64,000 bases of DNA from positions 186,001-250,000 of the forward strand of contig JAANOX010000142.1 of the NCBI GenBank assembly GCA_020184695.1, read 5' to 3'. This DNA is from Histomonas meleagridis 2922-C6/04-290x (Eukaryota; Protista; Parabasalia). Positions 1-64,000 of this stretch are shown piece by piece. Positions within the stretch are counted from its first letter, which is position 1. Every line of letters begins with the position of its first letter. Both the position numbers and the translations under genes were made by a program. The notes beneath the pieces are model-generated. The model did no database searches and was not told where the DNA came from. It saw only the letters and a program-made list of their open reading frames with translations.

Positions 1-1
1 T

Positions 2-541
2 CCACCTCAAAAAACTCTTATAAATCTTGTTGAAAAATTAAAAAATCGTTACACAGATATTGATGAACTTTCTCAAATGGAGTTATGGTGTACTGAAATT
101 CTATCTTCTGGAACACCTTATGGAGTGGCATTAGATAAAACGTTTCGTTTAATTCGTCAACAAATAGAAAAGGAAGAAGAAGAGGAAGAAGAAGAGGAAG
201 AAAAAGATGATGACGCAAAATACTTACCAATGTACTCCAGAGACGATTATTACTTTTGTAAAGGAATAGTTTTTGATATAATTAATGATATCATCAAAAA
301 CAACAAGAAAGTTCTACCTCTAGAATCCATAAATCACTATTCAAAGATATTAAATAGTCGTAACATTAGTTCATGTGATTTATCACTTTTTTTCATGTGG
401 GGTACAGAAGACATGGATTATGATCCATCTTTTCAAAATGCTGCAGATTCAACATTTGATTTGATTTATCAAAATTTAAATGACTATGGTGATGAAGAAC
501 CTTTGGAAGAAGAAGAGAATCGAATACAGGAGGAAAAATAA
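2..541 (+). CDS. Hypothetical acidic protein, 5' end outside the window
   Basis: Frame of ORF 77..541 stays open back to base 2. Contains a poly-Glu (GAA/GAG) run and ends TAA. No family recognised. Confidence 0.5.
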   Translation, partial: PPQKTLINLVEKLKNRYTDIDELSQMELWCTEILSSGTPYGVALDKTFRLIRQQIEKEEEEEEEEEEKDDDAKYLPMYSRDDYYFCKGIVFDIINDIIKNNKKVLPLESINHYSKILNSRNISSCDLSLFFMWGTEDMDYDPSFQNAADSTFDLIYQNLNDYGDEEPLEEEENRIQEEK

Positions 542-1262
542 CTCGAAATAAATTTAACAAAAAAATTATTAATAACTTAATATACCCTCAAACTGTTAAT
601 TTTTTTTGATGAGGCATTATTATTTTTCTATCTTTTATATTTACGTACATTAATGTGAACAATATGAATACTGTTATTTTCAAAAATCCGTGGACAGCCG
701 ATAGGAAATTCTATTAACGATAAATGATTTTCAGAGCACTGCTTTGAAATAAGTGGAAGCATGATGACGAAAATACTTCCTGTCGGCCAGTGGGGATTTT
801 TACTTGTCCGGGGCTGTATAAAAATTATTGAATAATACATCATCATGTACACTAATTAGTTTAAAAATTTGGAAATATGCAAAATATTTTTCTGAGAACA
901 ACTATGGAGTTTTGAAATGTATTCCCTAATCAAAATTAAAAAGTCGCAATCAGATAAACAGACTATGGGGAAATGAAGATATGCGGAAAAAGATAAAATG
1001 TTGTAAATAAATTATCAATTTTATTTTCTGTGTTTATTAACGGTCGAAATAACGGTTTAATTTTGGCCGGACAACTTATCATATAAAAAGTGGTGTCGAA
1101 GATTTCGATTCAATGCCATTGAAAATTTCAGTGCTTTTAAAATCGCGATTCTATATATTATTAAAATTTAAAAAAAAGTTTGCACTAATAATATTAGAAT
1201 TATCAAAATTTCTTGAAATTAAAAACATTCGGTTCGCACTGGGTTGTTATGATTTACTTTAT

Positions 1263-1290
1263 AATTTCCGGCCGCTTGTGGTCGGAAATT
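1263..1290. other. GC-cored hairpin upstream of the Helitron ORF
   Basis: AATTTCCGGCC-GCTTGT-GGTCGGAAATT forms an 11-bp stem (one G-T pair) in AT-rich DNA, about 210 bp upstream of the Helitron ATG. Confidence 0.6.
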
Positions 1291-1501
1291 TTAAAGTAAA
1301 TCATAACAACCAGCTCACCTCATGTTTTATTTATATGTTATATTAATTACAAAATTTTTTTTTATCATGTTTTTTTACCCCTAAATTATTATTATCAATT
1401 CTTCCTAGATTTAACTTTGACATCTCAATGATCGGGTGATCATATTTGAGTTAAAAATTCTATGCTCACAGAAAAACCTCATAATCTCTTCACTTCTCTA
1501 A

Positions 1502-4500
1502 ATGGAATTCTACAATGAATTCTTCGCCATAAACAGATTCATTTTCGATCATTTAACCAACAAGACAATAAAGCCTACTCTTTCTTCTCTTTTTTCTTCT
1601 TTGTGTTATTCTGTTTCTTCATTCCGTACTCAACTTTTAAAGTTTAATCTTCCAACAAGAATTAATAGACTTATTTCATTAGCAAAATCTGCCACCGTTA
1701 ATTCAGACCCCCCTCAAATTTACGTTTTACTAAAAGATTGTAATGACAATGATACACGTTTGAATTCTCTGTACATTGAACACTTTAAACAGTTAAAACC
1801 TTATCATTTCGACTTTTTAAATCTACTAAAAAAATATTCAAGTCATTCTTTACCACCAATATTAGATTATGACAAAAATTATGAATCGGATTATAAAAAT
1901 TATTTTATGTGGAATAGTTCTATACATATTATGCAAGATATTAAAATATTCAATCGTAAAATGGAAGAAATGTATGATAATATTCCGGAAATATTCAAAT
2001 CACTTGATGGTGATCAACGATTTCTTATTAATAGCAATTTATCAATCGGTTTTTTATATGGTAATGTTCAAATTGAAAATGGTGGTATTGGTTCACCTCA
2101 CTCTCATGGAACATTTTTTTTCAAGTTCAAGAAAAAGTGGTACAGGGTATCTAAACTTAGATTCCCTATTAAACAGCCATAAAAAGCCTGACATGGAGAA
2201 ACTGAATTCTATTTTAAATTAACTGATAAATAATAACCCGTTATATTCAGAAATTGCTCCACTGGATGTAAATTTCTACAGAACAAAAATCGATCCAGCT
2301 TTTGCATCAAACAATGATGTTATTGGTATTGCTGAGATACCCATTAGCGAAAATCAAAATAGCAATAAAATTGATTATACAAAAATACCAATTACATTGC
2401 CAAATTCCGAGAAATATGGTGAAATAATTTATGTTGATATATAACAGGCTCTATTAATGTGTTTTCCTATAATATTCCCTTTTGGCAATATGCCAATCAT
2501 TCCCGGTAAAACAATTCGCCAAAAAGCTGCTGTTCTTTTCGGTTCTCATTATTTGTTTAGGTGTGGTAGATTACAGTGTACAATTTTTCTTTTTTTATAT
2601 AATGCTATAATGGCTAAAAAAGCTTCTTTTATAAATAATAGAATTAATCTTCACGTGTTAAATTAGATATTAGATTTTGCCCGTTTGAGGAAATGTTAAT
2701 TCGGAAAAAAAGATTTACAAAAATTAAAAAAGATGGATTTAATCATTTAATTAAAAATATGAACTTTGGTGAAGTTACTAATTATTGCTGGCGTTTAGAA
2801 TTTCAAGCCAGAGGTGCACCACATGTTCATGCATTAATATGGCTTAAAGACAGATTAGAAAACATTTCTCGAAATTTTTTTGCATCTTTACCTTCTTCTA
2901 TTACACCAAAATTATCTGAATTAGTGAGGACCAACATGATTCATGAGTGTAAATTAATTAGGTGCAAAAAAGGTGATGAAACCGCCGCATGCAAATATGG
3001 CTTTCCCAAACAATCTTGCAATAGTATACATATTGACGAAAATGGTAATTTAGTTTTACCTAGAAATGACAATGAAAAAAGAATTGTGGAATACTCACCT
3101 TATTTTTTATTAACTTGGGGTGGTCATTGTCACATACATATTTTAAAAAATTCAGTTCATACAGAATGTTCAGCAAATGCTATACATTATATCGTTAAAT
3201 ATAATTTCAAAGCTGAACCAAATCTTAGAGTTCAAGTGGAACGTCAAAATGATACAAATGCAAATCCTTATCAAACCTTATTTCATGCTAGAATAGTATC
3301 TGTTGAAGAAGCTGTAACTAAAATTGTTTCTTATGAATATTTCGGATCAAGCATGTCTTCCACATATTTAACATTAAAACCTCCAGAAAGTAGGAAAACT
3401 TTATATAGAGATGGTGTTCAAATGCAACACCTATCGAAAAATATTTCAATCGACCAAAATGTTTAGAAAGTATTAATATTCTTGATTATTTATCATTTTA
3501 TGATATCGTTCCATCCAATTATTCAAACAAACAATATATTGATAAAATTAATAGAGGAAATAGTCCTGAACAAGCAGCAATTATTTTAAATAAGCCAAAT
3601 CGAACAGAACGACCAAGTAATACTCTTGCTGTCGGATCAAAATGGGAAGAATATAATTTAAATCCATTGGTTTTAATTGATTCAGAAGATTTTTTATATC
3701 CTGCTGAAAATTTAGAAAATGCTGAAGCTCTTAAAATTATGAGAAGGGGTAAGCCCCAAATAATATTAACTGAACGTTTTACAGTTACATTAAATATTGA
3801 TGATTTCTGCTATCTTAAAACTGTCCTTGCAAATTGCTGGAGATCAGACGAAGAAATTAAATCACATCAAGAAAGTTGGCAACAATCAATGGAATATCAT
3901 GGCGTTTCAATTCCAGAAGAAGATCATATATTTCAATATTATATAAAATTTGATTATTTATATGCTAAATTCTCCAAGATATAATACTCAAGATTTTATT
4001 ACAAATATATCTTCAATGAATTATGATATGTTTCCTTTTCTCAATGCTTTGAAAAATAAAATAAATAATGAAAATCAAATCAAAATTGATCAAGTATTAA
4101 ATTATATTAGATCAATAAATATTATAAATACAGATGTAATAACTGATATATCTAATCGTCCTCAAATTTTCAGATAAATAAATATATATGTTATTCATTT
4201 AATAATCAAGAAATCAATAAATCTAACATTAATTTAGCAAATTTCGAGCGAAAATTTAACGATGGAGAGCGTTATATATTCAATCAAGTTAAGAATAGAT
4301 TATTAGCCGGACAACAATTAACTGCATTTATAAAAGGAAAAGCAGGGACAGGAAAAAGTTTTCTTATCAATTCCATAATAAATTTGTTGAAAATCAATGA
4401 AATTCCATATGTTGTATGTGCTTCTACAAGTATGGCAGCAAGTTTAATAGATGGTAAAACAGTTCATCCAACATTTGGATTATTTACTATAAAAAAAAAT

Positions 4501-5761
4501 AATATTGAAGAAATTATCTGTTCATTGGATGTTTCAAAGCCAAATGGACTAGCTATGACTTATGCTAAAGTGATTATAATTGATGAAGTAACAATGATGT
4601 ATGCTAAAGTTCTTTTTGCGCTTGAAAATGGTCTGCGAAAAATTATGGCACAGAAAAAAGTGTATTTGGAATTTCTCCTTTTGAAGGCAAAAGTATTTTA
4701 TTATTTGAAAATTTAGCACAAGTACCTGCAGTAACAAGAGCATCTGACGATTTCCTATAGTCACTTCAGCAATTTTATGAAAGTGCTACATTTACTGAGT
4801 TTATCCAATGGGAATTGAAAACACTAATGCGGCAATTAGAGGATGAGATAATATTTATAAAACTTTTAGAAAATATCCGACAGCATAAAGATGGTGAACC
4901 TCTAGATCCTGAAGTAGAATAAGAACTCAAAAAAAGATTTTGTCCTGGAAAAGTCGATGATTTACTCGAAGCAATAGATTTTTTCGTTGGTGGTGATAAT
5001 CCTAATGGTATGGTTATTACATTATCAAATCAACATGCACAAATGTATAACATGTTAATATTAGAAAAAAAAAAAACGAAATCTATAATTGCAAAAAAAT
5101 AAAGATTGAAGCACAATTTTTCGTTCGTCAACAAAACTTTTATGTTGGTAATTCAAATGATAGAATAGAAGATGCTATAAGAAGACAATTATCAATTTCA
5201 GATATACGTGCTGCTACTAAATCTGAAATTGGAATCTTATGTGGAACAATGAAAAAAAATATAATTCGATCATTTCATTACAATTAATAATTTCTAATGG
5301 TGCAAGAGTCATGCTATATCAAAAATGTTAATGTTGAACGTCATTTAATAAATGGTTCGAGAGGTTATGTAAATAGATATGATGAACAACTTGATGTTCT
5401 ATTTATTCGATTTGATACTCAGGATAGCAGTGAAAATCCAGTAATGGTAACAAGAACAAAATCGACTGAGTATCAAATTAATAATGGAAAGATAATTTTT
5501 ATGTATCAATTCCCTGTAAAGTTATCATGGGCAGTTACTGCACATAAAAGCCAAGGTCAAACACTAGAAAAATGTGCAATTGATATCGGTGAAAAGGCTT
5601 TCGCCCATGGATCACTTTATGTGGCTTTATCTAGAGTGAAGTCTTTAAATAATGTAATGCTATTTGGTTTGAATAAATGGCCAGATGGTGAACCTACATT
5701 TCATATAAATCCTTATATTCAAACAAAACAAAATGAACAGGCCGAAAATGAGTTTGAATAA
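1502..5761 (+). mobile_element. Degenerate Helitron-like element (Rep/HUH endonuclease plus PIF1 helicase), with multiple frameshifts and stops
   Basis: Fragments occur in Helitron order: DUF6570-like region (LINNNPLYSEI, CFPIIFPFG); HUH motif WRLEFQARGAPHVHALIW; CKYGFPK; catalytic YIVKYNFK; Walker A GKAGTGKSFLI at about 4335; IIIDEVTMM; QFPVKLSWAVTAHKSQGQTL; GSLYVALSRVKS. ATG 1502 is preceded by Inr-like TCACTT. Termini not found. Confidence 0.9.
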
Positions 5762-6285
5762 AAGACCATAAACAAATTTTTTATTTAATTTTGATATGAG
5801 TGAGTTATATATTAGTTTGTTGATATTTAAAACAACTAAACGCTTTAACATAGTTTTCTTTCTGTTCTATTGTCACTTTTCTTGTTTTATTGTTATTCTT
5901 GATATGCCACAATTCTAATCTTTTTGATGCTCCAATATATAAATCAAATGACTCCCTATTTGCAATGGATCCAGCAATTATAGGACGTTCACTTAGACGT
6001 CATTCTCGACCAATCAATCTAAATTATTGTGAAAATAATTTAGGGCAAGACCCACAATATGATGATCTACAAAGTACACTTTTTACAGACACACTTATTA
6101 TATGAAAAATATAAATGTATTTTTTTTGTAAACAATTTTCAAATAAATCAATTTTTTTTATTCTTTATTTTGATTAATATCCATAACTAAGCATTTCCAT
6201 TATATTTTACGCTTCTCATTTACTTAATTTTTTTACCAAAATTAATTCCACTTCCACAAGTTTTCGGTATATTTACTCATAAAAA

Positions 6286-6960
6286 TGGGTTTCTTCCTAT
6301 ATGTTCTTTTCTTTTTTTGTGTACACATTTGAAGAATTCTTAAATGAAACATGTACGTTTCAATTAATAGTCAATTTGAGGAAAGAAAAACATATAACTC
6401 ACAAGTGAAGTTGTTGTTTTAAACTCTGCTTTTAGTGGAAAGATTACTTTAGTTACTGTGTCAATAGGAAATGGAGTTACTAAACTTAGATTTGAAAAAT
6501 TTTGAGACTGCATTTACCTCAAAAATGTTAAAATTGGCTGCAGTTAACGATTAGTGAAGCGCTATTATAAATTGGGAAAACATGAAATATTTAAATTTTG
6601 ATTCAGAAAAGTATTGAAATTATAATATGAGAGAAATTCCTATCCTGCAGTAAAAGGAAATAAGTATGAGATACCAACAGGAGTGTTAGAATTGGAGCTT
6701 GCGCATTTCATTCAATCAGGAAAATATTAAAAGCATTGAGAAATTTGCATTTTGCTTTTATGCAAAATTTATATCATTTAATATATCAAATTTTGTTATT
6801 ACGATTTTAGAGAGGTCATTTCATTATATTGCTCAAGGACATTGTGTTGGTATTATTGCAAGCTATGCATTATGTTCATGTGCTAACCTCAAATCTGTGT
6901 GTTTTTATGACGAAATAAGAAACAAACAACGAAAACAAAATCGTTGTCAAATGTAAATAA
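6286..6960 (+). pseudogene. BspA-like LRR_5 surface protein pseudogene
   Basis: ATG 6286 plus hydrophobic leader, then broken LRR_5 pieces (VTVSIGNGVTKL, IKSIEKFAF, IIASYALCSCANLKSVCFY) with stops and frameshifts. Confidence 0.65.
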
Positions 6961-7453
6961 TAATATTTCATCAAATAGGGGAGGAAAGCGCGAAGATGTG
7001 AACAATGAATTTAATAAATTGATAACGGAAGACAGGACCAATGAATTTGTGTATAATAATATATGTTGAAATGTGGTAATAAAAAGTTTTTCTGTTTTTG
7101 TTTATTGTGAATCATTTTATATAAAAAGATGTGGAAGTGATGCTCATCAAACAAACGTAAACTGAGGAATCAAACTACAATAGCACTCAGTTCTATAATA
7201 ATAATATCTTATCGCATGCTTAATTTTAATACTACTGCAAGCGATTTCAAAAAATAAGGACATTCATTTACACCATTGTTATTACATATATATGTTGGCA
7301 TAACACCATACGCATGTAATTTTGTAAGTATTGATTTGTTTGGATGTTTCCTTCAATTCCAAATTGCATTGATTTATAAGATACCGAACATGGAAAATTC
7401 GCAAAAAACAATTTTTTACATAACAACAATGGCTTTTCCCGATGAGGAACAAG

Positions 7454-8152
7454 TCATTTATTGGTGTATCTCGTGCGCGTTGTGTTCATTTTTTTCTCTA
7501 TTTGGACAAGTTCATTCTTTAGATTTGTATTCTCTTTTTTCAATTTTGCAATTTGGACTTCAATTTCCTTTTTTTCTTGACTCCTTTTTGCCCTAAGTTC
7601 AGTCAATTTTCGCTCTAATTGAACAACTTCGTCAGAGAGATCTTTTAGATTATCTTCTAGCAAAAGTCGTTGTTTGGTAATTTCTGCTTGGGCATGCTTG
7701 CTCCTGGCGCTCTCGATCATCTCTTTTCTTTTGGCATTATGTATTTCTTCAAGTTGCTTCAGATGATCGATTTGTGAATTTTTTGCATCAATACGCATTT
7801 GTTCTAAAAGCTGGCGATCTTCTAATAACATTTTATATGATTTTGCATTGGAAATTTTTAGTTTTTCATTAGAATGAATGATTTTTTTATTTTGTGATTT
7901 GATTAAATCAATTTCTTGAAGCATTTTCTCCATCTCTTGTATTTCAGAATCTAGTATTGAAGGAACAACTTTTGCTTTAATCTTTTTCCGGTATTTTTTG
8001 GTCTTTCCTTCAATTCGAAATTTTGGAAGTAAAACATGAGAATTTTCTTGCTTTTCTTCAATAGCTTCATCTACGCCAAGTGCATTGACTAATGCTATGT
8101 TCTCTGTAATATCTTTATGGATCCATTCTTTTAGTTTTCTTTCTGGATCCAT
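7454..8152 (-). CDS. Coiled-coil hypothetical protein (232 aa)
   Basis: Intact ATG ORF, E/K/L-rich heptad pattern. Confidence 0.8.
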   Translation of the reverse strand: MDPERKLKEWIHKDITENIALVNALGVDEAIEEKQENSHVLLPKFRIEGKTKKYRKKIKAKVVPSILDSEIQEMEKMLQEIDLIKSQNKKIIHSNEKLKISNAKSYKMLLEDRQLLEQMRIDAKNSQIDHLKQLEEIHNAKRKEMIESARSKHAQAEITKQRLLLEDNLKDLSDEVVQLERKLTELRAKRSQEKKEIEVQIAKLKKENTNLKNELVQIEKKMNTTRTRYTNK

Positions 8153-8175
8153 TTAGGAGGACGTTAACCGACCGT

Positions 8176-9480
8176 TTATTTTATTTCAAGAAAATTTGCA
8201 AAAGATTTTGCTAAACGCGCAACACCTTCTTCGTTATCATCCATTCTTTCCAAAAGAAAATCTAAGAATGTCTCATTTTCTGTTATTTCCGCCTTAATTT
8301 TTTGAAGAATTTGTAAATTGCTAATTTGAGAAATCCTATTTAAAGACTCTAATAAAGAATAAGAATCATCTTCACAAACATTTGTGTTTTTAATTAATAT
8401 CATAAAACAATCACTAAAATCGAATTTATTTAAAGTTGAGACCGAAACATTTGTAATGATTTCAGTTATAAAATCGTATTCTATTCTAATTTCTTTAAAT
8501 TTTTTATTCATTTCGAATGTTGAAACTGCATATAAAAAGAACTCTGATGTTACCAATTGTTCAACAATTGATTCATCATGATAAATAAACTCAATTAATA
8601 ATTTATATATTAAATATTTATTTGATTTATCAAGAAAAAGTAAATCCTTTAAAATGACAAAAATATTATTCGCAAATAAATAAGAATCTCCTTCAGGAAC
8701 ATATTTACTTAACGTTAAAAAAAGCTCAATCACATTTTCTTGTATCTTAATGCTTTGGAAAATATGATCAAGAAAATGATTTAATAAATTATTTTCAACA
8801 AAAAATTTCCCAAAAAAAATATTTTTCTCAATAAAAACACAAAAAGCTTGAATTGTGGTAGAAACAATTAAAGAATTATTCGAAGAAAGTAAAAAAATTG
8901 AAAATGAAAATAAAGAAATAACAAGTAAAATAAGTTGCTGTGGATCATTCGGACAAATGCTTTCTGCAAGTGATTCTAAAAGATTAGAAAATTTAAGTTT
9001 CAACTCATCATCAACTTCTGGTGTTATCTCTCTTTGAATAGTTTCGAAAAGGCCTACATTAAATACAGCATTTCGACATTCAATATCTACTTGTATTAAA
9101 TTTGAAATAATATCAATGGTTTCTTCAAAAGGATAACGTATCAAAATGGTGTCAATTAAACCATTTTCCAAAATAAAGTGAGTCGTTTGTGGAGAAAAAC
9201 TTGTTAAGTAATGAAGAAGTTGAAAAGATAAATTGTGAATATGGAAGTTTTGCGAATTTGCTAAAACAATTGTCCTTAAAATAACTTCTTGAGGTATTAT
9301 AACATTAAAGTTACTTGTGATACGAATGAAAAATTGAAGAGAAGAAATTTGAAGTTCCTCATTTTCTGAAAAAAGCATGTCCATGTTTTCATAAATGTTT
9401 TTTTGATCAAAGGAGCCAAAATTCTTTAAATCTTTATTTGAAAATTTTGGGAGATGTGATTTCTTTTTTATTGTTATCAT
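8176..9480 (-). CDS. ARM/HEAT-repeat protein, importin-alpha-like fold
   Basis: 434-aa ORF of helical repeats (ILENGLIDTIL, VFNVGLFETI) typical of parabasalid importin-alpha-like ARM proteins. Confidence 0.65.
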   Translation of the reverse strand: MITIKKKSHLPKFSNKDLKNFGSFDQKNIYENMDMLFSENEELQISSLQFFIRITSNFNVIIPQEVILRTIVLANSQNFHIHNLSFQLLHYLTSFSPQTTHFILENGLIDTILIRYPFEETIDIISNLIQVDIECRNAVFNVGLFETIQREITPEVDDELKLKFSNLLESLAESICPNDPQQLILLVISLFSFSIFLLSSNNSLIVSTTIQAFCVFIEKNIFFGKFFVENNLLNHFLDHIFQSIKIQENVIELFLTLSKYVPEGDSYLFANNIFVILKDLLFLDKSNKYLIYKLLIEFIYHDESIVEQLVTSEFFLYAVSTFEMNKKFKEIRIEYDFITEIITNVSVSTLNKFDFSDCFMILIKNTNVCEDDSYSLLESLNRISQISNLQILQKIKAEITENETFLDFLLERMDDNEEGVARLAKSFANFLEIK

Positions 9481-9538
9481 GGAAGCGAACAGACATTGTC
9501 AATTCTTGTTATTCAAAAAGTGGATTTTGGTCTTGGAA

Positions 9539-9814
9539 ATGTCTGAACCAACTCAAGTTTCAGTTACACCAGAAGTAGAATTTTTAACACTAGATGAACT
9601 TTGCGATGAAGATAATGAAATCGTGTTTGTTCAGCATAGCCCAGAAATTTCAGCTGATCAAATTGCAAAAGAATTATTTCAACCTCAATCCCAAAAATCT
9701 CTCTTAATCTCATCAATTACATCACAGGTTCCTGTGTACCCTGTTGCATTCGATGATGGGAAAATTCACATTATAAAACCTGTTGATCGATATTACATTG
9801 CAACAAAAAAATAA
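9539..9814 (+). CDS. Small acidic hypothetical protein (91 aa from ATG 9539)
   Basis: Coding-like composition and a TAAA stop. Head-to-head with the ARM gene. Confidence 0.45.
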   Translation: MSEPTQVSVTPEVEFLTLDELCDEDNEIVFVQHSPEISADQIAKELFQPQSQKSLLISSITSQVPVYPVAFDDGKIHIIKPVDRYYIATKK

Positions 9815-10058
9815 AGTATACAGTTTGATTATAAATACATAAATAAAGTTTATTGAAAACGAAATGGTTTTTGGTAAAAAAAATTTAAAATTAATAAAAT
9901 TTAAATATTTCTAATAATTATTAAACAAATTACATTTGCGATTTTGTATTGATTAAAATGATTGTAAAATCAGTATTAAATATTTAATTTGATACATAAC
10001 ATTGGTGTAATGATTGAATGAGTTTGCAAAAGATGATCAAAAGATCAAATTTTATATA

Positions 10059-10085
10059 CAGTGTTTCCAAAAACGATAGGTCAGT
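10059..10085 (+). repeat. Left terminal inverted repeat
   Basis: CAGTGTTTCCAAAAACGATAGGTCAGT, preceded by TA (10057-10058). Confidence 0.92.
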
Positions 10086-10112
10086 CGATACGACGGTTAT
10101 GGGGTGACCACA

Positions 10113-11021
10113 ATGAATCATATGCCGATGTCCATGGTCAATGCCAGAATGGAAATCATTCATCATTTATATGATGAAAAAAACATTTCTCAAATACGCC
10201 AATTGACTGGCTATGGATGTGATATAATTCGTAAAGTAAAAATGCAAATCGAACAAGGTGATAATATGTTTTTATTAAAAAACAAAATTGGTGCACCAGC
10301 GAAACGAACTAAAGAGCTTGAAGAAGAAGTAATCAGATTAGTCACAGAAGATAGAAGGGCTGGACTTTGTAGAATTGCGAAAAATGTGACTGAAAATGGT
10401 TAACCAATAAGTAAAAGTTTAGTAGCCAATATACTACACGACAACCATTTTAATTATCTTCCGCCGAGAAAAACATTCCTATTGTCTGAAAAGGAAAAAC
10501 AATCTCGGGTATCATTTTGTAATCATCATCTTTTAAACAATACAGATTGGAAATCTGTATTGTTTACTGACGAATCACTCTTTATTCTCGGGCCGAATAG
10601 AAGGTGGCTTTGGAGAAGAAAAGGAGAGATTGACCAATGCATATATTCTCCACAAGAGAAATACCCTCAATGAATCATGGTATTTGGAGGTATTTCTTAT
10701 AACTATCATACACCTTTAATCGCGTTAACAGGAACAATTAATGCTCAGCGATATGTTTCGGATTGTATTCAAAGATCTCAGCTAATAACGGGAATGAATG
10801 AAATATATGGTGAGAAAAATTGGGTTTTGATGCAGGATGGCGCATCAATACATAAAAGCAGTTTAACGAATAATTACATAGAAGAGGAATGCAATATATT
10901 GAAGAATTGGCCTGTCAATTCCCCTGACCTCAACTTTATCGAAAATTTGTGGGCCATAATGAAAGACAGGGTTGAACAGGTCTGTCTTTCATGTGTTTTT
11001 GTTCACATGAAGCGTCAATGA
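10113..11021 (+). pseudogene. Tc1-like DD34E transposase pseudogene
   Basis: Three ORF-track pieces share one frame, broken by TAA 10401-10403 and TGA 10671-10673. Motifs: N-terminal HTH (GAPAKRT), VLFTDES, MVFGGIS, MQDGASIH, WPVNSPDLNFIENLW, with 34 residues between the second D and the E. Homology ends near 10983, so the C-terminus is missing. Confidence 0.92.
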
Positions 11022-11049
11022 ATGCCTGATTTCATAAAACGAGGAAATT

Positions 11050-11440
11050 ATTAACACCATTATTACTACATATGTCTGTTGGAGTAGCATTAAATACAAT
11101 AATTTTGTGTATGCAACTTTTGATGCTAATGAATGTATCATTAACAAATTTGCGAAAAATATTGACTTCGAAGACCTCGGACAATTTTGTTATAATATGT
11201 ATATCAATATCATTTCTATGTTGATAAAAAAATTAAACATTATTTTTTACATTGAATTTTCTATATCATCATTGATACTTTATTACCTGATACTCTCTAT
11301 ATCTTTCTATACTCATATTTAGAATTTTTTTTACCAATCATTAATTCAAATTGTATTGAAAAAGTTTTTTATAACTGTAATAAATTCATCGAAAATTATT
11401 TTGAAATATTCGAACCTTTTCCATCTATCGTTCACCGATA
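11050..11440 (+). pseudogene. Highly decayed BspA/LRR_5-like remnant
   Basis: Fragments such as LPDTLYIF and CIEKVFYNCNKF resemble LRR_5 units. Confidence 0.35.
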
Positions 11441-12118
11441 GCATATGGGGAATGACATAATTATTTTTAAAAATTTATATTTTTAATCCGATGTTTGATG
11501 TCTATTTTATTCGTAACACAAATCATTTATAATATCATATAACATCAATTTTTTCGTTAATGAGTTCAAATTAAAAATATATCCCTTTGCCATCTTTTTA
11601 ATTTTTATTTTTCCAAATACTTCATACATAAAATCAATTCTTATCTTTTAAAAAGAAATTGAACTTTAAAATAATGTGTTGAGAAATTGATCTGAATTTT
11701 AATACATTGATTTTTTGAAAAAATGAGTTAATTTGTAAAAAAACATATTTGCCAAAAAAAAATAAACTATTTTTACTTGTCACAAGAAACAAAGTCATAA
11801 TATTATGAAATATTTTATTCATATAAATAATAAAATCTTTATAGTTTATTTTCCTTTTATTTGATTTTAAAATACGGTTTAACAGTATTAACAGTATTAT
11901 TTCTTAATTGATAATACATAATCATAATGTACATCATTAAAATCAAAGAAAACTTCCAAATTTATCTTAATATTTATTTTCATTTTGAAGATATTTACCA
12001 GTAATTTCTTTTTTGAAGTGAAATTTTTGAAAGGAAGTATTCGTCTTATGTCTTTTGTGTCTTATTTTTTGGACTCACAAATCATTTTCACTATTATTTT
12101 ATTTTCGTAGTATTAAGA

Positions 12119-13426
12119 ATGATTGCTCTGATATTTTACTATCTAATAGTACCAACATTTGGAAAATTTGATAATCAAACAAAAACACTTACAATAGAAA
12201 CCATGGAGGATTTTAAAAATGCATCTACCTACAAAAAAGAAACATTAACTTTGATTATCGGTGATAATATTACTTCAACTCCATCCGATGCATTTAGAGG
12301 GTGGGGTAATCTAGCAACTGTTCAAATTGGAAATTCATTATCTCATATTGGTAATGATACATTTTTTAGTTGCACAAATTTGTCATATGTTACCTTTGGC
12401 CCAAATGTTACTATAGTTGGTGAAAGCGCATTTTTTAACTGCACTAAATTATCAAAAGTTATTTTCAATGAAAAATTGATTAAAATTTATAATTTTTCAT
12501 TTATGCAATGTTCATCACTTAGAAGAATTAAATTCCCTCAATCACTGACAATTATTGGAAATAGTTCGTTTTTTGAATGCCACAACTTATCGGAAGTAAT
12601 TTTTAACGAAAAACTGACCAGTATTGGCATGGGAGCATTTTTATCTTGTTCACTTGTGCAAATTAAATTACCAAATTCACTCACTGCAATTGGAAGTTAT
12701 GCATTTTGTCGTTGTTCTGATTTATCAGATGTCACCTTTGGAAATAACATAACTACAATTGAGACTGATGCATTCAGCTTTTGCAAATCTCTTAAAAAGA
12801 TCGAAATTCCAAATTCAATAACTATTCTCAATGAAGAAGTTTTTGCATTTTGTTATAATCTATCAGTTGTTATTATAGGTGAAAATCTGGTTTCAATTGA
12901 TCATCATGCATTCTATGAATGTAAATCTCTAACTTGTGTTTATTATAAAGGTCACTCAGAACCTAAAATTGATGAAGAAGCATTTGATGAAACTCCTCTC
13001 AAATATGTAATGACATTAGATTCTTATAATTCAACAAAATTCGGTAAATTCAATGTATCAATTGGATCCACAATCGAAAAATGTGGTCCATGGCCAACAC
13101 GCACAATCCCTGAATCGATCACATTTACACATTCGAATACAATTACACATTCGATCACATTTACACATTCGAATACAATTACACATTCGATCACATTTAC
13201 ACATTCGAATACAATTACACATTCGATCACATTTACACATTCGAATACAATTACAAATGCAAATACATCTTCACCATCAACATATACAAATTCTATAATA
13301 TATTCTATTTCATTCACGAATTCAAATATTACATCAAATTCTTTTCCATCAGAAGCTACTTCAAAAACTGTCCAGCTTGCTTTTGGCGTAAGTATTTTTT
13401 CATTATTATTTTTAATTTTATTCTAA
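12119..13426 (+). CDS. BspA: BspA-like leucine-rich-repeat (LRR_5) surface protein, 435 aa
   Basis: Signal peptide; about 10 TpLRR units (IPNSITILNEEVFAFCYNL); CVYYKGHSEP cap; Thr/Ser stalk; hydrophobic C-terminus. Confidence 0.92.
   Translation: MIALIFYYLIVPTFGKFDNQTKTLTIETMEDFKNASTYKKETLTLIIGDNITSTPSDAFRGWGNLATVQIGNSLSHIGNDTFFSCTNLSYVTFGPNVTIVGESAFFNCTKLSKVIFNEKLIKIYNFSFMQCSSLRRIKFPQSLTIIGNSSFFECHNLSEVIFNEKLTSIGMGAFLSCSLVQIKLPNSLTAIGSYAFCRCSDLSDVTFGNNITTIETDAFSFCKSLKKIEIPNSITILNEEVFAFCYNLSVVIIGENLVSIDHHAFYECKSLTCVYYKGHSEPKIDEEAFDETPLKYVMTLDSYNSTKFGKFNVSIGSTIEKCGPWPTRTIPESITFTHSNTITHSITFTHSNTITHSITFTHSNTITHSITFTHSNTITNANTSSPSTYTNSIIYSISFTNSNITSNSFPSEATSKTVQLAFGVSIFSLLFLILF
13115..13258 (+). 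repeat. 4 x 36-nt coding tandem repeat (SITFTHSNTITH)
   Basis: Near-identical units TCGATCACATTTACACATTCGAATACAATTACACAT. Confidence 0.95.
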
Positions 13427-14058
13427 TAAACATTTCTGTGTAACCTTTTCAAAATCATATCATTACTTCAATAAATAATTTTAATGATTTCAACTTTTCG
13501 ATGAGTAAATAACATCAATTCTCTTTGTGATTTTTTGCTTAAAATTTATTGTTAATGGATAAAAAATCATCTTTTTTTACTTCTATTAATATAATAATAA
13601 TATTTTGCCCATTTTAAGATGTTCATGGTTTAATATGGTGGTATACATAATAAGATATCTTATTCAACTTTAAAAAAATTCATTATTATCCATTTTAACT
13701 AAATTTTTTGGTTAAAGAGTTTTTTAATTAAAATGAGAGAATCAAAACAGGAAAGGCAAGCATGCAATGGTTACGATCATCTTGATTGAATCATTAGCTC
13801 CTTTGATGGGAGAAATTTTGTGAATGATTATTGTCTATTCATAACAAATACGACAACATATTTTATTTTGGCTTTGGTTCAGTTTCAGCACCAGTGTTAA
13901 ATCTCTGATGAAAAAAGCCGATAACCACAAAAAGTTTTATTCAAACAGTTTTCGAATACACGTTAATGAATAAACCTTTCTGAAAAAGATATCTTTTAGT
14001 CACCGTTTCTCAAAAAGTTATTCTTTTTTGATATAAATAATAGTTTTACATTCACTTC

Positions 14059-14085
14059 ACTGACCTATCGTTTTTGGAAACACTG
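14059..14085 (-). repeat. Right terminal inverted repeat
   Basis: 27/27 reverse complement of the left TIR, followed by TA (14086-14087). Confidence 0.92.
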
Positions 14086-14200
14086 TATTTTACACATTCG
14101 AATTAAGAGTGAATTCCCCAAAATGTCAAACATAGCCTCCCACACTAACAGTTAATAAACTTCGTTTATGTTTAGGAGAGGAATTTGAACAGGTAGACCT

Positions 14201-14455
14201 ATGTTTCATATTCAAGTTAAATATATTATGTATGAAAATGAGAAATATGAACTAGATTCCAAAAGAAGGTTAATAAACTTTAATCAAAATCAATCTTTAA
14301 ATATTTCCAATTTACAAAACATTGGTGTGTTCCAACAAATCAAAGATTTATCCAAAGAAGAAGAAATAAACAAAAAAACAAATGATGCGATAGGAATTGA
14401 AAGGATGTTTATCATATCAAATTATTCGCAGAAATTATTATATGAGATGATTTAA
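14201..14455 (+). CDS. Small hypothetical protein (84 aa)
   Basis: ATG ORF with plausible composition; no family recognised. Confidence 0.4.
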   Translation: MFHIQVKYIMYENEKYELDSKRRLINFNQNQSLNISNLQNIGVFQQIKDLSKEEEINKKTNDAIGIERMFIISNYSQKLLYEMI

Positions 14456-14699
14456 AAAGTTTATGTGTTCAATAGTTTACACTGGGTACCCTCAAGAAAA
14501 ACCGATAAAACTTTTTGAGGATACACTGGAGCAAAAAGTGACTTCTTCATGGCCTGGCAATTGAGGAACAAAAAGTTTTGTGATTGTTCATAAGAACGAA
14601 TTTGTTCTTCTACATCCTCCGTGACACATCACCGCTTAATTACATAATTGATCGGTTAACAAAACGGGTATATATTTTAGTTTTTTAAATTCATTTTTT

Positions 14700-15629
14700 T
14701 TATTTACAAAATTGCAAAGACCATCCAAATGAAACAGGCCATGAGCTTACGTTCAAGGGTGCCTCTGATCTTAGTGTGACTGTTAACCAATCTCTTGGTT
14801 TAAATTTAGAGAATAGTTCGATATCTCCATTTTGATTAATTTTGGCTCTTAAATCTGTTTCTGTTGAAATTTTAACTCCTGCTTCCAAATCTATTTTTTT
14901 CTTTTTTATGTTTGCATTTCCGACAAATGCAAAACTTAATTTTTGTGAATAAAGAGATAATCCGCCGAATGCAATTGTTCCTTTAAAAGGACTTATTAGA
15001 ACATATGTTGCGGATCTCGAGTTGTTCCATTCTTTTAAGTAACCTATTTCCGCATTTAGAACACGTGGAATTGAGGAATTGCATTTGATGTAAAGCATTA
15101 AACTGTTTTCATCATAAAATGAAATAGAAATAAAATTATGGTCACTGCTAACAACTTTTAAGCATAGGTTATATCTGAGTGCAGATATTGAAAGTAATGT
15201 TGCTAGTGATGAATCTTTTTGGAGAGAAAAACCTAAAAAATAATCTTTAATTGTTTGATTATTATAGGAAATTGAAGCACCATATTTTCCTTTAGAAAAA
15301 TATCGCTTTTGTTGGGAATTAACAATGTATTGTGGTGATAATCCAAAACATTTGATATGGAATTTATTTCCAAAAAATGATTGATCAAAGAAACCAAAAA
15401 ATGTTCGTTGTGTGCTTGCTTCTATAATTGTTTTTGTGTTGAAGAAACTTAAAGAGTTCTTTAAAGATAAAGAAATTTTTGAATTTGATAATCGATTTAA
15501 AGAAGCCTTAAAAAAACCATTTTTGTGTGGGTGAAAGAAAGAAATTTCGTCCTTATATTCACGGATCATAAGATCATTGATTGTAGATGAAATTTGAAAG
15601 ATATTTGTAAATGTTTGGAAGTGCTTCAT
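14700..15629 (-). CDS. Eukaryotic porin/Tom40-like beta-barrel protein (probably hydrogenosomal outer membrane)
   Basis: Alternating beta-strand pattern; C-terminal LRAKINQNGDIELFSKF...VSFGWSLQF resembles the Porin_3 beta-signal. ATG at 15629 has GACCGTTA 14 nt upstream. Confidence 0.6.
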   Translation of the reverse strand: MKHFQTFTNIFQISSTINDLMIREYKDEISFFHPHKNGFFKASLNRLSNSKISLSLKNSLSFFNTKTIIEASTQRTFFGFFDQSFFGNKFHIKCFGLSPQYIVNSQQKRYFSKGKYGASISYNNQTIKDYFLGFSLQKDSSLATLLSISALRYNLCLKVVSSDHNFISISFYDENSLMLYIKCNSSIPRVLNAEIGYLKEWNNSRSATYVLISPFKGTIAFGGLSLYSQKLSFAFVGNANIKKKKIDLEAGVKISTETDLRAKINQNGDIELFSKFKPRDWLTVTLRSEAPLNVSSWPVSFGWSLQFCK

Positions 15630-15680
15630 TTGGCTGTATCGTTTAACGGTCGAAAAGCAAAGAACGATAAACAAAAACGT

Positions 15681-16223
15681 TTATTTAGAGTTTGCTTCTT
15701 GGCTTAATCTTGTCGATATTTTAAACAATGCTTCTTCTATGATTGTTAGATATGTTGACTGTTCCCTCCACTTTTCAAGAACAAGTGCTTCATCAATAAG
15801 TATGTTATATGTTTCAACAAACTTATCTGAATGTGTGAGCTTATAATATAAACCTTTTTCTAAAAGAATTCCTTCCGCAATTTGTTTCTTTTTTTCTTCG
15901 GTAAGGTTTTGATCAAATAACAATGGAAGTGAATCTGAAAGATTTTCCTCAACATAATTCTTTAATAATCTAATGTCCTCGGTACTAATATGAGATGATT
16001 CAAAAGGCATGAAATTTTTTGGCAATTCTTCGCTTTTTGGTTGATATTGTTGGAAAGTGGATTGCAATTGTTTCAAATCACAATTAAAATAATCTGCTGC
16101 TAAATGCCAATTCCAGTCCATATATGATAGTACATTTATAACCTCATCTTTTGTGTGTCCAAGGAATGTTTCTGTCATTTGGGCAATTGACAATGTTTGT
16201 TCGATTTTTTTTTTCTTTAACAA
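15681..16223 (-). CDS. Hypothetical protein with N-terminal UBA-like domain
   Basis: EVINVLSYMDWNWHLAADYF resembles UBA-like/TAP-C. The ORF starts at TTG; the first in-frame ATG is codon 16. Confidence 0.55.
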   Translation of the reverse strand: MLKKKKIEQTLSIAQMTETFLGHTKDEVINVLSYMDWNWHLAADYFNCDLKQLQSTFQQYQPKSEELPKNFMPFESSHISTEDIRLLKNYVEENLSDSLPLLFDQNLTEEKKKQIAEGILLEKGLYYKLTHSDKFVETYNILIDEALVLEKWREQSTYLTIIEEALFKISTRLSQEANSK

Positions 16224-16324
16224 AACATTAATTAAATTCTATCACAGAAAACTATTGTTGTAAATTTATAAAAACCTTTATTTTTTACATTCTACAATGA
16301 ATTTAGAGTTAATCACATTATGTT

Positions 16325-17587
16325 TTATTTAAAACTCTTTATTATATCTTGAATTGCTTGATAAGTACAAGCAATTGTTATAACAATTGAAAAGCATGAT
16401 GTAAAATAAGCAATAATTATTTTATATTTTTTTGTTTTTATTCCAGACTTGATATAAAACAGAGCTGGAAAAAGATATATTATCAAAGGTGTAAATAAAC
16501 CTCCTACAACATTAAAGAACATAATTATATTATCAGATGCAGATGAAAGCGCAGCAGCCAACAAACATATCCCGAAGCCAATACTTATCCATCTAATTGT
16601 TGACATCGGTTTCCCATTCCAGAACAAAGAATCAAAAGAATTACGTGCTCCCCATACTATTAAAGGAGTTGATATTTCCAAAACAATGATAACTCCACCC
16701 ATTGTTAAATAAGTAAACCATTTGGAGCTTTTATTATAAAACTCTAGAGATGATCCTTCACCTATTGAATCGAATAAATTTAAATAACTAAATAAACCAA
16801 ATAAACTATAAAGTAAAAATGCTAAAATGATTGTTATACCACATAAAAGATAAGAGCGTTTAAATGTACAATCTGTAAGATGATTTAAACAAGAGAAAAG
16901 ATTTATATGGCAATTATAAGCAAACGAATTAACACTAAAAGCAGTAAAAATAATATCATATCTTTCATAATTAAAGAATTTTAATTCATTGTTTGGATCA
17001 AATCCATAATCAACAGCATCTTTTATAAACCAAAACAGAGCATGAATTATTAATATTAAGATAAAGAAGGTTGAAACCCATGTGAATTTTTCAAGTGCAG
17101 ATATTTCTTTAAAAATTGTTAATGGAAATGCAATCAATAATGTTGAAATAAAGATCCAGAAAATGTTTGAATTTAAAACAATGATTTTAAATCTAAATAT
17201 TTGATTTAAGAATCTACCATTCCAATGTGAATAAATCATTGTTGTACCAAATTGTACTAAAAAAATCATTGTATTAAGTATCCATTTATTCTTCCTCCCA
17301 AAATGATATATAAATAAATCAGAATATTCATATTTTTTAGCTAAAAATGATGAATCAATTAAAAGAATAATTGTTGAAAATGATAATAAACCAAAAATAA
17401 TAGAAATTAAAGTCGCAATGAAAATACCGGATTTATAACAATATGGAATTAATAGTGTCCCTGAACCAATGGCTGTATTTAAAAGAATTAACGTTGAACC
17501 AAATAATGATGTATCCCCAGGAGTTTCATGATCGTAAATAAATTCATTTTGATCAATGTTTATTGTAGGGCAAACTGAATCTGCCAT
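16325..17587 (-). CDS. Amino-acid transporter (AAAP/SLC38-like, Aa_trans)
   Basis: About 11 TM segments; LLNTAIGSGTLLIPY; SFAYNCHINL; LFGLFSYL; VGGLFTPLIIYLFPALFY. Confidence 0.9.
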   Translation of the reverse strand: MADSVCPTINIDQNEFIYDHETPGDTSLFGSTLILLNTAIGSGTLLIPYCYKSGIFIATLISIIFGLLSFSTIILLIDSSFLAKKYEYSDLFIYHFGRKNKWILNTMIFLVQFGTTMIYSHWNGRFLNQIFRFKIIVLNSNIFWIFISTLLIAFPLTIFKEISALEKFTWVSTFFILILIIHALFWFIKDAVDYGFDPNNELKFFNYERYDIIFTAFSVNSFAYNCHINLFSCLNHLTDCTFKRSYLLCGITIILAFLLYSLFGLFSYLNLFDSIGEGSSLEFYNKSSKWFTYLTMGGVIIVLEISTPLIVWGARNSFDSLFWNGKPMSTIRWISIGFGICLLAAALSSASDNIIMFFNVVGGLFTPLIIYLFPALFYIKSGIKTKKYKIIIAYFTSCFSIVITIACTYQAIQDIIKSFK

Positions 17588-17868
17588 AAAACAATATAAA
17601 AATGATCAATGGATAAAATTGTGGATGTGTTATTCAAATTTTTTTGTATGTTAAGAAAATTAAACACTTTAAAACTATAAAAATCAAAAATTTCAATTGT
17701 TTTTTTGAGTAATCCCATTCAATTTAAGAAGAGGTGATTAAACAATATGTCCAAAAGAAGGCTCTTTTAATCCGATTGCATTTTGAATGTTCAATATTTT
17801 ATTTCTTTAAATAAATTATGAATTGCTTTTGCAAGGAAAACATTTTTCTGAGAGATAAAAGTATGGGT

Positions 17869-17917
17869 GACCGTTATCGAAATGACCGTTTAATTCATAC
17901 AAAATTTGTTAACGGTC
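17869..17917. promoter_or_regulatory. Cluster of three M3/Myb-like motifs in a divergent promoter
   Basis: GACCGTTA 17869, GACCGTTT 17884, TAACGGTC 17910 (the last fused to TCA). Confidence 0.6.
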
Positions 17918-17942
17918 ATAAATCTTGTTCCTCCAAAAAAGG

Positions 17943-19193
17943 ATGGAATATACTGACAGAAGAACACCACCCTCAAGAAATTCGTTGAAGTCTTTTTTGT
18001 TTGGGTGCCTAAATATTTTGGGTAACTCTCAAGATTATGCCCAAAATGTTGAAGCTTTACATAATTTATTTACTTTTCTTCAAAAAAATGGTCCATCTAT
18101 TCTAGATAAAAATTATTTGAAATTTTACACACGCGCTTTTGAAAAGATCATTTCTTTTTTTAACAATACAGCCGACCCAGAAAATCAAATAATTGCAATG
18201 AAAATCATTGCTTCTGTTTCAAAGATTGAAGATCTTCCCGAGTACTGGGAAAATCCTTTACAACAAAAGTCATTTGTTAAAAGATCCTTATTTGATAATT
18301 TGATGCAAGAATCATCACTCAACATTTTGTTTCAATCACTTTCATTTAGCGATGAAACTATTGTAAACGATTCATATTCGATTCTTGAGCTCTTATGTAG
18401 AGGCTCTAGGCAACGCACGGCGCTAATCTATCAATTGAATATTATTAATTATTTTCCTCAAACGCCAAACTGTAATTTTGGTAACATCCTCTTTGACATC
18501 ATTTCTCTTCTTCAAATCGAAATTACAATGCCTATTCGTCAGCTTATTCACTCGATGCTTTTATCCACAAATTGTAATCATATACAAAGTGCACTTAAAA
18601 TATACAACTTAGCATTTTCACGAAAGATAGTTCCACTCATCGAAGATGTTTCATCTCAATATGAGCCGATTTCCCGAATTTTGCTTTCGAAAATTCCATC
18701 AATTGTCGTCGCGGCACTTTTCCTCGTAAACAAATTTTCAATACTTTCAGATGATGTTCTCTTTGCAGTTGCCATTTCCATCAATACACCAGGAATTAAA
18801 GCTCCGACCAAAGCAATATCAATTCTAAGGAAGTTCTTTGGTCGACTAGTTGAGCTTAGAAACCCAATAATTTTGTCTTCTCTAATTAATTCTTTGCAAT
18901 TTTCACAGTTCAAACTGAAATTGAAAGTTTTGAAGTTCTTAGACATGTACGCACAGTTTGCTGACTTCAATGATAATAGTTACATTGATACATTAATGGG
19001 ATTTCTTGATGATAGTCAATTGTCATTTTATGCGCTCAAAATTTTATGTGTTGCATTTGGTCAATATGAGTCCAGAGGAAGAGTGTGCGATTTTTATTCG
19101 GTCGCAAAACAGTTTGAGGAATCTATCATCCAAATACTTATTGGAGATAACGAAGTGAACTCACAACTTGCGCAAATAATTGAGCCTCCTTAG
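17943..19193 (+). CDS. ARM/HEAT-repeat protein
   Basis: Helical repeat protein. The first ATG is 17943 (the track start 17925 is TTG). Confidence 0.7.
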   Translation: MEYTDRRTPPSRNSLKSFLFGCLNILGNSQDYAQNVEALHNLFTFLQKNGPSILDKNYLKFYTRAFEKIISFFNNTADPENQIIAMKIIASVSKIEDLPEYWENPLQQKSFVKRSLFDNLMQESSLNILFQSLSFSDETIVNDSYSILELLCRGSRQRTALIYQLNIINYFPQTPNCNFGNILFDIISLLQIEITMPIRQLIHSMLLSTNCNHIQSALKIYNLAFSRKIVPLIEDVSSQYEPISRILLSKIPSIVVAALFLVNKFSILSDDVLFAVAISINTPGIKAPTKAISILRKFFGRLVELRNPIILSSLINSLQFSQFKLKLKVLKFLDMYAQFADFNDNSYIDTLMGFLDDSQLSFYALKILCVAFGQYESRGRVCDFYSVAKQFEESIIQILIGDNEVNSQLAQIIEPP

Positions 19194-19686
19194 GCACTTT
19201 TTGTTGGAATATCGCTTTAGTTTCATATGTAATTTTTCGCCTAGAAATAAAAATAAACGAAATTAAATTTTGTTGCATTTTTTAAAGGAAACGCTGTATC
19301 CATGTAATTTTTTCGAAAAAAGAAACTTTAGACCTAAACTATTATGAAGTTGCATCTCAAAAGTAATTTAGGTTGTTCAATTTGTCCTTTGATTAAAATG
19401 TGTTTTCACACACACGGTCTTGAACTGCTTTTGCTTTAAGCAGTATTAAAAGTCCTGCAGCACCAAAAACAGAAGTAACACCAAAAAATTCGAAAAAGGT
19501 TAATTCTGGAGATCACTTTTCGACGATATTTAAATACTTTACATCAAAAAGATTTTTCAATCCTAATTTTCGTGTATAACCAAAAGCCTAAAGCCAATGT
19601 GATTGCAGTGAAATATTGATTTTTTTTAACAGTTTAAAAAAATAACACTAAGAGAGTCTTTAATATGATAATAAATCTTTATGTAA

Positions 19687-20373
19687 TTACAATGGGAAAA
19701 ATCCGTGTGCTGAAAGTTCTGAATGCATTTTGTCTGACTGAGGCATGTTTATAATGAGAGGTTGTAAATCTTCAGGGGCTTTTTTTTCTCGGAGAAGTAT
19801 GAATGTCAAAAATACAACTACTATCACAAATAGAACAGCGACGAATTGGTAGACAACAAAACTATAATTGTTGATGTCTGTATATTCAAAATCAATTCCT
19901 GGTAAATTCCAATTGTTAGGATCTCCTGAGACACGAAGTTCAATTTTTCCGCAATTCCCAGCTGGTGCAATACACATTATAGTTTTCAAATTGAGAATTT
20001 TTCCAGCAACTATTGAATCTCCAAATCTACAAAAAACAACAGTTGTATTAATATTATCGTGAAGTGAGATATTAACAGGAAAGCAGCCTTTTACATTTCC
20101 TGCTGAAGGATTTGAAGAAAAAGGTAAAGGAAATGAAGGGTTGCATAATGTAACACCATCACCTATAAAGCCTGGCTTACAAGAACACTTATCCATAGAT
20201 GTACAAATTCCGTTTGGGTGACACTTTGTTTTGCATGAAAAGCAGCCAATTTCTGTGTCAGGATCACCATACGGAAAAGCTTCTAAACAAACACACTCTC
20301 CACTGGTGCTTCTGATTGTATTGTTCCCCAAACAATCTTGTTGCAGAGAGAGGCAAAAGATAAAAAGGAACAA
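19687..20373 (-). CDS. Type I membrane protein with EGF-like and IPT/TIG domains
   Basis: Signal-like LFLFIFCLSL; CHPNGICTSMDKCSCKPGFIGDGVTLC; CRFGD...CIAP; one TM helix. Begins with TTG, with no upstream in-frame ATG. Confidence 0.8.
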   Translation of the reverse strand: MFLFIFCLSLQQDCLGNNTIRSTSGECVCLEAFPYGDPDTEIGCFSCKTKCHPNGICTSMDKCSCKPGFIGDGVTLCNPSFPLPFSSNPSAGNVKGCFPVNISLHDNINTTVVFCRFGDSIVAGKILNLKTIMCIAPAGNCGKIELRVSGDPNNWNLPGIDFEYTDINNYSFVVYQFVAVLFVIVVVFLTFILLREKKAPEDLQPLIINMPQSDKMHSELSAHGFFPL

Positions 20374-20945
20374 GTTTCAATTCTGGAATTGGGGTGCTTC
20401 GAAAAATGACCGTTAACGTCAAATGCCTAAAGGCTTAGTTTATTTTGGAATGAAATTTATTTTGGAATTTTAAAATCTGTCTGAAGTTAATTTTTATCAA
20501 CATAAGTTGGATGTGTTTTTTGAGTTAAGTATTTGATATAATTTACGTGTATTAATTTTTTGTTTAAAAGATCATCTAAAATATAATTTTTATAATAGAA
20601 GAATGCATCACATGTTGATTGAATCCATTGACAACTAGAGGATATATGGATGGGTAATGATACATAAATCCTAATTGATTGAATCAGAATTATGCACATT
20701 TGACTAAATTTGAACCCCGGTTTTTTTATGTTGATCATTTTGCTGTTAAAAAGTTATATATCATTCATAAATTTAAAGGAAAGTGACTAAATTCAAAGAA
20801 AGTGTAAATTTGAAAAAATTATCATACCAAGATCCATTTAATTTAGTTTAAATATATTTATATGTCTTAGTTGAAGTATATTTGATACAGTATAAATAAT
20901 TCCAAATTTAAAATGAATCCTATGAGAAGGAAAGTTGAAATTTAG

Positions 20946-23900
20946 ATGATTAACGGTCAACAAAAGAGCGCCCTACAGATCCAATTGGATTACAAGATGA
21001 ATGGGGATGATGCAGCTTTTCAGCAGCTTAATTATTTGTTTGCAAATATGCAAAACCCAGATCAAAATGTCCAGCTCCAAGTAAGTGAACAATTAACTCA
21101 ATTTAAATCACATCTCGAGTATCTTCCAATTTTTCTTAATTATCTCAATCAAATTGCAAATAGTGACATGCAGCTGTTTGGAATTTTCTTGGTGATCAAA
21201 GAATTACTTACTAACCGAGGTTGTTTATTAAATGTACAACAACTCCAACAACAAGTCGAAATCCTTATGAATGCTGTTACACGCTTTGCCTCAACCATTG
21301 CTAAAACCACCCCTACCACTAATATTTGTTCTGATGCTGTTGGATTATCATATCGTCTACTCGCTGAACTTATGATGCCCGAAATTCAACCTTTTCAACC
21401 ATTGTTCAGATTATTTGAATCGTCTGATCCTCTTATCTGCCATCTAAGTCTTAATATCATGATATCAGTTGTTCGTAATATTAAAAAACCACTACGACAT
21501 TACACAGATATTCAACAACGCTCTCTTCAGACCAACTTTCAACAAACCCAATTAGCTTTATATTTCCAAGCTGCCACTAATGCTATTTCTGGTCCACTTA
21601 GTCAAACTCTTTCTGCAGCAGCCTTATCTTTAATGCTTGAATGTCTTAACTTCACTCCAAATAAAGACATTGACAAATTTTATTTTGTAATACCTGCCAA
21701 TATGATTTGTTTCTATCAGAACACGAGTATTCCTGAAGCGATGTTTCGAATTTACCATCAAAATTTGAATACGAATGAATACCTTTTAAAAAGTGCCATT
21801 GAAATTTTATTATATTTTTCATCAGCAAATGAAACTTCATGGAATCAAATCGCTAATTCAAGGATCACATTTTATCAATACATCGCACGTAATCTTACAG
21901 ATATCTTAAATCAAACTATTCAACTAGAAGTTCTTTTACCAATATCACGACTAGTTTTTAAGTTTTCTACAATTGTACCTCTTAATATGTTTTTACAAGA
22001 CCAAAATATTTCAGTACCTTTTTTCATGAGTGTTAAAAACATCTCTAACCAAGCATTTCAATCAATCGCAGACCCAAGAGTTAAAGAGGCAAGTATGTAC
22101 TTCCTAAGGTTTTGGTCACGCTTAGCAACTTATTGTCGATCTAATACATTACCACCAGAGTTTATACAACTATTTCCGGATGTATTTGATTCATATGTAA
22201 CATCTATACTTAATTCAATTACCAATGACATTACATATGATACATTTATTAGTCGTTTTAATAACTTTTCAACATTTATTGATGAGAACAAAGCTTTATG
22301 GAGTATAGCTATAGTTTGCCCACAACATTCTGCTGAATATATCTCAGGGATAATTGCGACATTTACACAACAAATTACAACTGATCCACAAAATCCCGAA
22401 AGTCAAATTACGATATTACGTCTAATTATCTTATTATTGATTATAACATCGCGATTTGTTACGTATACATTATCAGGAGAACTTATTCCACAATTAGTAA
22501 TTTTATTAAATTGTATCTTTGGATTTATTAATAATACTAATCAAGTCTTTGAACAACTTGTTCAAACATATCCAATGTTTTCATTTGTTGAACAATCATT
22601 ATGTTATTTTGCAAGTAACTTTAAACGCGATTATTTGTTACCTAAGTCAAATCATATCTATGAAAACGAAGTATATAAACAACTCGATGGTGTTAATAAT
22701 CCACATATAGCATTTGATATTTTAGTTAATCGATTTCTTCATGATTTAAAGATCTTTACGAATTCTCCTGCGTTACTTGAAAACATATTACGTTTTATTC
22801 AAGATTTAGCTTATAAACAAGATAATAGTAACATTAAAACATATATTGCAAATAATGAATTACTTCAAGCGTTAATTAATAGGCAAATAATTTTGGACTT
22901 TAAAAGCTCTACAACTAATATCAAGAACATGCATACATTAATACCTTTCCTAAATACAATCTATGCACGATCCATACGTAACAATGAACAATGGTTACAA
23001 TTCTTACGACATTTTGATCAACAATTTGTCAATTTAGCGGCAAGTAATTACGAAAGTGACATCGACGTTTATTATTTATATCGAGAAATCGATGGCGTAT
23101 TAAAAGGAACAAGTGACTTCAATCAATTTCTATTTGTCTTTCGATGGTTCTTAGAGAATCATGTCCAAGATACTATCGAATGTATTAAGACTAATGCGCA
23201 AAGTTATTCATCCATAAATTCGATATGTCAAACGTGGTATTTATTATGCGCGAATAAAGGACGTAAGTTAATGATACCTTCGACGAGCTCTGAAGGAATA
23301 CAATTGTTTAAAGCTTCATTAAGTATAATCGACGCCATATTAAATTGCGTGGAAAATAATAACGATAAAATGAGATATATCATCAAAATAATTCATCCTT
23401 CAATCACTGAGAAATATGCAAACTTCGGTATTATGCATTATTATAATGATAATTCTCTCGAATTAATGTTACAAATATTCTTCAACATATTACACATTTG
23501 GCATTTCGATGAAATCGCACAAAATTGTAAAAAGTCATTATTAAAAATAGTACAAATTTTAATCGCAATCTTAGATATATTCCCACAAATCATCTTCTTG
23601 GAACAAAACTTTAGAGACGTTTGCGGGTTCTTGTTCAGAGCTTTAGTGTACATTCACGATATAGATATCGAACTGTCGATGAATTATTGGGGGGACCTGT
23701 GTAAATGTTTGACAAAATTGATGGAAATGTTCATTGAAAACCAGAATTTGAATGGATTTCAATCGTTGCGACCTCACTTCGTGGCAATAATGGATGCAAT
23801 TATGAATTCAAATAAATCAGTGTCAGATTCGGCGGCTTTCCCTTTGTTTTATATGTCAAGATATGACCCGGAGTATGTGAAAAATGTGTTGCAACAAATT

Positions 23901-24092
23901 TGTGGAGTGTTCGATGCTGAATTTCAACAGAATGTGGCCGAATTATTGTTCTCAACTTTCCAGAAAACAGACGAAAGAATAGAAAACTTTAGAAACGCTT
24001 TAAGAGATTTCAAAAAGAAATTCTTAAGATACGCTGTTAGAATGTCGGATATACCTGAGTTTAGGCCACTTTTCACATTTATTTCTGAATAA
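20946..24092 (+). CDS. XPO7: Exportin-7/RanBP16-like karyopherin
   Basis: 1048-aa HEAT protein; KYANFGIMHYYNDNSL matches the XPO7 YVNFGVFRLYGDDAL motif, and QRSLQTNFQQTQL matches its RKIASSFRD region. The true start may be ATG 20998. Confidence 0.75.
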   Translation: MINGQQKSALQIQLDYKMNGDDAAFQQLNYLFANMQNPDQNVQLQVSEQLTQFKSHLEYLPIFLNYLNQIANSDMQLFGIFLVIKELLTNRGCLLNVQQLQQQVEILMNAVTRFASTIAKTTPTTNICSDAVGLSYRLLAELMMPEIQPFQPLFRLFESSDPLICHLSLNIMISVVRNIKKPLRHYTDIQQRSLQTNFQQTQLALYFQAATNAISGPLSQTLSAAALSLMLECLNFTPNKDIDKFYFVIPANMICFYQNTSIPEAMFRIYHQNLNTNEYLLKSAIEILLYFSSANETSWNQIANSRITFYQYIARNLTDILNQTIQLEVLLPISRLVFKFSTIVPLNMFLQDQNISVPFFMSVKNISNQAFQSIADPRVKEASMYFLRFWSRLATYCRSNTLPPEFIQLFPDVFDSYVTSILNSITNDITYDTFISRFNNFSTFIDENKALWSIAIVCPQHSAEYISGIIATFTQQITTDPQNPESQITILRLIILLLIITSRFVTYTLSGELIPQLVILLNCIFGFINNTNQVFEQLVQTYPMFSFVEQSLCYFASNFKRDYLLPKSNHIYENEVYKQLDGVNNPHIAFDILVNRFLHDLKIFTNSPALLENILRFIQDLAYKQDNSNIKTYIANNELLQALINRQIILDFKSSTTNIKNMHTLIPFLNTIYARSIRNNEQWLQFLRHFDQQFVNLAASNYESDIDVYYLYREIDGVLKGTSDFNQFLFVFRWFLENHVQDTIECIKTNAQSYSSINSICQTWYLLCANKGRKLMIPSTSSEGIQLFKASLSIIDAILNCVENNNDKMRYIIKIIHPSITEKYANFGIMHYYNDNSLELMLQIFFNILHIWHFDEIAQNCKKSLLKIVQILIAILDIFPQIIFLEQNFRDVCGFLFRALVYIHDIDIELSMNYWGDLCKCLTKLMEMFIENQNLNGFQSLRPHFVAIMDAIMNSNKSVSDSAAFPLFYMSRYDPEYVKNVLQQICGVFDAEFQQNVAELLFSTFQKTDERIENFRNALRDFKKKFLRYAVRMSDIPEFRPLFTFISE

Positions 24093-24602
24093 ACAAAGTT
24101 AAAATTGAATTGTTTACGTAAAAGTTCTTTTAATGCGTTTCATTACATAAACCTTTCCATTGAAATGTACCTTTTCATGTGATTTCCCAAATTTCATTAG
24201 GATTAATTCATTTCCTAAACATTCGTTGTTTGCTTAAATAGAATCTTTTCTTAATTTTCATGGTATTAATTTATAAATCTTTTAGATAGTTTCATTTTTT
24301 ATATCTAAAATGTAATGTTAAAAAACATGAATTCTTTTAACTTTTAAGTCTTTTTAAAGATAAGATATATGGATCCTATGAAAGCTTGATCAAAAAAATA
24401 TGAAAACATTTTAAAATATTTTGTTTTAAGTCTTTAAGAAAATTCAAAAATATTTTAAATTGGTTTGCATAACAACTAAACTTAATAAAAATGATAAAAG
24501 GCTGGTGTACTATTAAATTAAACAATTGATAACATCAGTGAAAATTTTTACAGACACTGTCAAAAATGCTTTTATTTCTGCCATTAAAGTGGGCACTTTT
24601 TA

Positions 24603-25763
24603 ATGCTCAACGCATCCGATTTAAGGAACTACTTCAAAAATCTCCCAAGAGATTTCAAATTAATTATCAACGGAAAAGAGTACAGATGTAACAAGCAATG
24701 CCTGACAACACACTCAGAATTTTTTAAAGGATGTACAAGTAATGAAGTTTCTATTGAGTTTCCAATAACAGATGAAGGTGCTTCAAAACTTGTGGGCTAC
24801 CTTCATGGAGAAGAGTTAGGCACTGTTAAAGACATTGATTTTATTTCATTTTCTTCAATTTTTGGAATAGAAACATTTAAAAATCGTGCAGCTGAATTGC
24901 TAGACACAATTAAGCCCGAAGATTTTCAAAAAGAACTTGGCCCTGTGTTACAACGTACTCTTGACATTGAATCCTTTGTAACATATTTCTCCAAGAATGC
25001 CGAACTTGTCAAAACCCTTGTTCAAGCTGACCTTATTCCATCCACTATTATCCATCGAATTCTGACATCCAACATCATGCAAAATGAAGATGATAATCTT
25101 TTTTTAATACAAAAGTACAATTCATGTCATTCCCCACCAGACTACACACTTTATAGTGATCTTAATACCGAAAATCTTTCCGACGAATCATTATCTTCTT
25201 TCCTTAGCTCACCAAACGAAGCGCTTCAAAACGCGAAAGTTTTTCCACTTATTCGTAAACTTCTGAAACAAAATTCCAAACTCAAAAGTGACATCTCAAC
25301 AGAAAACGCCAAACTTAATGGTATTCGTGAACAAATTCGTACCTGCCAAGAAGAGTTGAGAGTGTTAATGGAAAGAATTGGTGAAAGTTCATTTGATCGA
25401 TTAGATAGTATCAGATGTAAATGTCTTGAATATGTCGATGCTCTTGAAATGCTTGCGTCAGACATCTCACTGATTGCATTGGTTACCAGCGATGCACAAA
25501 AATTCCTAACGACAATGGAATCAATGAATAAAATATGCAAAGCGATGGATGAACAAATCGAAGCAAGTAAAAAGGGATTCTTGAGCTGGTTTAAGACTAG
25601 CGTCGACAGCGAAATAAATGAACTAATCAGAACAATTAAAGATTTCGAAAATGAAACAGTGGAAAAGTTGCAACCGGACCAAGAAAAGATATTTAAGGTG
25701 TCGAATGACATCATGGAGAAATCGAAGAAGTTAAAGAACATAATTACGGGACAAAACAATTAA
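24603..25763 (+). CDS. BTB/POZ-domain protein with C-terminal coiled coil
   Basis: DFKLIINGKEYRCNKQCLTTHSEFF is a BTB start; heptad-rich C-terminus. Confidence 0.75.
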   Translation: MLNASDLRNYFKNLPRDFKLIINGKEYRCNKQCLTTHSEFFKGCTSNEVSIEFPITDEGASKLVGYLHGEELGTVKDIDFISFSSIFGIETFKNRAAELLDTIKPEDFQKELGPVLQRTLDIESFVTYFSKNAELVKTLVQADLIPSTIIHRILTSNIMQNEDDNLFLIQKYNSCHSPPDYTLYSDLNTENLSDESLSSFLSSPNEALQNAKVFPLIRKLLKQNSKLKSDISTENAKLNGIREQIRTCQEELRVLMERIGESSFDRLDSIRCKCLEYVDALEMLASDISLIALVTSDAQKFLTTMESMNKICKAMDEQIEASKKGFLSWFKTSVDSEINELIRTIKDFENETVEKLQPDQEKIFKVSNDIMEKSKKLKNIITGQNN

Positions 25764-26315
25764 AAAAGTAAATAAATATTTATTTATTACTACACATTTT
25801 TTGGTGAAATTTGGTAATTGTTAAAAAGAATTTTTGCTAAAAGGTGCTAAGTATTTATCATCAGTTTCTTCTTCATCCTGTTTTTATAAGATTTATCTAG
25901 AATTTGTGGTTCATTAGATTGAAGTTTGATGAAAAATATTTCTGCTTGATCAAATCAAACATTGCAAAGGCTATATTAATGGCTTGAATCCTATTCAACT
26001 GAATAATGATTAGATGTCTTAGCCATGAATGAAATGCATTTTAGCATGAAACAATATAATTATTTTATTCCATATATGTTAGATGAGTAAAAAAAACATG
26101 TTTTTCCCCTATTGGAAAAGGATTATTTTGTATATCATTGAATATTTCAAAAAATTATCTTTTAATACAAGAAACCATTTATTCGATAAAAATCGATTTT
26201 TTTTCTTCTTTATCTTTAAATATCAGTTTCTAGAAAATCAAAAATTCATTTTCTATTAAAGCGTTATTCATTATAAAAACAATTAAAACGAATTATTTTA
26301 TTTCATACAAACAAA

Positions 26316-27656
26316 TTAATACACGATTGGTCCGTATAAGAACTCATCATATTGCTGCTCCTCTATTTTCTTCTTTTTCAAGTCTATTTTCTTCCCCATT
26401 TTTATTGGTAATTTTCTTTCGTTTAATTTTCTTCCATTGTTTTTCTTTATTGGCATTTGAGCTCTTTGTATTGCCTGATCCAATTTTCGTTGTTGTTCTT
26501 TCGATAATCTTTCCGCGTTTTCTTTTCGCTGTATATCTCTTCTGTTCCTATTCTTTTCCGATTGTTTCTTATGCATAAAATTGGGATCGATTCGATCCGC
26601 TTCTTGATACATTTTACTCAGTTCTCGTTCTATACGTTCGAGGCGTATCAATGCATTCATATCAGTCCGCTCATTAAAACAATGTTGATATGTCTTATTA
26701 ACAAGATCACTTAAATGCTTTAATTCGCGGTCAAGTAAATCACATTCTTTAACAGTATCATTCGAATTTGTTAAAAATTCTTCTTGCGAAATCGTGTCTT
26801 CAATGTTAGTAACAAGTAAACTAAGTTCATTAGATTCGTTACTAACTGTTTCGATGGCATTTTGGACATTTTGGAGTTGCGTATCTTGCGATTCATTTAA
26901 TGATTGACAATGTTGAATTAAAAATAAGTTTTCGTTTTCTAATTTCTCGAGCTCATCAAGCATTACTTGAGGACTACAAAAATAACTAAAGACTTCGGTC
27001 CCTGAAGGCGTAAGTTTCTTAAGAAAGGAGTCATATTTACGATATGAATCAAGTGATTCTTCATTATCAGATATCTCATGACGCATGGCATCAACTAACG
27101 ATTTCTTCTTTTTAAGCTCTTTGAGAAGATCGTTCTTCTTGTGAATGGCACTGTCCATAGCTTTCTTGCTACGTTGAAGTTCTGCTTCAATTTGATTGGT
27201 GGACATCTTATATTGGTTGGATGTTTCGGCAATTTTGGATTCTTCTTGAATAAGATTCTTCTTTTCTGTTTTACGAAGGTTTTGGATACGACAGATTTCT
27301 TTTTCTTTTCGATCAATAAGAAGATTAGCTAAGAGAACTTCCCTTTTCTGTTGGATAAAATCAGCCATTTCTTGATGCTGTTGGCGCTCAGCTGGTGGTG
27401 GAGCGATTTGAAGATTATCTGAATTGGATTTATTATTTGTTGGTGAAGATTTTAAAGGCGGTAATGTGGAATCAAAACGCTCAATCAGTGTTTGTCCCAT
27501 TAATTTGGATTTTTTTTCTTTCATTTCTTGTTGTGCTTTATCTCTCATTTTGAATATTTCTGAATCTGAGGGGATATCAAATGGATTTGGTGCTTCTAGA
27601 GATTTTTCTATTTCATCTAAATTTGTTTGTGTATGATTTATTTTAGATTTCTTCAT
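26316..27656 (-). CDS. CFAP100: CFAP100/CCDC37-like axonemal coiled-coil protein (DUF4200)
   Basis: FIQQKREVLLANLLI and YFCSPQVMLDELEKLENENLFLIQHCQ match the CFAP100 family pattern. Confidence 0.7.
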   Translation of the reverse strand: MKKSKINHTQTNLDEIEKSLEAPNPFDIPSDSEIFKMRDKAQQEMKEKKSKLMGQTLIERFDSTLPPLKSSPTNNKSNSDNLQIAPPPAERQQHQEMADFIQQKREVLLANLLIDRKEKEICRIQNLRKTEKKNLIQEESKIAETSNQYKMSTNQIEAELQRSKKAMDSAIHKKNDLLKELKKKKSLVDAMRHEISDNEESLDSYRKYDSFLKKLTPSGTEVFSYFCSPQVMLDELEKLENENLFLIQHCQSLNESQDTQLQNVQNAIETVSNESNELSLLVTNIEDTISQEEFLTNSNDTVKECDLLDRELKHLSDLVNKTYQHCFNERTDMNALIRLERIERELSKMYQEADRIDPNFMHKKQSEKNRNRRDIQRKENAERLSKEQQRKLDQAIQRAQMPIKKNNGRKLNERKLPIKMGKKIDLKKKKIEEQQYDEFLYGPIVY

Positions 27657-28018
27657 TTGCTACGAATTAATTCGTTATTTAAATAAACGTTCATTAGTGA
27701 CCGTTAATTAATTATTCATTCTACAAATCCTCATTAATATATTCATTCTACAAACACTGGTTCTCCCATTCGTTTTAAACCATAAAATGCATAAGAATAA
27801 ATTTGTTCAACAAATGTACATTTACTTAGTAAAAATGATATCTTTTTTAAATGAATTATTTTTCAATTAAGTAATTCCTTCTAAATTTATATCATTCATA
27901 ACAAAAGAAAAATAATTAAAAGTTCATTGACATTTATTAATATTAAAATCGAACATGTTAATTTATACAATTTGAACAACAAATCAAATTGATGCAGTAA
28001 CGAAAACGAAATGCTCAC

Positions 28019-31000
28019 TTACGTCAGCAAGAATGATCCCTGGCATTCCTTGATTGCTATTAACAATTTTTCTTTCATTATTTCTTTAGATGAGTATTCC
28101 GGGATTTTGAAATAATTTGTACAAGTCATTACAGAAGGCAAAGTATCATCAGGTGATTGCCCTTCAGCAGGAAGTCTTTTTGCAATTACCAACTTTGGAT
28201 TCAAGTTCTTTAGACCACCGACAGGTAATCTATTTGAACCAGTTACGAACTTTATGAACAATTCTTGTTCTTCATTTGACATTTCCAATATTATATCGAA
28301 CAACATTTTCACTTGTTTCGAATCCTTAGTATAACCGTATGACACTTCAACATTTTCCAAATCCTTTTCATTAATTCTTGGGACTTCTCCTTGGATTAAA
28401 TTACAAATTTCTTCACCATTAAATATCCTTAAAGCATCGAATTGTATAATTTTATTAAATCCATTTATGAACTTATCACAAACATCTTTTAATGAATCGA
28501 AAGTTTTAGTTTCGACCAATTTCACGAATTCATCGAAATTCTCTTTTGTAATTTCTATGTTATCACCATTATCCTTTAATTTAACATCAGGATAACCAGG
28601 ATAAGTAAAGTCTAATCCAATAATACCATCAGCATTCGATAACGATTTTTTAAGTTCTGGATCAACTTCTTCTAAAGTAACTTTTTCACCTTTTAATAAC
28701 TTAAAGAAAGCCGGATTAAATTGTATTGACAATATCATATCTAAAGTTATAGCCTTAGCGCATAATAAACCAATGAAATAAAATAAATTGGAATCAGCGT
28801 TCGGACTTGGGAACAAACCTTTTTCATTCCAATAATAATCATTTGAATCATTTCTTAATGAATTATTTCTCCATAATTTATAAGATTTCTTAGTTAACTC
28901 ATATGAAAACAACGAGAAAAATTCTTGTGTCGGTCCAGAGCCAATACCTTCTTCATTATCGAAATATACGTCGAATAATAAAGAGCCACAACTTACTGTA
29001 TCAAGTAATAATTTACCATCTTCGAAAATATTATTTCTTCTAATATGGAACTTAAGTTTCGATAAGTTATTATGTTGATTAAATGGAGTTTTATAGAAAT
29101 AATTATCAATAAATGGAATAGAAAACGCTAAATTAAATCCGATTATCTTGAAAAATGTTTTCCGTAATTCGAATGGAAACAAAAATGGATAATGATATAC
29201 AATTTGTGATGACGTAGTAAAGAATCCATTCGTTAAAAACACTGATGAAATATCATTAATGATTCGGAAGTTAAATCGATCGCGATGTAATAATATGTTT
29301 GGAAACAATCGATGTATTTCCTTAAATAAGTTTAACACTAACAAAGTGTCTTCTTGAATCGTATTCGGCACATCAATTTTCGACCGTGGAATATCTCCTT
29401 CGATAATTTCGATGTTAACTTTATTACTTAATTCATTCGGCGTCTTTAATGATCGTGAAAATGATGAAAAGAAAAAGTCATCTGTCGAATACATATTGTT
29501 ATTAATTTTGTAATGGTATCGTTTCATTTGACGTAAATTTAATGCACGTTCTAATGCGCCTATTTGTGTGTTAGTCAAATCTTCATGTTGATTTAATATA
29601 ACTATGTCTTTAAGGTTACTGTTCTTTAACGTGTTCGATATGATATCAGTAGTAACTCCATTACGTCGGACATTGTACCACCCCTCAAGTGCGATTAAAT
29701 CTAATGATAACTCAACGGTTATGTCGTCTATTGTTTCTGTAGGAGCTTTGATTGTCGATTTAACAGTTGACGATGCTAATGAACTTAACGGTATGTTGCC
29801 GATAGGATCAGGGACACGAGGAATTGGCAAATAATATAGAATCCCATGGGATAACTTAATGATCTTGTCGATGACCGTTATGTACTTTGAATCGATTTTG
29901 TCCGTTCCCTTCAAAAAGTTGTATGTCTGTTTCATTAAGCCGCTCATCCAAAATTGATATGGTGCTATTTCGGTTTTGCCGATAAATTCAAAAAGTTCGT
30001 GTAAAGTATTGAACTGCTTGTCACGAAATGGAATTACAACTTTTGATGTTTGATACTTTTCGAGGAATGAAGTAAGTGTACTAACAAACCATTCGGAGAT
30101 ATCATTGCTTGGAATGATTGATGTTAATAATGTTGAGATTCCACTTTTCACAATAATTGAAGGATCCTTCAGATGCATTATTAATTCTAATACAAATGTA
30201 ACAAAGAGATCATTCCGCATAAGACCTGCGAGTGCATTTAATACTTGTTGTGTTGGCTCAAGTGGCTTAATGATTGATGTAGCTGCAAGCGCAGCAAGTA
30301 CAAGTGTTTCCCAACCGGAATTATTCAGAAGCAGTTCGATCAAAATCGGCTGAATCTCAACCGCAAACTTTGGGGTGCCCCTGAGTTTATTATTATTACG
30401 TTTCCAATAACTGTCTGGAATATTAATGTCTGGTAATAAGTTAACAACAACATTAAGGGCTAAGCGTTTGACTTCCCCAGTGTTCCCTTTGAAAATGGAA
30501 GTGAAAAGAAGTCGGTGATAATCAATGTTTTGCTTAAGAAATTCTTCGGCATAATCTTTTTGACGGGTTAACGTAACAAGCGCATCTAGAATGCTAAGGA
30601 CAGAAGAGCCATTTGTGGATGTGTCAAGACATTTCGCTAGATCACCAATTATTGATATTGGGATTTTGGAATTATCTGCATTCTGAATGATGTTGTTGAA
30701 CGAGCGGATGATTGGACTGATAATGCTCTCGTCTTGGATCTTAAATAAGTCGACGATTTGAATCAGCGCTTTTGATGAATCAAATTGATTTGAATGTCGG
30801 GATACTCTTTCGATGCCTAACGCAATTTTCTTTTGGTCTACAGGCTTAAGCTCTTTAAACCTGTATAGTAATGGCTCAATCCCAATTGTTGTCGCAATAT
30901 CAATCGGACGGTATTCAGATATTGTCGTCAATGCAAGAATGCAATTCTGAATGAATTCGATGTTGTTCACCTTTCTGATTTTGGCGGAAATGGTTTGGAG

Positions 31001-31288
31001 CGCCTGGTTCTCGATTAAGCAACGCGTTGACGCTTGATGTGCCTCGAGAAAATTATTGATACAAGTGCTCGCTAAAACCAAAACTTGATCATTTGTACTT
31101 TTCGAAATGATCTCCACCAACTGTTTTGCGACTGAAAATGTTGGGAATCCGCCGAGTAAATCTTGATTTCCATATATCAATAAGTCTGAAAGAAGAAGAA
31201 GCCCATCAACTTGGCATTCTTCGTCTGCCCCAAGCAAGGCTAAAATTGTGTCGTACGTATCATTTGAGTAACTTAAGCCAATATCCAT
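28019..31288 (-). CDS. HECT E3 ubiquitin ligase, TRIP12/UPL3/Ufd4-like
   Basis: N-terminal ARM region; FDNEEGIGSGPTQEFF; FVTGSNRLPVGG; LPSVMTCTNYFKIPEYSS with catalytic Cys; C-terminal GSFLLT. Confidence 0.92.
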   Translation of the reverse strand: MDIGLSYSNDTYDTILALLGADEECQVDGLLLLSDLLIYGNQDLLGGFPTFSVAKQLVEIISKSTNDQVLVLASTCINNFLEAHQASTRCLIENQALQTISAKIRKVNNIEFIQNCILALTTISEYRPIDIATTIGIEPLLYRFKELKPVDQKKIALGIERVSRHSNQFDSSKALIQIVDLFKIQDESIISPIIRSFNNIIQNADNSKIPISIIGDLAKCLDTSTNGSSVLSILDALVTLTRQKDYAEEFLKQNIDYHRLLFTSIFKGNTGEVKRLALNVVVNLLPDINIPDSYWKRNNNKLRGTPKFAVEIQPILIELLLNNSGWETLVLAALAATSIIKPLEPTQQVLNALAGLMRNDLFVTFVLELIMHLKDPSIIVKSGISTLLTSIIPSNDISEWFVSTLTSFLEKYQTSKVVIPFRDKQFNTLHELFEFIGKTEIAPYQFWMSGLMKQTYNFLKGTDKIDSKYITVIDKIIKLSHGILYYLPIPRVPDPIGNIPLSSLASSTVKSTIKAPTETIDDITVELSLDLIALEGWYNVRRNGVTTDIISNTLKNSNLKDIVILNQHEDLTNTQIGALERALNLRQMKRYHYKINNNMYSTDDFFFSSFSRSLKTPNELSNKVNIEIIEGDIPRSKIDVPNTIQEDTLLVLNLFKEIHRLFPNILLHRDRFNFRIINDISSVFLTNGFFTTSSQIVYHYPFLFPFELRKTFFKIIGFNLAFSIPFIDNYFYKTPFNQHNNLSKLKFHIRRNNIFEDGKLLLDTVSCGSLLFDVYFDNEEGIGSGPTQEFFSLFSYELTKKSYKLWRNNSLRNDSNDYYWNEKGLFPSPNADSNLFYFIGLLCAKAITLDMILSIQFNPAFFKLLKGEKVTLEEVDPELKKSLSNADGIIGLDFTYPGYPDVKLKDNGDNIEITKENFDEFVKLVETKTFDSLKDVCDKFINGFNKIIQFDALRIFNGEEICNLIQGEVPRINEKDLENVEVSYGYTKDSKQVKMLFDIILEMSNEEQELFIKFVTGSNRLPVGGLKNLNPKLVIAKRLPAEGQSPDDTLPSVMTCTNYFKIPEYSSKEIMKEKLLIAIKECQGSFLLT

Positions 31289-31656
31289 AAATTGCCAAAA
31301 TTAAAGTTATGCCACCGGAAATGTGACATGAAATGATTTTTTTACAGTTCAAAATTAATTGAATTGACGTTTGTGAATAAACTTTTCATTAAAAAAGTGG
31401 CATTGCATCGTGTTCAAAAAGTGGAACCGATACTGCCGATTTCTTCCATTTGATCTGAAACATTTATCGTCGTTCTGAATTTAATAATAATAATTTAATT
31501 TGTTAAAAAAGGACATTGTAAAGTGAATGAAACTTGAATTGTTTTTCTCATTTCGATCAATATTAATTTTGATCAAAGTGGATAAGCAAAGAAAATTAAA
31601 AACGTGCTTTTATAAAATATTCTATTAAATTCCGAAAACATTTCAAACATTACACT

Positions 31657-33786
31657 TTAAATCTCTATGTAATTGATCTCTCCGTCGCTTCCAACTTCAA
31701 AGAATGACTTCTCAATGAGTGAATTCAGACACATTTCGAAATCTTCTTTTGTCACATCAAATTGAGATGAATTTTTCAGCTCAACTAATAGCTTTTCTTT
31801 GTTGGATGACCTTAGTCTCTTCATTATCATGACTAGTGCGGCCTCGATCTTCATTTTTCGAATTGCAAATATTTCATCAATTGTTTGCTTTTTCATTTTT
31901 TTAGGTGATAAAAATGAAGGAACTGGCAATACAATATTTCCTTCATTTTCATTTTCTGTTATTTCGTATTGATTATTTTCTTTTTTGATGATTCCTTTCT
32001 GAAGGAGGACGTTTATGGCGGCCGTTACGCTATCGGCGTTTATACCGGTTTCTTCTATTAACGTTCCCTTTACAATTGATTCAATTATCAAATAATAAAC
32101 GGTCGACCCGGTGATAACGGTTTTGTTCAAAACGAATGTACAAGAAGACAAAACGTCCATCCATTCCAATGTTCTCCTTTTGTAATGCTCCTTATAGAAA
32201 GTTACAAACTGAGACTGCGAGTCTAGAATTTCTAATGGGATTCTAAGTCTCTCTTTTTGATATCTGGGCCAATTCTCCTCAGAAATAAGAACAAATCTAA
32301 TTTGAAAGCTAGCAGAAGCGGTGAACTCTGAATTAACAACTTTTGTATGGTCGAAATCATTGATCATCCCGACCATCGATTTTACATCTTCTTCACCACA
32401 AATCATTTGGAGCTTCTCTATGAAGTCTGTCTCGACAGAAGGAACATCTTCGTAGTTAAGAAGCCTCATACCTAAGAATTGCTTATAATGTTCAACAAAT
32501 ACATCCATCGATTCAAATTGTCGAAACAGAAGAATGATCGAATCAATCATTTTATCGAATTCTTCGGAGTTTTCGATAATGTTAACGTGGCAGAACTTTG
32601 CAAGGAGAAATGCGATTCGAAGTGATGCCTTATTAATGGAATGTTTGAACTCTTTTTCAACATCTTTCGAATCAACATTTGGTTTGCAGACTACAATAGA
32701 GTGATGAATTTGAAGGAGTTCTTTTATCACATTGATACTTTTAAGTGAAAGTGCATTTGCGCATTGATTAGAAACTTCTTTTGTCCAAACATCATCAAAA
32801 CATTGATATAATTCTGTGTCTTCTGCTATCGAAATTAAATTCGAAAGAAGTTCAAGACATTTGAAATCTTTTAATTCATAAATTTTTGTTATTGTATTTA
32901 CCATTATATTTTGGATCTTTTTAACATATAAACACTCATATACATGGTGCATATAGGACTTACGTATATCTATAGGGAACTTTTCGATTATTTTTTCTTC
33001 TTGAGTCACTACACGTTTAATTGCTTTCAAAAATTCAATTTGATCTGCATCGTCGATGTTGAAATTTGAATAAAATTCTTCGGTTTGACGATTTAATTCT
33101 GATGTGAAATTTCCTTCGATTTCAAATGAAGAAATTATTTCGATTGTTTGGTTGATGTACATTTCTTGTGGTGGAATTGTGTCATTGCCTTCGACTTCGA
33201 TTTTCCTTTGGTTTGTAATGCATCCAGCAAGCGTTTTACAAATTTCATCAATTAATTGTTGTTTTTGATGAAGTTTTTGTTTGAGGAAATAGATAACTAC
33301 ACCTTTAATTGTCTTTGGTGACATAAAGCTCCTTTCAAATACTGTAAATATAGATGATATTAAGGTAATTACTCTTTGGATTTCACACCATGAAGAAATT
33401 ATTGAATCGATGTCGCTTTTGGATTCAATATTTTCAATCATTTGCTTAGAAAAAAGATCTAGCTTTTCCGTAAGTTTTGCATTGATCTTTTCTGTGTTTT
33501 CTGCTTTTTTGTTTAATCTTTCAACACTTCTGAATGCAGGTTCAAAATTAGCTTGACTCGAATTAGAAATAACAGACGTAATACATGAATTGATTATTGA
33601 CCATTGAGAATCAAAATCCTCTTCTGACGATGGTGTAGGAACGCTAACCTTATTTACAATTACTTTTGTTGGTCTCAAAGGTCTCCTTGATTTGACGCCT
33701 GATACTTTTGATGTTTTTATCTCGACTTTAGAAGATTCGAGTGTTATTCTGTTCAGAATTTGGCTCATGGCGCCATCTTGAGACAT
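31657..33786 (-). CDS. Cullin-family protein
   Basis: Cullin homology region (FVEHYKQFLGMRLL, WPRY, FYKEHYKRRTLEW) and neddylation segment IEAALVMIMK. Confidence 0.88.
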   Translation of the reverse strand: MSQDGAMSQILNRITLESSKVEIKTSKVSGVKSRRPLRPTKVIVNKVSVPTPSSEEDFDSQWSIINSCITSVISNSSQANFEPAFRSVERLNKKAENTEKINAKLTEKLDLFSKQMIENIESKSDIDSIISSWCEIQRVITLISSIFTVFERSFMSPKTIKGVVIYFLKQKLHQKQQLIDEICKTLAGCITNQRKIEVEGNDTIPPQEMYINQTIEIISSFEIEGNFTSELNRQTEEFYSNFNIDDADQIEFLKAIKRVVTQEEKIIEKFPIDIRKSYMHHVYECLYVKKIQNIMVNTITKIYELKDFKCLELLSNLISIAEDTELYQCFDDVWTKEVSNQCANALSLKSINVIKELLQIHHSIVVCKPNVDSKDVEKEFKHSINKASLRIAFLLAKFCHVNIIENSEEFDKMIDSIILLFRQFESMDVFVEHYKQFLGMRLLNYEDVPSVETDFIEKLQMICGEEDVKSMVGMINDFDHTKVVNSEFTASASFQIRFVLISEENWPRYQKERLRIPLEILDSQSQFVTFYKEHYKRRTLEWMDVLSSCTFVLNKTVITGSTVYYLIIESIVKGTLIEETGINADSVTAAINVLLQKGIIKKENNQYEITENENEGNIVLPVPSFLSPKKMKKQTIDEIFAIRKMKIEAALVMIMKRLRSSNKEKLLVELKNSSQFDVTKEDFEMCLNSLIEKSFFEVGSDGEINYIEI

Positions 33787-34106
33787 TTTAGAAAAATTTT
33801 ATTATGGGGTGACCCACATAACGTTTATTAATTCAATTGAATTGATTTCAGATAGTGATTTAAAATCTGACAATTTTTTTTGACCGTTAACATATGATCA
33901 TCCTTCAAAATAAAGAACCCAATTAATAATTCAAGAAGTTATTAATAGAAAGAGTAGATTCAAACTTACAAAGAAAAAAATTTCCTGACTTTTTTCTATT
34001 TACACATTATAAATTTGTTAATTAAAGTTAATCAATCTATCATTTCTAAAGCTGCTTTAAATGATAATTTATTCAGTATAAAGTTTAAACTTAATTATAG
34101 GCGAAA

Positions 34107-35522
34107 TTAAAAATATTTACTTAAAAAAAATCCGATTGTTCCAACAATTGCAATACATGTCCCGATTAGTAAAGAAAACCTCATTTTTCTTTCCTCATCA
34201 AAAAGTTGTGTTCTGAAAACATTAAACTTGTTGTGTACTTTCAAATGATAATCGCATGCATTTTTCAATATTTTTGAGGCAGCGCTTACTTTAGACGTCG
34301 CAAACTGTGATTCAATCATCACTTCCTTGAGCATTCCTGTCATTTGAGCAACTTTTTTATCGATTTCAACCAAATCTTTTGCAAGTTTATCACACGTTTT
34401 ATCACATTCATTCGTGTTTTCTACAATACGATTTGTCATCCATTCAACTTTTGTTTTTGGATCAGGAATAACCTCAAGGCTACGATTAATAACATCTGTA
34501 ACTTCTTTTGATAGTGGGTCATCCGAGTCGAACGTTAACTTCCCCAAAGCCGGGAAATAAACGTGCGCTAAATCAAAGTGAATATCTGCCGATTCAAAAA
34601 TTGGCAATTTTTCAGGTATTGGGATGTCACATTTGCTATAAAGTTCTCTAATTGTGCGCCTATCGCAAAACCCTGTTTGTGGAATACAATTGTCTTTCTG
34701 AAATGACAATAAAGAGCTTGAAATATGATCAAAATCATCTGTGTTAGTTATGTTATATCCAAGCTTTGTTAATGTATGACAAACATGTGAGAGTGAACTA
34801 AGAATTACATAAAAATGCGTGTGATTTTTCATTGGAAATGGGATGGAATAGAATAAAAAATCAACTTCTGGTGAGTTTTCTAGATATGGAATTAATGAAC
34901 CAAAGCAAAAAGGTCGATTACTTTTAACAGATTCGAATGCATCAGAAAGTGTATTGATGTTGAAAAACTTAGAAGCAAATTGAAGGCGTTTGTAAAGAAT
35001 AGTTAATGAATTTATTAAATCACCATTCATTTGGTAAATTTGACGGAATTGAAAATTGATTATATTACTCATTGAGTTGATATAAAATGCAGCGGGTGGT
35101 AATTCAGAAACAATGCCTAAGTGATGAAGTGCTGATAGCGAATTATAATCATCTTGAGATATTCCCCAATCACCTGTTTTAACTTTAACAGCGCTACAAT
35201 CTTTGTCTAAATTTTCAAAATACGTGGGTGATATATGAATTATAATTTGTGAGTCATCATACTGAGTTTCTGTGAATCCAAGAGATTGAAAATCTGGTTT
35301 TGTAGTAAAAGTGCATTGATACATGTGAGATTTTTTTCCATCTTTTTTTAGAGCAACAGCATAAAATGGAAATCCAATTTTATCAAGACGATCAAGAAAT
35401 GTATAAATTGAATAGCCTTCAACTTCAACTGGATCTAAGTTATACTGTGTTGCACATTCACATAAAAATTCATTACATTCAACTTGTTCTGGAATTAGAT
35501 AAATTTGCTTGGATGCATCCAT
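34107..35522 (-). CDS. STB6-like N-terminal-domain protein with C-terminal TM helix
   Basis: VEGYSIY and SLLSFQK..IPQTGFCDRRTI resemble the fungal STB6-like family; terminal hydrophobic helix. Confidence 0.5.
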   Translation of the reverse strand: MDASKQIYLIPEQVECNEFLCECATQYNLDPVEVEGYSIYTFLDRLDKIGFPFYAVALKKDGKKSHMYQCTFTTKPDFQSLGFTETQYDDSQIIIHISPTYFENLDKDCSAVKVKTGDWGISQDDYNSLSALHHLGIVSELPPAAFYINSMSNIINFQFRQIYQMNGDLINSLTILYKRLQFASKFFNINTLSDAFESVKSNRPFCFGSLIPYLENSPEVDFLFYSIPFPMKNHTHFYVILSSLSHVCHTLTKLGYNITNTDDFDHISSSLLSFQKDNCIPQTGFCDRRTIRELYSKCDIPIPEKLPIFESADIHFDLAHVYFPALGKLTFDSDDPLSKEVTDVINRSLEVIPDPKTKVEWMTNRIVENTNECDKTCDKLAKDLVEIDKKVAQMTGMLKEVMIESQFATSKVSAASKILKNACDYHLKVHNKFNVFRTQLFDEERKMRFSLLIGTCIAIVGTIGFFLSKYF

Positions 35523-35601
35523 AAAAATCCTTTCGAGAACGTTTTTTTAACGGCTTCAATACCGTTTATTTCTGGGCGTTATATCTAAACGTACAGATTT
35601 T
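35523..35601. promoter_or_regulatory. 79-bp bidirectional promoter with two opposed M3-like motifs
   Basis: TAACGGCT at 35548 (AGCCGTTA on the minus strand) and TACCGTTT at 35560, one per divergent gene. Confidence 0.6.
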
Positions 35602-36387
35602 ATGATTGAAACACCAACATCAAGAATCCCTCATTTTTCAAGACAACAAAGATTAAATGACCAGGAAACTTACCGCTTCAGCTCACCTCAGGTTCGTCAA
35701 CATGTTTCAAAAGATACCTCTCAGATATTATTAAATAAGTTAATAAATGATAATAATCAACTAGAAAATAAATTAAAAAATCTCAGAATCCAATATAAAA
35801 AATTCCAACTAACTACACAACCTCAATCTCACTATTCATCACCACAACTTGTACAAAAGAAAATTGATTTGAAAAATCAATTAACTGTTTTAAATGCCAA
35901 ATCCCAATCATTAGACAAAGACATCATTATACAAAAAGCAAAATTAGAAGATATAACAAAAACAAATAAGAAAATCATTGAAAAAGAAGAACAATTTGCC
36001 TCTTTAACAGCAAATTATCAAGATTTGCAAAAACAAGAGCAAAGTCTTATGAAGAAGAAACAAGAAAAGTTACAAGAAAGGATTGAACAAATAAAGAATA
36101 AAACTAAAGCTCATGTGGATCATATTATACAAGAAAAGATCATTTTGGAAAAAGATATTAAAATATTTCAAAGTTTGAACCTTTCTATACAAACAGAGAA
36201 CATTAATGAGTTGGTCAATTCCACAGACAAAACTTTCTCACCTGAGATTTCTATGAAACTCATCAAAGATTTAAATGAAGCGAAGAAAAAGCTTTATCTT
36301 CTTGAGAACAAATGCATTAATTTTCAGAATTTCGTTGGGCTTCGTGATCCATTAAAATACCAAAAAATTATGTCGCAAAATGCATAA
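35602..36387 (+). CDS. Coiled-coil hypothetical protein (261 aa)
   Basis: Intact ATG ORF, Q/K/E-rich. Confidence 0.8.
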   Translation: MIETPTSRIPHFSRQQRLNDQETYRFSSPQVRQHVSKDTSQILLNKLINDNNQLENKLKNLRIQYKKFQLTTQPQSHYSSPQLVQKKIDLKNQLTVLNAKSQSLDKDIIIQKAKLEDITKTNKKIIEKEEQFASLTANYQDLQKQEQSLMKKKQEKLQERIEQIKNKTKAHVDHIIQEKIILEKDIKIFQSLNLSIQTENINELVNSTDKTFSPEISMKLIKDLNEAKKKLYLLENKCINFQNFVGLRDPLKYQKIMSQNA

Positions 36388-38580
36388 CCCATAATATGTT
36401 ATCTTTAGAAATATCTATTTAAATAAAATTTTGTCTTTTTTTAGTTTAATTAAGTGTTGATACTAATAAGTTTAAATTTGTTTTAATATTATTTTCCAGC
36501 AATTCAAATCGCGCAACTAAAAGGTTATACCATAAGAGAAAATTTCCTTCGCTTTGAATGCCACTTCTTGTCTTTCTGTCAGTAATGAAGATAGTTTTAA
36601 AGATGAACAAAACCAACACAAATTTGAAGAAAACAATATAAAAGAAAATATCAAAACAAAAGCACTCAAACTTATGATAATCATCAAACTCACAAAATTC
36701 AATGTAATTTTACTTTTGATGAAATATACTCATGGAAGTAAATGTAAAAATAATGTTATAAAGTGATTTGTAAAAAATGACAAACAAAATAGTTCATGAC
36801 AACATGACTCTGGATAATTTGCTTTTTTATAATTTTAGTGAAAAATGCTGTGATTATATTCAGCATTTGTATGTGTTCTATAGGTGTTTCTTACTTAATA
36901 ATAACTTAATATTTTAAAATATTAAATTTAATAACATATGTCATATGACTCTTTTAAAGTTTTGGAAAATGAAGTACAATTTCTGGTGTAAATTTTTCTT
37001 TAAAAAAAATGAATTTCATTTTTGTATATTATATTTCTATTATTATTATTATTATTTTTTTTTTTTTTATTTTTTCGTATTTACATTATAATTTATGAAT
37101 TGATTTTGTCTTTCTATACACCATGATCATTTAAAAAAATTCACAACAAATCACGACTATTTGCATCAGGTTTATTTTTTACTCATCCTTATTTTTAATA
37201 AAAAAATTCCAAAAATCTATTCTTGTTGCTCGTAATGTTTATTTTTGGTATCATGACTCAGATATCTTATTAATATTGTATTTAATTTTTTTTACCTACA
37301 CTATCTTTATCTTTGATCCTGTTTTTACAAATTTAACTTTTCTAATGATAAAAAATATTGTTTATTATCAGCTGATAAACTTTTTCATAAACCGATTACA
37401 ACCACGAAGTTTTGAAAGGATAAATGATATTGATTGAAAAGTTTACTTTAAATTTCATTATTTTTTATTTCGGTGATAAAATAAACTACAGAATTTTACT
37501 TTCTTTATCAAAAATTTCTTTTCGAAGAGCCACGGTTATTCAGAATGACAAATGCATCCGATGATGCCTATTCCCGGTTATAATCATTTCATTTCAATGC
37601 AAGGTCTGTACTGTCAAGCTATACCTTGATGCTTTAAGAAATAATTTTTTATTCTCAACATTATTTATTGAATTTTGAATTTGTAATTGAACTTACTTGC
37701 ACATAGCAGTTTTGCTTAGCAAAGAGAAATAGAATTCCTTGTCGCAACCCTTATTTTTCGAAAACCAACTGATACCTAAATATTCATTATTATCATGATC
37801 AAAAAAGAAAAAAAATTATAGAAGAAAAAAAATTTCATGAAATTTACAAGAACTGATCAATCAATGTTATTACCGTTTTATTTATTGAGCAGAGACAAGT
37901 TGATAAAAATTGATAAATTACTAAATTTCGAAATATAAATGTTGTGTCCTTCTTTGCACCTATGAAGGATAAAATTTGTTACTGAACATACCCATGTAAT
38001 GTATATTTTTTGCAAATAATATAATTTGCAATTAAATATTGGGAAAATTTTTACTGAAAACAATATAATTTCCATGCTGACCCTTTTTGTTATGTTTTTT
38101 GTGCCTATGAACAATATTTCTTACTCTTGACTAATTTCATAATAATTATTTTAAAAAAAATTTATTGTAATTATTTCACAATGAAAAATATGTATGTGTG
38201 TATGGAGCAAATCTTTTTGTACAAAAAACATCGAATTTCATGGGAAACCTATTTCTGATGAAAACATAATAAGGTTTCAACCTCGTGTTGGGTTGCCCTA
38301 AAAATCAGTCAGCGATTCCCGGTAATCACCGTAAAATATTTTCATTTTTTACACCCGATGTTGTCAAAGAGGTTTTTCTACAGCCCAGAAAAGTCAAGAT
38401 CACCGTTAAAAATAAACACAATGTTCAGTAAAATTCAATTGAATAGGGGTTTTCTCTCAAAAATTTTTAAGTTTACGACTCAATATTGAGTCAAACGGCT
38501 ATCGTTCTTTCAATTATTTGTGAACGTTTCCGGTGCAAATTCTGATTCCCGGTCAAGAATCATATTTAAGGTTGCATACA

Positions 38581-40491
38581 ATGGAAACATACATAAAAGA
38601 AAAGAAATTTAATGTTCGTCGTATACCATACTTCTTATCTCATTATTTAAATCTTATCTTTTTATTAATTTGTTTATTAGTTGCCTTTATATTAACTAAA
38701 TTCTCAACAGTTCATGAAATCCAATCTAATAATCGTACAGAGCCTTTTACTGAAGAACCATTTTATTTTGTTCAAATGTCTGATACACATTTCACCCAAA
38801 AGAATCCAATAAATGTTGAAAATCTTCAAAAGATCTTTAAAAATATATCTAAAAAAATAGATCCACCACTTGTAATTATTTCAGGAGATATAACTGATGG
38901 TACTGAAAATAGTTCTGAAATACAAAAATATGAAGCAAATCATCAAAATTGGGTTTTATATAATATATCAAGGTATCAATCCGGTCTTATTAAAAAAGGA
39001 AGAGTATTACTTGAATATCCAGGTAACCATGATTATTTTGGTATTTCAGATGATGATTCGCCAATAAATTATTATAAGCAATTCGCTCTTAATAATGAAT
39101 TACGAAATTCTGGAACAAATTATACAATTGAAACAAATGTTGGAAAAATTAATTTCATTTCATTTACAGGATTACATTTCCCTAGTCCAACAGGGCCATT
39201 TGGATCTATTCCAGTATTACTTCAATCAGATGTAGATAAACTTCAAAATAGTTATATGGATGATGCAACAAATATTATAATTTCTCATTTCCCTGTAAAA
39301 TCTTTATGGGATCGACCTGCATCAAATGGAGAAAGTTTTGAATCAATCATTCGAAAATCAGATCTTTATTTAGCAGGACATACACACCCAAAAACATTTA
39401 GTACTTATCATGTAGATGATACATTAACAATTGCTTGTACTTCAACTTGTTATGAACAAACTGCTGGAATTATTACAATTGAAAAAGGTGCAATTGTATA
39501 TAATGAATTTAATCCATTTGATAATAATACTATTGCTATCTCTTATCCTGTACCATTAAAGCAAGTAAGTAAGTATCAAGTGTTTAATGAAAATAATTTT
39601 CCTGTTAGAATAATTGGATTTTCTAAGAAAGAATTAAATTTAACATTAGTAATTGATGGGAAAAAAATTGGTAAAATACCAATGGTTAAATTAATTAAAG
39701 AAAACGTAAAACTTTATTCATTAAATATAACAGTAAAAGATGGAAAACATAAACTTAAAATAGAAGGAGATTCAACCAAAGAAATCGAGTTTTATGTTGG
39801 TCAAAAATCGCCAATTTTTGTAGAAATAATACCAAATGCAAATTCAAAAGATTTTCTTGTTGCTTTTGCATTTGTCTTTTTGATTATTACTATTCTTAAA
39901 TTAATTCCAATGTGGATTCCATTTAAGAAAGAACTTGATGAATTCGAAAATTATATGTTTTATTGTGGAAGTGATTCAATTCCAATTTGCAAGCAAATTT
40001 TTGTTGGTCCACTTTATATATGGAATAGATTAAGGAAAGTTCCAATATATGTTTACATATTTATAATAATATTAGCGTTAGCAATATTAGGTGTACCTTA
40101 TGCTGAAACTAAAATTGAAAGTTATTTAGCAATTGTTTGGTTATGGGGTTATAGTGCTAATGGTGATATATATTTCGATGCACATTCATATGGTATTATG
40201 ATATGTTATTACTTGTTATGGGTTTTACCCGTAATTAATATATGCGGAATTTACTTCGAATCAGTTAAACATTGTTTACTACAGAAAGTGGAATTCGGCA
40301 TAAATTGTTTGGCTATGTTAATAGCTACTGTTGCTTGGGTAATAGTTTGTTTGTTTTATGGTGGCGTCTTTTCAGTGTTCACATCTTTCTTTACATATTT
40401 ACAATTTTTTACATACATATTTTTGATCGCATCTTTTATAATAAATTGGAATAGGACACAAGAACAGATCAAAGAAGAACTGACAGCTTAA
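38581..40491 (+). CDS. Calcineurin-like metallophosphoesterase with C-terminal TM domains (TMEM62-like)
   Basis: SDTH, SGDITDG, GNHD, SHFP and GHTH motifs; N-terminal anchor and about 6 C-terminal TM helices. First ATG is 38581 (the track start is GTG). Confidence 0.85.
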   Translation: METYIKEKKFNVRRIPYFLSHYLNLIFLLICLLVAFILTKFSTVHEIQSNNRTEPFTEEPFYFVQMSDTHFTQKNPINVENLQKIFKNISKKIDPPLVIISGDITDGTENSSEIQKYEANHQNWVLYNISRYQSGLIKKGRVLLEYPGNHDYFGISDDDSPINYYKQFALNNELRNSGTNYTIETNVGKINFISFTGLHFPSPTGPFGSIPVLLQSDVDKLQNSYMDDATNIIISHFPVKSLWDRPASNGESFESIIRKSDLYLAGHTHPKTFSTYHVDDTLTIACTSTCYEQTAGIITIEKGAIVYNEFNPFDNNTIAISYPVPLKQVSKYQVFNENNFPVRIIGFSKKELNLTLVIDGKKIGKIPMVKLIKENVKLYSLNITVKDGKHKLKIEGDSTKEIEFYVGQKSPIFVEIIPNANSKDFLVAFAFVFLIITILKLIPMWIPFKKELDEFENYMFYCGSDSIPICKQIFVGPLYIWNRLRKVPIYVYIFIIILALAILGVPYAETKIESYLAIVWLWGYSANGDIYFDAHSYGIMICYYLLWVLPVINICGIYFESVKHCLLQKVEFGINCLAMLIATVAWVIVCLFYGGVFSVFTSFFTYLQFFTYIFLIASFIINWNRTQEQIKEELTA

Positions 40492-42560
40492 ATATAAAGT
40501 TCTATCTTTCTATATAAATCTATTTTTGATCAAATAAATGAAATATCAAAACAAGAAAAGTTACAATTGTACCAAGTCTAATAATTGTTGAAGAATAAAA
40601 ACAAAATTAATATATCAATTTTTGTTTTAAATAGAGCCATTGAATAAAATCACATTTCAAAACGAATTATATATTTATAAATTTATTTTGTTATCAGATA
40701 TTCATATAAAATATAGAGTATATATTCGTATTATAAAATTTATTTTTTTTTATAAATACGGATATTTATAGTAAAGTAATACCCTAATATAAAAACTATT
40801 AAAAATTTTAATGAGTGTACGAATAAAAATCACTCAATCAACTCGTATCGGAGAAATAAAAAAATCAACATCACTACATATAATGTCAAATGTAATATAT
40901 TTAAAATTTAAAAGCACATGATTAATATGAGATAAAAGGAATTGATAAATGTAACTTAAGCCCGTTATTTAAAAATCATTTGCTAATTAAATTTGTTCAT
41001 ATAGTTAAAGTGGAATTTTTATTATATAAAATTTTACGCCATGTATAATTTTTTTCATATGATATTATTTTGATGCATTACAAAAAATTCCACAATGTTA
41101 TTTTAAAATTTGAAGTACCATTAAATAGAATACAATCAATATTTTGCATTTATATATATTTTATCAAAATTCTTTCATACATTTTAGAGAAATTTTTCAT
41201 TTAATCGACAACAAATTTTCAATATAATGATGTGACATGTGAATTGAAAAATATTATCAAATATCAAAAACATAAAAAAATGATTTAAATAAAATTAATG
41301 ATACTCTTTGTTTAAAAAATCGAAAGAATTTTCATCATTGAATAAAGTTATTCATTAAAATAATGCATTTTAACAAAGAAATGAAATTTTTGTAAATTTT
41401 GATAAAAATAGAAAATAAATTGAATTTACCCAATTTAGAAACAAATATTGAATAATTTTTACTAAAAACAATTATGTTATATATGGGTTGATATATCAAC
41501 AAAAATGAACAAAAGGTTGTGGCAACATGTTTTTATGTGATAATGCAGTTTTTGTGTGCAATATTAACTTTTTGTAAGCAATTGCTTTCAAATATTTGAA
41601 ATAAAAAAATCAAAATATCCAAAAAATAGACGAATGAATCCAATTAAAGTCATGTGATATAGGGTTTAATCACTATGTTTATTAATCTTTTCGAGTTATA
41701 TAAAAATTCCATTGTGGAATTTTTCGCTCACATCACCCGACTATTGATTATTAATCTAATTAATTAGATTGAATAAGTATATCATAAAATTTTTTCAGAA
41801 AAAAATGTATAGTTTGTACCAAGATATTTCAAGAATGGACTTATACAGAAACTATTTTATTGATTACAAATTATTAATCAGGTTAAATAAGTACATCATT
41901 AAGGCATTACGAAAATTATCATATCATTCATTTTTTCAATAAATTCATAAATTCAAGAAAATCAATATTTCATATAATTATTTGGAATAAATAACAAATC
42001 ACGATTCTATGATAAAATATCAATATTTTTATTTTTTAACAAACGAAGAATCATTTAATTTGGCTGTTGACAAATTACAATGATGTAAATAAATAACGTA
42101 TCTTTTCGAGGAAAGGGTAAAATTTTGATAATATTTACTGTCATTCAAATTCACTTCTATCGTCACTTATCGTTGCTTCTATCGTTCTATGTAAATCATG
42201 CAAAAGTCGATTTTTGTCACTTTTTGGAATGAAAGAATAGATTTATCTCGTGCTAATTATGATATTATTCTTAGATTTATATTAATAATAGATGTAATAA
42301 TGTATAAATATTATATATTTATGATATCAAGATCGTAGGATGATCGCTATATACGATGGGTGGAAATCGCAAGTCAAGTTTAATATATAGTATTAATAGA
42401 TACTACTCTTCAATATGGCCATAATGAAAATTCAAATTGCTGTCTGATAATATAATAATAATATATGATAATAAAAGTCTAATCAAAACTGAGCTCGTTT
42501 ATCCTCCAGAGACCGTTAAAACAAGACGTTTAAAAGTGGGTTTTCTCGATTCAAGCCAAA

Positions 42561-44372
42561 TTGGAGGAAAATCCAGATTTGAAGAATTTACTAAATGAAA
42601 TCTTAGACTCAAACAAAGGGGAAGACGACACACTAAACCAGGCTAGAAAGTTATTAAATTTATGGGTTGATCAAACAGATGCATTTGCCGAACCAAAACC
42701 TCGTAACCAAAAAAATAAAGAACCTCGGAAAGCCGTCTACCGTAAGCTAGATGCGCCTTTAGTTGTTGCCAAAAAGAAAACATATCGTCCATCAACAGAT
42801 CCCACTTTAATAATGGAAGCTCGTCATGCACGCATTAAAGAAATGAAAGCTCAAAGGCTAGAAAGAGCAGCTGCAAAACAGAGAGAAATTCCTCGTCAAG
42901 CTCCTCAAACACTTGTTGAAATTCCTGATATCGATGCAGAGATTAAATCTCATCGAACCAAAATTGCTCAAACTCTCAAAGCTAAAAATGAGGAAATTGA
43001 AGAGCGTGAACGACACTCGATTAAAGTTCGTAAAATAGAGCAAAGTTTATTGGAACGTTCAATGCCAAAAGAAAAGCAATCACAAACTCGATTTAAAGCA
43101 AATTCGCATGACGAATCACTCAAAATTCGTCTTCAACTTCTTTTTAAGAATCAAATTCTTCGTATTGAACGTCACACATTCAACATTTGGTCATCGAAAT
43201 GCAGATTTCAATCAAAAGCATTTGAAAGAGCCAAATGTTTCAGTGACTTTAGAACAAAATCGTTATATTTTTCATTGTGGAAGAAGCGATTACGTCAAAT
43301 ACAAAATCAAAAGGAACTTGATTTGCTTGAATTCAATCTTCGAAGAAAGAAAGCTCTTGAAGAAACTTCGTATTCAATGTACATTGAAAAGGCGCTCAGA
43401 AAAGCTTTCACAAAGTGGCGTTCAAGATATAGAGCTTCCATTGCCCAGAAAATCGTTGAAGAGCAGCATTCAAAAAGACGTTTATTTTTTGAAGGAAAAA
43501 TAACCGAAAATAAACGGTCAACTTCATCGGCAACTCCCAAACCGCCAAAAGCTTCACCCAAAACTGCAGCAAAAAGGAAAATTAAACAAATAACAGTCGA
43601 TCCAAAGATCGAAGAAATGACGAAAAGAATGGAAGAAACTAAATTGAGGCGAATTGAAAAAGCGCAAAAAGATGCAGAAATTGCACAGAAACAAGAAGAA
43701 GAAAAGTTAAAGAAAAAATTAGAAAATCAAAGAATACTCAAAAATAAGCATAGAGAATATCTTGAAAGAGAGAAAATGAAAAGAGATGAAATTCGACAAC
43801 GACAAATTCAATATGAAAAAGAAATCCAAAGGCGAAAATATTGTAATTCTGCTGCAGAAGAATTTCGATCCAAAATGTTAAAGTATAATCATTTTGTTCA
43901 ATGGGAAAAAATCAAAAAAATACGAAAAACTTTTGAAATTACTTCTGTTAATCACTATAATCAAAATCTTCTTAAGAAATCACTTAAAGGATTCCAAGAA
44001 AACATAAAAATGCGGAATCAAGAGAAAGAAGATAAAGCAAATAAATTTTATGATGATACATTAAAACTAAAATGCATTATTGCTTGGACTAAATGCGTAA
44101 ATGAAACTAAAAACTTGCAAAAACAAATTATTGAAAAAAGTGAATTTTACTTGAAGCTATCGGCATTCAAAAAGCTTGTTGTAAAGTATAGAAAAAGCGT
44201 GAACGATAAAAATACGATAGCAATCCAACATGCAAATTATACTTTGATGAAACGTTTCTTTAAGAAATGGCCTTTGGGATGTGCCGCCCTGATAGAAGAA
44301 GAACAGAGAGAAAACACAAGAAAAGAGTTAATGAAAAAAGCATTGAAGTATTTGGAAGAGCTCGATTTATAA
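42561..44372 (+). CDS. CCDC191-like coiled-coil protein
   Basis: MEARHARIKEMK and Sfi1-like ...F..W repeats. The ORF starts at TTG; the first in-frame ATG is codon 85. Confidence 0.6.
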   Translation: MEENPDLKNLLNEILDSNKGEDDTLNQARKLLNLWVDQTDAFAEPKPRNQKNKEPRKAVYRKLDAPLVVAKKKTYRPSTDPTLIMEARHARIKEMKAQRLERAAAKQREIPRQAPQTLVEIPDIDAEIKSHRTKIAQTLKAKNEEIEERERHSIKVRKIEQSLLERSMPKEKQSQTRFKANSHDESLKIRLQLLFKNQILRIERHTFNIWSSKCRFQSKAFERAKCFSDFRTKSLYFSLWKKRLRQIQNQKELDLLEFNLRRKKALEETSYSMYIEKALRKAFTKWRSRYRASIAQKIVEEQHSKRRLFFEGKITENKRSTSSATPKPPKASPKTAAKRKIKQITVDPKIEEMTKRMEETKLRRIEKAQKDAEIAQKQEEEKLKKKLENQRILKNKHREYLEREKMKRDEIRQRQIQYEKEIQRRKYCNSAAEEFRSKMLKYNHFVQWEKIKKIRKTFEITSVNHYNQNLLKKSLKGFQENIKMRNQEKEDKANKFYDDTLKLKCIIAWTKCVNETKNLQKQIIEKSEFYLKLSAFKKLVVKYRKSVNDKNTIAIQHANYTLMKRFFKKWPLGCAALIEEEQRENTRKELMKKALKYLEELDL

Positions 44373-44479
44373 ACATATCTGTTTCTATAAATTAAAATTA
44401 TATTTTTTGTTTCTAATTAAAAAAAAAAACTTTTGGATTTTTTTTCTTGAACTTCTGTTTTTAATTGTTTTTTGCAGAA

Positions 44480-44888
44480 ATAAATTTCCAAAGATCCTTC
44501 ATTATCCAATCCTAAAACTACTGATCCCGAACATGCCTTTACATGTGAGATATGTTATTGCGATTATCCAGCCAAAGATATGTATCAACTTCGTTGTTGT
44601 CATTTTTTTGTGTTGGTTGTTGGCGAGCCCATAATAAAACCAAAATCAGTTCCCAATCACAAATTCCGTGTCAAATGAAAGGGTGTAAATGTCTTCTTCC
44701 ACCAAATTCAGTTGAATTTTTATGTGGAAAAGAAGCTCAGCAAAGATTATTATGAACAAGTATATCTTGCTGACACCTTACGAACTGCCCAAATCCGCGC
44801 TGCTCACGCCCTATCAACATACTTCACTGCAAAAACATCTTCAACGTCTTAACGTGCGCCTGCGGTTATGACTTTTGCGCCATTTGTG
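44480..44888 (+). pseudogene. Ariadne-type RBR E3 ligase, 5' fragment (RING1 plus most of IBR)
   Basis: CEICYCD...RCCHFFCVGCW...CQMKGC, then CPNPRC...CACGYDFCAIC. One frameshift in a T-run and two TGA stops. Confidence 0.85.
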
Positions 44889-44897
44889 GAATTAATT

Positions 44898-45407
44898 AAT
44901 TTCATTTTCGTTAATTCTGTCTTAAGTTGCGTTGAAGTTTCGATATTTCGTCGTCGTATTGAGTATCATATTTTGAATTCTTCCCTTTGTATGTGTGGTA
45001 ATAAAATCAATTTCAAACTATTCATTTTTCTCTTCAATAATAATGCTTGATCCGCTTGTTCACGTTTCTTATTTAATGTTGGAATACTTATAATTGACGT
45101 TCGCTTTCTTACCTTGGGCAGACGTGCTAACGTTTCTGATAACATTTCTTTTTCATCTTGATCTAATTCAATCGGAACTGGATATGATTTAAGTGTTTCA
45201 TATTTGGGAAGCATTACGTGTGAAACTACTGGTCATTATCTTCATAATGTGTATAGAATTGGCTTTATCAACTAATTAATGATACCCCTGGTCTTCAACA
45301 TTGGTTTAAACCTCCTCAATTAAATATTTTCATCTTATTGTTTTACCAAATTTTTAATTTGATTTTTTTTGATAATGTTTCATGTCACATGTCTATAAAT
45401 ATAACAC
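44898..45407. repeat. Copy 1 of a local duplication (partner 49557-50123), with an internal deletion of about 60 nt
   Basis: Near-identical sequence to 49557-50123. Confidence 0.95.
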
Positions 45408-45938
45408 GTGAAGTGATTTAACGTCTTTATAAAAAAATTTAAATTTACAATTTATGGTTTTATGCTTCTTAACACTCATTTCTAAAATAATTTTACAATA
45501 AATAAACATTTTTAAATTTATATTCATTTTTATTTTATAGTATTAATTTTTTGTTATATTGAACTCATTAATTTTCTTCATCATTTATGAATTGATTTAT
45601 TACTTTCGCTTTACTTTTTAAATTTGAATATGTTATTTTACCATTGGCACTTATTTTTTTTATTGATTGATAATGAGTTACATGTTAATTAAGTGTAAGT
45701 GTGAAAGTTATAGTAAATAAGCATATGTTCTTTGATATTTATACCTCATTCTAAATCGCATTGAATGTATTAAAGATATTTGATCATATCCATTTAATAT
45801 CATTACAAAAGTTTTAAAGTTAATATTAACATGATGTAATGCATTAATGTTATGTATCATCAAAATATTTTATATCAAAAGACTCATATAATATTTATAA
45901 TTATCATTACAAAATGTACAAATATCTAATATTGAAAA

Positions 45939-47819
45939 TTATATTTGTTCAATGAATTTTTCTTCTTGAAAATCTTCAGCAAATGGATCTTCTTCAATAT
46001 TTATGTTACTTATTCCTGTAGTAAATGTATTCGTCGTTTCGTTTTCATTTTGTTCTGATTTATCATTTTCATAAATTTCTTCTTTTATATTTCGAATATG
46101 TTTCAATAATATAATTAATAATATGATAATAACCATTACAATAACGATTACACAAACAGAAATGATAATAATTATTGTTTTATTGTCGTTATTTTGATTA
46201 TCATTATTATCAGTGTAAAACATTGTAAAGAAATTGGAATAATAATTATAATAAGTCAAATAAATAACAATCGTATAATTGTAATAAATAAATTCTGTTT
46301 CAATATATGAAAATGTCGAATTATTTATATATAATGAAAATGATTTCGTTTTTGTTTCATAAATAGTTAATGAATGTGTAATTGATAATGTAACTGTTAA
46401 TGTATATGAAAATGAAAATGATAATGAAATATCACTTTGAAGTGATCCAGTAAATGTATTCGAAATAGAAAATGTATTCGATTGACTAAATGAATATAAT
46501 TCTGAGAATGAAATTGAATCTGAGTGTGTATATGTATTTGATTTTGTAAATGTATTCGATTGACTAAATGAATGTGTTGGAAGTGGTTCGCATGTTCCTT
46601 CTTTGTTTTCTTTGTCAACATCTAAATTTTCAAATTTACTTCCTACATATGTTGGATATGTGATAACACTTCTTGATACATTATAAAATGCACCTTCACC
46701 AATTTCTGGTTCTGAATCTCCATAATAATAAATGCATTGAAGATTATAACAATTACCAAATGCTGAACCTCCAATTTCTCTTATTCCATATCCAAGTGTT
46801 AATATCGTTAAATTAGAACATGATGAAAATGCTGAACTTCCAATTGTTGTAACTGAATTTGGAATTGTAATGTTTTTGATTGATGAACACAATGAAAATG
46901 ATGAACCACCAATTGTTGTAACATTTTCTCCAAATATAATCGTTTCTAAATTAAAACATGACGAAAACACTGAACCTCCAATATTTGATACTGAGTTACC
47001 AAAATCAACTGAAACAACTGAAGCCCATGCTGAAAATGAATTACTTGGAATTTCATATATATATTCACTGATAATTATAAATTTCGCTATATTTTGATAA
47101 TGAGAAATTTCATTAAATTCATTTGAATTTATGATTGTAAGTGTTAAATTATCTTCATTATATATTTGATAAGAGTTCATGAAAAACACAACAAAAATTA
47201 AAATATTTTTCTGATTTTTCTTTTCGCTTGCTTTCAATTCATTGTTGAACAAAAACAACTTCTTCAAAACTAACTTTTTCTGAAATAAATTGATATAAAC
47301 TTCCAATATCATTGAAAAAAATGCGGTTAAACGAATAAAAGCATTGAATTTATTTGGTCGGTCTTTGTCGTTTTGCATCAACGAAAAACAAAGAAATTTA
47401 CGATGGATTAAAGGTATATTCTCATAACATCTAAACATTATTCGTCTTGACATATTGTTTTCAACAAAGATTCTGGTTAAAAAGGATTTATTTTGTGTAA
47501 ATGAATAATATGATTCTGGGAATTTTATTTTGTCATTAAAATCATGAAGTACCATTGATGGAAACTTACTGTCTGTCATGAAATTTAAGAATAAACCAGT
47601 TTTAACGATAGAAGAATTATTGTTAAATATATCAGAATTTTCGATATTAACTTCAAAGATTGAATCTTTTGCTTTGTGTGTATGAGTGAGACCTTCTTTG
47701 CTTAGGTTCTTTTTCATATTTGATATTTTTGTGGTCGCAAAAAATGGAAATCCTGGTATTGTATCGGCTCTATATTGCTTTGCTACGTTCGAAATGAACA
47801 GTAAATGAAGGATTTTCAT
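45939..47819 (-). CDS. BspA: Chimeric BspA-like type I membrane protein (unrelated N-terminal 205 aa, then LRR_5, stalk, TM and tail)
   Basis: LRR_5 units (IPNSVTTIGSSAFSSCSNL), CIYYYGDSEP cap, TFTKSN-type stalk, TM helix, tail ending EEDPFAEDFQEEKFIEQI. Confidence 0.85.
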   Translation of the reverse strand: MKILHLLFISNVAKQYRADTIPGFPFFATTKISNMKKNLSKEGLTHTHKAKDSIFEVNIENSDIFNNNSSIVKTGLFLNFMTDSKFPSMVLHDFNDKIKFPESYYSFTQNKSFLTRIFVENNMSRRIMFRCYENIPLIHRKFLCFSLMQNDKDRPNKFNAFIRLTAFFSMILEVYINLFQKKLVLKKLFLFNNELKASEKKNQKNILIFVVFFMNSYQIYNEDNLTLTIINSNEFNEISHYQNIAKFIIISEYIYEIPSNSFSAWASVVSVDFGNSVSNIGGSVFSSCFNLETIIFGENVTTIGGSSFSLCSSIKNITIPNSVTTIGSSAFSSCSNLTILTLGYGIREIGGSAFGNCYNLQCIYYYGDSEPEIGEGAFYNVSRSVITYPTYVGSKFENLDVDKENKEGTCEPLPTHSFSQSNTFTKSNTYTHSDSISFSELYSFSQSNTFSISNTFTGSLQSDISLSFSFSYTLTVTLSITHSLTIYETKTKSFSLYINNSTFSYIETEFIYYNYTIVIYLTYYNYYSNFFTMFYTDNNDNQNNDNKTIIIIISVCVIVIVMVIIILLIILLKHIRNIKEEIYENDKSEQNENETTNTFTTGISNINIEEDPFAEDFQEEKFIEQI

Positions 47820-48174
47820 GGTTCAGCTTATAAGATACTTACAGACCTTTACTAAATACACATCGGCCAATACAAAAGTTAAAAATCACACGGTTAATTA
47901 TTAAAAAATTTTGTTGTTTTCTTGAAGTTTTTCAATTTAACACTGAATTTTGTTTCAATATTTAAAGGCACACATAAAAGATGCTGCTTTAAATGGTTAT
48001 AAAGCCACTTTTATATAATATAATAAATGCAACGTGATAGAGCTGAATTTGGTGATTAAAATGGTGTGTTTTTGATGTTATTAAACATTTTTTATCGTTA
48101 TTAAATTAATGATTTGCAATAGACATGATTTAAACATCTCATTATATACATATGATTATATTGTATGATATAAT

Positions 48175-48830
48175 TATTAGTTTAAATCATTTGGTTCTGT
48201 TTCACTATAATAATAAATGATTTTGAGATTATTTACACCCTGAAATTGCAAATTCAAATTTATTTAACTCCTTCTTCAATATTAAATAGAGCATGTGTAA
48301 AATGCATATGATCCAATTGTTTTAATTGTTCCTGGAATTGTAATATTTGGCAACGAAGTGTATGATGCAGATGCTGTTTCTCCAATTGTTTCAACGCCTT
48401 CTTCGATATTATCTGTAATCAAATCGGAACATAAATATTATGCTCTTGATTCAATTGTTTTAATTTTATTTGGAATTGTAATATTTCGTATTGAAGATCT
48501 TCAAATGATAATGATCAAATGGTTGTGACAGTGTTTGGAAATGATATTGTTTCTTCACCATTTGAATACTAATGAAGTTCTGTGATGTTTTTGTTATAAA
48601 GATTTCCATCATTCTCATAATTAGAATATTTTGAATTATTTAATGATACATTATCATCCTGAAAATGCAGTGTTTGAAATTGATGTAATTGAAATATTTG
48701 GGAATGATTTACATTGTTGCTAAACATATTCACAAATTCCTTCAACTCCTTCTTCAATAGTGATTGATGTCAAAATATAACACTCTCTAAATGATTTACT
48801 GCTGATTGTTTTTCTGTAAAAGGAATTAAG
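48175..48830 (-). pseudogene. BspA-like pseudogene
   Basis: Broken units SITIEEGVEGI, NITIPNKIKTIES, IEEGVETIGET, IPGTIKTIGSYAF, IIYYYSETEP. Confidence 0.8.
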
Positions 48831-48959
48831 AAAAGAAACACATCGAAATTATAACTTTCAAGAAATCCATTAAAGTGGAAGTACTTCTCTGAACATTATT
48901 TAAATTATGAGTTTATAGGGAAGATCTGTTAATGAAATTAAATTTCTTTTATTTATTCC

Positions 48960-49929
48960 TTTTCCTTTTCCTTCAAGAATCAACCGATATTCAGGTGCAG
49001 CGCGGCTGCTTCGTCTTCACATTTTTGAATTTCATGTTGAATTGTTTCAAATCGAATTTTTAATATCTTTTCTTCTAATTCTGAATCTGTTGATAAATTT
49101 ATTCTTTAACATGTAATTCCACTTGATGATTTAATTCATTAATATTAATGCGACTTATGCTGATAATTGTTACTTCATTCGAAAATTTTCGTATATTTCA
49201 TTTGAGCGAATTCTTCAGTCTTCGATTTAATTAATGATTCAGCTTCAACAAGTAATTCTTTGGTAACGCCAATTCAGAATAAAATTTAAATTTGTTTTGA
49301 TCAACGTTTTCTTTCTTCAGATGTTTAATTGCATCTTTCGAGTGATTTAATAATGAAATATTTCGGAAGTTTTCCTTTTGCTTATCAATATTAATATCGT
49401 CGAAATATTCTTTTTCATGAAGTTACTTTCGTTATCATTTAAATGTTGATGATTTCGATATCACATTTTGGATATGTCGAAGTGATCCAATGTTTTTAAG
49501 TTCTTCTTCATTAATTCGAGGTAATGGTAATATAAGTTCAGCATTGATTAACAAATAATTTCATTTTGTTAATTCTCTCTTAAGTTGCGGAATTGTAACT
49601 TCTTTCCGTTGTTTCTTCTCTTGAATATTGTTCTTAATGCGTCGAATTAGTTGAAGTTTCGCTATTTCGTCGTCGTATTGAGTATCATATTTTGAATTCT
49701 TCGCTTTGTGCGATGATAACATCAATTTCAAACTATTCATTTTTCTCTTCAATAATAATGCTTGATCCGCTTGTTCACGTTTCTTATTTAATGTTGGAAC
49801 ACTTATAATTGACGTTCGCTTTCTTACCTTGGGCAGACGTGCTAACGTTTCTGATAACATTTCTTTTTCATCTTGATCTAATTCAATCGGAACTGGATAT
49901 GATTTAAGTGTTTCATATTTGGGAAGCAT
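48960..49929 (-). pseudogene. Frameshifted coiled-coil gene (MLPKYE...)
   Basis: ORF 49561..49929 continues in another frame (MNYLLINAELILPLPRINEEEL...) with further breaks. Confidence 0.55.
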
Positions 49930-50123
49930 TACGTGTGAAACTACTGGTCATTATCTTCATAATGTGTATAGAATTGGCTTTATCAACTAATTAATGATAC
50001 CCCTGGTCTTCAACATTGGTTTAAACCTCCTCAATTAAATATTTTCATCTTATTGTTTTACCAAATTTTTATTTTGATTTTTTTTTGATAATGTTTCATG
50101 TCACATGTCTATAAATATAACAC
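49557..50123. repeat. Copy 2 of the local duplication
   Basis: Near-identical to 44898-45407, without the deletion. Confidence 0.95.
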
Positions 50124-50430
50124 ATGAATTCTGTTGGATGTGCTTAAAGCCATTGAGTACCCATCCAAAAACGATATATATTTGTGATGCAAATAAAGAA
50201 GAAGATGACCCATACAAAAAGATCAGCGATTAACCCAAGTTTTTTCGAACACTACCACGACCCATTTACACGGTACCAACTAACAGTTCGAAGGCACATT
50301 GAACAAAAAGATGATTTGATCAAATCATAATATGGTCTTAGACTTAAGTATCCCAGAAGACGAATATGAACAAGAAGTAACAAATTTGATTAACCAAATC
50401 ATTAAAGGATTCGAAAACTCATTTTGCTAA
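49934..50430 (+). pseudogene. Ariadne RBR ligase, 3' fragment (IBR end, linker, RING2, start of Ariadne domain)
   Basis: CETTGHY..C..NWL...HW, then HEFCWMCLKPLSTH...YIC, then FFEHYHDPFTRY. Confidence 0.75.
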
Positions 50431-50848
50431 GCACTTGTTTTTCTATTTATAAAAATTATGTGAATGTGAATTTTTGCTTACAGTTTAAATTTTAATGAAT
50501 GTTGAAAACGAGGTGAAGTGAAATTTGTAATCTCGTTTATAAGAAAAAAATTTATGCTTTGCATAAAAATATATCATATGATATATTAAGGAAAGGAAGA
50601 CACTAACAACTTGGTTCATATATATTGGATATCATGTATACAATTTTTGTTTGCATCATATCTCAATATAGAAAAATAATTGTATAATTTTCCAAAACAT
50701 TTAATTCATAAAACAAGAATGTGATTCTTGTTTCATCAGCTTTGCTCCTCAAACAAAAAGAAGTTTTATAATTAACACATTTGAAATTCAAAGACGTTTA
50801 TGAAAATTTTTAAACGTACGGTTATTTTTCCCAAGATCTTTCTGTAAG

Positions 50849-51526
50849 ATGTCTGAAAATGATTCATCTTTCATAAACGCAATTAGAAGACCATCGAAAC
50901 CACCATCTCCTCAAAAGATGAACCAAATTTTTTCTGATATGAATAATGGTCTTATTCAAGCATTGCAAACACAAAAAATGAGCTACGAATGTTTACAACA
51001 CAAAACAACAGAACTAAACAAAATGAAAGTAATGCTACATAGAAAGATTGAAGAAACAGAATCTTTAGTTAAACAAGAAAAGAAAAAACAGATGAAACGA
51101 CTTCAAGAAGCAAGTTTAGAAACAGAAGTAAATCAAATACGTAATCAACCATTATTCGATAAAAAATCATTGGAACATCTGAAAATGTATCTAGCTCAGT
51201 TGAGAGCAGAAACCAATGAAATCGGTTTCCAATTCAACAACGAGTGTGAAGAATTTAAAAAACAGATGAAAATTCAAAAGAGCATCGCAAGCAAAATTGT
51301 ATTGAAGATGAATAATTATAAAATAGATGGGGTTAAAGAGTGCTTGAACATTGTGAGCGGTAAGAACAAAGCACAATTGTTGATTTCAGATAATTCTCAA
51401 TCAAATAGAGACATTCAGAATTTTTTGGATAAAAATAAATATATTGAACAAAAGTCTGAAGTGACATTATCTTTTAGTAACTTTCTTACTAAATGGTTTG
51501 TTGAAAATGCAAGTTTACTCAAATAA
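50849..51526 (+). CDS. Coiled-coil hypothetical protein (225 aa)
   Basis: Intact ATG ORF; TACGGTTA at 50817 upstream; TAAA stop. Confidence 0.8.
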   Translation: MSENDSSFINAIRRPSKPPSPQKMNQIFSDMNNGLIQALQTQKMSYECLQHKTTELNKMKVMLHRKIEETESLVKQEKKKQMKRLQEASLETEVNQIRNQPLFDKKSLEHLKMYLAQLRAETNEIGFQFNNECEEFKKQMKIQKSIASKIVLKMNNYKIDGVKECLNIVSGKNKAQLLISDNSQSNRDIQNFLDKNKYIEQKSEVTLSFSNFLTKWFVENASLLK

Positions 51527-52253
51527 ATGCACTCGAGCTATTTTTCACTTTTTATCAGCTTTTTGATTACTTTATTTTTCAAATTCTGAACAAAAGCTAC
51601 CAAAATAACCGTAAAGTTTCTCAAACCAAAATTAGACGTTATGCAACTCCAAATAACGTATTTTTAACGTGCAATTTTTATTATTTTCATTTTTCTCTCT
51701 CGGAAGAAATAATAGAAAAGGCTTAATATGAAATTAATAATTGATTATATCAGTTCTTTGAAATGGTATTGGTTTAGTTATTAAAACTACAAATTTTAAG
51801 GAAGATCACCTGATGTTAACATCTTTTGTCATATTTTTATATCACCTTAATAAAATTTATTAAATTTTGTATATTATACTATATACTCTTAGTTATTGTT
51901 CGGATTTATAGTGCCCGCACTTTTGCCGATAGTGTACACGGGAGCAAAAGGAAGATAAAAATAAGCTAAGTAAATGCATTTCATGATCAATTTGATGAGT
52001 TTTATGCAATTCATGTCAATCTGTTGAATAAAAATGCTTTATAATTTGAATTCGAATTAAATTTTTGAATTAACTTTGATCGTTATTGAAAAGCAGAAGT
52101 TCGTTTTATACGACGAACCACTTGGTATTATGAATGTCATAAGCACAGGAGATAAAAAATTAAATAATTTGTCAAGCTGCTTGAAATTTTTAATTAAGCT
52201 TGAGAAAAATATATACCGTTTAACCGAAGAAAACTGCGAGGCTTCAGTTAAAA

Positions 52254-52744
52254 AATGAAAAAAGAATTTATTTTAATAATTTATAATATGTTTTAAAAAT
52301 TTGAAATATGTTTTAATAATTTTATATATGTTTTAATGATTTGGAATATGTTTTAATAATTTAGAATATGTTTTAATAATTTAGAATATGTTTTAATAAT
52401 TTGAAACAGCACTTCATATAGCAGTTAGAAATAATAATATAGAAATAGTAAAATTACTTTTAGATAAAGAAGGAATTGATGTTAATGAAAAAAGAATTTA
52501 TTTTAATAATTTATAATATGTTTTAATAATTTTATATATGTTTTAATAATTTATAATATGTTTTAATAATTTTATATATGTTTTAATAATTTGGAATATG
52601 TTTTAATGATTTGGAATATGTTTTGATAATTTGAAATACGTTTTAATAATTTATAATACGTTTTAACAATATTTGACACCACTTCAAATTGCACAACAAA
52701 ACAGTTATACAGAAATAGTAAATTTACTTTGTGAAAAATTATAA
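52254..52744 (+). other. Ankyrin-repeat gene 3' fragment with two AT-rich inserts between repeats
   Basis: NEKR-[insert]-ETALHIAVRNNNIEIVKLLLDKEGIDVNEKR-[insert]-TPLQIAQQNSYTEIVNLLCEKL*. Confidence 0.85.
52266..52675 (+). repeat. Two arrays (about 7 and 9 units) of a 20-nt tandem repeat ATGTTTTAATAATTTRKAAT
   Basis: Direct reading; the arrays sit only within the ankyrin inserts. Confidence 0.9.
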
Positions 52745-52749
52745 TTCAG

Positions 52750-53528
52750 AGTCTCCTTCTACAAACACCAAATCTTCATTTTCAATAAGAGATGGAAATG
52801 AAGCTTATATTGCTGTTAGAATTTACCAAAACAAAGATGAATTTTTTGATAATAATTTCAATAATTTTTTTTTAACAACTGCCATTGTGAGAATATCTTC
52901 CATAAGAGATTATATTATTAAATCACAGAAAAAAATAAACCAATATTAAAGTGGCAATAATCTTAAATTTGATTTTTTTTTAAATATTTTTGTGAAATCA
53001 AACAACCATAAGAATTTTTTGTCTGGTGTTTTCTTTGATGAAGGAAAAAAATGCAATAATTATTTTATTTGAATCCGAAATGAAAGTATCATATTTTCCT
53101 TTGTGTTGGAGTTACGTAGTTGATGTTCCAAAATGAATCTCAAATAAATTTCAAGATATTTGAAATATTTTTTCAAATCTGTTTTAATTTTATATTTAAC
53201 ATTATTGTAAGTGAAAAGAATCATGTTTTATTATTAAGTTCCGATTTTTGCCAAGATTTGTGTTTAATTACAAGAAAATATTTATAAATTAAAGAATCAA
53301 GATAATACAAATTTAGTATTTGCTAATGTTTGGGATAGAGAACATTTTGAACTTAATGCTTCTTTCAGTGATAATAAGCCAAGATTTATTGGGTTAAATA
53401 ATGATTTTTATGATAAGACAACTGTATTATTTAATCCTCCTACAGATGGTAATACATTTAATATAACTTTTGGTAATGATAATAAAGTATTAATATATCC
53501 AAGATATTGTAAATTTATTATACAATAA
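52750..53528 (+). pseudogene. Decayed gene, possibly of Maverick/Polinton origin
   Basis: Segment NLVFANVWDREHFELNASFSDNKPRFIGLNNDFYDKTTVLFNPP...YCKFIIQ resembles, from memory, trichomonad Maverick hypothetical ORFs. Unverified. Confidence 0.4.
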
Positions 53529-54236
53529 ATATATAATTATCGAAATGTCGCTACTTTAATATAAATATCAAAATTATAATGTTTTAATATAAAAAGATCC
53601 TGAAGTATAATAGTATTACAGGTTGTTAATAAAAATATAAAGATGAACCAAAACGAAGACAATGATAATTTTTTCATGAAATTTTATATGAAAGATATTT
53701 AAAAAAAAAAAATTGTATAATTCTATTATTATTTTATTGTGGTGTTTTATTTGACTTGTTGTATTCAACAATTATTCAAAATATATAATAAATTACTATT
53801 AATGCAGTTTGGATCTGAAATGATCTAACCCGCTGATTTCCCAAACAAACATACTCAATTTATATGTCGATCAAATTACATAGAAATATATCGTATGAGT
53901 AAAGCTCACAATCGAGTGACGAATTGAATTATTAAATTAAGCCATTTCAGAAGAAAAGTGCCAAAATGATTTTTTAATTCTTCTGCTTTTTTAGCAAAAA
54001 ATAATATTAATTAATATGTAATTTTTATATATTTTATTTATTTAACTGATTGGATAAACAAATAATTTTTTGCTGATTAATTAATTAAGTAAATAAATGA
54101 ATAAATTATTTTTTAACAAATTAGTGCACCAACATGGGGCAGAGCCAATATTATTTGTGTATGTATGTGTGTACTGTTCGAGAGATATTTGGGAAATTTG
54201 GATTTTTAGATATCTAAACATTTCAGATATCTGAAA

Positions 54237-54572
54237 ATCATATGATTTGCTAACTCCTTAATTCCCATTCTTCTATTAGATATAGTCAAATTTATTACTT
54301 CTAATTCAAGTTCTGGGGTACTCTTTTTTGGTCGACATAATTTTACGTTCAAATTTAATAAATTTAATTCACCTGAATTGATTTGTTCCCTTATATTATG
54401 AATCAAATTTCTACCGTGCTTATATTTTATTTCAATCTGTAAGTCAATCATTCCTTCAAGTATTCCCTTACATCAAGTCTTTTTTCTACCATTTTGCCTG
54501 ACATTTCCATCGAAGTGTCATTTGTCAAATAACCGTTTACGATAGAATGGCTCATCTTTTTTGCAAAGACTT
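54237..54572 (-). mobile_element. 5' remnant of a second, related Tc1-like element (degenerate TIR plus transposase HTH)
   Basis: LCRPKKSTPELELEVINLTISNRRMGIKELAN aligns with the transposase at 10113. Upstream AAGTCTTTGCAAAAAAGATGAGCCATT resembles the TIR and is followed by ACGGTTAT, as in element 1. Confidence 0.7.
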
Positions 54573-55148
54573 GATCATGAATTCATATGAATCAATTAAA
54601 TGATTTGTAATTAATGAGACTTTTTCGTATACATAAAATTTAATGTTTCCATACAATCGTTGAAATATTATTGAAAGGAAATTACGTTTAAAAAGATAAC
54701 AAGTGCACAGATCAGATGGAAAAAATAGAAAAACGCATCTAAACGAGTTTGATTTCTTTATTTATCAAATAAATATTTATCATTAAATTTAAATATTGTC
54801 TTCAGACTGCATTTGAACATGTTAAGAGTTGATAAACATCTTCACGACAAAAAGTATTTTATGTACAATGCCATACGAAGATTTTATCGTGATGGCTAAT
54901 TGGTGCATGAAGAGAAAAAAATCGAATTCTTTATAAGGCATAAAATTTTTACTGGATTCATGAGTGTGATCAATAATGAGAAATATTTTTATTCTTCAAT
55001 TTTAATATTATATGTAAATTAAACAGAATTTGTTATATTTAGTAAAAATTAAATAAAAATGATAATGAATTCGACGATGTAAAGAATATGTCAAATGAAG
55101 AAATTCAAAATTTATATAAACATTGATGATATAATAATTAAAAATTAT

Positions 55149-57023
55149 TTATATTTGAATGTGATTATCAAATTCATTATCTTGGAAATCATTCGCAAAT
55201 GGATCTTCTTCAATATGATTCATCTGAATGTTTATGATTTTGTGATCGATAACATTTCCTTCATTTTGATAATTTTTATTATTTTGATAATTTTCGTCAT
55301 TTTCTTCGTTCATTTCGTTTTCGTCAAATGATGGCAAATTTTTTTTATGTTTTCGTCTATAAAAATAAATAATAAGAATAAAACAAAAAATGATTAGAAC
55401 AATAATAACAACACAAATAATTATAAGAATATTATGTTCTTTATCATTTTGAACATTTTCTTCGTTTTCGTTGATAATATAATAATATTTCGAATAATAT
55501 GAATATGAAATTAAATATTGAATAATTGTATATTTATAAAATATGAATTCTGAATACGTGAAATAACGATTTAAATTACTAAATGTTAAATATAATGATT
55601 GCGAAAAAAATGTATTAATAAGAAGTGTTTTCGTATTTGTTATAGTTTGAATTAATACAAATGAATAAGTTAAAGATTTACTATTTAGAAATATTTCATA
55701 AAATGTATTTGATTTAGAAAATGCATTTGATTTAGTAAATGAATTTGTAAATGAATTCGATTTAGTAAATGTATTTGAATTAGAAAATGTATTCGATTTA
55801 GTAAATGTATTTGATTTAGTAAATGTATTCGATTTAGTAAATGTATTTGATTTAGTAAATGGATTCGATTTAGTAAATGTATTTGTAAATGAATTCGATT
55901 TAGTAAATGTATTTGATTTAGTAAATGTATTCGATTTAGTAAATGTATTTGATTTAGTAAATGGATTCGATTTAGTAAATGTATTTGTTGGTCTATTCAA
56001 TGTAAAATTATAATGATATATGGTTAGAATTTTAAATTCATTAGATTCAAATTGTTTATAAAATGTTTCTCCATTTATTGTTGCTTTAATTGTTAATTCT
56101 TCATATTTTTGTGCAAGAACATATACATTATAAACTCTTGTGCCTCGTGAAACATTATTCATATATTCTCCATTCGTAATTTCATATTCATTAATAATAC
56201 TTGCATTGGAATCAGCACTGACTGCAAGTGTCTTAACATTAAATGTGCCTTCGTGCTTTAATCCACTAATATAAAATCACCAATTCGTTGATGATATTTC
56301 ATTCGTATCGAATCCAGAACCAAGTTGAATTGTAATTTCAAGAATTGGCGTTATAGTATACACTTGAATTTGAGGGTTTGGTTTTCCGTAATAAGTTTCT
56401 GATGTTTCTGCAAGGATGTTTAATTGTTCCTTTGCTGATGATGTTTGCACTACATTAGTATTAATAATTTTATATCCTTGTGAATTCACATCTGAAAAAT
56501 ATGGATAATATACAGTAAAGGTTATTGTTTCGTTGTAATCTTCAAAATAAATACCAGTTCGTATTATATCATTACTCCAAGTGCATTGCTTATTTATGTA
56601 CTTAAATTCCATGTCACTCCTGGTTGCATCAACAATTGTAAACCCAAATTTGTCACCGTTTTGGAATCTTCCATAAGAAATAAGCTCAAACCAAATTGTA
56701 TCGTCTGCCGCAAGAAGTTTTTTGTTCTTCTTCTTCATTTGTATATCTGTATCATCGATTTTATCATTATTTATGTCGAAAATTAAACGAAAATTTTCAT
56801 TTAAATTAGATGTTTGTAAGTTAGAAATGGAATTTTTGTTATATTTATCATATAGCTTTTTGTTTTTTTCTTCTAATAGATTATTTTGTGTTTTATTGCG
56901 TTTGAAAAATCGAAAAAAATCTTTCGAAATTTTAAAATTTGATTGATGTAAATCTGAATTATTTGCAACACATGAAGCATCACTGCTAAATGTAATTATC
57001 AACATACCTAACACGATATTCAT
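55149..57023 (-). pseudogene. Type I surface protein (non-LRR ectodomain, TFTKSN stalk, TM, EEDPF tail) interrupted by one in-frame TGA
   Basis: ORFs 56277..57023 and 55149..56162 are in the same frame, with only TGA 56277-56279 between them. Confidence 0.8.
55701..55987 (-). repeat. 18-nt coding tandem repeat (TFTKSN)n
   Basis: GATTTAGTAAATGTATTY units on the + strand. Confidence 0.95.
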
Positions 57024-57719
57024 TTGACATTAAACTGTAAAACGATGCACACAGCCAAATCATTTTGAGAGTATGAGAAAAGTGACAATAAAACAGTCTC
57101 TTAACGTTTTTGGTTTCTACATCATTATAAAAGATATGATGAATTCTCGAAGGTCCTAACATCCCACAACTGGTCTTAATATTCGTGTAATATCAATATG
57201 TTAAAAATGATATGTATATCGATTTAAAATACAATATTAAATCAATCATAACCCTAAAAAAATGGTTATGAGGAATCTCCTCTTCACCAAAATGAAGTAA
57301 ATTAAGTGAACAATAAATAATATGAGGTTCAGGAAAATTTATATGAGTGAAATTTCAGGGTTAGATAAACTTATGTTAAGATAAATATATTTCGAAAATA
57401 GATGAGAAACTTTATGTTTTATTTATATTGTAAATGAGTAAGAAATATTCTTTACATTGGTCCTTCCGAGCAATTTTTTTTTCTTCTTTCAACTTTTTGT
57501 ATACTTTGTTCGTGTATTCTTGCCATACATAGATAACGATACAAGATAACCGACAGATTAAAATTCAATGTGTTCTTCGGAATTTTAGATGGTGAGTTTC
57601 TATAGTTGCACATAGAAAGATTTCTATTTTTTTATCATTGATCGATGATAAACATTTATGTATATGATTTTAATGACAATTTGATATTTACCATTCTCTT
57701 TTGATGCTCATTAAAACTT

Positions 57720-58124
57720 TTTGAAACAGAAATCAATGGACAGCATACTATCTTAAAATAATTAAAGTTTTTTTTGAACAAAAAGGAATATGTATTAATG
57801 TAAAAAATATTAATTTGCCTTGTTAGATATTTATTCAAATAATTTTATGTTTCGAAATAATATTTGAAAATTATTTAAATTATTTGAAACAGCACTTATT
57901 TTAGCAGTACAAAATTGTCATACAGAAATCATTAAATTACTTCTTGAACAAGAAGGAATTTATGTAGGTGTTAGAAATTATTTGATTTATTTGAAGTATT
58001 TATTAATCATTTGGTATTTCAAAATAATATAATTAATTTTCCTTTAAAAATATAAAACAGCTCTTATTTATGCATCAGGAAGAACAATGCTGACATAATT
58101 CGGTTATTTGCAAGATGGGGTTAA
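57720..58124 (+). other. Second ankyrin locus with two AT-rich inter-repeat inserts, partly decayed
   Basis: ..GICINVKN-[insert]-ETALILAVQNCHTEIIKLLLEQEGIYVGVR-[insert]-KTALIYASG..., with one frameshift in the last repeat. Confidence 0.7.
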
Positions 58125-58260
58125 ATCCAACGCAAAAAATGTTAAAAGACACAAAAGGATAAAATTCTCATATTTTCATTAACAATTCATATTTAATTAT
58201 TTGCTTATTGTAATTGTTTGATAAATCGCACCAAATTTGAAGAAACATTTTATTCTATAA

Positions 58261-59835
58261 TTACATTTCATAAAACTGCGTATGTTCGTACTCAATTCTC
58301 ATGTACGAGTTCTTCGGTGTATAATGCGTTGCATTCGTGAAGCACACTGGCACATATCCAGCGTGTACTCTATAATGGCAATACGTATGTTTCATTGGGT
58401 TATGTTCATTATCGATCTTTATCTTATTTAACTCTTGGTCATTTGCGTTACTTTTATTGTCATTTTGGAACTGTTTTGTTGCATAAATTTTCCTTGTCGA
58501 GATTGTATCGCAAACCATTTTCGACGAAATACACAAATGGACATCTTCGCCGTATCTAAATGTGGCAGGACTTAGTCGTGCGGCGACTCTTGCGTTATAT
58601 GGCCTATACATTAATGGCACCGCAACATGGTCAAGTGGCTTGCAATGCTTAATTTGTCCAATCCATTTCCCACACGACTTCCGAACATCGCGCAGTCCAG
58701 CCATGCCAATGATCAAATTCTTGTCGCGGATGATGTTCATGAAATTTTTGTGTATGTCAACGTCATCAGGCATTTGATCATCGTCCCAGCGCATGACGAA
58801 ATCGACGGGAAATAGTCCGGAGATGTAAAGAGGATAAAAGAACAATAGCTGCCAATTATAGCCCCAGATATGATAGACAGGGCGTGATGATTTCGAGCGA
58901 ATAAGTTCGATGTTGAAGGTGACTCGATTTTCACATTGAACAAGACAATAAAATTCGGGTAAAATAGTTTGCTTTTCATAACTGGTGATAAAGTCATAGA
59001 TGTACTCACGCTTAAACTGAGGGAGAAGAACACCAATTGTTGGGTCTTTAGGATCTTTAAGATTTGGACATGTTTGATAATGCGGAATTTGAGCATTTGT
59101 AACATAGTCATAGTTTTGTAATGGTTTAAGCCCTTCAAATTCATAAAAAATCGACCGAAATTCTTCGTTTGCGCTGTTGAGTAATGAAAGTGCTAAAAGT
59201 GGTGGAACTTCAAAAACATTTACATTTGTATAATAAAGTAATTCACGAATAACTGGAGTACGAACTAACGCTACACCAATGCCAGCAGGAATGTTATTAT
59301 ATGTTGTTTCGCCGCCATAAAGTACATCACAATCTGACTCTTGAATTTTGATAATGGATTCTTCAAGCCATGAAGTGGAGGGCATATAATTGACATTGGA
59401 TGCATTAACAAAAAATACATAATCAGGCATCTCCATTAAATACAATGAACCAACAAGTGTGACATATCCGAGATCTGGGAAATCGGAATAAGTAACCTTT
59501 TGAGTGTAGCCACCTTTGGGTATAGTAGAGTTACGAATGGTTAAATGATAATTTGTTATGACGATTTTTTGGGTATCTTCATATGTTTCAAGATGAATTG
59601 GTTGCTTCATTTCCACACCTATTGCTACTTTGACATTTTTTACAGTTCTGTTTGCATTGTTACTGTATCGCTTTTTAAAAATACGTCTTGTTATCTGACC
59701 AGATAATTCATCGTTGAAAAAGGGAATAACACCTACAAAACAGAAAAACAACATGGCTAAGAAAATGTAGCTAAGAATATATGATAATAAAATTGTAATT
59801 TTGGATGATAAACAAGTTTTGCAGCTAAGTCCCAT
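58261..59835 (-). CDS. Type II membrane protein, putative GT-A-fold glycosyltransferase
   Basis: N-terminal TM anchor; GVLLPQFKREY..F..YEKQT and FVMRWDDDQMP (DxD). Confidence 0.6.
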   Translation of the reverse strand: MGLSCKTCLSSKITILLSYILSYIFLAMLFFCFVGVIPFFNDELSGQITRRIFKKRYSNNANRTVKNVKVAIGVEMKQPIHLETYEDTQKIVITNYHLTIRNSTIPKGGYTQKVTYSDFPDLGYVTLVGSLYLMEMPDYVFFVNASNVNYMPSTSWLEESIIKIQESDCDVLYGGETTYNNIPAGIGVALVRTPVIRELLYYTNVNVFEVPPLLALSLLNSANEEFRSIFYEFEGLKPLQNYDYVTNAQIPHYQTCPNLKDPKDPTIGVLLPQFKREYIYDFITSYEKQTILPEFYCLVQCENRVTFNIELIRSKSSRPVYHIWGYNWQLLFFYPLYISGLFPVDFVMRWDDDQMPDDVDIHKNFMNIIRDKNLIIGMAGLRDVRKSCGKWIGQIKHCKPLDHVAVPLMYRPYNARVAARLSPATFRYGEDVHLCISSKMVCDTISTRKIYATKQFQNDNKSNANDQELNKIKIDNEHNPMKHTYCHYRVHAGYVPVCFTNATHYTPKNSYMRIEYEHTQFYEM

Positions 59836-60921
59836 TTCATGCTCAACAAAGTTCTCAAATTTGGACGTTTAAATAGAGCCCGAAAAACCCTGTCAAGACG
59901 GGAAAAACTATGTCAAGATTTTGTATGAAAAAGTCGTTTTTTAAGTCGAAAATAATCGTATTGTAATATTTGGCCGGCTAATTATGCGCACAAAAAATGA
60001 ATTTCAATGGTTTACTATGATGAGAAAACTAATTTTAAAATTAATAAAATTGTATATAGGTACATTTAAAGCACAACATTTTACAGCACAATTTTGATAA
60101 TAGGTATGCTAATATGGGTACCCATCATAATTATAATTTTCAAAGATAAAAAAAAATAATCAAAAACATGGAGTAAGCGGGTCGTTTTAGATAGTTTTAC
60201 GAATGGGCATTGGCTACCGAATGTTTTTAAATGAAATTTGATTTTTTAATCGCTAAAAAGGTCTTCATTTTTAGTGAAATATTCCTTGGAATCGAGCTCT
60301 ATAAAATTAACGCCTATGAAATTGGAGTTATTAACTGATTTCAAGCGGTTATTTTCTTTGTTTTCCCTTGCACATAAATTTTGAGTAATTTCAACAGTTT
60401 GACTAACGTAACCTGTGAAACAAAATTTTTCACTGGAATTTGAATTGGCTAAACCACTCAGAATTGAAATTTTGTGAAAAGTTTAGGTGAAAATTTGAGT
60501 TCACGATACGGCATTAGTTGTGTTTATGCAGTAAAACACGAATAACTTATTTATATTTGATTATCTGTCAAAAACGTTTCAGAATCCATTAGATCTATAT
60601 ATATGAGTTATTGAAGTAGAATAGTGAAACTAATTATTCTTTTCATTAGTGTAAAACCATCACATAATGTTTTTATATGACATAAACCATAGAAAATTGT
60701 AAATCATCAATTATCAACCCTTTATAACTCACAATCAACAAAAGATTTATGCAAATATTCAACATATACTGAGTGGCATTGAGATGATAAAAATAATTTT
60801 TAATACAAATATCAATAAATCATCGAAATCATGAATATGGCCATCATATTCGCTTCTAACGAACATATTCAGTCAAATAATGCATTCAATAGTTTACATA
60901 TACAAATTTGTGCAGAAGAAA

Positions 60922-63900
60922 ATGGATCCATTCCAAGCCATCTTGACATGCTACCCAAAAAGCTATGCCGAATGGAAGCAAATGCGCAAGCATTTTATTC
61001 GTAGGATCCAACCAGTTTTATTAAGATTTACTGATTCACAAATTATTCAAAAATATAAAGAACTAATAATCAAATTGAAAGAAGATCCTCAAAATCCACA
61101 TCCTTCTGTCGCAATTCCAAAACTATTACTCTTCTCGATTTTTTCATATTTTAATAGAGATTATGATGAAATTAAACAATTTTATCCTATATTAACCAAA
61201 CACATGCAAAGCACCAATGAACTTATTTGTCGCATTACAGCTAAGACTCTATCATATTTATCACATGAATTAATTGATGTTAATTCTTATTTTCGGAAAC
61301 CTATTCAATATGCGCGTGCCTGTATTCAAAATCACCGACTTCAAAACAATGGTTTATTTATACTTAAGCAAGCCCGTAAACGTGCACATATTGAAACAAT
61401 CAATACAACGATCAAAATCTTTTCAGAATTAACCAATTTAGCGTTAGGAGAAGAATCTATAACCAAGAAGATTTCCATTCAACTCATTCATTTTCTCTTA
61501 AAATGGGATAATTTTAATAGTTCGATGCCATTACTTACCACATTATTCAATCGATGTCTTCAATCATTACATAGTTCGGTTCCATTATTAAATCGTATAT
61601 TCCAGACTCATAAATTCTTATTTAAACAAGAAACCATTGATCAATTATTTAATTATTGTATCCAAATCAAAGATAATGAAGTTTTATTATATGATATATG
61701 TAACTTATTAATTGAAACATGTTCTAAATCACATTTTAATATTAATACAGAACAATTATTACAAATATTAATACAACATAAATATTCACAATTAATCACA
61801 AAAACAATAGAATTTTCACCAACGAAAATTAATATTTATTCAATAGTTAAATACATTGAAACACAATCGATTAAATATGAATGTAATCAAAATGAACATT
61901 GTTTATTATCAATTGTTGAATCATTAATTCGACATATTCCTAATATTATCATTGATTTAAAACGATTTAATATTTGTGATCATTTTATTAATTGTTTAAA
62001 TCTACGAAAAGATTTAATATCGGATGAAATAATTGACAAATATTTAAATTATATTTGTTCGAAAGATGCAACATTAGAAAATGTTAAACATGGATTAATG
62101 TTAAGTCAATTATATCCACATAAAAGCAAAGTCGCATATTCGACTTTTTTTATTGATTTATTAAATTTAAAAAATGTTAACATTAGTCGTAGTAAATTAT
62201 TTCTTTCTTTAGTTAATCATCCAACAGCAGATCCGATATTTTTAGTGAACATTAGTTTATATGATCCAAGTAAAACAATTCGTTTATTAGCAGTAAAATA
62301 TTTAAAGCCAACAATCCAATTATCATATTATACTCCAATCTTCCAAATATTATATGATTCTTCATATAAAGTACGTCGGAAAGCTATACGATTTTTTAGT
62401 CAATTAGTGAATTATAACCCAATGTTATTATGCGAATTAGATTATCGATTTACTCGATTAATTGATCAAATCAAATTCACACGGAATTTACGAGTTATGT
62501 CTAAATCTGCTTCATTAATTTGGGCGATATGTAAATATTGGAAAAAAGTTTCAGAGAAATATTCAAATATTATTACACATATTTGTTTATCAGCATTTGA
62601 GTTACCTTTAATTGAACATTGTACTAATATTAATAAAGAAATAATACCAAACTTTGAAATCCCTTCCGAAATGAATCAATCATTAACTAATTCATTGACA
62701 CCTTTAAATAATACTTATTCTGATTCATCTAAAAAAATGGAATCAATTGACTTCTCTAAACTTTCATTCGATGCAACACATTCATTTGTAGAACAAATGA
62801 AATTATCTGAATTTTCGCTAATGGATGAAAAGTCTAGTACTGCAAGTCAACCATCTTCTAAACTTAGTAAAGAAATATTAAATAACATATCAACGATAAC
62901 AGAAAATGAGAATTTCCATTATCAAAAAGAGAAACAAGAGAAATTATTACAAATATATGCGAACACTGAATATTATAAATCGAAACTAATAAAAATAATT
63001 AATAAAAAAGATACTGATAAAAGGGATTGTCGCTTATGTAAAGCGTTAAGTTATTTAGCGATTAATTCGGAGCCTTCATTAACAACTATTTTAAATGCGT
63101 TTAATTATTTATTCTCACAACGGAAATCAGATAAATATTATTTATCATTAGTAAAATCATTACAAAGATTATCAACATTAACTTATAATGGATTAAATAT
63201 TCGTTTACGTTGTCCTTCATTAATGATACCATTATCAAATATATTAGTCCAAACACATGATCAAAAACTTGCAACAAATATTATAAAACTTTTCGGAAGT
63301 TCTTTTGATTATTTCGATACATTTCAATTACGAAAAACAGATGAAAATGATTTCTTATTTGTTAATACTACTGATTTTGTATTTAATAACATATTAACAT
63401 ATTTCCATACGCCTTCATTACCATTATTTGCAGCGATTACAATGATTATTGAAGGCGATCCAATTAATTCTGCTAAATATATCAGTAAAATTATTCCAAT
63501 TTTCATTAGATCAATACATTCAACAGTAAACTTTCGAAAAACTTTATTTAAATATTTGGAAATAATTGTATGTCATTATAGATCAGAAATTGTTCAAATG
63601 ATTCCAATATTAGTTTCAACAATATTAAAATATTTTAATTTAAAATCATGTGTACATTTAGCCGTATGTTTATCTTATTATATTAAAGGAGAATTTACTC
63701 CGTTTTTAATAAATCTTTATCCAACTGTTCTAAGTAAATTAGGACAAAAAGATTTTTCATATTTTAAAGTTATTGTTAAATTAATTACATTTTTAATTAT
63801 ATATCAAAATCAATCAATAATTTTATTCTTAAATACAATCGAAATGAATAGTTATACACAACAATTTTTATTAGTTTTAGCTAAAAGTTTAACATTAATA

Positions 63901-64000
63901 GCTCAAAATGTAGATATAGAATTATATCAATCAAGATTTGTATATTTTTCTTATCGATTTTTATATCCTCCTTTATTATTTTCTTTATGTATTTTTGGTA
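60922..64000 (+). CDS. TOR: TOR-like PIKK kinase, N-terminal HEAT region (3' end outside the window; not in the ORF track)
   Basis: Frame 1 has no stop that I could find from 60835 to the window end. YDSSYKVRRKAIRFFSQLVNYNP and AITMIIEGDPINSAKYISKIIPIFIRSI...FKYLEIIVCHYRSEIVQMIPILV align with mTOR HEAT segments (NDQVFEIRELAI...MNP; AITFIFKSLGLKCVQFLPQVMP...FQQLGMLVSFVKSHIRPYM). Confidence 0.8.
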   Translation, partial: MDPFQAILTCYPKSYAEWKQMRKHFIRRIQPVLLRFTDSQIIQKYKELIIKLKEDPQNPHPSVAIPKLLLFSIFSYFNRDYDEIKQFYPILTKHMQSTNELICRITAKTLSYLSHELIDVNSYFRKPIQYARACIQNHRLQNNGLFILKQARKRAHIETINTTIKIFSELTNLALGEESITKKISIQLIHFLLKWDNFNSSMPLLTTLFNRCLQSLHSSVPLLNRIFQTHKFLFKQETIDQLFNYCIQIKDNEVLLYDICNLLIETCSKSHFNINTEQLLQILIQHKYSQLITKTIEFSPTKINIYSIVKYIETQSIKYECNQNEHCLLSIVESLIRHIPNIIIDLKRFNICDHFINCLNLRKDLISDEIIDKYLNYICSKDATLENVKHGLMLSQLYPHKSKVAYSTFFIDLLNLKNVNISRSKLFLSLVNHPTADPIFLVNISLYDPSKTIRLLAVKYLKPTIQLSYYTPIFQILYDSSYKVRRKAIRFFSQLVNYNPMLLCELDYRFTRLIDQIKFTRNLRVMSKSASLIWAICKYWKKVSEKYSNIITHICLSAFELPLIEHCTNINKEIIPNFEIPSEMNQSLTNSLTPLNNTYSDSSKKMESIDFSKLSFDATHSFVEQMKLSEFSLMDEKSSTASQPSSKLSKEILNNISTITENENFHYQKEKQEKLLQIYANTEYYKSKLIKIINKKDTDKRDCRLCKALSYLAINSEPSLTTILNAFNYLFSQRKSDKYYLSLVKSLQRLSTLTYNGLNIRLRCPSLMIPLSNILVQTHDQKLATNIIKLFGSSFDYFDTFQLRKTDENDFLFVNTTDFVFNNILTYFHTPSLPLFAAITMIIEGDPINSAKYISKIIPIFIRSIHSTVNFRKTLFKYLEIIVCHYRSEIVQMIPILVSTILKYFNLKSCVHLAVCLSYYIKGEFTPFLINLYPTVLSKLGQKDFSYFKVIVKLITFLIIYQNQSIILFLNTIEMNSYTQQFLLVLAKSLTLIAQNVDIELYQSRFVYFSYRFLYPPLLFSLCIFG

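What the first reader, a model, noticed from the sequence alone, without database searches (positions are those of the whole stretch)
10059..14085. Tc1-like composite transposon enclosing an intact BspA surface-protein gene
Seen: perfect 27-bp TIRs, each flanked by TA, bracket 4,027 bp containing a dead DD34E transposase, a BspA-like remnant and an intact 435-aa BspA gene. Known: Tc1 elements duplicate TA, typically carry only a transposase, and non-autonomous copies are mobilised in trans. BspA genes are a very large surface-protein family in trichomonads. Inference: the TIRs are still identical although the transposase has two nonsense codons and a lost C-terminus. The unit could be a cargo-carrying element that spreads BspA genes, a mechanism for the family's expansion that I do not know to be described.
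Basis: partly seen in the sequence, partly recalled or inferred. Interest (0 to 1): 0.9.

Follow-up and report, generated by a model that had tools for sequence, protein, structure and literature searches.

The report
BspA gene lodged inside dead Tc1
A broken Tc1-type jumping gene in the poultry parasite Histomonas meleagridis has a complete, transcribed BspA surface-protein gene lodged just behind its transposase, but this looks like a one-off nested insertion, not a transposon that spreads BspA genes.

Summary
Perfect 27-bp TIRs at 10059-10085 and 14059-14085, each flanked by TA, enclose a dead DD34E Tc1 transposase and an intact 435-aa BspA (LRR_5) gene. Two details fail. No BspA-like remnant is detectable. 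The transposase C-terminus is damaged, not lost.

The window is Histomonas meleagridis, GCA_020186115.1. In related Tc1 elements only 125-135 nt separate the stop codon from the element end. Here 119 nt (13967-14085) play that role. So one Tc1 copy carries a ~2.9-kb insert (11055-13966) directly behind its stop codon, with TTAA on both sides.

Illumina contigs of two DNA samples place the Tc1/insert junction in an exact-match contig at single-copy depth. Close relatives of the insert are about 2-6 copies, at least as many as the ~3 Tc1 copies. They leave the window's sequence at 13966 into unrelated DNA, not into a Tc1 end.

The best reading is a piece of a multi-copy BspA repeat unit that landed once in a Tc1 copy. 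The BspA copy is transcribed.

The idea that Tc1 spreads BspA is not supported. Sibling loci could not be fetched, so a single past move of the whole unit is not excluded.

The parts
10057..10058 (.). TA target dinucleotide at the left end
   Evidence: Read directly. Obligatory for Tc1/mariner, so not informative about whether the ends moved as a unit.
10059..10085 (+). Left terminal inverted repeat, 27 bp, perfect
   Evidence: two matches in the window, none in 100 shuffles. A flank contig runs 9700-10081 and then breaks, because the TIR is repeated in the genome.
10113..10982 (+). Dead Tc1 DD34E transposase. One frame, with in-frame stops at 10401-10403 and 10671-10673. Catalytic D at 10569-71 and 10836-38, E at 10941-43.
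   Evidence: tblastn to P0121, P0276 and P0279 is continuous over 10119-10982 at 48-50% identity. Pfam HTH_Tnp_Tc3_2 and DDE_3. Alignment.
10983..11003 (+). 21-nt stretch private to this copy, replacing a longer stretch of the transposase C-terminal region
   Evidence: Sibling contigs leave the window after 10982 (reading EPNDLETLKQ) and rejoin at 11004 (preceded by LKRAWNK). Relatives align only up to 10982.
11004..11054 (+). Remnant of the transposase C-terminus. The frame shifts at AATG AATG (11017-11024). Stop codon TAA at 11052-11054.
   Evidence: Translation gives ..SM / MPDFIKRGNY*, compared with ..DSMPDRLARVIALNGAPNGY* in the same-genome relative P0341. The frameshift is an inference.
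11051..11054 (.). TTAA at the left edge of the insert, overlapping the stop codon
   Evidence: The chance that two given places carry the same 4-mer is 0.0085 in this window.
11055..13966 (+). Inserted ~2.9-kb block carrying the BspA gene. The left edge lies between 11055 and 11063.
   Evidence: Relatives have only 125-135 nt between stop codon and element end. Sibling contigs of the block start at 11063 and leave at 13966. The exact single-copy contig 10806-11092 spans the left junction.
11055..12118 (+). Non-coding DNA upstream of BspA. It is multi-copy in the genome. 11584-11897 is silent in RNA.
   Evidence: No Pfam hits. Summed depth is about 6-27 times the single-copy flank. RNA depth is 0 at 11584-11897.
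12119..13426 (+). Intact BspA-type LRR surface-protein gene, 435 aa. Hydrophobic N-terminus, LRR_5 core, Thr/Ser-rich tandem stalk, hydrophobic C-terminal end.
   Evidence: Pfam LRR_5, 7e-90. Exact-match RNA contigs at 11910-12490, 12575-12899 and 12916-13144.
13103..13282 (+). Tandem repeat of 18/36-nt period encoding (ITFTHSNTITHS)x4 in the stalk
   Evidence: the repeat finder family D1; translation.
13963..13966 (.). TTAA at the right edge of the insert
   Evidence: Block siblings also read ..ACACGTTAA here, then continue with unrelated CGTTCACTCC.
13967..14058 (+). Canonical Tc1 3' segment, with an inner TIR-core-like copy near 14013-14028
   Evidence: The length from stop to element end is 119 nt, against 125 nt in L002 and 135 nt in L006. 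The TIR in L002 is similar. Tc1 sibling contigs cover it at about 2-3 copies. The inner TIR-core-like copy was read by eye; the motif scan printed no match for it.
14059..14085 (-). Right terminal inverted repeat, 27 bp, perfect
   Evidence: A flank contig starts at 14061.
14086..14087 (.). TA target dinucleotide at the right end
   Evidence: Read directly.

Best explanation
This is one copy of a young, low-copy Tc1-like DD34E element of Histomonas meleagridis. Its canonical size would be about 1.1-1.2 kb.

The transposase is dead: two nonsense codons, a small replaced stretch and a frameshift near the C-terminus.

A ~2.9-kb piece of a multi-copy BspA repeat unit was inserted directly behind the stop codon, at a TTAA. 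The piece holds about 1 kb of upstream DNA, the whole 435-aa gene and about 0.5 kb of downstream DNA.

The insert has no terminal inverted repeats. Its genomic siblings continue beyond its right edge. I therefore infer that it entered by a repair-type event at a break, using TTAA microhomology, and not as a discrete transposon.

The BspA gene keeps its own upstream region and is transcribed.

The composite exists once in this genome. It is not the vehicle by which BspA genes multiplied. BspA segments duplicate by another route, and one copy happened to land in a Tc1.

Because the TIRs are intact, the unit could in principle be cut and pasted by a sibling's transposase. Nothing shows that this has happened.
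For: Shown:
- TIRs, TA, the transposase domains and lesions, and the intact BspA.
- A Tc1 relative in the same genome (L002) has 125 nt from stop codon to element end, with a near-identical right TIR. The P0272 family is 1,331 bp with 135 nt after the stop. The window has 119 nt once 11055-13966 is removed. The two Tc1 parts are therefore complementary, with nothing missing.
- TTAA lies at both edges.
- In one search the contig 10806-11092 has 0 differences and spans the left junction. Its depth is 569 and 474, against 615 and 506 in the unique flanks of the two DNA runs.
- The window's own allele near the right end also has single-copy depth (13744-13920 at 563; 596 at position 14041).
- Sibling contigs of the block are at about 2-6 copies (11063-11248; 12149-12490 with 10 differences; 13429-13592). 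Siblings of the Tc1 5' part are at about 2 copies.
- The block-sibling contig leaves the window at 13966 and runs on for 190 to over 255 nt of unrelated sequence.
- No joint 10058>14086 (an empty site) was seen.
- Exact-match RNA contigs cover BspA, while 11584-11897 and 14096-14400 are silent.

Inferred: the repair-type mechanism, and the order of events.
Against: - Sibling loci could not be fetched, so copy numbers rest on summed k-mer depths of Logan contigs. These are rough, and only a subset of contigs was listed.
- The two DNA samples come from one study and are probably one lineage.
- A clean TTAA on both sides looks more like a target-site duplication than a repair scar.
- Cut-and-paste movement leaves copy number unchanged, so a single-copy composite may still have moved here as a unit.
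- The long-range linkage of the two TIRs rests on the public assembly.
Confidence: 0.62

Rival explanations
1. The BspA block is itself a discrete mobile unit. It would be TIR-less, about 2.9 kb, and inserted at TTAA with duplication of TTAA. It might move through a TTAA-specific transposase acting in trans or through a circular intermediate recombining at TTAA. It hit a Tc1 copy as one of its targets.
For: TTAA lies at both edges, with P about 0.01-0.04 by chance allowing for a few registers. A block sibling also reads TTAA at its right edge. The two block ends show similar sibling depth patterns in the two DNA runs: 2.0x/4.9x at 11063-11248 and 2.4x/5.2x at 13890.
Against: There are no terminal inverted repeats. 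The ends (CACC.. and ..CACG) fit neither piggyBac nor the RR termini of Kolobok (PMC6004289), nor Helitron TC/CTRR. The sibling contig continues unbranched for at least 190 nt beyond the edge at about 5-copy depth, so the siblings share DNA beyond the block. The first shared base on the left is 11063, not 11055.
Confidence: 0.17
2. This is a cargo-carrying, Pack-type Tc1. The BspA gene was captured earlier, and the whole TIR-to-TIR unit transposed to this TA site, possibly more than once, mobilised in trans.
For: The TIRs are perfect with TA flanks. Sibling Tc1 copies are transcribed well above neighbouring genes (depth 283 in X4), so a transposase source may exist. Pack-Mariner elements carrying host gene pieces are described in rice (PMC8903248).
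Against: The junction is single copy in both DNA runs. No second composite and no empty site were seen. No intact transposase closer than about 50% identity to this copy turned up in the protein collection that holds the H. meleagridis annotation. Block siblings are not followed by a Tc1 end.
Confidence: 0.12
3. Two independent Tc1 insertions, each truncated on its inner side, flank a resident BspA gene. Alternatively, the structure is a mis-assembly through repeats.
For: TA flanks are uninformative. No single short-read contig bridges the whole unit.
Against: The left part runs exactly to the stop codon. The right part has the full canonical length of a 3' segment, 119 nt against 125-135 in relatives. 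The two truncations would have to be exactly complementary. Chains of exact-match DNA and RNA contigs support each internal stretch. The public assembly is long-read based (PMC8529796).
Confidence: 0.06

Closest known systems
Tc1-like DD34E elements of the Tc1/mariner superfamily. Nearest found: a second family in H. meleagridis (P0341, named 'Transposable element Tcb1 transposase' by NCBI) and 1.33-kb elements from gut metagenomes (P0272, P0121).
   Same: TA target, a CAGTG-type TIR with the shared core AAAAACGAT, HTH plus DDE_3 transposase with DD34E spacing, and a short 3' segment with an inner copy of the TIR core.
   Different: This copy is dead, and it holds 2.9 kb of foreign DNA with a complete gene behind the stop codon. 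Its relatives hold only the transposase.
Pack-TYPE transposons, including Pack-Mariner of rice (PMC8903248)
   Same: A non-autonomous TIR element whose interior holds host gene sequence.
   Different: Pack elements usually carry gene fragments and are recognised as families with several copies. Here a whole expressed gene sits in a single-copy structure with no sign of mobilisation.
TTAA-duplicating superfamilies piggyBac and Kolobok (PMC6004289)
   Same: The insert is flanked by TTAA on both sides.
   Different: There are no terminal inverted repeats, no RR or CCC termini and no transposase. Siblings appear to extend beyond the edge.
BspA-like LRR surface proteins of trichomonads. 94 LRR_5 proteins are reported in H. 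meleagridis (PMC8529796).
   Same: LRR_5 core, a hydrophobic N-terminus and a membrane-anchor-like C-terminus.
   Different: Nothing unusual in the protein itself. Only its location is unusual.

Membership tests
Tc1/mariner superfamily, Tc1-like DD34E | TA target-site duplication | tested here: met
   TA at 10057-58 and 14086-87.
Tc1/mariner superfamily, Tc1-like DD34E | Terminal inverted repeats starting CAGTG | tested here: met
   27/27 complementary, with only two matches in the window. The right TIR of the same-genome relative L002 is similar.
Tc1/mariner superfamily, Tc1-like DD34E | DDE transposase with 34 residues between the second D and E, plus an N-terminal HTH | tested here: met
   DDE_3 at 5e-12. 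HTH_Tnp_Tc3_2 scores 31.2 bits on a fragment, against a cutoff of 31.5. D153, D242 and E277.
Autonomous Tc1 element | Uninterrupted transposase ORF | tested here: not met
   Stops at 10401 and 10671, a replaced stretch at 10983-11003 and a frame shift at 11017-24.
Pack-TYPE (Pack-Mariner) cargo transposon | Host gene sequence between the TIRs of a non-autonomous element | tested here: met
   The whole LRR_5 gene at 12119-13426 lies inside the TIRs.
Pack-TYPE (Pack-Mariner) cargo transposon | Evidence of mobilisation as a unit: several copies sharing the same internal junctions, or polymorphic or empty sites | tested here: not met
   The left junction lies in an exact contig at single-copy depth in both DNA runs. 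No empty-site joint was seen. This rests on contig depths, not on a full genome search.
Composite transposon (two elements bracketing cargo) | Two separate element copies, each with its own ends | tested here: not met
   There is one TIR pair only. The left and right Tc1 parts add up to one canonical element.
piggyBac / Kolobok (for the inner block) | TTAA target-site duplication | tested here: inconclusive
   TTAA is present at both edges. However, the left edge is only located to 11055-11063, and the right TTAA is also present in the sibling.
piggyBac / Kolobok (for the inner block) | Terminal inverted repeats with family-typical termini (CCC..GGG, or RR) | tested here: not met
   The ends are CACCATT.. 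and ..ATACACG. No inverted repeat is found at the edges. The RR rule is taken from PMC6004289.
Helitron (for the inner block) | 5' TC and 3' CTRR ends, inserted between A and T, with a 3' hairpin | tested here: not met
   None of the five possible registers gives TC..CTRR (read). A Helitron Rep remnant does exist elsewhere in the window.
BspA-like LRR proteins | Pfam LRR_5 (PF13306) repeats | tested here: met
   E = 7.3e-90, 297.8 bits, three stretches.

The most novel reading that the evidence does not exclude
BspA gene cassettes in Histomonas are themselves mobile. On this reading they are TIR-less blocks of about 3 kb that integrate at TTAA, through a TTAA-specific enzyme or a circular intermediate. 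Once inside a Tc1 shell with intact TIRs, such a cassette gains a second route of movement. Together these would give a concrete mechanism for expansion and reshuffling of this adhesin-like family.
Probability: 0.13. Interest if true: 0.7.

Novelty: new member of a known kind. Interest (0 to 1): 0.3.

Why it matters
BspA-like proteins are the main candidate adhesins of trichomonads, and how these families expand is an open question. If a Tc1 shell moved whole BspA genes, it would be a rare case of whole-gene transduplication by Tc1/mariner and a direct mechanism for antigen-family growth in a poultry pathogen.

The evidence instead points to an ordinary nested structure present once. Its value is smaller:
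- It documents a young Tc1 family in H. meleagridis whose siblings are transcribed.
- It shows that near-identical BspA segments of several kb are being copied to new places.
- It supplies one sharply defined, TTAA-bounded junction from which the copying mechanism could be worked out.

Tried and rejected
- Homologue search with the BspA protein was swamped by long bacterial LRR proteins. The best identity was 42% and no paralogue was found.
- Exact look-ups of the BspA, the transposase pieces and most neighbouring ORFs found nothing. The public gene models differ from simple ORFs, and only the 471-aa and 703-aa proteins matched.
- The TIR is absent from JGI metagenome contigs.
- Earlier scan notes by sequence were blank.
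- Earlier notes of a C-terminal Myb domain on Tc1 transposases of this genome prompted a check of the stretch behind the stop codon. No Pfam domain was found there.
- 'BspA-like remnant': rejected.
- Inner TIRs or MITE-like boundaries in the insert: only AT-rich chance matches.
- piggyBac, Kolobok and Helitron readings of the block: the termini do not fit.
- The two-element composite: rejected on the complementary geometry.
- A 196-nt 'skip' joint (11263>11460, one contig, 23-nt side) was too weak to interpret.
Full report
**Observation**

The 27-nt sequence CAGTGTTTCCAAAAACGATAGGTCAGT occurs exactly twice in the 64-kb window, at 10059-10085 (+) and 14059-14085 (-). No matches appeared in 100 dinucleotide-preserving shuffles. 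TA lies outside both ends.

Between the ends, Pfam finds HTH_Tnp_Tc3_2 (10404-10673) and DDE_3 (10677-11018). The 435-aa ORF at 12119-13426 hits LRR_5, the BspA-type repeat, at E = 7e-90.

The transposase is read in a single frame from 10113 to 10982. It is about 50% identical to intact 303-341-aa relatives, and the alignment is continuous. It has in-frame stops at 10401-03 and 10671-73. Catalytic D153, D242 and E277 are present with DD34E spacing.

**Two details that do not hold**

- *BspA-like remnant.* No stop-free segment of the interior, on either strand, hits any Pfam family even at E <= 10. The best look-alike, on the minus strand at 11041-11232, scores worse against 121 LRR_5 proteins than its own shuffles.
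- *Lost C-terminus.* Contigs of sibling copies read on after 10982 with codons for EPNDLETLKQ, and they rejoin the window at 11004 after LKRAWNK. A short stretch has been replaced by 21 private nucleotides (10983-11003). The last codons (..SM, then PDFIKRGNY and TAA at 11052-54) are still there. They are out of frame at an AATG AATG repeat (11017-11024). Compare ..DSMPDRLARVIALNGAPNGY in relative P0341.

**The identical TIRs are not a puzzle**

Sibling contigs differ from the window by only about 2-5%. Zero changes in 54 nt is therefore likely. TA flanks accompany every Tc1 end and do not show that the two ends arrived together.

**Source of the window**

A 471-aa and a 703-aa protein of the window are on record exactly in GCA_020186115.1, contig WSYJ01000075.1. 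The fetched 5.4 kb is 100% identical to window 32107-37522. The organism is Histomonas meleagridis.

Its genome paper reports 28.7% GC, 94 LRR_5 proteins and only 0.23% annotated interspersed repeats (PMC8529796).

**Anatomy of the element**

- A second Tc1 family in the same genome (P0341, locus L002, 65% identity over the DDE part) ends 125 nt after its stop codon. Its right TIR, ACTGGTCTATCGTTTCGTGAAACGCTTTA, is plainly related to the one here.
- The P0272 family from gut metagenomes measures 1,331 bp from TIR to TIR, with 135 nt after the stop.
- In the window the stop codon is at 11052-54. The stretch 13967-14085 is 119 nt long. By my reading of the sequence it carries an inner copy of the TIR core near 14013-14028, as the relatives do; the motif scan printed no match for it.

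The left and right Tc1 parts therefore add up to one complete element of about 1.1-1.2 kb. The stretch 11055-13966 (2,912 nt) is an insert directly behind the stop codon. This makes 'two truncated elements around a resident gene' very unlikely.

Both edges of the insert are preceded by TTAA (11051-54 and 13963-66). The chance that two given places carry the same 4-mer is 0.0085 in this window.

**Copy number and context (Logan contigs of two DNA and two RNA runs)**

Depth in the unique flanks:

| Run | Depth in unique flanks |
|---|---|
| X1 | about 615 |
| X3 | about 506 |

Contigs carrying the window's own sequence:
- Flank contigs run into the TIRs and stop there (9700-10081 and 14061-14400), as expected for a repeated end.
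- A contig with no differences covers 10806-11092. It holds both the private 21 nt and the Tc1/insert junction, with 38 nt on the insert side. Its depth is 569 in X1 and 474 in X3, which is one copy.
- Near the right end the window's own allele is also single copy: 13744-13920 at 563, and 596 at position 14041.

Sibling copies:
- Siblings of the Tc1 5' part are at about 2 copies.
- Siblings of the Tc1 right end are at about 2-3 copies.
- Siblings of the insert are at about 2-5 copies at its ends (11063-11248; position 13890).
- Siblings of the BspA gene and its 3' flank are at about 5-6 copies (12149-12490 with 10 differences in 342 nt; 13429-13592 nearly identical).

The block sibling reads ..ACACGTTAA at 13958-66. 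It then continues for 190 to over 255 nt with unrelated sequence (CGTTCACTCC..), as one unbranched contig at about 5-copy depth. By contrast, a true Tc1 sibling reads TTAAATGAATAAACC.. into the right TIR and then a different flank.

So the insert's relatives are not followed by a Tc1 end, and they share DNA beyond the insert's edge. No contig joins 10058 to 14086, which would be an empty site.

**Expression**

- RNA-run contigs match the BspA copy without any difference at 11910-12490, 12575-12899 and 12916-13144. Depth is about 34-57, similar to the neighbouring gene.
- The stretches 11584-11897 and 14096-14400 have zero depth, so DNA carry-over is not the source.
- The dead transposase region and the left junction are also covered at low depth (exact contig 10806-11242 in X4).
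- Sibling Tc1 copies are transcribed much more strongly.

**Interpretation**

The best-supported reading has three parts:
- A young Tc1 copy received a piece of a longer, multi-copy BspA repeat unit at a break next to its stop codon. Whether it was already dead is unknown.
- The composite exists once in this genome.
- BspA segments multiply by some other route.

The mechanism of entry is inferred, not shown. Three things point to a repair-type capture using TTAA microhomology:
- The insert has no terminal inverted repeats.
- The first base shared with siblings on the left is 11063, which leaves up to 8 nt of possible filler.
- The siblings extend beyond the right edge.

The clean TTAA on both sides keeps a TTAA-specific integration alive as a rival. 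The termini, however, fit neither piggyBac, nor the RR ends of Kolobok (PMC6004289), nor Helitron ends.

A cut-and-paste move of the whole unit would not raise copy number, and the TIRs are intact.

**Comparison with known systems**

The shell is an ordinary member of Tc1-like DD34E elements. Host sequence inside Tc1/mariner-type TIRs is known from Pack-Mariner elements of rice (PMC8903248). Those carry fragments and are defined as multi-copy families. A whole expressed gene would be a notable variant only if it were mobilised, which the data do not show.

**Limits**

- I could not fetch sibling loci. The protein collections lack usable models for this region. The TIR is absent from JGI metagenomes. 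Read laying was limited to one call.
- Copy numbers are summed k-mer depths of contigs.
- Only part of the contig list was shown.
- The two DNA samples are from one study.
- The linkage of the two TIRs rests on the public long-read assembly.

**Verdict**

The cargo-transposon interpretation is not supported beyond the bare structure. This is a new member of a known kind, of modest interest.

Noticed in passing
window 2693-3463 (+): The ORF carries a Helitron_like_N / Rep domain (E = 4e-9). This is a Helitron remnant about 7 kb from the element, so gene-capturing rolling-circle elements exist in this genome.
   Followed up: partly
window 11961-12030: A ~70-nt stretch about 90-160 nt upstream of the BspA start is shared with other, highly expressed transcripts that have different DNA on both sides. 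RNA depth is 697 in X2, against about 35 for the gene. It may be a common leader or promoter module of BspA genes.
   Followed up: no
window 13530 and 13560: All short-read contigs carry one more T and one more A in two homopolymers than the assembly does. This is either residual long-read error in the public assembly or the majority sibling allele replacing the locus's own.
   Followed up: no
window 11063-11248 and 13782-13948: Sibling contigs of the two block ends are at about 2 copies in DNA run X1 but about 5 in X3, while Tc1 siblings are equal in both. This may be a copy-number difference of the BspA repeat unit between the two samples, or a depth artefact.
   Followed up: no
L002 5946-6683 (H. 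meleagridis WSYJ01000142.1): A second, more distant Tc1 family in the same genome (65% aa identity). It has a related right TIR but no recognisable left TIR within 2 kb. It is annotated as a 185-aa 'Tcb1 transposase'.
   Followed up: partly
window 13425-13438 and 13969-13982: The motif AATAAAC-TTTCTG follows both the BspA stop codon and the Tc1 stop codon. It is possibly a shared 3'-end processing signal.
   Followed up: no
L003 1398-2880: In a gut-metagenome contig that carries a related Tc1, a 741-nt perfect palindrome (99% complementary, 1 nt between the arms) lies directly behind the element.
   Followed up: no
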